UHGV virus genome: UHGV-1806816
Strand: one strand, 5' to 3'
DNA from: a virus
Length of the DNA stretch: 12,763 nt
Part shown: positions 1-12,763 of the stretch, piece by piece
Numbering within the stretch: the first letter of the stretch is position 1
How the letters are laid out: each line of letters opens with the position of its first letter
Position numbers and translations under genes: made by a program
Notes under the pieces: generated by a model
The model's input: only the letters and a program-made list of their open reading frames with translations
The model's database searches: none
Told to the model about the DNA's origin: nothing

Positions 1-306
1 CAGATGCCTGAATGCCTTCATTGCCTCATAGATCACCGAGTCGGGGACCACCGCCAGCATCTGATACAGGTTAATCAGGTCAGCGTTGACGTCAGCCAGA
101 AGAAAGCGTTCGTGCTTGTCTGAGTTAAGGAACACCGAGCCGCCACCCACAAAAGGCTCAATAAGGCGTTTACCTGCGGGGATCAAACGATCCAGTTCCG
201 GCACTGCCGTGTATCTACCAAAGAGGAAGAACAGCTTAACGAAAAGCAGGTGGCAGCATGAGATACGGATCTGTTTGCTGCGCAGCGCCGGTTCTTCTAT
301 GGGCAT
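1..306 (-). CDS. DNA adenine methyltransferase (Dam family), 5' portion only; gene continues beyond the left edge of the window
   Basis: Minus-strand translation reads ...LFGRYTAVPELDRLIPAGKRLIEPFVGGGSVFLNSDKHERFLLADVNADLINLYQMLAVVPDSVIYEAMKAFRHL, which matches the N-terminal SAM-binding region of Dam-type methyltransferases (EPFVG.GSVFLN, LADIN.DLI.LY). The only in-frame ATG upstream of the motif is at 306..304, with GGAG about 9 nt upstream. Absent from the ORF track because it is open at the window edge. Confidence 0.6.
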   Translation of the reverse strand, partial: MPIEEPALRSKQIRISCCHLLFVKLFFLFGRYTAVPELDRLIPAGKRLIEPFVGGGSVFLNSDKHERFLLADVNADLINLYQMLAVVPDSVIYEAMKAFRHL

Positions 307-348
307 CGCCGCAGCTCCACTGCAAACAGATCCGTATCTCATGCTGCC
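252..348. repeat. Perfect 27-bp inverted repeat (arms 252..278 and 322..348) separated by a 43-bp spacer
   Basis: Left arm ggcagcatgagatacggatctgtttgc; right arm gcaaacagatccgtatctcatgctgcc, its exact reverse complement. The spacer contains the candidate ATG (306..304) and GGAG of the Dam-like gene; the right arm overlaps the stop of the upstream 52-aa ORF. Confidence 0.85.
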
Positions 349-497
349 ACCTGCTTTTCGTTAAGTTCTTCAGCCAGTCGTTGCGCCTTCAGTGGGTTGG
401 TAACGACTTCACCCCACGGCAGCAACCATCCGTTTTTCTCTTTGAGCCAGGGAAGGCGCACCGCGCCAACCCTGATGTCGTCGTGAGCGTGAGTCAT
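339..497 (-). CDS. Hypothetical small protein (52 aa), translationally coupled to the upstream gene
   Basis: ATG at 497..495 overlaps the TGA of the 142-aa gene (ATGA). Translation: MTHAHDDIRVGAVRLPWLKEKNGWLLPWGEVVTNPLKAQRLAEELNEKQVAA. Below the ORF-track size cutoff. No recognisable family. Confidence 0.3.
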   Translation of the reverse strand: MTHAHDDIRVGAVRLPWLKEKNGWLLPWGEVVTNPLKAQRLAEELNEKQVAA

Positions 498-922
498 AGG
501 ATGGACTCCATTTCGTCGATGTAGAGGCCCTGAGCAATCAGGCGGCTACGGCGGGCGGCACGGGCTATGCACTCCTGCCGTCTACCTTCCTGCGATTGCT
601 CAATGGCGCGCCGGGTGAACAGGCGCGATTTGCCCTGCGGCGTCACAACCTTCGGCTTCGTGACCAGGTCGAAAGTCCGGTCGCAGATGCCGTCCCCGTT
701 GATCCACTTTTCCGACTCAACGATCTGCGCTATCTGTCCGGAGCCGCGGGTAATACCGTTGGCTACCCGGTTAAACTCGATGAGCGTTACGCCAAACTTC
801 TCAGCGATTTCGCTGCCGGTTACCGGGCGGCCGCGCGTCTGAATCATCCAGATAACGCGCTCACGAAGGCCGGAGAATTGCCCGGTGCGCCCTGGCCTGC
901 GGTAAAATGGTGTGCGTTTCAT
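494..922 (-). CDS. Hypothetical protein with a probable helix-turn-helix (142 aa)
   Basis: Its start overlaps the exonuclease stop (ATGA at 919..922). An HTH-like segment reads VTGSEIAEKFGVTLIEFNRVANG. Function unknown. Confidence 0.5.
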   Translation of the reverse strand: MKRTPFYRRPGRTGQFSGLRERVIWMIQTRGRPVTGSEIAEKFGVTLIEFNRVANGITRGSGQIAQIVESEKWINGDGICDRTFDLVTKPKVVTPQGKSRLFTRRAIEQSQEGRRQECIARAARRSRLIAQGLYIDEMESIL

Positions 923-1536
923 GCTGCACGCTCTGTGATTTTCTGAATTTCCGATTCCAGATCTGCAAGGAAGCTCTTAACCTCAGATTCGATTTCGCGC
1001 GCCAGCTCTTCATCGAAATGAATCCGCTTCTTGAAATAGGCGAGGTCAGGCGGCAGGCGATCATCGAAACTAACGAAATCACACCATTTCCGCCCGGTGC
1101 ACATCATCTGTGCATGCATTTGCAGCATGTACTGGCGCTTTGGCTCACCAGTTTTCAGCGTTTCAAGATGGGTCCAGGTGTTGGGGCATTTGATTTCGAT
1201 AAGCCCGTCGTCGTTGACAAGTCCGTCCGGGCTGGCTGCGAATCCGGGTATGGTTGGGTGATCGATGAGCCCAACTTCAGTGATTGCCGCATTGAACTCA
1301 TTCAGCGCGTACATTTCGCGTGCCACTGGCTCAAGTTCAGTGCCGCGCATCATCGCGGCATTCGAAAACCCTTCCTCCAGCTTCCCGGTCAGCCGTTGGC
1401 AAATCAGCTCGGCCATGTAGTTCTGGCGGCTGGTGGAGTAGCCCGACTTAGTCCGGGCCATGACATCAGCCAGGCGACTGGCTGTGACCTTGCCGCAGCG
1501 CGCAGCAAACCATTCAGGGGTGCGTTGCTCTATCAT
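919..1536 (-). CDS. Recombination exonuclease, YqaJ / lambda-Exo family (PD-(D/E)XK)
   Basis: N-terminus MIEQRTPEWFAARCGKVTASRLADVMA is typical of YqaJ-type viral recombinases; a SPDG...IEIKCP motif is present. Sits directly downstream of bet with a 2-nt start/stop overlap. Confidence 0.8.
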   Translation of the reverse strand: MIEQRTPEWFAARCGKVTASRLADVMARTKSGYSTSRQNYMAELICQRLTGKLEEGFSNAAMMRGTELEPVAREMYALNEFNAAITEVGLIDHPTIPGFAASPDGLVNDDGLIEIKCPNTWTHLETLKTGEPKRQYMLQMHAQMMCTGRKWCDFVSFDDRLPPDLAYFKKRIHFDEELAREIESEVKSFLADLESEIQKITERAA

Positions 1537-2279
1537 TCAGCCTCCGTCTCTGCGACATTGACAGGTTCGGCGTTGTCGACAGCAAGACTCATGTCATACA
1601 TGCGTCGTTTCTCAACTGCGCCGATCACCTGTTTCTCTTCGGCGCTCAGCGCCACCCAGAACTCCTGATACTTAACGGTTCCAAGGCGCGCGGCGGACTC
1701 ACCTTTTGCGATCAGTTCCGGGCGGCGGCTATCTGATTCATGGCCCGCATGAACCTCTGCCGTTGTTCCTTCAATTACTCGCTCTGCCTCGTCCTGGTCG
1801 AAGATGCCAGCGAAACCAAAGGCCAGACGCGCGCACTGGATCAGCGTCTTGTGGCGAAGCATGCGGGTAGGGTGGGACTGCCATGGCTGAGTGTTGCGTT
1901 TGCACTCTCCCATGTACTCGGTGACGATGGTCGGGTGCTTACGGTCTTTGCGGTAAATCTTGCAGGTACACGCGCCTTCCTCCTTGTCGTAAGAGAACTC
2001 CATGCCGTCAAACTGAGGATGCTCGTTGATAATGCGAGCCCATCCATCAACGCCGACGACCGGGACAATCCCGCCTTTATCTGGGAATGCGTAAATCTCT
2101 TTGGTCCATGGGTTCAGGCCGTACTGGTTGGCGACGATCAACAGGGCTGTAAACTGCTCGTCCGTGACGTTGCCACCTTTGAACGCTGTATTCTTCAGCG
2201 TATTCATCAGGTCTGTACCGGCATCCATGCCGAGGCGTGCGGCCAGTTTCCCGGCCATGGTGGAAAGTGCAGTACTCAT
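1533..2279 (-). CDS. bet: Recombination protein Bet (Red-beta single-strand annealing protein)
   Basis: From the ATG at 2279 the protein reads MSTALSTMAGKLAARLGMD...LLIVANQYGLNPWTKEIYAFPDK.GIVPVVGVDGW.RIINE..QFDGM...WQSHPTRMLRHK..IQCARLAFGFAGI.D.DEAERV, near-colinear with lambda Bet. The ORF-track start at 2294 is a TTG; the ATG at 2279 with GAGGG upstream is preferred. Confidence 0.9.
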   Translation of the reverse strand: MSTALSTMAGKLAARLGMDAGTDLMNTLKNTAFKGGNVTDEQFTALLIVANQYGLNPWTKEIYAFPDKGGIVPVVGVDGWARIINEHPQFDGMEFSYDKEEGACTCKIYRKDRKHPTIVTEYMGECKRNTQPWQSHPTRMLRHKTLIQCARLAFGFAGIFDQDEAERVIEGTTAEVHAGHESDSRRPELIAKGESAARLGTVKYQEFWVALSAEEKQVIGAVEKRRMYDMSLAVDNAEPVNVAETEAE

Positions 2280-2297
2280 TGTTAAATCCCTCAAAAA

Positions 2298-2582
2298 TTA
2301 AAACGGGCAGCCGGTACGGTGTTCCCAGTCGTATTCCGCCTGGGCGTAAGCAACTACCGAAATGAAATCGTTGTAGGCCTCGCCAGCTTTATCGCTGCGA
2401 AGCCCTTCGTATGGGCTGGAGTCTATCGGGATCGTGAAGTGGAAGAGGCCGGACGGCTCTTTAGGCATCATGTCGATGATTTTCTGCGCCCGGTCGTCGA
2501 TCCACTTCTCTTTCTCGTCGGTGATCTGTTGCTCAGCCCAGCGCCGATCTTCGATGCGGTCGTAAGTGAGGTATGCGTTCAT
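2298..2582 (-). CDS. gam: Gam-like host-nuclease (RecBCD) inhibitor, short (GamS-like) form
   Basis: MNAYLTYDRIEDRRWAEQQITDEKEK... resembles lambda GamS ([31 protein letters not shown]...). Located immediately upstream of bet as in lambda; GAGG RBS 6 nt before the ATG. Confidence 0.7.
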   Translation of the reverse strand: MNAYLTYDRIEDRRWAEQQITDEKEKWIDDRAQKIIDMMPKEPSGLFHFTIPIDSSPYEGLRSDKAGEAYNDFISVVAYAQAEYDWEHRTGCPF

Positions 2583-2589
2583 GGTTGCC

Positions 2590-3561
2590 TCAGTAATGAA
2601 TTTTCGCGCAGGGGATCAGGTTATCTTTCAGAGCGGTAAGCACTTCGATAGCCTGCTCGCGGGTTAAGCTGGTTTGGCTGGTGAGCGCGTTAACGATGTT
2701 GGTGCCGACCGTCTTGCGGTGCTTAACGTCAGCTTCACGCTTTGCCTGCTCATCGGCGAGGCGCTTCTCTTCGGCCAGGCGGGCATCTTCGGCCTGTTTG
2801 GCCTTCAGGCGCTCGGCTTCAACCGCCGCGGCTTTTTCGCGTTCCGCCCGGGCTTCCGCTTCCTGCTTCTCGCGAGCTGCACGCTGTTCCGCTTCGACGC
2901 GCTGGCGCTCCGCCAGTTCAGCGCGGGCTTTCTCTTCGGCTTCACGGCGCGCTGCGGCTTCAATCTCCGCTTTGTGCTTCGCTTCGGCATCGCGGCGGGC
3001 TTGTTCTGCCGCTTCCTGTTTCAGCCGCTCATCACGTTCACGCTGAGCCTGTTCCGCCAGACGGCGCTGCTCTTCGCGGTCACGGTCAAAATCCTTGTTC
3101 ATCAGTAGAGCCATTTCGTGGTCCGCTTCGAACTTGGCAGCCAGCTCCTGATCGAACCTGATGTTCATCTCCAGCGCTTCGGCGTGCATCGCGTTCATGG
3201 CTTCTTCAGCCTTAATGCGTTCCTGCTCGGCTTCCCATTCGGTGAGTGGGCGGCGGGTCGCATCGCGCAGCTCGTCGCAGGCATCAACGAATCGCTTAAT
3301 TTCGGCCTCAGCCGGACGCACAGCCTCTTTCAGGCGCTTCAGGTACTCACGGCCCGGCTTTTCGATTGCCGTCTTGCTGCGGGACACCTGCGCTGCCAGA
3401 GAGGCAACACGGTCACGGCCTTTCTTCGTGGACAGGTCCGGCACTTCGTTTACAGCCTGGCGGATTTGCTCAAGGTACGCGTCAAGGCCGCCCGCTACGT
3501 AAAGCACTGGGGCCTGTTCCGGCTTGATTTCGATGACAGTTAAGTCCGTTACTTCGCTCAT
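2590..3561 (-). CDS. Hypothetical highly charged coiled-coil protein (323 aa) with a low-complexity Ala/Glu/Arg/Lys-rich central region
   Basis: Strong AGGAG RBS 5 nt upstream of the ATG at 3561. Globular-looking N-terminus (about 100 aa) and C-terminus (...VGTNIVNALTSQTSLTREQAIEVLTALKDNLIPCAKIHY) flank roughly 170 aa of AEQ/RERA-type heptad-like repeats. Overlapping plus-strand ORFs are artefacts of the GC-rich repetitive DNA. Confidence 0.6.
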   Translation of the reverse strand: MSEVTDLTVIEIKPEQAPVLYVAGGLDAYLEQIRQAVNEVPDLSTKKGRDRVASLAAQVSRSKTAIEKPGREYLKRLKEAVRPAEAEIKRFVDACDELRDATRRPLTEWEAEQERIKAEEAMNAMHAEALEMNIRFDQELAAKFEADHEMALLMNKDFDRDREEQRRLAEQAQRERDERLKQEAAEQARRDAEAKHKAEIEAAARREAEEKARAELAERQRVEAEQRAAREKQEAEARAEREKAAAVEAERLKAKQAEDARLAEEKRLADEQAKREADVKHRKTVGTNIVNALTSQTSLTREQAIEVLTALKDNLIPCAKIHY

Positions 3562-3631
3562 GGTTTCTCCTGAAATTTGGATGTGCAGATCCCGCCCGCG
3601 TAATGCCAGGCCGATCGGTTGAATAGGGTGG

Positions 3632-3829
3632 TTACTGCTGCGCGATGGATTTCGCCGGGAACTCGCCGTTGCGGATGATGCTTTCTACCGGCCAGCACTC
3701 AGCTGACACTTTCTGCTCTGTAGCTGCCAGGCTGCATTCCTGCTGGCTGTCGTAAACGCCGAGAATGACATCCTGATAATCACCGTTGGTCATTGCCACG
3801 GTCAGGACGAGTGCGAATAAAGTTTCCAT
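3632..3829 (-). CDS. Hypothetical small protein (65 aa) with a hydrophobic N-terminal segment
   Basis: ATG at 3829..3827 overlaps the TGA of the upstream 42-aa ORF (TGATG). METLFALVLTVAMTNGDYQDV... has a probable signal/membrane-anchor segment. The ORF-track version starts at a GTG (3883) with no RBS. Confidence 0.4.
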   Translation of the reverse strand: METLFALVLTVAMTNGDYQDVILGVYDSQQECSLAATEQKVSAECWPVESIIRNGEFPAKSIAQQ

Positions 3830-3957
3830 CAGTGAAGAGTCCTCCCGATGGCGACGGCGTAAAGGCGTTTTGCTTCTTCCCACGCCGGAGCATTGCGATG
3901 GAGCACCGCGAACGACGCGAGCCGTTGGGCCTCTCTGATCTGCTGCTGGTTTACCAT
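3829..3957 (-). CDS. Hypothetical small protein (42 aa)
   Basis: ATG at 3957..3955 is preceded by AAGAGGAAA with a 3-nt spacer. Translation: MVNQQQIREAQRLASFAVLHRNAPAWEEAKRLYAVAIGRTLH. Coupled to the downstream 65-aa ORF. Sits where lambda has kil/cIII, but no sequence identity is claimed. Confidence 0.35.
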   Translation of the reverse strand: MVNQQQIREAQRLASFAVLHRNAPAWEEAKRLYAVAIGRTLH

Positions 3958-4096
3958 GATTTCCTCTTGGCCTTATCGCGGCGAACGGAACGGTTAATAC
4001 AAGACTTCAACGCATTTATTCAGTGTTTCAATGGGCGGTGGATGGCCGCCGGTTGTCATAAATGGGCAGACTCGAAAATCTGCCTATGTATGGCCG

Positions 4097-4119
4097 ATAA
4101 AAAACCCGCCGGAGCGGGT
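4097..4119 (-). terminator. Putative intrinsic terminator downstream of the 222-aa gene (tL1-like position)
   Basis: On the minus strand: stem ACCCGC / GCGGGT with a 4-nt loop (4119..4104), followed directly by TTTTTTAT. It overlaps the stop codon of the 222-aa gene. Confidence 0.5.
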
Positions 4120-4787
4120 CATTCATTCTTTGGTATGCCGCAAAGGGCGTTTAGCGTTTCAACGGGAATGGCAAGTGCGGTGCTGGTCGCTTCACGGCGT
4201 TCCACCTCAGGCAAATATGGCACTGCCTCAGGCCACATCTCAGCCAGTTTTTTAACAGTTGAGACTTTGGTTAGAGCACCTTTAACCTGCAATTGGAAGG
4301 CATCAACTTCATCGTAAAGAACGTTGATGGTTACCGTCGATTCAGTGAGTCGGTCGTGTAATTTTCCAACTTTCTTCAGCGTGCTGTAACTTTCAGGAAC
4401 GAAACCCGAATCAATTACAGGCGCGAAGGAAGCTCCGAAGAACAGGTCGCTTTCAAGATCGTGCTTACCAATATGTTTTCCACGGTGGCGATAGCGATGA
4501 TCCAAACCGTTCCTGGCTAATTCGTGATACTCACCATTAATAATGACCTTTAAAGTTGCAGTTTTAGCGCCGACCTGCATCTTGATGAAGGAGTTATCTT
4601 TGAAATCTTCCCGAGCCTTAGTTATTTGCTCATCGCTAGTGTTTTCCTGCTTGAGCAATGCCTGTCGAATTTCTTCAACAATTTTCGCCCTCTCATTAAC
4701 CGCAGCTTTCGCTTTCTCAAACAATGGGGATGCGAGAAGCAGGTTATGGCATAGCTGATTTTTAATTTCGTTGTTAAGACGAATCAT
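4119..4787 (-). CDS. Hypothetical protein (222 aa), lower-GC orphan gene; first gene downstream of the OL-like operators
   Basis: ATG at 4787 with GAGGGT 6 nt upstream. About 45% GC against 55-60% in the flanking phage genes. Contains a basic His/Arg cluster (DHRYRHRGKHIGKHD). No recognisable motif; no transmembrane segment; no Arg-rich N-terminus as in N proteins. Confidence 0.7.
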   Translation of the reverse strand: MIRLNNEIKNQLCHNLLLASPLFEKAKAAVNERAKIVEEIRQALLKQENTSDEQITKAREDFKDNSFIKMQVGAKTATLKVIINGEYHELARNGLDHRYRHRGKHIGKHDLESDLFFGASFAPVIDSGFVPESYSTLKKVGKLHDRLTESTVTINVLYDEVDAFQLQVKGALTKVSTVKKLAEMWPEAVPYLPEVERREATSTALAIPVETLNALCGIPKNE

Positions 4788-5203
4788 TGACTTACCCTCT
4801 GTCGTTACCCGCTGATGCGGGAGAAATGCTTTGGCGATGTGGTAGGTGGGAGACCCATTTCGACCCGATTCGGCCTACTTATCTTCGGCAATAGCTCCTC
4901 GGGCCTCGCCGCTTTACGTGCGACATATTCCCGTCCATGAACCCTTCACCACATCCCATAACATTCCCTGTATTGGTCAGCGCCAACTCCCTGCCAGTGT
5001 TGCCCGTTCTCACGCCGTTCTCGCTCTCGCGTGGGGATACTCTCTCACCGACCGGATCGCACCCGGTGATACAGCACGTTTACGTGTAGGGGTCTTAACA
5101 GGTCATTGACGCTGTAAATCTGCATGTTGTTAAAAAGCAGGCGACTTGCTGTCCGCCGCTGGCTAACTTCGCTCAGCTGTCGATGTTTCGTTTCGATGGG
5201 GTA

Positions 5204-5281
5204 AATTTAGCGTGATGCTAAATTATGCGCAATAGCAAAATGCTAAATTGTTGAATGGTTTTATTTAGCGTATTGATTAAT
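5204..5281. promoter_or_regulatory. OL-like operator cluster: three ATTTAGC-N5-GCTAAAT-type inverted repeats (putative pL control region)
   Basis: 5204..5224 is a perfect palindrome AATTTAGC-gtgat-GCTAAATT. Imperfect copies lie at about 5231..5249 (AATAGC-aaaat-GCTAAATT) and 5263..5281 (ATTTAGC-gtatt-GATTAAT). The same half-sites recur in the cI-cro intergenic region. Promoter hexamers could not be placed unambiguously. Confidence 0.5.
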
Positions 5282-5319
5282 AAGCGATTAAAAATTTACA
5301 GCGAAGGAATTCGGGACGT

Positions 5320-5343
5320 AAAAAAGCCCGCGCGATGGCGGGC
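5320..5343 (-). terminator. Putative intrinsic terminator of the repressor gene
   Basis: Stem GCCCGC (5326..5331) / GCGGGC (5338..5343) with a 6-nt loop; on the minus strand it is followed by TTTTTTAC. Lies 21 bp downstream of the cI stop. Confidence 0.6.
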
Positions 5344-5363
5344 TTGAGGGGTTTTGCGTGAGG

Positions 5364-6041
5364 TTATGGGATGTTTAGTATTTTGGCATCAACCACAACG
5401 CCGATGATTTTGCAGTTTCCATTAATTTCTAGCATTGGATATGCGGGGTTAAGGGGCTTTAGGAAGCGTCTGCCGGCATCGATTACAAGCTTCTTAAAGG
5501 TCGCTTCGTTATCGCCTTCTAGCTTCGCGACAACCAGCTTTCCGTTGCGCGGCTCGACTTCAGGATCAACAAGTATCGCTGCTCCCTCGGGTATGCTCAG
5601 TCCAGCCGGGGAGGTCATAGAATCCCCTTTAACGTCCAGCCAGAATGAATCTTCTGAGCAGTCAACAGTCGTGTCATACCAGCGATCTATCGCTCTTCGG
5701 TGATAAGGTTCTACAGCTTCCATCCATTGCCCCGCGCTTACCCAGCTGATTACAGGATAACTTCCTTTTGTCTCGTTCAGTCCTCGAAATGCAACGTTCG
5801 AAGGTTCTTCACTGGCGTGTAAAACATCCATCCAGCCAAAAGGCAGATCAAGCGCAGTTTCAATTTTGCGAGCCATCTTATCGCCGATATTGCGATGAGG
5901 GTTTGGTCCCAGTAGCTGGCTAAGCGCAGCCGGACTTGTCTCGATGAGCTCGGCAAACTGCGCTTTGGTCATTCCAGACTCGTGCTGACGCTTCTCGTAC
6001 AGCGCTTCCAGGTTGGCTTTTCTGATTTCTTTATTTTCCAT
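5364..6041 (-). CDS. CI-like prophage repressor: N-terminal HTH (XRE type) plus C-terminal LexA-like S24 peptidase domain
   Basis: From the ATG at 6041: MENKEIRKANLEALYEKRQHESGMTKAQFAELIETSPAALSQLL... (HTH), then ...FWLDVKGDSMTSPAGLSIPEGAAILVDPEVEPRNGKLVVAKL... (Ser/Lys dyad context of S24 autopeptidases). The ORF-track start at 6158 would run through the operator region and is rejected. Confidence 0.85.
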   Translation of the reverse strand: MENKEIRKANLEALYEKRQHESGMTKAQFAELIETSPAALSQLLGPNPHRNIGDKMARKIETALDLPFGWMDVLHASEEPSNVAFRGLNETKGSYPVISWVSAGQWMEAVEPYHRRAIDRWYDTTVDCSEDSFWLDVKGDSMTSPAGLSIPEGAAILVDPEVEPRNGKLVVAKLEGDNEATFKKLVIDAGRRFLKPLNPAYPMLEINGNCKIIGVVVDAKILNIP

Positions 6042-6058
6042 ACCTGCATTGTTACTGC

Positions 6059-6126
6059 TTTTAGCAAAATGATAAATGTGCAAATTGCTAAATGATGCTT
6101 GCGTAGTATTTAGCATAACGCTAAAC
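6059..6126. promoter_or_regulatory. OR-like operator region between divergent cI-like and cro-like genes
   Basis: Half-sites of the same motif as at OL: TTTTAGC-aaaat-GATAAAT (6059..6077), GCTAAAT (6087..6093) and ATTTAGC-ataac-GCTAAAC (6108..6126). Sits in a 116-bp divergent intergenic region. Confidence 0.55.
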
Positions 6127-6157
6127 TCCAAATCAAACGACTCACCCGGAGACACCA

Positions 6158-6391
6158 ATGAGCACTGAACTACACCGCTGGCGCAAGGCCGCCACTACCG
6201 ACGAATGGGCGCAGCTCGCAAAGTTGGCTAACACGACGCCAGGTTACCTGGACCAGATCGCCTACGGAAATCGCCGGGCATCTCCAGAAATGGCATCTGC
6301 TATCGAGAAAGGCACGAAGAATTTTCACCGCCAGGCTCCGGTCCTAAAAGAAAGCCTGGTATTCGCATCGCCGCGTGATACTGCGGCCTAA
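6158..6391 (+). CDS. Cro-like small HTH regulator (YdaS-type)
   Basis: 77-aa protein, divergent from the repressor and immediately right of the operators. HTH-like segment WAQLAKLANTTPGYLDQIAYGNRRASPEMASAIEKGT. Confidence 0.7.
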   Translation: MSTELHRWRKAATTDEWAQLAKLANTTPGYLDQIAYGNRRASPEMASAIEKGTKNFHRQAPVLKESLVFASPRDTAA

Positions 6392-6408
6392 CCACGAAAG
6401 GGAAAGCA

Positions 6409-6951
6409 ATGCATTCACTTGCGTATCAACACAATACCGGAATACACCCGGGAGCGATGATAAACCGCGCTCAAGCTAAAGCGACGCCGGACCACGAAAA
6501 GATCCGCGATGCGGTCCGTGCCTGGTCATCGGCGCTGGATAATCAGGACGTGGTGTCAGCGCTGATCATCAACGAATACCGGGAGCAGGGCGGGACCGCC
6601 ATCAGCTTTCCGGACGACATCAGCCGGGCGCGCCAGAAGCTGTTCCGCTTCCTGGATAACCGCTTCGACTCTGAGCAGTACCGCGAGAACGTGCGCCAGC
6701 TGACGCCCGCAATCATGGCCGTTTTGCCGCTGGAGTATCGCCATCGACTTCTTCCAGAGGACAGTTTTATGTCCCGCTTAGCTCGACTTGAGAAAGAAAC
6801 GAGCGAGGCGAAAGTGGCCGTTGCGATGAACGCCCCGCGTCACCAGAAGCTCAAGGAACTCAGTGAGGGGATTGTAGAGATGTTCCGTGTCGACCCGGAT
6901 CTGACCGCGCCGCTGATGGCTATGGTCACTTCGATGTTGGGGGTTATGTGA
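6409..6951 (+). CDS. CII-position regulator, YdaT-like protein (180 aa)
   Basis: Directly downstream of cro with an AAGGGAAA RBS. Position and size match YdaT-family proteins that pair with YdaS-type Cro in Rac-like prophages. Family assignment is from memory of the family, not a search. Confidence 0.5.
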   Translation: MHSLAYQHNTGIHPGAMINRAQAKATPDHEKIRDAVRAWSSALDNQDVVSALIINEYREQGGTAISFPDDISRARQKLFRFLDNRFDSEQYRENVRQLTPAIMAVLPLEYRHRLLPEDSFMSRLARLEKETSEAKVAVAMNAPRHQKLKELSEGIVEMFRVDPDLTAPLMAMVTSMLGVM

Positions 6952-7187
6952 TGGGAAGTTTCAAAAATGGCGAAAGCCAGTCTGCGCGAACAGAACTGGC
7001 CTTCAGATGCAAATCGTGTGCACTCATTGCAGGAGGAATAATGGCAAAAAATCCACGCTATTACCATACCTCTGTACATAAAAACATAACCCGCGACCGC
7101 TTCATCCGCTCGGTTAACCCGATTGTGGCAGAGAAGATGCGCGCCATCCTGGAAGAACTGAAACGTAAGGAGAGTGGCCGTGGGTAA
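6948..7187 (+). CDS. Hypothetical small protein (79 aa from GTG 6948, or 48 aa from ATG 7041)
   Basis: The GTG at 6948 overlaps the ydaT-like stop (coupling). The internal ATG at 7041 has a strong AGGAGG RBS at 7031..7036. Which start is used cannot be decided from sequence alone. Confidence 0.35.
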   Translation: MMGSFKNGESQSARTELAFRCKSCALIAGGIMAKNPRYYHTSVHKNITRDRFIRSVNPIVAEKMRAILEELKRKESGRG

Positions 7188-8079
7188 CGTATCCAATTTA
7201 GCCGAAGCCAGAGAGGCCAGAAGGCTCCAGAAACCGCGCACGAATGACGGTAAGGGGTTTGCCTTGCTGCACCGTAAAATTATGGATGTGCCGTTCTACA
7301 AGGACGCTGAGGCGGCTCATTTATGGGTTCACATGCTCCTGCGTGCTAATCACGAACAGACACTGGTATCTACTGATGTTGGCGATGTGATCTGCGAGCG
7401 CGGAGAGTTCATCACCGGGCGAAACACACTGGCAATGGAAACGGGTTTGACCGCTGATCGCGTTAAATCCCTTCTCCGTAAATTCCAGAATCTGGGCATG
7501 ATCACCACCAAATCGAACAACCGTTTTACTGTTCTAAAAGTGGTCAAATATGACGAATATCAGTCAAATTTTTGTCCAGCAGATGTCCAGCCAGCGTCCA
7601 GCCCAAACATAGTCGTACCAATGCCTGCGGAGGTGGAGTGTCCAGCCGATGTCCAGCCAGTGTCCACAGATAACAATATATTAAATAACTTACTACCTAA
7701 CGGTAGTAAGTATGTCGCAAATGACCAGAAACCCGCTGAAGAGAAAAAGTCTCGTTTGTCATGCGATGAAGTATGGCAATGCCTGAAAGACGAACTGCCT
7801 GAAGCACGGGGATGGAGATGCCTCACTGATGAGCGACGCAATCTGATCCGCACATTCTGGGGTAAGGCTAATAAGATTGCCCGCAACCTGGACGGCAAGC
7901 CGATGGATATGGACGGTTTCAGAAGCTATCTGCGTTACATCGCTCAGAACTGCCGCTGGATGCTTGAAGACCGACCAGACCAGAAGTCTGGGAAGACCTG
8001 GCGCCGCATGAAATTCGATAAGTTCCTGACCGAAAAGCTCTACATCGAAGTGCGCGAGGGGGATCGTGATGACCGCTGA
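7174..8079 (+). CDS. Replication initiation protein (lambda O / P22 gp18-like replisome organiser) carrying the origin within its coding sequence
   Basis: N-terminal region ...GFALLHRKIMDVPFYKDAEAAHLWVHMLLRANHEQ... resembles phage replisome-organiser N-domains. The middle of the gene holds direct repeats encoding CPADVQP twice, then an AT-rich stretch. The GTG at 7180 (AAGGAG 9 nt upstream) may be the true start. Followed by the DnaB-type helicase. Confidence 0.75.
   Translation: MAVGNVSNLAEAREARRLQKPRTNDGKGFALLHRKIMDVPFYKDAEAAHLWVHMLLRANHEQTLVSTDVGDVICERGEFITGRNTLAMETGLTADRVKSLLRKFQNLGMITTKSNNRFTVLKVVKYDEYQSNFCPADVQPASSPNIVVPMPAEVECPADVQPVSTDNNILNNLLPNGSKYVANDQKPAEEKKSRLSCDEVWQCLKDELPEARGWRCLTDERRNLIRTFWGKANKIARNLDGKPMDMDGFRSYLRYIAQNCRWMLEDRPDQKSGKTWRRMKFDKFLTEKLYIEVREGDRDDR
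7574..7711. other. Putative phage origin of replication: iterons, AT-rich region and inverted repeat
   Basis: At least six copies of GTCCAG(CC) at 7574..7580, 7585..7595, 7596..7603, 7640..7647, 7651..7660 and 7662..7668. Then the AT-rich gataacaatatattaaataactta, then a perfect 10-bp-arm inverted repeat ACTTACTACC-taac-GGTAGTAAGT (7688..7711). Architecture parallels ori-lambda inside gene O. Confidence 0.6.
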
Positions 8080-9502
8080 TTTCATGGCTGTACCACAAAA
8101 CCTCGAAGCAGAGCAGAGCGTTATCGGTGGCCTGCTGCTGGATGATGACAACAGCGAGCGAGTCCAGAAGGTTCTGGCGATGCTCAAGCCTGAATCGTTC
8201 TACAGCCGACCTCACCAGCTGATCTTTGCCGAGATGCGCCAGATGTTCCGCGACAACAAGCCAGTCGATGGTCTGACATTGTTCGACGCGCTCGAAGGCA
8301 AAGGGCTCGCGGAGCAGGTAGGTGGCTTTGCTTACCTGGCGGAGATCGCCAAGAACACTCCCAGCGCTGCAAACATCGTGGCATACGCTGCGTCAGTCCG
8401 GGAAGCCGCAATGGAGCGCTACGGTATCAGCCGCCTGACCGAAGCTACTGAGCTGCTGTATTCCCGCAATGGCATGAGCGCCACGCAGAAGTACGAGGCC
8501 ATTCAGGGTATTTTCACCCAGCTCGCAGACCATTCAAAAACCGGTAGTCGCCGTGGGTTGCGGTCGTTCGGCGAGGTTATGGATGACTGGGTAGCAGATC
8601 TGGAGAAACGCTTTGCCCCTTCAGGCGAACAGCGCGGCATGAGCACCGGCATCCCGTCACTCGACCGGCTGCTGGCGCCGAAAGGTCTGGTTAAAGGCTC
8701 TCTGTTCGTGATTGGCGCAAGGCCAAAGATGGGCAAGACAACCCTGTACGGTCAGATGGCGATCAACTGCGCGGTTCGTGAGAAAAAGCCAGCGCTGATG
8801 TTCAGCCTCGAAATGCCGGGCGACCAGATCCTCGAAAAACTGGTTGGTCAGAAGTCTGGAGTTAACCCGAGCATTTTTTACATGCCAGCCACGGATGACG
8901 CCGATGACCAGTACCAGGGCGATTACGACGGCGACTTTAAGAAGGCGATCGCCACCGCCGGGCGATTGAGTGAAATCGACATGCTGTACATCGACGATAC
9001 TCCTGGCCTGTCACTGGCGCACATCGTTAGCGAAAGCCGCCGAATCAAGCGCGAGAAGGGCTGCGTAGGAATGATTTTGGTTGACTACCTGACTCTGATG
9101 ACCGCCGAAAAAGCCGACCGTAATGACCTTGCCTACGGGATGATCACCAAAGGGTTGAAGAACCTCGCTAAAGAGCTTGGCTGCGTCGTCGTGCTGCTGA
9201 CCCAGCTCAACCGCGAACTGGAGAAGCGAGTGAATAAACGCCCGTTACCGAGCGATTCCCGCGACACAGGACAGATTGAGCAGGACTGCGACTACTGGGT
9301 TGGTATCCACCGGGAAGGTGCTTTCGATGACAGCGTGCCGCCGGGAGAAACCGAGTTAATCCTGCGACTCAATCGCCACGGCAGTACCGGAACGGTTTAT
9401 TGCAATCAGATCAACGGGGCAATTTACGACACAGACCAGCAGGCCGCCGCCGCAGAACGCCGCGGGCGTGAGCAGCAGCCGAAAAAGAAAGGGGGATTCT
9501 GA
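8069..9502 (+). CDS. Replicative DNA helicase, DnaB family (P22 gp12-like)
   Basis: Walker A GARPKMGKT, DnaB-like N-terminal domain (QNLEAEQSVIGGLLLD...), and C-terminal RecA-like core. ATG at 8069 with GAGGGGGA RBS; the ORF-track start at 8066 is a GTG one codon upstream. Confidence 0.9.
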   Translation: MTADFMAVPQNLEAEQSVIGGLLLDDDNSERVQKVLAMLKPESFYSRPHQLIFAEMRQMFRDNKPVDGLTLFDALEGKGLAEQVGGFAYLAEIAKNTPSAANIVAYAASVREAAMERYGISRLTEATELLYSRNGMSATQKYEAIQGIFTQLADHSKTGSRRGLRSFGEVMDDWVADLEKRFAPSGEQRGMSTGIPSLDRLLAPKGLVKGSLFVIGARPKMGKTTLYGQMAINCAVREKKPALMFSLEMPGDQILEKLVGQKSGVNPSIFYMPATDDADDQYQGDYDGDFKKAIATAGRLSEIDMLYIDDTPGLSLAHIVSESRRIKREKGCVGMILVDYLTLMTAEKADRNDLAYGMITKGLKNLAKELGCVVVLLTQLNRELEKRVNKRPLPSDSRDTGQIEQDCDYWVGIHREGAFDDSVPPGETELILRLNRHGSTGTVYCNQINGAIYDTDQQAAAAERRGREQQPKKKGGF

Positions 9503-9846
9503 TGACCATAACAATCCGCGGGCAGATTCTTGCAGCCCTGCGTAACAACCCGGGCCTGAACAGTGCTCGTATTGCCAGCATGATCGGCATGACCACCAAA
9601 AAGATTTCCGGCCCGTTAAGTACGTTGTTTGCAGACGGCCTGATCGAGTTCGAAGGCAAGCACGGACAGCGGCTTTATCGGCTGACCGATTACGGCATGA
9701 AATACGCACCAGAAACAATCCCGGCTATGCCGAAGGGAAATTCGAAGCTGGTGCAGCGTACAGAGGCAAACGTGATCTGCCAGGAGTGCCGCAACAGCGC
9801 GGCGATGAGAAGGGTATTGATGGTTTGGGGGAGGGTAGGGGTATGA
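9502..9846 (+). CDS. Hypothetical protein, probable winged-helix DNA-binding fold (114 aa)
   Basis: Start overlaps the helicase stop (TGATG). Sequence ILAALRNNPGLNSARIASMIGMTTKKISGPLSTLFADGLIEFEGKHGQRLYRLTDYG resembles MarR/PadR-type winged helices. Confidence 0.45.
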   Translation: MTITIRGQILAALRNNPGLNSARIASMIGMTTKKISGPLSTLFADGLIEFEGKHGQRLYRLTDYGMKYAPETIPAMPKGNSKLVQRTEANVICQECRNSAAMRRVLMVWGRVGV

Positions 9847-10040
9847 AAATCGAAGATATCAAAAACGTTGCGGTGTTCTTCAATATGAACGGCAAGACAG
9901 TAGCGTTACGAATGGATGCTGAGCAGAAGCGGATCGTCGCATTAATGGCGCTTAACACGGCTGATGCTCGGGCAGAACTGATTGAAGTGCCGCACATGAC
10001 TTTACCAGCAGACCCAGCCATGGAGGAGGCCGCCCAATGA
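9843..10040 (+). CDS. Hypothetical small protein (65 aa)
   Basis: ATG at 9843 overlaps the upstream stop (ATGA), with GGAGGG upstream. The ORF-track version (9786) begins further upstream with no RBS. Confidence 0.4.
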   Translation: MKIEDIKNVAVFFNMNGKTVALRMDAEQKRIVALMALNTADARAELIEVPHMTLPADPAMEEAAQ

Positions 10041-10324
10041 GCAACATCGACAAACAGGAGCTGCGCCTAACAGCAGAAAAGGCGAAAGATAACTTCATGC
10101 CGAACTTCATGGTACCAACTCGCGATTTACTGGCGCTGCTGGATGAGCTGGAAGCCGCAGAGAAGCGAATTGCTGAGCTGGAGGCGCTAGGGCGTTGCGT
10201 GAAGCAGTTCTCAGAGTTCCAGATTTGCCATTACGGTGCCACTGAGGACTATGCGAAGGGCTATATCGACTGTCAGAACAATTACAACAAAGTGCTGTTC
10301 GCCGCAGCCGGTAAAGGAGAGTGA
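10037..10324 (+). CDS. Hypothetical coiled-coil protein, possibly ead/Ea22-like (95 aa)
   Basis: Strong GGAGGAGG RBS 7 nt upstream; ATGA coupling to the upstream gene. N-terminal ...LLALLDELEAAEKRIAELEA... resembles the Ea22-type N-terminal coiled coil of lambdoid prophage genes. Confidence 0.45.
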   Translation: MSNIDKQELRLTAEKAKDNFMPNFMVPTRDLLALLDELEAAEKRIAELEALGRCVKQFSEFQICHYGATEDYAKGYIDCQNNYNKVLFAAAGKGE

Positions 10325-10326
10325 GC

Positions 10327-10614
10327 ATGTCAGTTGAACTCGAAGATAAACGCCGTAGTGGGCAGCGTATTCCCGGCCTCGGACTCGCTAATGGGACGTG
10401 GTTTGCAGTTCTGGATATTCCAGGCATGGGAAAGCTTATCAACAATCAGCATACCAATGACCCGCTTGATGTGACGCCAGCCAAAGCGAAAAAGATGGCA
10501 GAGATTGTCGAGGCATGGACACCACCGGATGGTTGGTCTGGCAGCGAGCAAGAAAAAATGAAGAGTTATATCGTCGAATTTCTTCGCGGTTGCAACGGTT
10601 TTAGGAGCTACTAA
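10327..10614 (+). CDS. Hypothetical protein (95 aa from ATG 10327)
   Basis: ATG at 10327 with AAGGAGAG upstream; the ORF track starts at GTG 10321, overlapping the upstream stop. No recognisable family. Confidence 0.45.
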   Translation: MSVELEDKRRSGQRIPGLGLANGTWFAVLDIPGMGKLINNQHTNDPLDVTPAKAKKMAEIVEAWTPPDGWSGSEQEKMKSYIVEFLRGCNGFRSY

Positions 10615-10617
10615 CCC

Positions 10618-11256
10618 ATGACATTAACCAAAGAATGGCTCCTGAAAACTATCGCGGAGCTTGAAGAAGAGCGCGCTGCTGTGCCCGGCGCTGTAAACGA
10701 AGATGCAGCACGGCCGCTGGCGGCGATGAAGTTGGCGCTGACATCGCTCGAAGCGGAGCCTGTGGCGTGTCCGAAATGCAATGATACTGGAATGGCTGAT
10801 AGTGGAGGAGTTCAACCATGGGGGGAGCCAATAAGCGTCCCATGTGATTGCACCGCCCAGCCAGCGCTGGCAGTTGATGCTGATGATAATTTTTATTCAT
10901 GGTTCGGTAGAGAATGGAATGATCATTATCAGCAAAACCAATACACCACGGCAGCTAAACAGATGCTTGGTGTTATGGCCGAATCTGCGTGGAAAGCTGG
11001 TCGGCGCGCCGCCATGCTTCAGGGTGCCGAACTTGTAAGTAATCGTGATGAGTTGCCGGATGGTTGGGTGGCTTGCAGTGAGCGGATGCCGGAGAAAACT
11101 GATGAAGTTTTGTGTGCCAAAGAATTCGATGGTCCAGGTGATTGGCGCCAAAAGGTTGGTTATTACTTAGCGGGGAAATGGACGGTGTATAGCGCATCAT
11201 GGACGCCGACCCACTGGATGCCACTGCCAGCAGCACCGCGGCAGGAGCTGAAGTGA
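10618..11256 (+). CDS. Hypothetical protein with DUF551-like C-terminus and Ea22-like N-terminal coiled coil (212 aa)
   Basis: C-terminal ...KWTVYSASWTPTHWMPLPAAP matches the W..THWMPLP signature I associate with DUF551 prophage proteins. N-terminal TLTKEWLLKTIAELEEERAA is coiled-coil-like; a Cys-rich segment reads CPKCNDTG...CDC. Confidence 0.5.
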   Translation: MTLTKEWLLKTIAELEEERAAVPGAVNEDAARPLAAMKLALTSLEAEPVACPKCNDTGMADSGGVQPWGEPISVPCDCTAQPALAVDADDNFYSWFGREWNDHYQQNQYTTAAKQMLGVMAESAWKAGRRAAMLQGAELVSNRDELPDGWVACSERMPEKTDEVLCAKEFDGPGDWRQKVGYYLAGKWTVYSASWTPTHWMPLPAAPRQELK

Positions 11257-11292
11257 CGAACAAGATGACGAGAGTTACCATAGATATAAATC

Positions 11293-11316
11293 AAGGCCCT
11301 TAGGGGCCTTTTATTC
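11293..11316 (+). terminator. Putative intrinsic terminator
   Basis: Stem AAGGCCC (11293..11299) / GGGCCTT (11304..11310) with loop TTAG, followed by TTTATT. Lies 37 bp after the stop of the DUF551-like gene. Confidence 0.6.
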
Positions 11317-11349
11317 TATGATAAACGGACTTTGTTTGAGAGTGACGCC

Positions 11350-11676
11350 ATGAAGTCCAAGAAGCTAAATGCTGAGCAGCAATACAAATTAGACCTTGAA
11401 TTGGTCAAGAAGAAGCCTGCGAACCGGACCGAGGCAAAAGCCCATTTGGCCGCACAGTTACGAATCAGCAAGTACAAGACGCAGACCTCTTCCAAAATCC
11501 GCGTAGGCAGTTTTAAGGGGCGGAAGAAGGTACATTTCAGTAAGGCGGAACAAGCAGCCAGGGCAGCACTAAATAAAGCAAATGCCATTAGATTTTCCGA
11601 AGGGGAGGTCGAGTCCGTCGATACGGATAGAATCTCAGAAAGTAACAAACGCTGGCGCGGGAGAACTGCTGACTAA
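11350..11676 (+). CDS. Hypothetical basic, Lys-rich protein (108 aa from ATG 11350)
   Basis: The ORF-track start at 11332 is a TTG; the first ATG is at 11350. About 47% GC. No recognisable motif. Stop overlaps the start of the next gene (TAATG). Confidence 0.45.
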
Positions 11677-11930
11677 TGTCTGACTGGAATATTGCTGCAA
11701 AGCCGCAGGAAGAACGCGACAAGGTCAACGTTGACCTGGCAGCCTCCGGCGTAGCCTACAAAGAGCGCCTGAACATGCCGGTTATCGCTGAGGTGGTGAT
11801 GCGTGAGCAGCCCGAGCATTTGCGTGATTACTTCCTTGAGCGTCTGAAGTTTTATCGCGAGAAGTCGATAGATTTACCAAGGGCATCCGATCCGCGGTAC
11901 ATGGAAATGGCTGATTCTAATAAAAAATAA
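11676..11930 (+). CDS. Hypothetical protein (84 aa)
   Basis: Translationally coupled to the upstream gene. No recognisable motif. Confidence 0.45.
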
Positions 11931-11981
11931 GCCCTAACGTGTTGATGACCTTATCAGACCTAAACAGGAGGTTTTTCTAAA

Positions 11982-12521
11982 GTGATTAATATCATTGTTG
12001 ATTCCAATGCTTGGAATTTTTTACATGTGAGTGGGATCTCCTTAAGCAACGAGCTTCTTAGCGATTATAACTTTCAGATAACATTAGAGGTGTCTCGTGA
12101 ATTGCAGGAGTTAGTAGGCAAGGAAGGGAAGGAAGCTCTTTATGAATTCTTTGTAAGTGAGACTCAGTCGCTTGAAGAGCCCTTATGCTATTTTGGTTTT
12201 TACAATGAGTCAGTGCCTGCTGATGAACAGCGGTTTGGTGGATTTGGTGTTGGCGGGTTCGCATCTGTTCATCAAGATGATTATTTTCAGAAAACATTCC
12301 GCCAAATAAAATCATCAAAGCGTGGTATTTATTATGGCAATGAAGCTGACATGCTGATCGGGTCAAGAGGAATTGGGAACACTTTCATACTAACAGAAGA
12401 TAATAATAAGTCAGGCCCGATGAAAGAGGCTGAGAACACTATCTTTGTTTCAAGAAAATTTCCTATGACTGTGGAGCAGTTTAAGGAATATCTTGATCTT
12501 GAAACCTCAAAAACTCTTTAG
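11982..12521 (+). CDS. Hypothetical low-GC protein with PIN-like nuclease signature (179 aa)
   Basis: About 40% GC. GTG start with AGGAGG 10 nt upstream. N-terminal beta-strand plus Asp (MINIIVDSNAW), a central acidic residue, and C-terminal ...NEADMLIGSRGIGNTFILTEDNN... follow the PIN / VapC-like pattern (D...E...D.(L/I)IA...G...(I/V)(V/L)T.(D/N)). Assigned by eye, not by search. Confidence 0.45.
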   Translation: MINIIVDSNAWNFLHVSGISLSNELLSDYNFQITLEVSRELQELVGKEGKEALYEFFVSETQSLEEPLCYFGFYNESVPADEQRFGGFGVGGFASVHQDDYFQKTFRQIKSSKRGIYYGNEADMLIGSRGIGNTFILTEDNNKSGPMKEAENTIFVSRKFPMTVEQFKEYLDLETSKTL

Positions 12522-12616
12522 TTACTGCGCTTTGATTTTTCATAATCACTCCGCCATAATCATGTCATCGGAGCCTGAACAACTCCGGTGACTTCTTCGC
12601 ATTTAAGGGGACTTAA

Positions 12617-12712
12617 ATGCGACCACAATCTGAACTCATCGCCTTGTCACAGATGCAGACATGCACCTGCGATTTTCTGCATTCTGCGGTTTCCGTCAAG
12701 GAGGCCGTATGA
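12617..12712 (+). CDS. Possible small ORF (31 aa) followed by a 9-aa ORF and the start of a gene running off the right edge
   Basis: ATG at 12617 gives MRPQSELIALSQMQTCTCDFLHSAVSVKEAV. Its stop overlaps ATG 12709 (ATGA), which has a strong AGGAGG RBS 4 nt upstream and encodes MIIPKDGIN. A further ATG at 12741 (MEAKTSG...) is open to the window edge. All weakly supported. Confidence 0.2.
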   Translation: MRPQSELIALSQMQTCTCDFLHSAVSVKEAV

Positions 12713-12763
12713 TTATCCCCAAAGACGGCATCAACTAAGGATGGAGGCGAAGACCAGCGGCAT

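Follow-up and report, generated by a model that had tools for sequence, protein, structure and literature searches.

An exchangeable single-gene slot behind pL in a lambdoid phage holds a member of the Nmad5 family

Background

Lambdoid phages carry accessory genes in their early-left region, and in lambda and P22 these include ral, ea10, sieB and gene 17, which are non-essential, exchangeable and located close to pL, downstream of N. Several of them modulate host restriction or exclusion, and sieB and rexAB are expressed in lysogens. In phi80, the gene annotated as N (JX871397, PHI80_45) encodes a protein of 98 aa (phrog_25091, no Pfam family) and is followed by an intrinsic terminator (tL1A). 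The locus described here has a gene at the position of phi80 N that is unrelated to it and belongs to PF18757 (Nmad5), which Pfam expands to "nucleotide modification associated domain 5". This family is widespread in phages and functionally uncharacterised. In Dhillonvirus, a K-to-E substitution in Nmad5 led to escape from the Tmn defence system, whereas deletion of nmad5 gave no Tmn escape and the deletion phage still propagated (PMC11846954). Cloning of the same gene failed, apparently owing to toxicity (PMC11846954). In M6-like phages, Nmad5 lies beside thymidine-hypermodification genes, upstream of the polymerase, and adjoins genes for an aGPT-Pplase, a kinase, a radical-SAM and a PLP-enzyme (PMC9476957).

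We analysed a 12,763-nucleotide stretch of the virus genome UHGV-1806816 (hereafter, the window), which contains a gene of this family. The lambda and P22 accessory genes have no sequence or fold relationship to Nmad5; unlike them, the window gene is the first ORF of its operon and occupies a slot with conserved sequence at either end. While sieB and rexAB are expressed in lysogens, the window gene, on its layout, should not be. The Dhillonvirus protein (SM_S22 CDS6 / SM_A8 CDS7) belongs to the same Pfam and PHROG families, is ca. 27% identical over the full length and has the C-terminal motif in common with the window protein. However, its gene belongs to a virulent phage and is not controlled by a repressed pL, whereas the window gene lies downstream of OL/pL, and the window subfamily has an additional basic loop (residues 98–109, RYRHRGKHIGKH).

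Results and discussion

Anatomy of the locus

The immunity region is of the lambdoid type, with a cI-like repressor, cro (6158–6391), a YdaT-domain protein in the cII position and two sets of three operators, OL and OR (the latter at 6059–6126, mirroring OL). The features to which we refer throughout are as follows:

5364–6116, minus strand: cI-like LexA/S24 repressor (Peptidase_S24 and HTH_3 domains; a 250-aa LexA family protein in RefSeq)
5345–5324, minus strand: cI terminator, from a terminator scan
5204–5281: OL, with three 19-bp ATTTAGC-N5-GCTAAAT operators at 5205–5281, recognised from repeat families and inverted repeats matching OR
5127–5157, minus strand: hairpin followed by an rrn-type boxA, TGCTTTTTAACAA (boxA at 5139–5127; the 'nutL boxA' of phi80)
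4990–5102, minus strand: structured leader RNA of about 113 nt, a closing helix around three hairpins
5086–5075, minus strand: boxB-like hairpin with an A-rich loop (the "nutL core" of phi80)
5069–5045, minus strand: invariant hairpin CACCGGGYGCGAUCCGGUCGGUG, within the leader domain
about 5033–5011, minus strand: variable third hairpin, within the leader domain
4788–4834, minus strand: upstream linker, with hairpin CCCGC-AUCA-GCGGG (4821–4808) and RBS AGAGGG (4800–4795), 7 nt upstream of the ATG
4119–4787, minus strand: Nmad5-family CDS, 222 aa, ATG start, the only cargo-specific segment
4093–4120, minus strand: tL1-like intrinsic terminator, with stem 4120–4103 and T-run 4102–4097 (T6)
4062–4090, minus strand: second hairpin, GGCAGAUU...AGUCUGCC, at about 4086–4065
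3962–4061, minus strand: downstream junction, which in phi80 is the tL1A–tL1B interval

By analogy with the phi80 annotation, pL would consist of a −35 box TTGCGC (5232–5227) and a −10 box TAAATT (5209–5204). The first credible ORF past OL is the 222-aa gene, ca. 420 nt downstream of OL/pL, and the interval between OL and this gene contains no ORF with family support. Thus, the ORF list and the operator repeats bear out the anatomy of the original prediction, i.e., an ORF that is the first gene after OL-like operators. Its ATG start is backed by an N-terminal M-x-R-L-T/N seen across the family. The operon headed by this gene includes GamL, RecT/Bet and YqaJ/Exo; the neighbours within the window are a DUF1482 protein, a 323-aa coiled-coil protein, GamL, RecT, the YqaJ exonuclease, cI, cro and others. 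The lower GC content that had been noted by eye holds on exact calculation (GC 45.1% and GC3 45.3%, against 54–60% and 63–73% in the remaining early-left genes), and the window is a GC mosaic in other places also (cI 47.8%, ORF 11982–12521 38.9%). A promoter scan of positions 3500–6300 returned no promoter-like site, and the same insensitive scan also missed pL; expression of the gene would probably be from pL only, the scan being too insensitive to speak against an internal promoter.

Family assignment

The 222-aa protein had been taken for an orphan without recognisable motif. A profile search places it in Nmad5 along its full length: residues 2–219 cover positions 1–206 of the 206-position PF18757 profile (108.5 bits against a cut-off of 27, E=6e-31), phrog_1965 is matched at E=1.8e-49, and identical proteins are named "Nmad5 family putative nucleotide modification protein" in RefSeq. 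An NCBIfam scan of the protein gave no match. It is almost certain that this is an Nmad5 family member and the cargo of the slot described below, and, as the family is already catalogued, the expectation that the gene would prove new in either of its proposed roles falls. The gene is a further instance of a known, functionally uncharacterised phage family. Searching the full library with HMMER recovered 132 cluster representatives, mostly of ca. 200 aa, a scan of species-representative genomes gave one locus only, and scans with P0011, P0045 and P0081 as queries found no loci. Among 5426 complete E. coli genomes, identical or at least 99% identical copies are present in eight, while the flanks occur in ca. 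620.

An exchangeable slot after pL

Comparison with phi80 delimits what is exchanged. Window positions 4791–5204, from the pL −10 box through the annotated nutL, are 99.5% identical to phi80; this identity stops 3 nt ahead of the start codon of N, and the window has Nmad5 in its place. Identity resumes (99%) between 3962–4061 and the phi80 stretch after tL1A. Between the same two junctions Klebsiella phage KO-TP1 carries a 65-aa gene, a 70-aa phrog_5305 gene fills the slot in HK225 and E. coli NCTC9040, and in the latter, which has the same cI as the window, Nmad5 comes after the 70-aa gene. Anchoring on the invariant leader hairpin, we collected at least 120 leader-bearing loci from IMG/VR. 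Across 103 non-identical loci, more than 15 unrelated families supply the first ORF to follow the leader, with the 70-aa gene in 12 loci, an 82-aa gene in 11, Nmad5 in 7 and phi80 N in 4, besides many further small ORFs without Pfam match. One cargo is a 381-aa RelA/SpoT protein that matches the PADLOC candidate PDC-S33. Both junctions bracket inserts of 238–1102 bp in 66 of 98 non-identical loci. These alternatives and bracketed inserts agree with the earlier suggestion that the position holds exchangeable cargo.

The sequences on either side of the cargo are conserved. The linker is 92–100% identical (97–100% in nearly all cases) ahead of all Nmad5 copies, phi80 N and KO-TP1 gp28, it was found in 68 of the 98 leader-bearing loci, and its 45 nt are unchanged around unrelated cargos; in HK225 it is placed downstream of the 70-aa gene. 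At the other end, the terminator has a 7-bp G+C-rich stem and overlaps the TGA stop of the 222-aa gene, and exactly this ACCCGC-NNNN-GCGGGTTTTTT terminator also follows unrelated cargos of 303–541 bp. In all 32 distinct cassette ends the order is stop codon, one of two terminator types, CATAC, second hairpin and junction, and the second hairpin, present in 32/32, comes in at least five sequence variants, each of which folds. The downstream junction is present in 79 of the 98 loci, and positions 4030–4061 are 100% identical to KO-TP1. Since they recur unchanged around unrelated cargos, the RBS and the terminator belong to the slot and not to the gene. Both elements of the "compact, separately terminated unit" envisaged at first are thus really there, but they are not the gene's own. 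For the same reason, a cassette defined as 4062–4790 (the gene with "its" terminator) was rejected, the terminator and the hairpin being common to other cargos. The exchanged segment is essentially only the ORF, and the slot is conserved in phi80/HK225/Stx-type lambdoid phages, with many alternative single-ORF cargos.

The pL leader RNA

The pL leader of ca. 410 nt is not a mere spacer, as it carries boxA, the sole TGCTTTTTAACAA in the window, and a structured RNA. RNAalifold on 20 diverse copies gave 22 pairs, seven of them with compensatory changes, and 97.5% of cells in the leader domain are paired; none of 500 shuffles reached the observed values, and slid controls gave at most 2. No Rfam family matches this RNA. 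Weak Rfam matches to isrK (4099–4155, 21 bits vs 50), AgvB, Trp leader and mir-43 were judged to be due to chance or driven by the terminator. The window contains neither a second copy of the leader nor a nutR-type boxA on the pR side.

The likeness to lambda nut and HK022 put consists in a boxA followed by structured RNA just past pL, before a terminator. The differences are that ca. 40 nt separate boxA (ending at 5127) from the boxB-like hairpin (starting at 5086), compared with ca. 8 in lambda nut, and that the ca. 113-nt domain has multiple hairpins, unlike nut or put. There is no sequence similarity between the leader and positions 24000–32000 of the HK022 record, where its immunity region is expected. 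About 11% of complete E. coli genomes carry the leader. Stx2a phages have it downstream of cI and a restriction-modification gene pair, and there it is followed by a 215-aa ORF, Rha-like by eye, and then by kil.

Predicted structure and conserved residues

The AlphaFold2 model is confident (pLDDT 86.5, pTM 0.81) and combines a long hairpin of helices with a beta-hairpin, a basic loop modelled at low confidence and small helices at the C-terminus. No solved structural relative of the model was found, and a PDB sequence profile search gave nothing below E=0.5; matches in BFVD were nearly all family members or unnamed, with one weak row (E=0.023) annotated as DNA polymerase A. In an alignment of 61 sequences, only W185, P186 and N213 are invariant, with T177, L181, P193, L212, G217 and P219 conserved in at least 90%. 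The conserved C-terminal module reads T-V-K-K-L-x-x-x-W-P-E ... L-N-x-x-C-G-I-P (as a family criterion, W-P-E ... L-N-x-x-x-G-x-P, which the window protein matches), and the N-terminal motif is R-L-T/N. No conserved catalytic residues are seen across the 61-sequence alignment. Judging from the model and this alignment, nothing suggests catalysis, and the fold appears non-enzymatic. The protein is neutral (pI 7.07, 31 K+R vs 31 D+E; family median pI 6.85), and a DNA-mimic anti-restriction or anti-RecBCD function of the Ocr, ArdA or Gam type was ruled out by this pI and by the lack of a strongly acidic surface.

Nmad5 in other phages

Nmad5 is abundant in virulent phages (Dhillonvirus, Guernseyvirinae and Eiauvirus). 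The gene is antisense within the head module in Dhillonvirus, sits between terminase and portal in ZRG1 and in the tail module of a Vibrio phage, and has a DNA methyltransferase gene as its neighbour in PTXU04. Guernseyvirinae have Nmad5 followed by exonuclease, SSB/annealing protein and DNA polymerase, in eiAU Nmad5 comes after the helicase-primase, and in 22 loci a DUF2800 nuclease, an Enc34-type SSB, Nmad5 and PolA follow one another. These 22 loci are a single lineage, in which Nmad5 evolves faster (median identity 83%) than the adjacent PolA (93%) and SSB (94%). Taken together, we count ca. 12 independent contexts, in early or DNA-metabolism regions (lambdoid early-left, PolA module, Guernseyvirinae, eiAU, M6) and also alone in head, packaging and tail modules; about half of them are DNA replication/recombination modules.

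Possible roles of the gene

The position of the gene invites comparison with N, and a substitute for N, i.e., an atypical antiterminator or regulator that carries pL transcription past the following terminator, had been proposed. Indeed, the gene annotated as N in phi80 is replaced exactly, with boxA and the boxB-like nutL kept at 99.5%, an intrinsic terminator comes straight after the gene, and no N-like ORF was found anywhere in the window. Yet the protein, as was noted from the start, has neither the small size (about 80–130 aa) nor the Arg-rich N-terminus of N-type proteins, being 222 aa long with a net charge of 0 over residues 1–62, is without an ARM and does not match N_peptide (PF25694) at E<=1, whereas an N_peptide neighbour of an Nmad5 homologue does so at E=2e-13 (L004). 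Furthermore, proteins of the N_peptide, lambda-N-like or phi80-N-like type are encoded 1–3 genes ahead of Nmad5 homologues, which occur directly after the N_peptide protein in L004, downstream of lambda-N-like proteins in L079, L080 and L091, and directly downstream of phi80-N-like proteins in L080 and L088, so phi80 N and Nmad5 do not generally stand in for each other. In L094 and L096, too, Nmad5 is preceded by short ARM-rich ORFs, which were identified by eye or from a weak BLAST match. Since more than 15 unrelated first genes are found between this leader and this terminator, read-through of the terminator cannot depend on the cargo. The N-type proteins upstream of homologues and the frequency of the family in virulent phages argue both against replacement of N, which we consider extremely unlikely, and against prophage defence. 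The latter, a novel superinfection-exclusion or abortive-infection effector guarding the lysogen, was the other role initially put forward. It would accord with a low-GC, rare gene in an exchangeable position adjoining the immunity region, with the failed cloning of an apparently toxic homologue (PMC11846954) and with the presence in the same slot of another cargo that matches a PADLOC defence candidate. However, the PADLOC check that had been recommended gave no match (0 of 5027 models at E<=1), the gene lies past OL/pL, the insensitive scan detected no promoter of its own, and this layout should keep it repressed in lysogens. Virulent phages account for most of the family, and the Dhillonvirus nmad5 belongs to the attacking phage (PMC11846954). 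This role, too, has hardly any probability left.

The family name points to a different function, that of an accessory subunit in a pathway that modifies DNA bases. Besides the Pfam and RefSeq names, the neighbours in M6-like phages (PMC9476957) and the methyltransferase adjoining Nmad5 in PTXU04 are consistent with it. On the other hand, none of the 19 other window proteins scanned against Pfam is a modification enzyme, the protein has neither conserved catalytic residues nor, in the model, an enzyme-like fold, and most contexts lack modification genes. The M6-like neighbourhood is a replication module too, and proximity may thus be the sole basis of the name; we regard a part in base modification as improbable. 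The main rival to the reading that we favour is instead an accessory of phage DNA replication or recombination, e.g., an adaptor that bridges or loads SSB, annealing protein, exonuclease or polymerase. The window gene heads an operon with GamL, RecT/Bet and YqaJ/Exo, and Nmad5 stands ahead of exonuclease, SSB/annealing protein and DNA polymerase in Guernseyvirinae, after the helicase-primase in eiAU, upstream of the polymerase in M6-like phages (PMC9476957) and within the nuclease–SSB–PolA order; being one lineage, the 22 loci with this last order were rejected as independent support. Against such an accessory speak the head, tail and packaging locations in other phages, the propagation of the Dhillonvirus deletion mutant (PMC11846954), the absence of Nmad5 from most phages (phi80 and KO-TP1 among them) that have the Gam/Bet/Exo genes in common with the window, and the many unrelated cargos of the slot. 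It is, in our view, a plausible but somewhat unlikely role.

We tentatively favour an immediate-early, non-enzymatic, binding-type accessory for host interference or counter-defence, which seems to us a real possibility on account of the hypervariable immediate-early slot, the dispensability and toxicity of the homologue, the apparently non-enzymatic fold and the Tmn-escape mutation in a conserved motif: the escape residue, K296, corresponds in the alignment to K180 in the window, next to W185-P186. The autonomy of the family, as suggested by unrelated genomic positions and by faster evolution than its PolA and SSB neighbours, may also be counted in favour of an accessory role. Once OL is freed of repressor, pL would fire and Nmad5 would be the first product, ahead of the delayed-early genes, and probably the most abundant product of pL, owing to the terminator straight after the gene. 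Going by model and alignment, the protein is not an enzyme but a long helical hairpin with a small beta-hairpin and a basic loop, which presents the conserved C-terminal module; this module could be a binding surface through which the protein targets some component of the host or its defences at an early lytic stage, possibly protecting phage DNA replication or recombination. Against host interference it must be said that the Tmn link comes from a single study and concerns an escape substitution rather than inhibition by wild-type Nmad5, and that the replication/recombination contexts (ca. half) fit a replication accessory equally well. Nor need all slot cargos be counter-defence genes, as one is the RelA/SpoT protein matching PDC-S33.

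Conclusions

The slot architecture and the leader RNA are more interesting than the gene itself, which is a routine family assignment. The layout, i.e., pL, an rrn-type boxA, a ca. 113-nt leader RNA, an RBS linker, one exchangeable ORF and a fixed terminator with hairpin, could represent an undescribed immediate-early cargo slot served by leader RNA antitermination (put-like alone, or with a factor encoded elsewhere), with Nmad5 as a structurally novel class of counter-defence or host-takeover effector. As a whole, we consider this picture unlikely; if true, leader-driven antitermination would make a first-gene N dispensable. For the family, the "nucleotide modification" name is unsupported by fold, conserved residues and most contexts and may mislead annotation, and in the window Nmad5 is the first pL gene under repressor control, in an E. 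coli prophage that is amenable to genetics. The slot architecture together with the structured leader suggests that early-left transcription is organised otherwise than in lambda in a large group of E. coli prophages, Stx phages among them, and both bear on the control of prophage induction and of the early genes of toxin phages.

A conserved leader RNA and a variable cargo slot

The region downstream of pL combines a conserved leader with a position whose content changes from phage to phage:

4990-5157, minus strand, pL leader segment with boxA and RNA domain
5139-5127, minus strand, rrn-type boxA
5102-4990, minus strand, conserved multi-hairpin RNA domain of ~113 nt, with covariation support
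4062-4834, single-ORF cargo slot, conserved on both sides, seen among the IMG/VR loci anchored on the invariant leader hairpin (L100-L217)

The RNA domain matched no Rfam family; it was found in at least 120 IMG/VR loci and in ~620 of 5426 E. coli genomes, and is carried by phi80, HK225 and Stx2a phages alike. Within the slot the order is constant: the linker with the RBS is fixed, the ORF that follows it varies, and after the ORF come a terminator, again fixed, and a second hairpin. The inserts span 238-1102 bp from junction to junction and belong to more than 15 unrelated families. The cargo of one locus (L206) is a 381-aa RelA/SpoT protein that matches the PADLOC candidate PDC-S33.

The phi80 "N" (L001 4245-4541), which has no Pfam family, is one among these many slot cargos. 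Its homologues (60-64% identity) lie immediately upstream of the Nmad5 homologues in two loci (L080 and L088), and in the former a stretch of 17 residues two genes upstream of the phi80 "N" homologue weakly resembles lambda N (E = 7e-4). The standing of phi80 "N" as an N analogue looks doubtful.

On the other side of the pL leader, the Stx2a phage Stx2_140166 carries ORFs of 317 and 489 aa between cI and the leader (L003 3568-5987). By eye, the two resemble restriction endonuclease and DNA methyltransferase genes, a putative restriction-methylation pair in the position of rexAB.

Probable start site of a Dhillonvirus Nmad5

L011 4764-5768, Nmad5 of Escherichia phage SM_S22 (CDS0006), annotated as 334 aa

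This protein probably starts at M81 (MRLTKDIKNQ...), in agreement with the N-terminus of the family. One and the same mutation conferring escape from Tmn (PMC11846954) is numbered K296E in SM_S22 and K216E in SM_A8 because of this 80-aa start offset.

Other genes of the window

3830-3883, minus strand, candidate GTG-initiated Arg-rich extension (MGRSKTPLRRRHRED...), in frame and 5' of the annotated DUF1482 ATG
3632-3829, DUF1482 gene, with ATG as the RefSeq start
2590-3561, minus strand, 323-aa Glu/Arg/Ala-rich coiled-coil protein (phrog_1376)
6409-6951, plus strand, 180-aa protein in the cII position, YdaT_toxin domain (PF06254, E = 7e-27)
11676-11930, plus strand, phage-encoded homologue of the DNA polymerase III theta subunit (PF06440, E = 1e-34)
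11982-12521, plus strand, 179-aa ORF (GC 38.9%, GC3 37%)

The coiled-coil protein, for which Pfam gave no match, is homologous to the phi80 "agt/Mog, anti-toxin for Gam"; nearly all lambdoid Nmad5 loci also have it, and it occurs without Nmad5 too. The phi80 homologue of the YdaT_toxin protein holds the same position and is annotated as cII. The theta-subunit homologue resembles the HOT protein of phage P1. The 179-aa ORF has the lowest GC in the window and neither a Pfam nor a PADLOC match, and as a candidate true orphan moron it is more convincing than the 222-aa Nmad5 gene.

Follow-up and report, generated by a model that had tools for sequence, protein, structure and literature searches.

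A conserved structured RNA in the untranslated early-left leader of a lambdoid prophage and its distribution relative to phage N genes

A lambdoid prophage becomes committed to lytic growth at the step of early antitermination, which in Stx phages also opens the way to toxin production. In textbook models this step needs either an N protein together with nut, or put. RNAs of the HK022 put type act without Nus factors and are blocked by rpoC mutations affecting the zinc-binding domain. boxA is a dedicated NusB/E site, and the stem of the lambda N leader contains a site for RNase III through which N translation is modulated. In E. coli the rrn boxA (CACTGCTCTTTAACAATTT...) is found in 7 copies per genome, approximately 95 nt upstream of the 16S rRNA, and the rrn boxB hairpin ends one base before it. 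Long untranslated CRISPR transcripts are protected from Rho by boxA alone (PMC7665894).

The DNA analysed here, called the window below, is a stretch of 12,763 nt from UHGV virus genome UHGV-1806816. Between its OL-like operators and its first early-left gene, the first-pass annotation had pointed out an unusually long leader poor in ORFs and had proposed it as a candidate cis-acting RNA. The sequence itself is already known from phage phi80, for which the GenBank records M11919, X13065 and JX871397 were compared. In phi80 the leader is followed by a 98-aa N gene and then by the terminator tL1A. Record JX871397 annotates pL, a 'nutL boxA' (window 5139-5131) and a 'nutL core' (5086-5075) in this leader, and the 1985 record M11919 has its 'nutL regulatory signal' over what is 4899-5176 in the window.

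Setting and coding content of the leader

The window covers the immunity and early region of a lambdoid prophage. A near-identical prophage adjoins kch in E. coli PEC422, where an integrase and a Q gene are present and no N is annotated. The main features of the region are as follows.

4787-4119, minus strand: first early-left gene, 222 aa, Nmad5 (Pfam PF18757, E 6.2e-31; PHROG 1965)
4120-4103, minus strand: strong intrinsic-terminator-like hairpin GACCCGC-UCCG-GCGGGUU with UUUUAU after it, sharing bases with the end of the Nmad5 ORF
5197-4788, minus strand: untranslated leader of the pL transcript, about 410 nt, between the OL operators and pL and the start of the first gene
5232-5204, minus strand: pL, with -35 TTGCGC at 5232-5227, a 17-nt spacer and -10 TAAATT at 5209-5204, transferred from the phi80 annotation JX871397
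5205-5223, 5230-5248 and 5263-5281: operators OL1, OL2 and OL3, consensus ATTTAGC-N5-GCTAAAT
5364-6044, minus strand: LexA/S24-type repressor, likely start ATG at 6044
6158-6391, plus strand: Cro-like gene
6409-6951: CII-like gene with a YdaT domain
7174-8079: O-like gene
8066-9502: DnaB-type helicase

The leftward genes, all on the minus strand, are Nmad5, DUF1482, a gene for a 323-aa protein, GamL, Bet/RecT and an exonuclease. The operators that had been suspected beside the leader are borne out, with three copies at 5205-5281. Their consensus has 6 matches in the window, three at OL and three at OR, against 0.47 expected. They are part of the prophage's own immunity and are not common to phi80, homology to which stops at 5204.

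Window positions 4783-5204 match the phi80 pL-N leader with 98.8% identity over 422 nt. The match is bounded by the -10 hexamer of pL on one side and stops 5 nt into the first ORF on the other. This identity with an already sequenced leader, annotated nutL, had escaped the first-pass annotation. A simple promoter scan did not score pL, and from the annotated phi80 promoter the transcription start site (TSS) would lie near 5197 on the minus strand. The Nmad5 gene sits in the slot taken by N in phi80. The first two bases of the hairpin at 4120-4103 are the last two of the Nmad5 stop codon; it differs in sequence from tL1A but has the same position, tL1A following N in phi80. As far as the two sequences tell, the length of the leader is not special to this prophage, phi80 having the same, whereas the loss of N is.

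A tblastn search of the whole window with N proteins of five families (lambda N, 933W N, phi80 N, phi21 N and P22 gp24) matched no N gene, which agrees with the initial view that the interval holds no N-like gene. N proteins are very diverse, and one could go unrecognised by tblastn with five families. The interval contains the following ORFs.

5125-5045, minus strand: ORF of 26 aa from ATG
5013-4879, minus strand: ORF of 44 aa from GTG
4891-4805, minus strand: ORF of 28 aa from TTG
4846-5109, plus strand: ORF of 87 aa from GTG

The minus-strand ORFs are short, and the 26-aa ATG and 44-aa GTG frames first described there were found again. Because the ORFs of the interval are not conserved among homologs, we conclude that the interval is non-coding. 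Conservation was judged among homologs at least 80% identical, and frameshifts, stops and loss of the start were counted as breaks. The 26-aa ORF is disrupted in 52 of 98 close homologs and the 44-aa ORF in 4 of 11. The 87-aa plus-strand ORF, rightly taken for spurious at the outset, is broken in 4 of 12, and its substitutions fall 16/14/16 by codon position. Additionally, indels of 1 and 9 nt are located inside the best-conserved part of the leader. A conserved small coding gene, which the first-pass annotation had named as the finding that would speak against an RNA, was looked for among these homologs with none found, and a hidden coding gene was rejected.

Structured elements of the leader

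In its sequence the leader reads as a mosaic of four parts, namely M1, boxA with M2, M3 and M4.

5158-5197, minus strand: M1, TSS-proximal segment AUCGAAACGAAACAUCGACAGCUGAGCGAAGUUAGCCAGC, common to phi80, HK225, KO-TP1 and HK639 and partly to Edno5
5157-5140, minus strand: hairpin GGCGGAC-AGCAA-GUCGCC, ending directly 5' of boxA, a weak feature
5139-5127, minus strand: boxA UGCUUUUUAACAA, identical at 12 of 13 bases to the rrn boxA UGCUCUUUAACAA; the phi80 'nutL boxA' is annotated there
5112-4980, minus strand: M2, a four-way-junction RNA of about 130 nt
4968-4823, minus strand: M3, an irregular long stem-loop whose basal helix has about 20 bp, a candidate for an RNase III-type N-leader stem
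4821-4785, minus strand (4833-4792 as a homology segment): M4, with hairpin CCCGC-AUCA-GCGGG at 4821-4808, Shine-Dalgarno AGAGGG at 4800-4795 and AUG at 4787-4785

The phage leader thus carries a boxA of the rrn type. This boxA differs from the rrn consensus by a single C-to-U change, and 5139-5127 is the sole boxA-like site in the window when searched with CGCUCUUUA or UGCUCUUUAACAA. The letters 'TGCTTTTT' after the hairpin had been read as a terminator-like tail; they are boxA. Among 58 unique upstream variants the commonest forms are TGCTTTTTAACAA (29), CGCTCTTTAACAA (8) and TGCTCTTTAACAA (7), with a few others, and the exact rrn form is present in 7. An rrn-type boxA was matched before M2 in 52 of the 58 unique upstream segments. 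No GU-rich boxC was obvious by eye after boxA.

Both hairpins quoted in the first-pass annotation exist. One, CACCGGGTGCGATCCGGTCGGTG, is arm P4 of M2 (5069-5045), and the other, GGCGGAC...GTCGCC, lies at 5157-5140 and is followed by TGCTTTTTAACAA. A hairpin at the latter place is present in most variants with differing sequence, ending 0-3 nt before boxA, and is absent in one subgroup; statistically it does not stand out from shuffles (median z -0.4).

The helices of M2, all on the minus strand, are these.

5112-5105 with 4987-4980: P0, GCGUCAAU/GUUGGCGC
5102-5097 with 4995-4990: P1, CCUGUU/GGCAGG
5092-5089 with 5005-5002: P2, CCC/GGG
5086-5075: P3, CACG-UAAA-CGUG, boxB-like, the same as the phi80 'nutL core'
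5069-5045: P4, nearly invariant, UCACCGG-G-UG-CGAUC-CG-G-UCGGUGA
5034-5015: P5, CGC-GAGA-GCG, closed by a GNRA loop and standing on a base of 3 bp that has an AGAA bulge

P3 has an A-rich loop and compensatory variants (CACA/UGUG, CGCA/UGCG and CGCG/UGCG), and it forms an arm of the junction 40 nt after boxA. The other helices vary in a similar manner: P0 is AGCACA/UGUGCU in Edno5 and GCACAUG/UAUGUGC in another group, P1 is GUAAC/GUUAC in Edno5, P2 is CCCC/GGGG in another group, and P4 contains CAUC/GAUG in the PA2 group. Divergent members that were folded singly gave the same M2 architecture every time. One change is private to the window: at 5032 it has A where the other sequences have G, so that one P5 pair is lost.

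M2 is a conserved structured RNA supported by covariation. When 28 sequences were aligned with MAFFT blind to structure, the M2 pairing held in 90.1% of cells as compared with 34-45% for slid partners, and 12 pairs had changed on both sides versus 6.2 in shuffles, a number reached in none of 500. When 53 sequences were realigned to the covariance model, 95.5% of cells were paired and 14 of 37 pairs were compensatory (0 of 500 shuffles), with 64 compensatory cells versus 9.7 in shuffles; since the homologs are closely related, several of these compensatory changes may be single inherited events. The fold of the whole leader is somewhat more stable than that of shuffled sequences (z -2.4), and it is the comparative evidence, rather than this value, which gives decisive support for structure. 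The M2 covariance model reaches 208 bits at 4962-5140 and does not exceed 11 bits in the rest of the window. The covariance analysis across homologous leaders that had been suggested for the candidate cis-acting RNA therefore upholds it, as a conserved structured RNA at the position of nutL in lambda and of put in HK022. The accompanying proposal to look for boxA, boxB-like or put-like folds gave a boxA, a boxB-like P3 that stands 40 nt after it, and nothing put-like.

At gathering thresholds an Rfam scan of the window gave no match. A permissive scan of 4600-5400 gave four weak matches that look like chance, among them Trp_leader at 5318-5397, which is the terminator after the repressor gene and not a leader element, and AgvB, which falls on the operators with E = 1. 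A tRNA- or tmRNA-like cloverleaf was rejected, ARAGORN finding none. A free-standing sRNA, another of the early suggestions, is not favoured either, as no 3' terminator follows the structured part and no Rfam family matches at gathering score. No paper containing the P4 or boxA-flank sequence was found, and the literature searched yielded no description of the folded 130-nt core, its wide N-less spread or its independence from the 'N' protein.

As a homology segment (4958-4829), M3 is found only in a subset of the M2 homologs. It also occurs, with 90.8% identity over 130 nt, in HK97, 933W-type Stx phages and HK106, where it is situated between nutL and the start of an arginine-rich N gene, directly upstream of the latter. 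The HK97 N start comes 18 nt after M3, and just upstream of M3 HK97 carries GCGCUGACAAAGCGC, which we take to be a boxB of the P22 type. Compensatory changes in the basal helix distinguish the window/PA2 type from the HK97/AU5Stx1 type. The strands at the base of M3 (UUUGGGGUGUG.../...CACACCACCAAAG) resemble the lambda N leader, with a best BLAST E of 0.23. Similarity of the whole leader to that of lambda was rejected, as only short, non-significant matches were obtained. In view of its homology with the HK97 and 933W N leaders and of this resemblance at its base, M3 is best read as a putative processing and translation-control stem of the N-leader kind, kept here before a gene that is not N. 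An RNase III processing site had been among the roles first suggested for the leader; for this a clear stem homolog is now at hand, and cleavage itself is predicted by analogy. M4 is a portable translation-initiation region, also found before unrelated genes in phi80, HK639, HK225 and KO-TP1.

Distribution of M2 and its relation to N genes

A 22-nt pattern taken from the most conserved hairpin led to nine enterobacterial genomes (Enterobacter spp., Kluyvera and Escherichia sp.) and at least 120 viral contigs, which together with phage records gave 139 true loci. In the scan of genome contigs, 39 chance matches to unrelated and mostly high-GC sequence were removed by flank identity, leaving the nine. 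The 139 loci belong to phages of Escherichia, Shigella, Klebsiella, Enterobacter, Kluyvera and Edwardsiella, and they include a divergent subgroup and the Edwardsiella phage Edno5 (79% identity). The segment from boxA to approximately 4975 is conserved in every homolog. M2 is a single-copy element, with one match per locus in 53 loci, and its model has no match in the phi80 rightward operon, HK022, HK639, HK97 or a 933W-type phage. Among 5426 complete E. coli genomes, 221 contain M2, almost always once and never with an annotated feature under it. They include DH5alpha, through its phi80 remnant, and O104:H4 and O157:H7 strains.

In its distribution M2 is not tied to N genes. Homologs of the five N families were found by tblastn at 12 of the 139 M2 loci, ten of them phi80-type, and at the remaining 127 there were none. 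By naive ORF calling, the first ORF after the leader belongs to dozens of unrelated families, with Rha-type genes at about 24 loci, phi80 N at 8 and Nmad5 at 4. No gene is a universal partner of M2 among the 139 loci; the commonest neighbours are kil (79/139) and gamL (68/139). Terminator-like hairpins occur downstream of M2 on the sense strand at 80 of 92 loci versus 45 of 92 on the antisense strand, a modest enrichment.

The phi80 'N' lacks an arginine-rich N-terminus and a Pfam family and matches only a PHROG of unknown function. Its homologs are found in a virulent Kagunavirus and in phages of Salmonella, Erwinia, Hafnia and Vibrio. It was rejected as the partner of M2, there being no M2 nearby in the four homolog loci tested. 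The name 'N' of the phi80 protein is called into question.

Several phages carry M2 and no N. TL-2011c, an Eru1-type Stx2a phage, scores 205.6 bits with the M2 model; it is reported to have no homologs of lambda N, CII and CIII and yet to yield 1e7-1e8 PFU/ml (PMC8044961). Others are PA2, HK225 and KO-TP1. In PA2 the element is promoter-proximal: downstream of a restriction gene and the terminator behind it comes TTTACA-17-TATATT, some 70 nt before boxA. The PA2 group combines M2 with a different sequence at the start of the first gene, as does TL-2011c, which also lacks M3.

Role of the leader and comparison with known systems

The reading that we prefer, and to which we give moderate confidence, is that the leader is a cis-acting, boxA-dependent antitermination site of the nut type, probably working without a phage N, in which M3 and M4 would govern processing and translation. 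M2 occupies the antitermination slot, since in HK639 a put RNA follows the same M1 and in HK97 the presumed boxB lies just upstream of M3. HK639 has an M1-like segment (92% identity over 52 nt), after which an annotated putL-like RNA takes the place of boxA and M2.

About 60 nt after the start the transcript would present an rrn-type boxA and then M2, together making up a nut-type loading site. boxA would bind the host proteins NusB and NusE (S10), and with them NusA and NusG, and the folded M2 domain would keep the complex on RNA polymerase and stabilise the modified elongation complex. A polymerase modified in this manner could survive Rho on the long untranslated leader of about 410 nt and read through the terminator at 4120-4103 into kil, gam, bet and exo. 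M3 and the portable hairpin and Shine-Dalgarno sequence would probably provide RNase III processing and translation of whichever gene fills the first slot. We infer Nus-factor binding, antitermination and RNase III cleavage, and, from the distribution of M2, N independence. M2 most likely works with host factors alone or on RNA polymerase directly, given that the RNA is conserved in many phages without a recognisable N; the phi80 'N', where present, would be an accessory factor at most. Against N independence, the phi80 element adjoins the gene named N, and activity there may need the N protein. If a phage protein were needed after all, the finding would be a well-defined structure for a phi80-type nut site. 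The rightward operon has a terminator-like hairpin at 11293-11310, and the lack of a second M2 in that operon despite this hairpin speaks against the preferred reading, as do the one-base departure of the boxA from the rrn form and the broken P5 pair.

RNA-based antitermination was among the possibilities raised in the first-pass annotation, and to this the data add that the RNA is conserved independently of any N gene. It is conceivable, and we suggest it tentatively, that boxA and M2 form an early antitermination device that belongs to neither N/nut nor put but to a third class found in phages, an RNA that would make polymerase termination-resistant with host Nus factors alone, as happens in the ribosomal RNA operons, and without a phage protein. 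If true, this would explain early-left expression in N-less lambdoid phages.

M2 could instead be an orphan, the recognition site of phi80 N left behind when N was swapped for Nmad5, and now an inert linker between pL and the first gene. The 98.8% identity to phi80, where N directly follows, is in keeping with such an origin, as are the end of the homology exactly at the start codon, expected of a recent gene swap, and the private G-to-A change at 5032 that breaks a P5 pair. However, 127 of 139 M2 loci have no N homolog, viable TL-2011c, PA2, HK225 and KO-TP1 included, and double substitutions that preserve the structure occur among N-less lineages. The phi80-type N is moreover found in virulent and other phages without M2, and it has no arginine-rich motif. 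We regard a relic as unlikely, though not negligible.

An element of the 5' untranslated region that acts apart from termination, on stability, processing, translation of the first gene or titration of a host RNA or protein, seems to us rather unlikely. M3 and M4 are plausible translational or processing elements by their N-leader homology, and a structured 5' region can stabilise an mRNA. A gene-specific translational role of M2 is made improbable by its being kept before dozens of unrelated first genes, and boxA, as a dedicated NusB/E site, also argues against such an element, as do the PA2 group, whose M2 is joined to another first-gene start, and TL-2011c, which has no M3.

A further reading takes the leader RNA to be put-like, binding the zinc-binding domain of the polymerase beta' subunit and rendering it termination-resistant without Nus or phage proteins, with boxA incidental. 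The position is that of putL, the phages concerned have no N, HK639 shares the first approximately 45 transcribed bases before its put RNA, and in the examined HK639 locus the put model matches in the left operon only, as M2 does. King is said to have reported in 2011 that HK639 has a single put copy overall. A covariance model was built from HK022 putL, HK022 putR and HK639 putL and recovers all three at 71-99 bits, but it is blank in the leader, and the M2 model is blank in HK022 and HK639. Membership in put, which the first-pass annotation had brought up, was rejected on this result; the best match of the put model in the window (7.3 bits, E 5.3) is outside the leader, and BLAST gives none inside it. 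The RNAs also differ in form, M2 being a four-way junction of approximately 130 nt and put two stems of approximately 70 nt, and put RNAs have no boxA, as opposed to the rrn-type boxA in 52 of 58 unique segments upstream of M2. For these reasons we consider a put mechanism improbable.

It is very improbable that the interval codes for a small protein, for instance an N analog starting at a non-canonical codon: sense-strand ORFs of 26-44 aa exist, but each is interrupted in a third to half of the homologs at least 80% identical, the best-conserved part contains the 1- and 9-nt indels, and substitutions track base pairing and not codon position.

A conserved and unannotated RNA is located in the antitermination slot of many N-less phages. 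Among the phages concerned are TL-2011c and PA2, both Eru1 Shiga-toxin phages, and prophages of O104:H4 outbreak strains. If host factors suffice, as the preferred reading would have it, phage early control would be linked to the rRNA-type Nus/boxA system, Eru1-type Stx phages would offer a concrete mutational target, and boxA with M2 would be a compact, portable antitermination cassette.

With respect to phi80, the leader has the same sequence, inclusive of boxA, the 'core' hairpin and the whole annotated nutL region. In phi80 N (98 aa) and tL1A follow, whereas here Nmad5 (222 aa) and another terminator follow, and the operators and repressor differ as well. The phi80 records annotate boxA and a 12-nt 'putative core' only, not the 130-nt junction. 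Among other phage work, the Pas sRNA preprint deals with the late region and the mEpimmI paper with an ordinary N/nut system.

The leader shares with rrn leaders and CRISPR transcripts a boxA that is identical or nearly so to UGCUCUUUAACAA and an RNA to be protected that is long and untranslated, and most phage copies have a hairpin, a weak feature, directly 5' of boxA, where the rrn leader has its boxB. Unlike the rrn leader, with its boxB-boxA-boxC order and NusABEG/SuhB, it has no GU-rich boxC that we could see, a large junction RNA comes after boxA, and the context is a phage. With put of HK022 and HK639 it has in common that a structured RNA acting in cis comes just after pL and that the phage has no N. 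However, the put RNAs bear no similarity in sequence or structure to the leader.

M3 corresponds to the lambda N-leader stem in lying between a nut-type site and the Shine-Dalgarno sequence of the first gene, a placement also seen in HK97, but it precedes a gene other than N, and the likeness is limited to the base of the stem. As in the nut regions of lambda and P22, the site is promoter-proximal in the pL transcript and has boxA followed by a hairpin with an A-rich loop (here P3); an RNase III-type stem separates it from the first gene, and a terminator comes after that gene. It differs from them in that P3 is one arm of a four-way junction 40 nt after boxA, in that 127 of 139 loci have no arginine-rich N gene, and in having no nutR counterpart. 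Here the RNA is conserved and the downstream gene varies, which is the opposite of the co-variation of N and boxB.

Start of the leader and a base change in M2

The first ~45 transcribed bases of the leader are retained across phages that differ in repressor and antitermination module, being followed in the window by M2, the conserved four-way-junction RNA, and in HK639 by the antitermination RNA put. The TSS-proximal segment common to both was located as follows:

Window 5197-5158: conserved TSS-proximal segment
HK639 locus 3236-3185: conserved TSS-proximal segment

A direct repeat, CAUCGA-N7-CAUCGA, lies inside these bases. The conserved start might serve as a linker for recombination or as a signal in the initial transcript.

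Within helix P5, an arm of M2, the window carries an A at position 5032 (minus strand) where all other homologs, among them the 99.9% identical PEC422 prophage, carry a G. The substitution turns a P5 G-C pair into A-C; it could have arisen as a mutation private to the window, reflect a sequencing error or mark the onset of decay.

The rightward operon contains a terminator-like hairpin, upstream of which no copy of M2 or of boxA, the rrn-type site, was found on the rightward strand:

Window 11293-11310: perfect, bidirectional hairpin AAGGCCC-UUAG-GGGCCUU, 3' of the 212-aa ORF

Genes in the slot after the leader

The slot immediately 3' of the leader is hypervariable in gene content among the homologous leader loci (L064-L183), with occupants that include a Rha-type regulator, Nmad5, HNH-like proteins and numerous small, acidic proteins of unknown function. 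The slot has the look of a hot spot for genes with accessory or anti-defence roles, which would be the earliest expressed upon induction. The occupants in the window and in phi80 are:

Window 4119-4787: Nmad5 ('nucleotide modification associated domain 5') gene, in the N slot
Window 4103-4120: terminator of the Nmad5 gene's own
phi80 locus 2709-3005: gene N

Together with Nmad5 in the window, a queuine tRNA-ribosyltransferase-like gene that KO-TP1, a relative, has within the same operon gives a hint of DNA-modification functions in early-left operons of this type. For the phi80 N protein neither an arginine-rich motif nor a Pfam family was found, and the PHROG that it matches is of unknown function. 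Its homologs elsewhere (L187-L190) are situated amid small genes in a virulent Kagunavirus and in phages of Salmonella, Erwinia, Hafnia and Vibrio; at none of these four loci does a long leader or M2 precede them. 'N' may be a misnomer for the function of this family.

The repressor gene and the slot before pL

The RefSeq homolog of the window repressor is annotated as 250 aa, and two starts were considered:

Window 5364-6158, minus strand: repressor ORF as listed, TTG start, 264 aa
Window 6044: alternative ATG start (MENKEIRK...), 226 aa, just past OR

The additional N-terminal codons of the TTG-started ORF traverse the operators, and the ATG is the more likely start.

Two Rfam matches on the minus strand, Trp_leader (23 bits, 5318-5397) and AgvB (18 bits, E = 1, 5220-5264), are weak and coincide with the terminator 3' of the repressor gene and with the OL operators, respectively; both appear to be chance resemblances.

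Stx phages of the PA2 and TL-2011c type carry a BsuBI/PstI-type restriction-modification pair in the slot that separates the repressor gene from pL:

PA2 locus 5569-7988: restriction-modification region (TL-2011c likewise)

In phi80 this slot is filled by gene 40A, and in lambda by rexAB.

Follow-up and report, generated by a model that had tools for sequence, protein, structure and literature searches.

The stretch of DNA analysed here, hereafter called the window, is one strand of 12,763 nt from the virus genome UHGV-1806816. Downstream of its DUF551 gene, three genes named here A, B and C lie between a terminator-like hairpin and the leader of a ybcN-like gene (Table 1). An earlier note on this DNA had described the three genes as a single lower-GC toxin or defence cassette ending in a PIN-like predicted nuclease. 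The elements from which that proposal was built are all in place, namely the hairpin with its T-run, the two coupled small genes, of which the first encodes a basic and Lys-rich protein, and a third gene of roughly 40% GC (39%) carrying IIVDSNAW and a C-terminal acidic motif.

Table 1. Features around gene C, numbered from the first nucleotide of the window.
Feature	Coordinates	Strand	Description
Intrinsic-terminator-like hairpin and T-run	11293..11316	+	Found by sequence scan; placed 3' of the DUF551 gene
Gene A	11350..11676	+	108 aa, pI 10.4, 17 Lys and 10 Arg
Gene B (hot)	11676..11930	+	84 aa; DNA polymerase III theta/Hot homologue
Mosaic module with PIN-like gene	11895..12522	+	Variable 3' hot tail, 51-nt spacer with Shine-Dalgarno sequence, gene C
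Shine-Dalgarno AGGAGG	11966..11971	+	10 nt 5' of the gene C GTG; read from the sequence
Gene C	11982..12521	+	179 aa, GTG start, acidic pI 4.65; divergent PIN-like predicted nuclease
Conserved ybcN/ninB leader	12523..12708	+	80-93% identity with many lambdoid phages
ybcN-like gene, 5' end	12709..12738	+	Frame closes after 9 codons

The hairpin consists of a 7-bp stem (5 G-C pairs) and a 4-nt loop (11293-11310) followed by TTTTATTCT, with a folding energy of -12.9 kcal/mol that was equalled by 8 of 200 shuffled sequences; 6 terminator-like sites were counted in the region, where 2.1 +/- 1.8 would be expected. In phage HK639 a terminator of different sequence is annotated at the equivalent spot before the theta gene. 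The hairpin is probably a nin-region terminator, so that expression of the genes downstream would need read-through. Consensus scans, which are weak evidence either way, found no promoter-like site between 11316 and 11982 and no clear terminator directly after 12521. A LexA box was searched for near the three genes on account of the dinI neighbours of gene C relatives and none was found, and an Rfam scan of the window gave no match at the gathering threshold. On the far side of gene C, the ybcN/ninB leader includes a promoter-like site at 12532-12560 and, further on, a weak hairpin at 12654-12671, and the similarity of the ybcN-like 5' end to every relative stops at ~12735.

[quoted passage not shown] It matches PF06440 with E=1.1e-34 and 118.4 bits (cut-off 34.6), NF008207 with 107.9 bits (cut-off 97) and P1 HOT in the PDB (1se7/2ido) with E=5.4e-35, and its product is 77% identical to P1 Hot and 87.5% identical to HK639 theta; no match to PADLOC-DB v2.0.0 was obtained at E<=1. 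Theta and Hot bind and stabilise the epsilon proofreading subunit (PMC7556043, PMC2528190), and from this homology and literature the same is expected of the gene B product. The ATG of gene B shares one base with the TAA of gene A (gacTAATGtct), an overlap consistent with translational coupling. Gene A itself matches phrog_14068 (E=7e-68), and no match was found in Pfam or NCBIfam, nor, by profile search, in the PDB; no domain could be recognised in it and its match to PADLOC-DB v2.0.0 is at chance level only (0.017). Its homologues form 43 clusters, all from Enterobacterales and every one annotated as hypothetical, sharing the invariant C-terminal motif NA.RF.EG.V.SV.T.R...KRWRG.TAD; the AF2 model is of low confidence (pTM 0.41). 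At the homologue loci looked up, down to 59% identity, theta lies directly 3' with a 1-nt overlap and gene C is absent. Judged by gene order, gene A is the constant upstream partner of phage theta/Hot and is tied to gene B rather than to gene C. A beta-clamp-like QLxLxL motif noticed in the gene A consensus was dropped, the Gln position being variable and occupied by Lys in the window protein. Phage HK639 also carries an A-like ORF, which is unannotated there.

Gene C is a real gene under constraint, as judged from its dN/dS of 0.058 and from a family of 182 representatives at E<=1e-3. A genome scan with an alignment of close homologues returned 2 loci; none of the 50,697 deposited phage genomes searched contains the gene, which is present in prophages. 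IIVDSNAW corresponds to residues 4-11 and NEADMLIGSRGIGNTFILTEDNN to residues 120-142, and the family possesses a conserved Gly-rich insert of ~35 aa (about residues 62-95, FGF..EQR.GGFG.GGF) between helices 3 and 4. Longer members (231-281 aa) are extended at the N-terminus, with no Pfam domain in the extension. Searches with the gene C protein gave no match in Pfam (E<=1), in NCBIfam or among the defence models of PADLOC-DB v2.0.0 (E<=1). A Pfam scan of 56 diverse family members likewise gave no match above the gathering threshold, the sub-threshold strays being to PIN-clan models (NYN 0.032, DUF4411 0.039, PIN_9 0.072). In the literature searched, the RefSeq accessions are not mentioned and no paper links a PIN domain to the nin region. 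On these comparisons, the gene C product is an uncharacterised protein lying outside every curated family searched (Pfam, NCBIfam, PADLOC).

The PIN domain-like superfamily is defined by its fold and the layout of its acidic residues (Matelska et al. 2017, PMC5499597). The AF2 model of gene C (pLDDT 78.8, with core blocks at 83-98 and low confidence for insert residues 71-92) displays a three-layer alpha/beta/alpha arrangement with a central parallel beta-sheet and the S1-S5 core. Nearly all top Foldseek matches to this model are PIN domains (3tnd VapC, probability 0.94), none of them reaching E<=1e-3, and the best are VapC/Fcf1-type RNases and not FEN-type nucleases; the BFVD viral structure library gave nothing at E<=0.001. 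A profile search of the PDB with the close alignment returned a single match, the PIN protein 1o4w (E=0.076), in which D7 of gene C is paired with the beta-1 Asp and the T..E motif is also aligned, while the broad alignment gave no meaningful match. Comparison of the gene C family with the verified Shigella VapC by hhalign was not significant (probability 0.6%), with only the NEAD...LTED segment aligned.

In the model, D7 comes after strand 2-6 and is shared by all 56 diverse members; helix 35-42, which succeeds strand 29-32, contains E36 and E40, the latter kept in >=90% of the 56; E121 and D123 stand at the start of helix 121-129, each kept in >=90%; and D140 (LTED) comes after strand 134-138, is invariant in 20 close homologues and is present in most members of the wider family (<90%). 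These positions, D7, E36/E40, E121/D123 and D140, are the candidate catalytic residues, and their secondary-structure placement in the model suggests that they converge on one metal site. For the predicted protein, these data support a fold of PIN type together with the acidic residues expected of it. The earlier assignment as PIN-like has thus held at the level of modelled fold, structural matches and residue placement, whereas a sequence-level match to a curated PIN family was not obtained.

The surroundings of gene C are those of a mosaic. Similarity to theta loci without the PIN-like gene (E. coli GB089 and HK639) stops at 11878-11894 and resumes at 12523-12530, and the ybcN/ninB leader appears to be the right-hand recombination boundary of the gene C module. 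At two loci (L007 and L023) the PIN-like gene is flanked by two leader copies, about 90% identical, and is preceded by ~525 bp of private DNA in which no strong promoter match was found. The slot after theta holds a 73-aa protein of no known function in HK639 and, in GB089, a 216-aa protein unrelated to gene C and with no Pfam match; at L046-L050 it is empty or holds a 162-aa unknown. Presence/absence between collinear phages and deviant composition, both marks of a moron, are found for gene C. The GC content of gene C is 0.389 (GC3 0.367) compared with 0.538 across positions 1-11316 of the window, and it is the only markedly low one of the three genes (0.483 for gene A and 0.502 for gene B), so that the description of a lower-GC block applies to gene C alone. 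Low GC is common to all gene C homologues examined (0.35-0.45, with flanks of 0.45-0.55), and is therefore a trait of the family; the low value itself stands, but it does not demonstrate the recent acquisition by this phage that had been read from it.

More distant relatives are found in still other settings. They adjoin dinI at prophage ends, one of them ~216 bp after dinI; one forms a separate unit inside a Mu-like head module, and another stands alone in an Azospirillum chromosome. Their neighbours are DinI, HNH, an esterase or none, and no conserved antitoxin-like or sensor partner was found across the gene C homologues, no adjacent small gene being common to the distant members. Together with the mosaic boundaries, these observations support the view that the PIN-like gene is independent, exchangeable cargo in a variable nin-region slot between hot and the ybcN/ninB leader. 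They bear out the suggestion that the region carries cargo and answer in the affirmative the question, raised with it, of whether the PIN-like gene moves on its own, its distant relatives being solitary in other prophage slots or on chromosomes.

Taken as a whole, the reading favoured here, with a probability of about 0.6, is that gene C, an exchangeable and moron-like accessory gene in the nin region of an E. coli prophage of the lambdoid type, specifies a divergent PIN-like nuclease that stands alone. Following the model, the predicted nuclease most likely binds Mg2+/Mn2+ through D7, E40 (with E36), D123 (with E121) and D140, and by analogy with the VapC-like PIN group its substrate is most likely RNA, with the Gly-rich insert probably shaping substrate recognition or gating the active site. 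Its slot lies between a conserved two-gene unit of A and Hot and the conserved leader. Since the scan gave no promoter-like site for gene C, which begins 51 nt after hot and stands behind the terminator, its synthesis should accompany that of A and Hot, from a delayed-early transcript that has passed the terminator. The candidate roles are the exclusion of other phages or, during lytic growth, host takeover or counter-defence.

A rival explanation, possible but doubtful, makes gene C a single-gene anti-phage defence or superinfection-exclusion effector, weakly expressed in the lysogen and with its nuclease unleashed on infection as in abortive infection. PIN nucleases are effectors in defence systems, and gene C has the character of low-GC, patchy prophage cargo in a variable slot, occurs in prophages and in none of the deposited phage genomes, and has distant relatives in classical lysogenic-conversion positions, after dinI at a prophage end or within the Mu-like head module. 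Against such a role, no PADLOC model recognises the protein and no sensor or partner gene is conserved; furthermore, the lack of a promoter-like site and the terminator upstream, in an early operon, mean that expression in a repressed lysogen is not expected.

The association with theta raises a different possibility. Theta is found <=1 kb upstream of gene C in six of nine lineages, compared with a background of ~1% for theta in this slot in E. coli (24 vs 2,164 genomes), and two lineages (L025 and L027) show a 4-bp overlap between the stop of theta and the start of gene C; a functional link between Hot and gene C is therefore possible. Gene C could then be a nuclease of replication or repair that works with Hot at the replisome and acts there on DNA or RNA-DNA intermediates. 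Its frequent position behind theta, and that of distant relatives behind dinI, would thereby be accounted for, DinI being a small modulator of DNA metabolism; FEN-type DNA nucleases also belong to the PIN-like superfamily (PMC5499597). Such a function is nevertheless unlikely, as the best structural matches are of the RNase type, the 179-aa protein has no H3TH or other DNA-binding module, and the gene also occurs without theta or dinI. Block inheritance together with insertion at a common hotspot can explain the adjacency, since elsewhere the slot is occupied by unrelated genes. An extension of the same idea, just as improbable, is that the PIN-like nuclease is functionally coupled to phage-borne accessory proteins of host DNA metabolism, Hot/theta here and DinI in distant relatives; its activity may for example be restrained or set off according to the state in which the replisome or the SOS machinery finds itself, or Hot may neutralise it directly. 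If true, this would give PIN effectors a kind of partner not described before.

It is very unlikely that the locus is a toxin-antitoxin module in which a VapC-type toxin is neutralised by Hot or by the basic 108-aa protein. The gene order, with small genes preceding a PIN gene, mimics vapBC, and the enrichment of theta upstream and the 4-bp overlaps are in keeping with such a module, yet here the small genes make up the conserved unit of A and Hot. Gene B is a bona fide Hot/theta gene whose function is solved and unrelated and whose product has no DNA-binding antitoxin domain. Genes A and B mostly occur together without gene C (21 of the 24 E. coli genomes with phage theta, 38 of 38 phage records, and L046-L050), and gene C occurs without gene A in seven of the nine lineages and without theta in three (L018/L029, L022/L024 and L023); nor do its distant relatives share any adjacent small gene. 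The three-gene cassette proposed earlier is not upheld by this distribution, and neither is an upstream antitoxin or sensor, there being no upstream product with an AbrB, RHH, PHD/YefM or HTH domain and no partner that co-occurs with gene C. Genes A and B would instead form a separate functional unit, neither antitoxin nor sensor, in which Hot would act on the epsilon subunit of Pol III.

Inactive PIN domains exist as well, for example in SMG5 and Nmd4-like proteins, which are among the structural matches to gene C, and the very acidic pI of 4.65 is unusual for a nucleic-acid enzyme. A catalytically inactive scaffold or binding protein is nevertheless very improbable, given that inactive PINs typically lose the canonical acidic residues (PMC5499597) and that here the four acidic positions are conserved, with an invariant D7.

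With the standalone nuclease remaining the preferred reading, the analysis defines a small PIN-like family, of about 180 representatives at 50% identity, for which Pfam, NCBIfam and PADLOC have no model, and whose members turn up repeatedly, as single cargo genes, at several prophage positions in Enterobacterales, Aeromonas and other bacteria. The exact gene C protein is present on ~220 E. coli contigs, which makes it tractable as a candidate for a new nuclease of phage conflict encoded by a single gene, and the model provides putative catalytic residues for mutation. From homology, the A-Hot unit probably acts on the host replicase, and the pairing may bear on how temperate phages manipulate Pol III.

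Compared with known systems, the acidic layout of gene C, with residues behind strands S1, S2 and S4 and at the N-terminus of a helix, resembles that of VapC-type RNases (Shigella/Salmonella VapC, 3tnd and 6sd6; Caulobacter VapC1, 5k8j), and a 'T-x-D' motif after strand 4 is common to both. Gene C differs from VapC in having no significant sequence similarity and no match to PF01850 or another PIN Pfam family, in being ~45 aa longer with the conserved Gly-rich insert, and in having neither a VapB-type antitoxin gene nor any conserved neighbour. Another likeness is with DUF4411 (PF14367) of the VapC group, single-domain PIN-like proteins that measure ~180 aa, have four acidic residues predicted for the active site and are in some cases encoded by monocistronic genes (Matelska et al. 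2017, PMC5499597), and one distant member of the gene C family (P0178) carries the UniRef label 'DUF4411 family protein'. However, only one of the 56 family members touches PF14367, at a non-significant E=0.039, and whereas outside Actinobacteria an HTH-DUF955 (ImmA) gene usually precedes the DUF4411 gene (PMC5499597), no such neighbour was seen for gene C.

Gene B is alike in sequence to P1 Hot and E. coli HolE, above both curated cut-offs, but the window hot lies in a lambdoid nin region whereas P1 Hot is among the P1 late genes, and in the window it is preceded by the coupled basic gene A. Finally, while classical morons have their own promoter and terminator and the scan of the window showed no promoter-like site before gene C, gene C resembles lambdoid nin-region morons in its presence/absence polymorphism, its sharp boundaries at the gene ends and its deviant GC content.

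The window was found to be a lambdoid prophage early region, with genes for a YqaJ exonuclease, a RecT recombinase, an S24/HTH repressor, a YdaT-family protein at the cII position and a DnaB-type helicase, and the organisms carrying its exact proteins are mostly E. coli. The terminator, the two coupled small genes (A and B) and the low-GC third gene (C) described in the earlier note were all recovered (see the table). Its description of the three genes as a low-GC cassette holds for gene C (38.9% GC and 36.7% GC3, vs 53.8% in the rest of the window), in which low GC is common to all homologues examined, but not for genes A (48.3%) and B (50.2%), which are just slightly below the rest of the window. 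A further island of low GC (about 42-46%) lies on the minus strand at 4119-4787, with the recombination genes on one side and the repressor on the other; its 222-aa product has a match to Pfam Nmad5 (nucleotide modification associated domain 5, E=6e-31), and it may be another accessory gene. The cII-position gene (6409-6951) is a YdaT_toxin family member (PF06254, E=7e-27), which is also the case in Rac-type prophages.

Features of the gene A-C region and of the sequence to its right
Feature	Position	Description
Terminator hairpin	11293-11310	7-bp stem with 5 G-C pairs, 4-nt loop, then TTTTATTCT; folding energy -12.9 kcal/mol
Gene A	11350-11676	108 aa, pI 10.4, 17 Lys, 10 Arg
Gene B	11676-11930	84 aa; its ATG overlaps the gene A stop (TAATG)
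Gene C	11982-12521	179 aa, GTG start; preceded by a 51-nt spacer with AGGAGG
Leader upstream of ybcN/ninB	12523-12708	80-93% identity in HK225, phi80, HK639, phage 82 and many E. coli prophages
Promoter-like site in leader	12532-12560	
Weak hairpin in leader	12654-12671	
ybcN-like reading frame	starts 12709	MIIPKDGIN; stop codon after 9 codons (12736-12738)

The AlphaFold2 model of the gene C protein, built from 20 homologues, has a confident core (pLDDT 78.8, pTM 0.78), and Foldseek is in agreement as to the matching proteins (VapC structure 3tnd, probability 0.94), although none of its E-values falls below 0.03. In an alignment of 56 members with 22-59% identity to the window protein, D7 is invariant and W11, E40, F71, G72, F73, G87, G91, E121 and D123 are kept in at least 90%, while D140 is invariant in the 20 close homologues. 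The model places D7 after S1, E36/E40 after S2, E121/D123 at a helix start and D140 after S4, an arrangement corresponding to the layout that defines the PIN-like active site (Matelska et al., PMC5499597). On the alignment and the model, the conserved acidic residues thus occupy canonical PIN positions and, from their places in the secondary structure, are predicted to converge on one site. The PIN-like nature of the third protein, proposed earlier from short motifs, is therefore borne out by structure prediction, and the modelled fold makes for a sound assignment of a divergent member.

At the sequence level, searches of Pfam, NCBIfam and PADLOC gave no match to gene C, whose sole family match is phrog_26388, a family with no assigned function. 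No significant link with VapC was obtained, and the protein fell outside every curated PIN family model. A word-indexed search returned 26 clusters of homologues, all from Enterobacterales and all annotated as hypothetical; an exhaustive profile search returned 182 representatives with an E-value of 1e-3 or lower, 77 of them at 1e-10 or lower, and most are 180-200 aa long. Comparison with homologues of 84% and 75% identity shows gene C to be under purifying selection, as judged from dN/dS (0.058). The family also has a specific insert at about residues 62-95, with a conserved motif (FGF..EQR.GGFG.G.F), modelled at low confidence. No paper was found that mentions the accession of gene C or places a PIN domain in the nin region. 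Gene C is most suitably placed in the PIN-like superfamily as a family that is new and uncharacterised.

One of the upstream small proteins had been suggested as an antitoxin or sensor for the PIN-like protein. Gene B, however, is Hot, the phage homologue of theta: its scores exceed the curated cut-offs for PF06440 and NF008207, it shares 77% identity with P1 Hot and 87.5% with HK639 theta, and its match to the HOT structure already solved (1se7/2ido) has E=5e-35. Hot stabilises the epsilon proofreading subunit and so substitutes for theta, and in P1 it is expressed in lysogenic and lytic stages alike (PMC2528190, PMC7556043). Basic gene A, with homologues in 43 Enterobacterales clusters, all annotated as hypothetical, has an invariant C-terminal motif, KRWRG.TAD. 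At the A-homologue loci inspected, which go down to 59-62% identity, A lies directly 5' of theta, the 1-nt overlap is kept and gene C is missing; what comes after theta is NinB, a YbcN-like gene or an unknown of 162 aa. E. coli GB089 (L031) has the same A-theta arrangement. In HK639 (L032, HM208537.1), the stretch that separates the annotated terminator from theta contains an ORF without annotation (~1820-2003, about 60 aa), which carries the A-type C-terminal motif (KKRGRTAD before the stop), ends in GEVESVDGFRSPYETRKKRGRTAD and overlaps the theta ATG with its stop (TAATG); it is a short gene A homologue and fits the phrog_16632 match on the gene A C-terminus. Since A precedes theta with this overlap where C is absent, A and Hot/theta (window 11350-11930; L031; A-homologue loci L046-L050) are a pair conserved across Enterobacterales prophages, with C outside it; the overlap is consistent with translational coupling, and A may work alongside Hot on the replicase of the host. 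The idea of a three-gene cassette with an antitoxin should be dropped.

Gene C occupies a variable slot between hot and the ybcN/ninB leader. Similarity to HK639 and GB089, which have theta and lack the PIN-like gene, ends at 11878-11894, within the hot 3' end, and restarts at 12523-12530, right behind the gene C stop codon. The slot holds a 73-aa unknown in HK639 and, in GB089, a 216-aa protein (L031 2172-2822) with a 4-bp theta overlap, unrelated to C and with no Pfam match, while at L049 (3043-3531) a 162-aa uncharacterised protein directly follows theta. Both proteins are uncharacterised, and this position seems to be a hotspot for cargo genes of unknown kind. The leader, found in 2,164 of 5,426 complete E. 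coli genomes, is annotated in relatives with IR4 (twice, phi80) and with a promoter and regulator-binding site (phage 82). Because two leader copies (about 90% identical) flank gene C in L007 and L023, recombination within the leader is suggested to move the gene. No relative, the 99.7% identical E. coli L6-21 prophage among them, shows similarity beyond ~12735-12737; the last ~26 window bases are something else, for instance an insertion, a rearrangement or a deletion edge.

Among nine C lineages, theta is found within 1 kb upstream in six (its stop overlapping the C start by 4 bp in two of them) and was not found within 5 kb in three, and A is present in just two. The 5,426 complete E. coli genomes contained A-B-C once and B-C in two more, and tblastn of C and A against 50,697 deposited phage genomes gave no match for either. 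Close phage-type theta occurs in 24 of these 5,426 E. coli genomes, which, against the 2,164 with the leader, gives a slot background of ~1%, vs six of nine next to C. B and C identities drop together across lineages, which fits long co-inheritance as a block. Unrelated genes are also found behind theta in the slot, the majority of theta genes lack C, and C occurs without theta. In our reading the adjacency is due mainly to block inheritance together with a shared hotspot, with a small probability that Hot/theta and C are functionally linked.

Distant family members (23-35% identity) are likewise solitary. Those of Citrobacter, Leclercia and related contigs (L033-L037, L039-L040; 23-27% identity) always come ~216 bp after a dinI-family gene of 79 aa, at a prophage end and next to tail-fibre genes. 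Like theta, DinI is an accessory protein of host DNA metabolism that is present here as a small phage-borne copy. In Aeromonas (L041-L043; cluster of P0029), a 250-aa form with a ~65-aa N-terminal extension is inserted between an HNH gene and a Mu-like protease in a Mu-like prophage head module; for this region, the Aeromonas rivipollensis annotation has two genes, of 65 aa and 183 aa, either through a frameshift or because there truly are two genes. An Azospirillum member lies between an esterase gene and rplU. The distribution of gene C is modular and partner-less, and the gene is exchangeable cargo in its slot.

Taken together, the gene C protein would be a metal-dependent nuclease, with RNA as its likeliest substrate because the VapC/Fcf1 group gives the best structural matches. 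As no promoter-like site was found at 11316-11982, the gene would be expressed with the delayed-early transcript once the 11293-11316 terminator is read through. Its role may lie in phage-host or phage-phage conflict: the positions of distant relatives favour a function protecting the lysogen, and placement in this window favours one in the lytic phase. Gene C is a tractable candidate conflict nuclease. Compared with known systems, it matched none of the defence systems in PADLOC and, with neither an antitoxin-type neighbour nor a conserved partner, it failed the membership tests for a VapBC module, while its protein is predicted to work in the manner of a VapC-type PIN nuclease.
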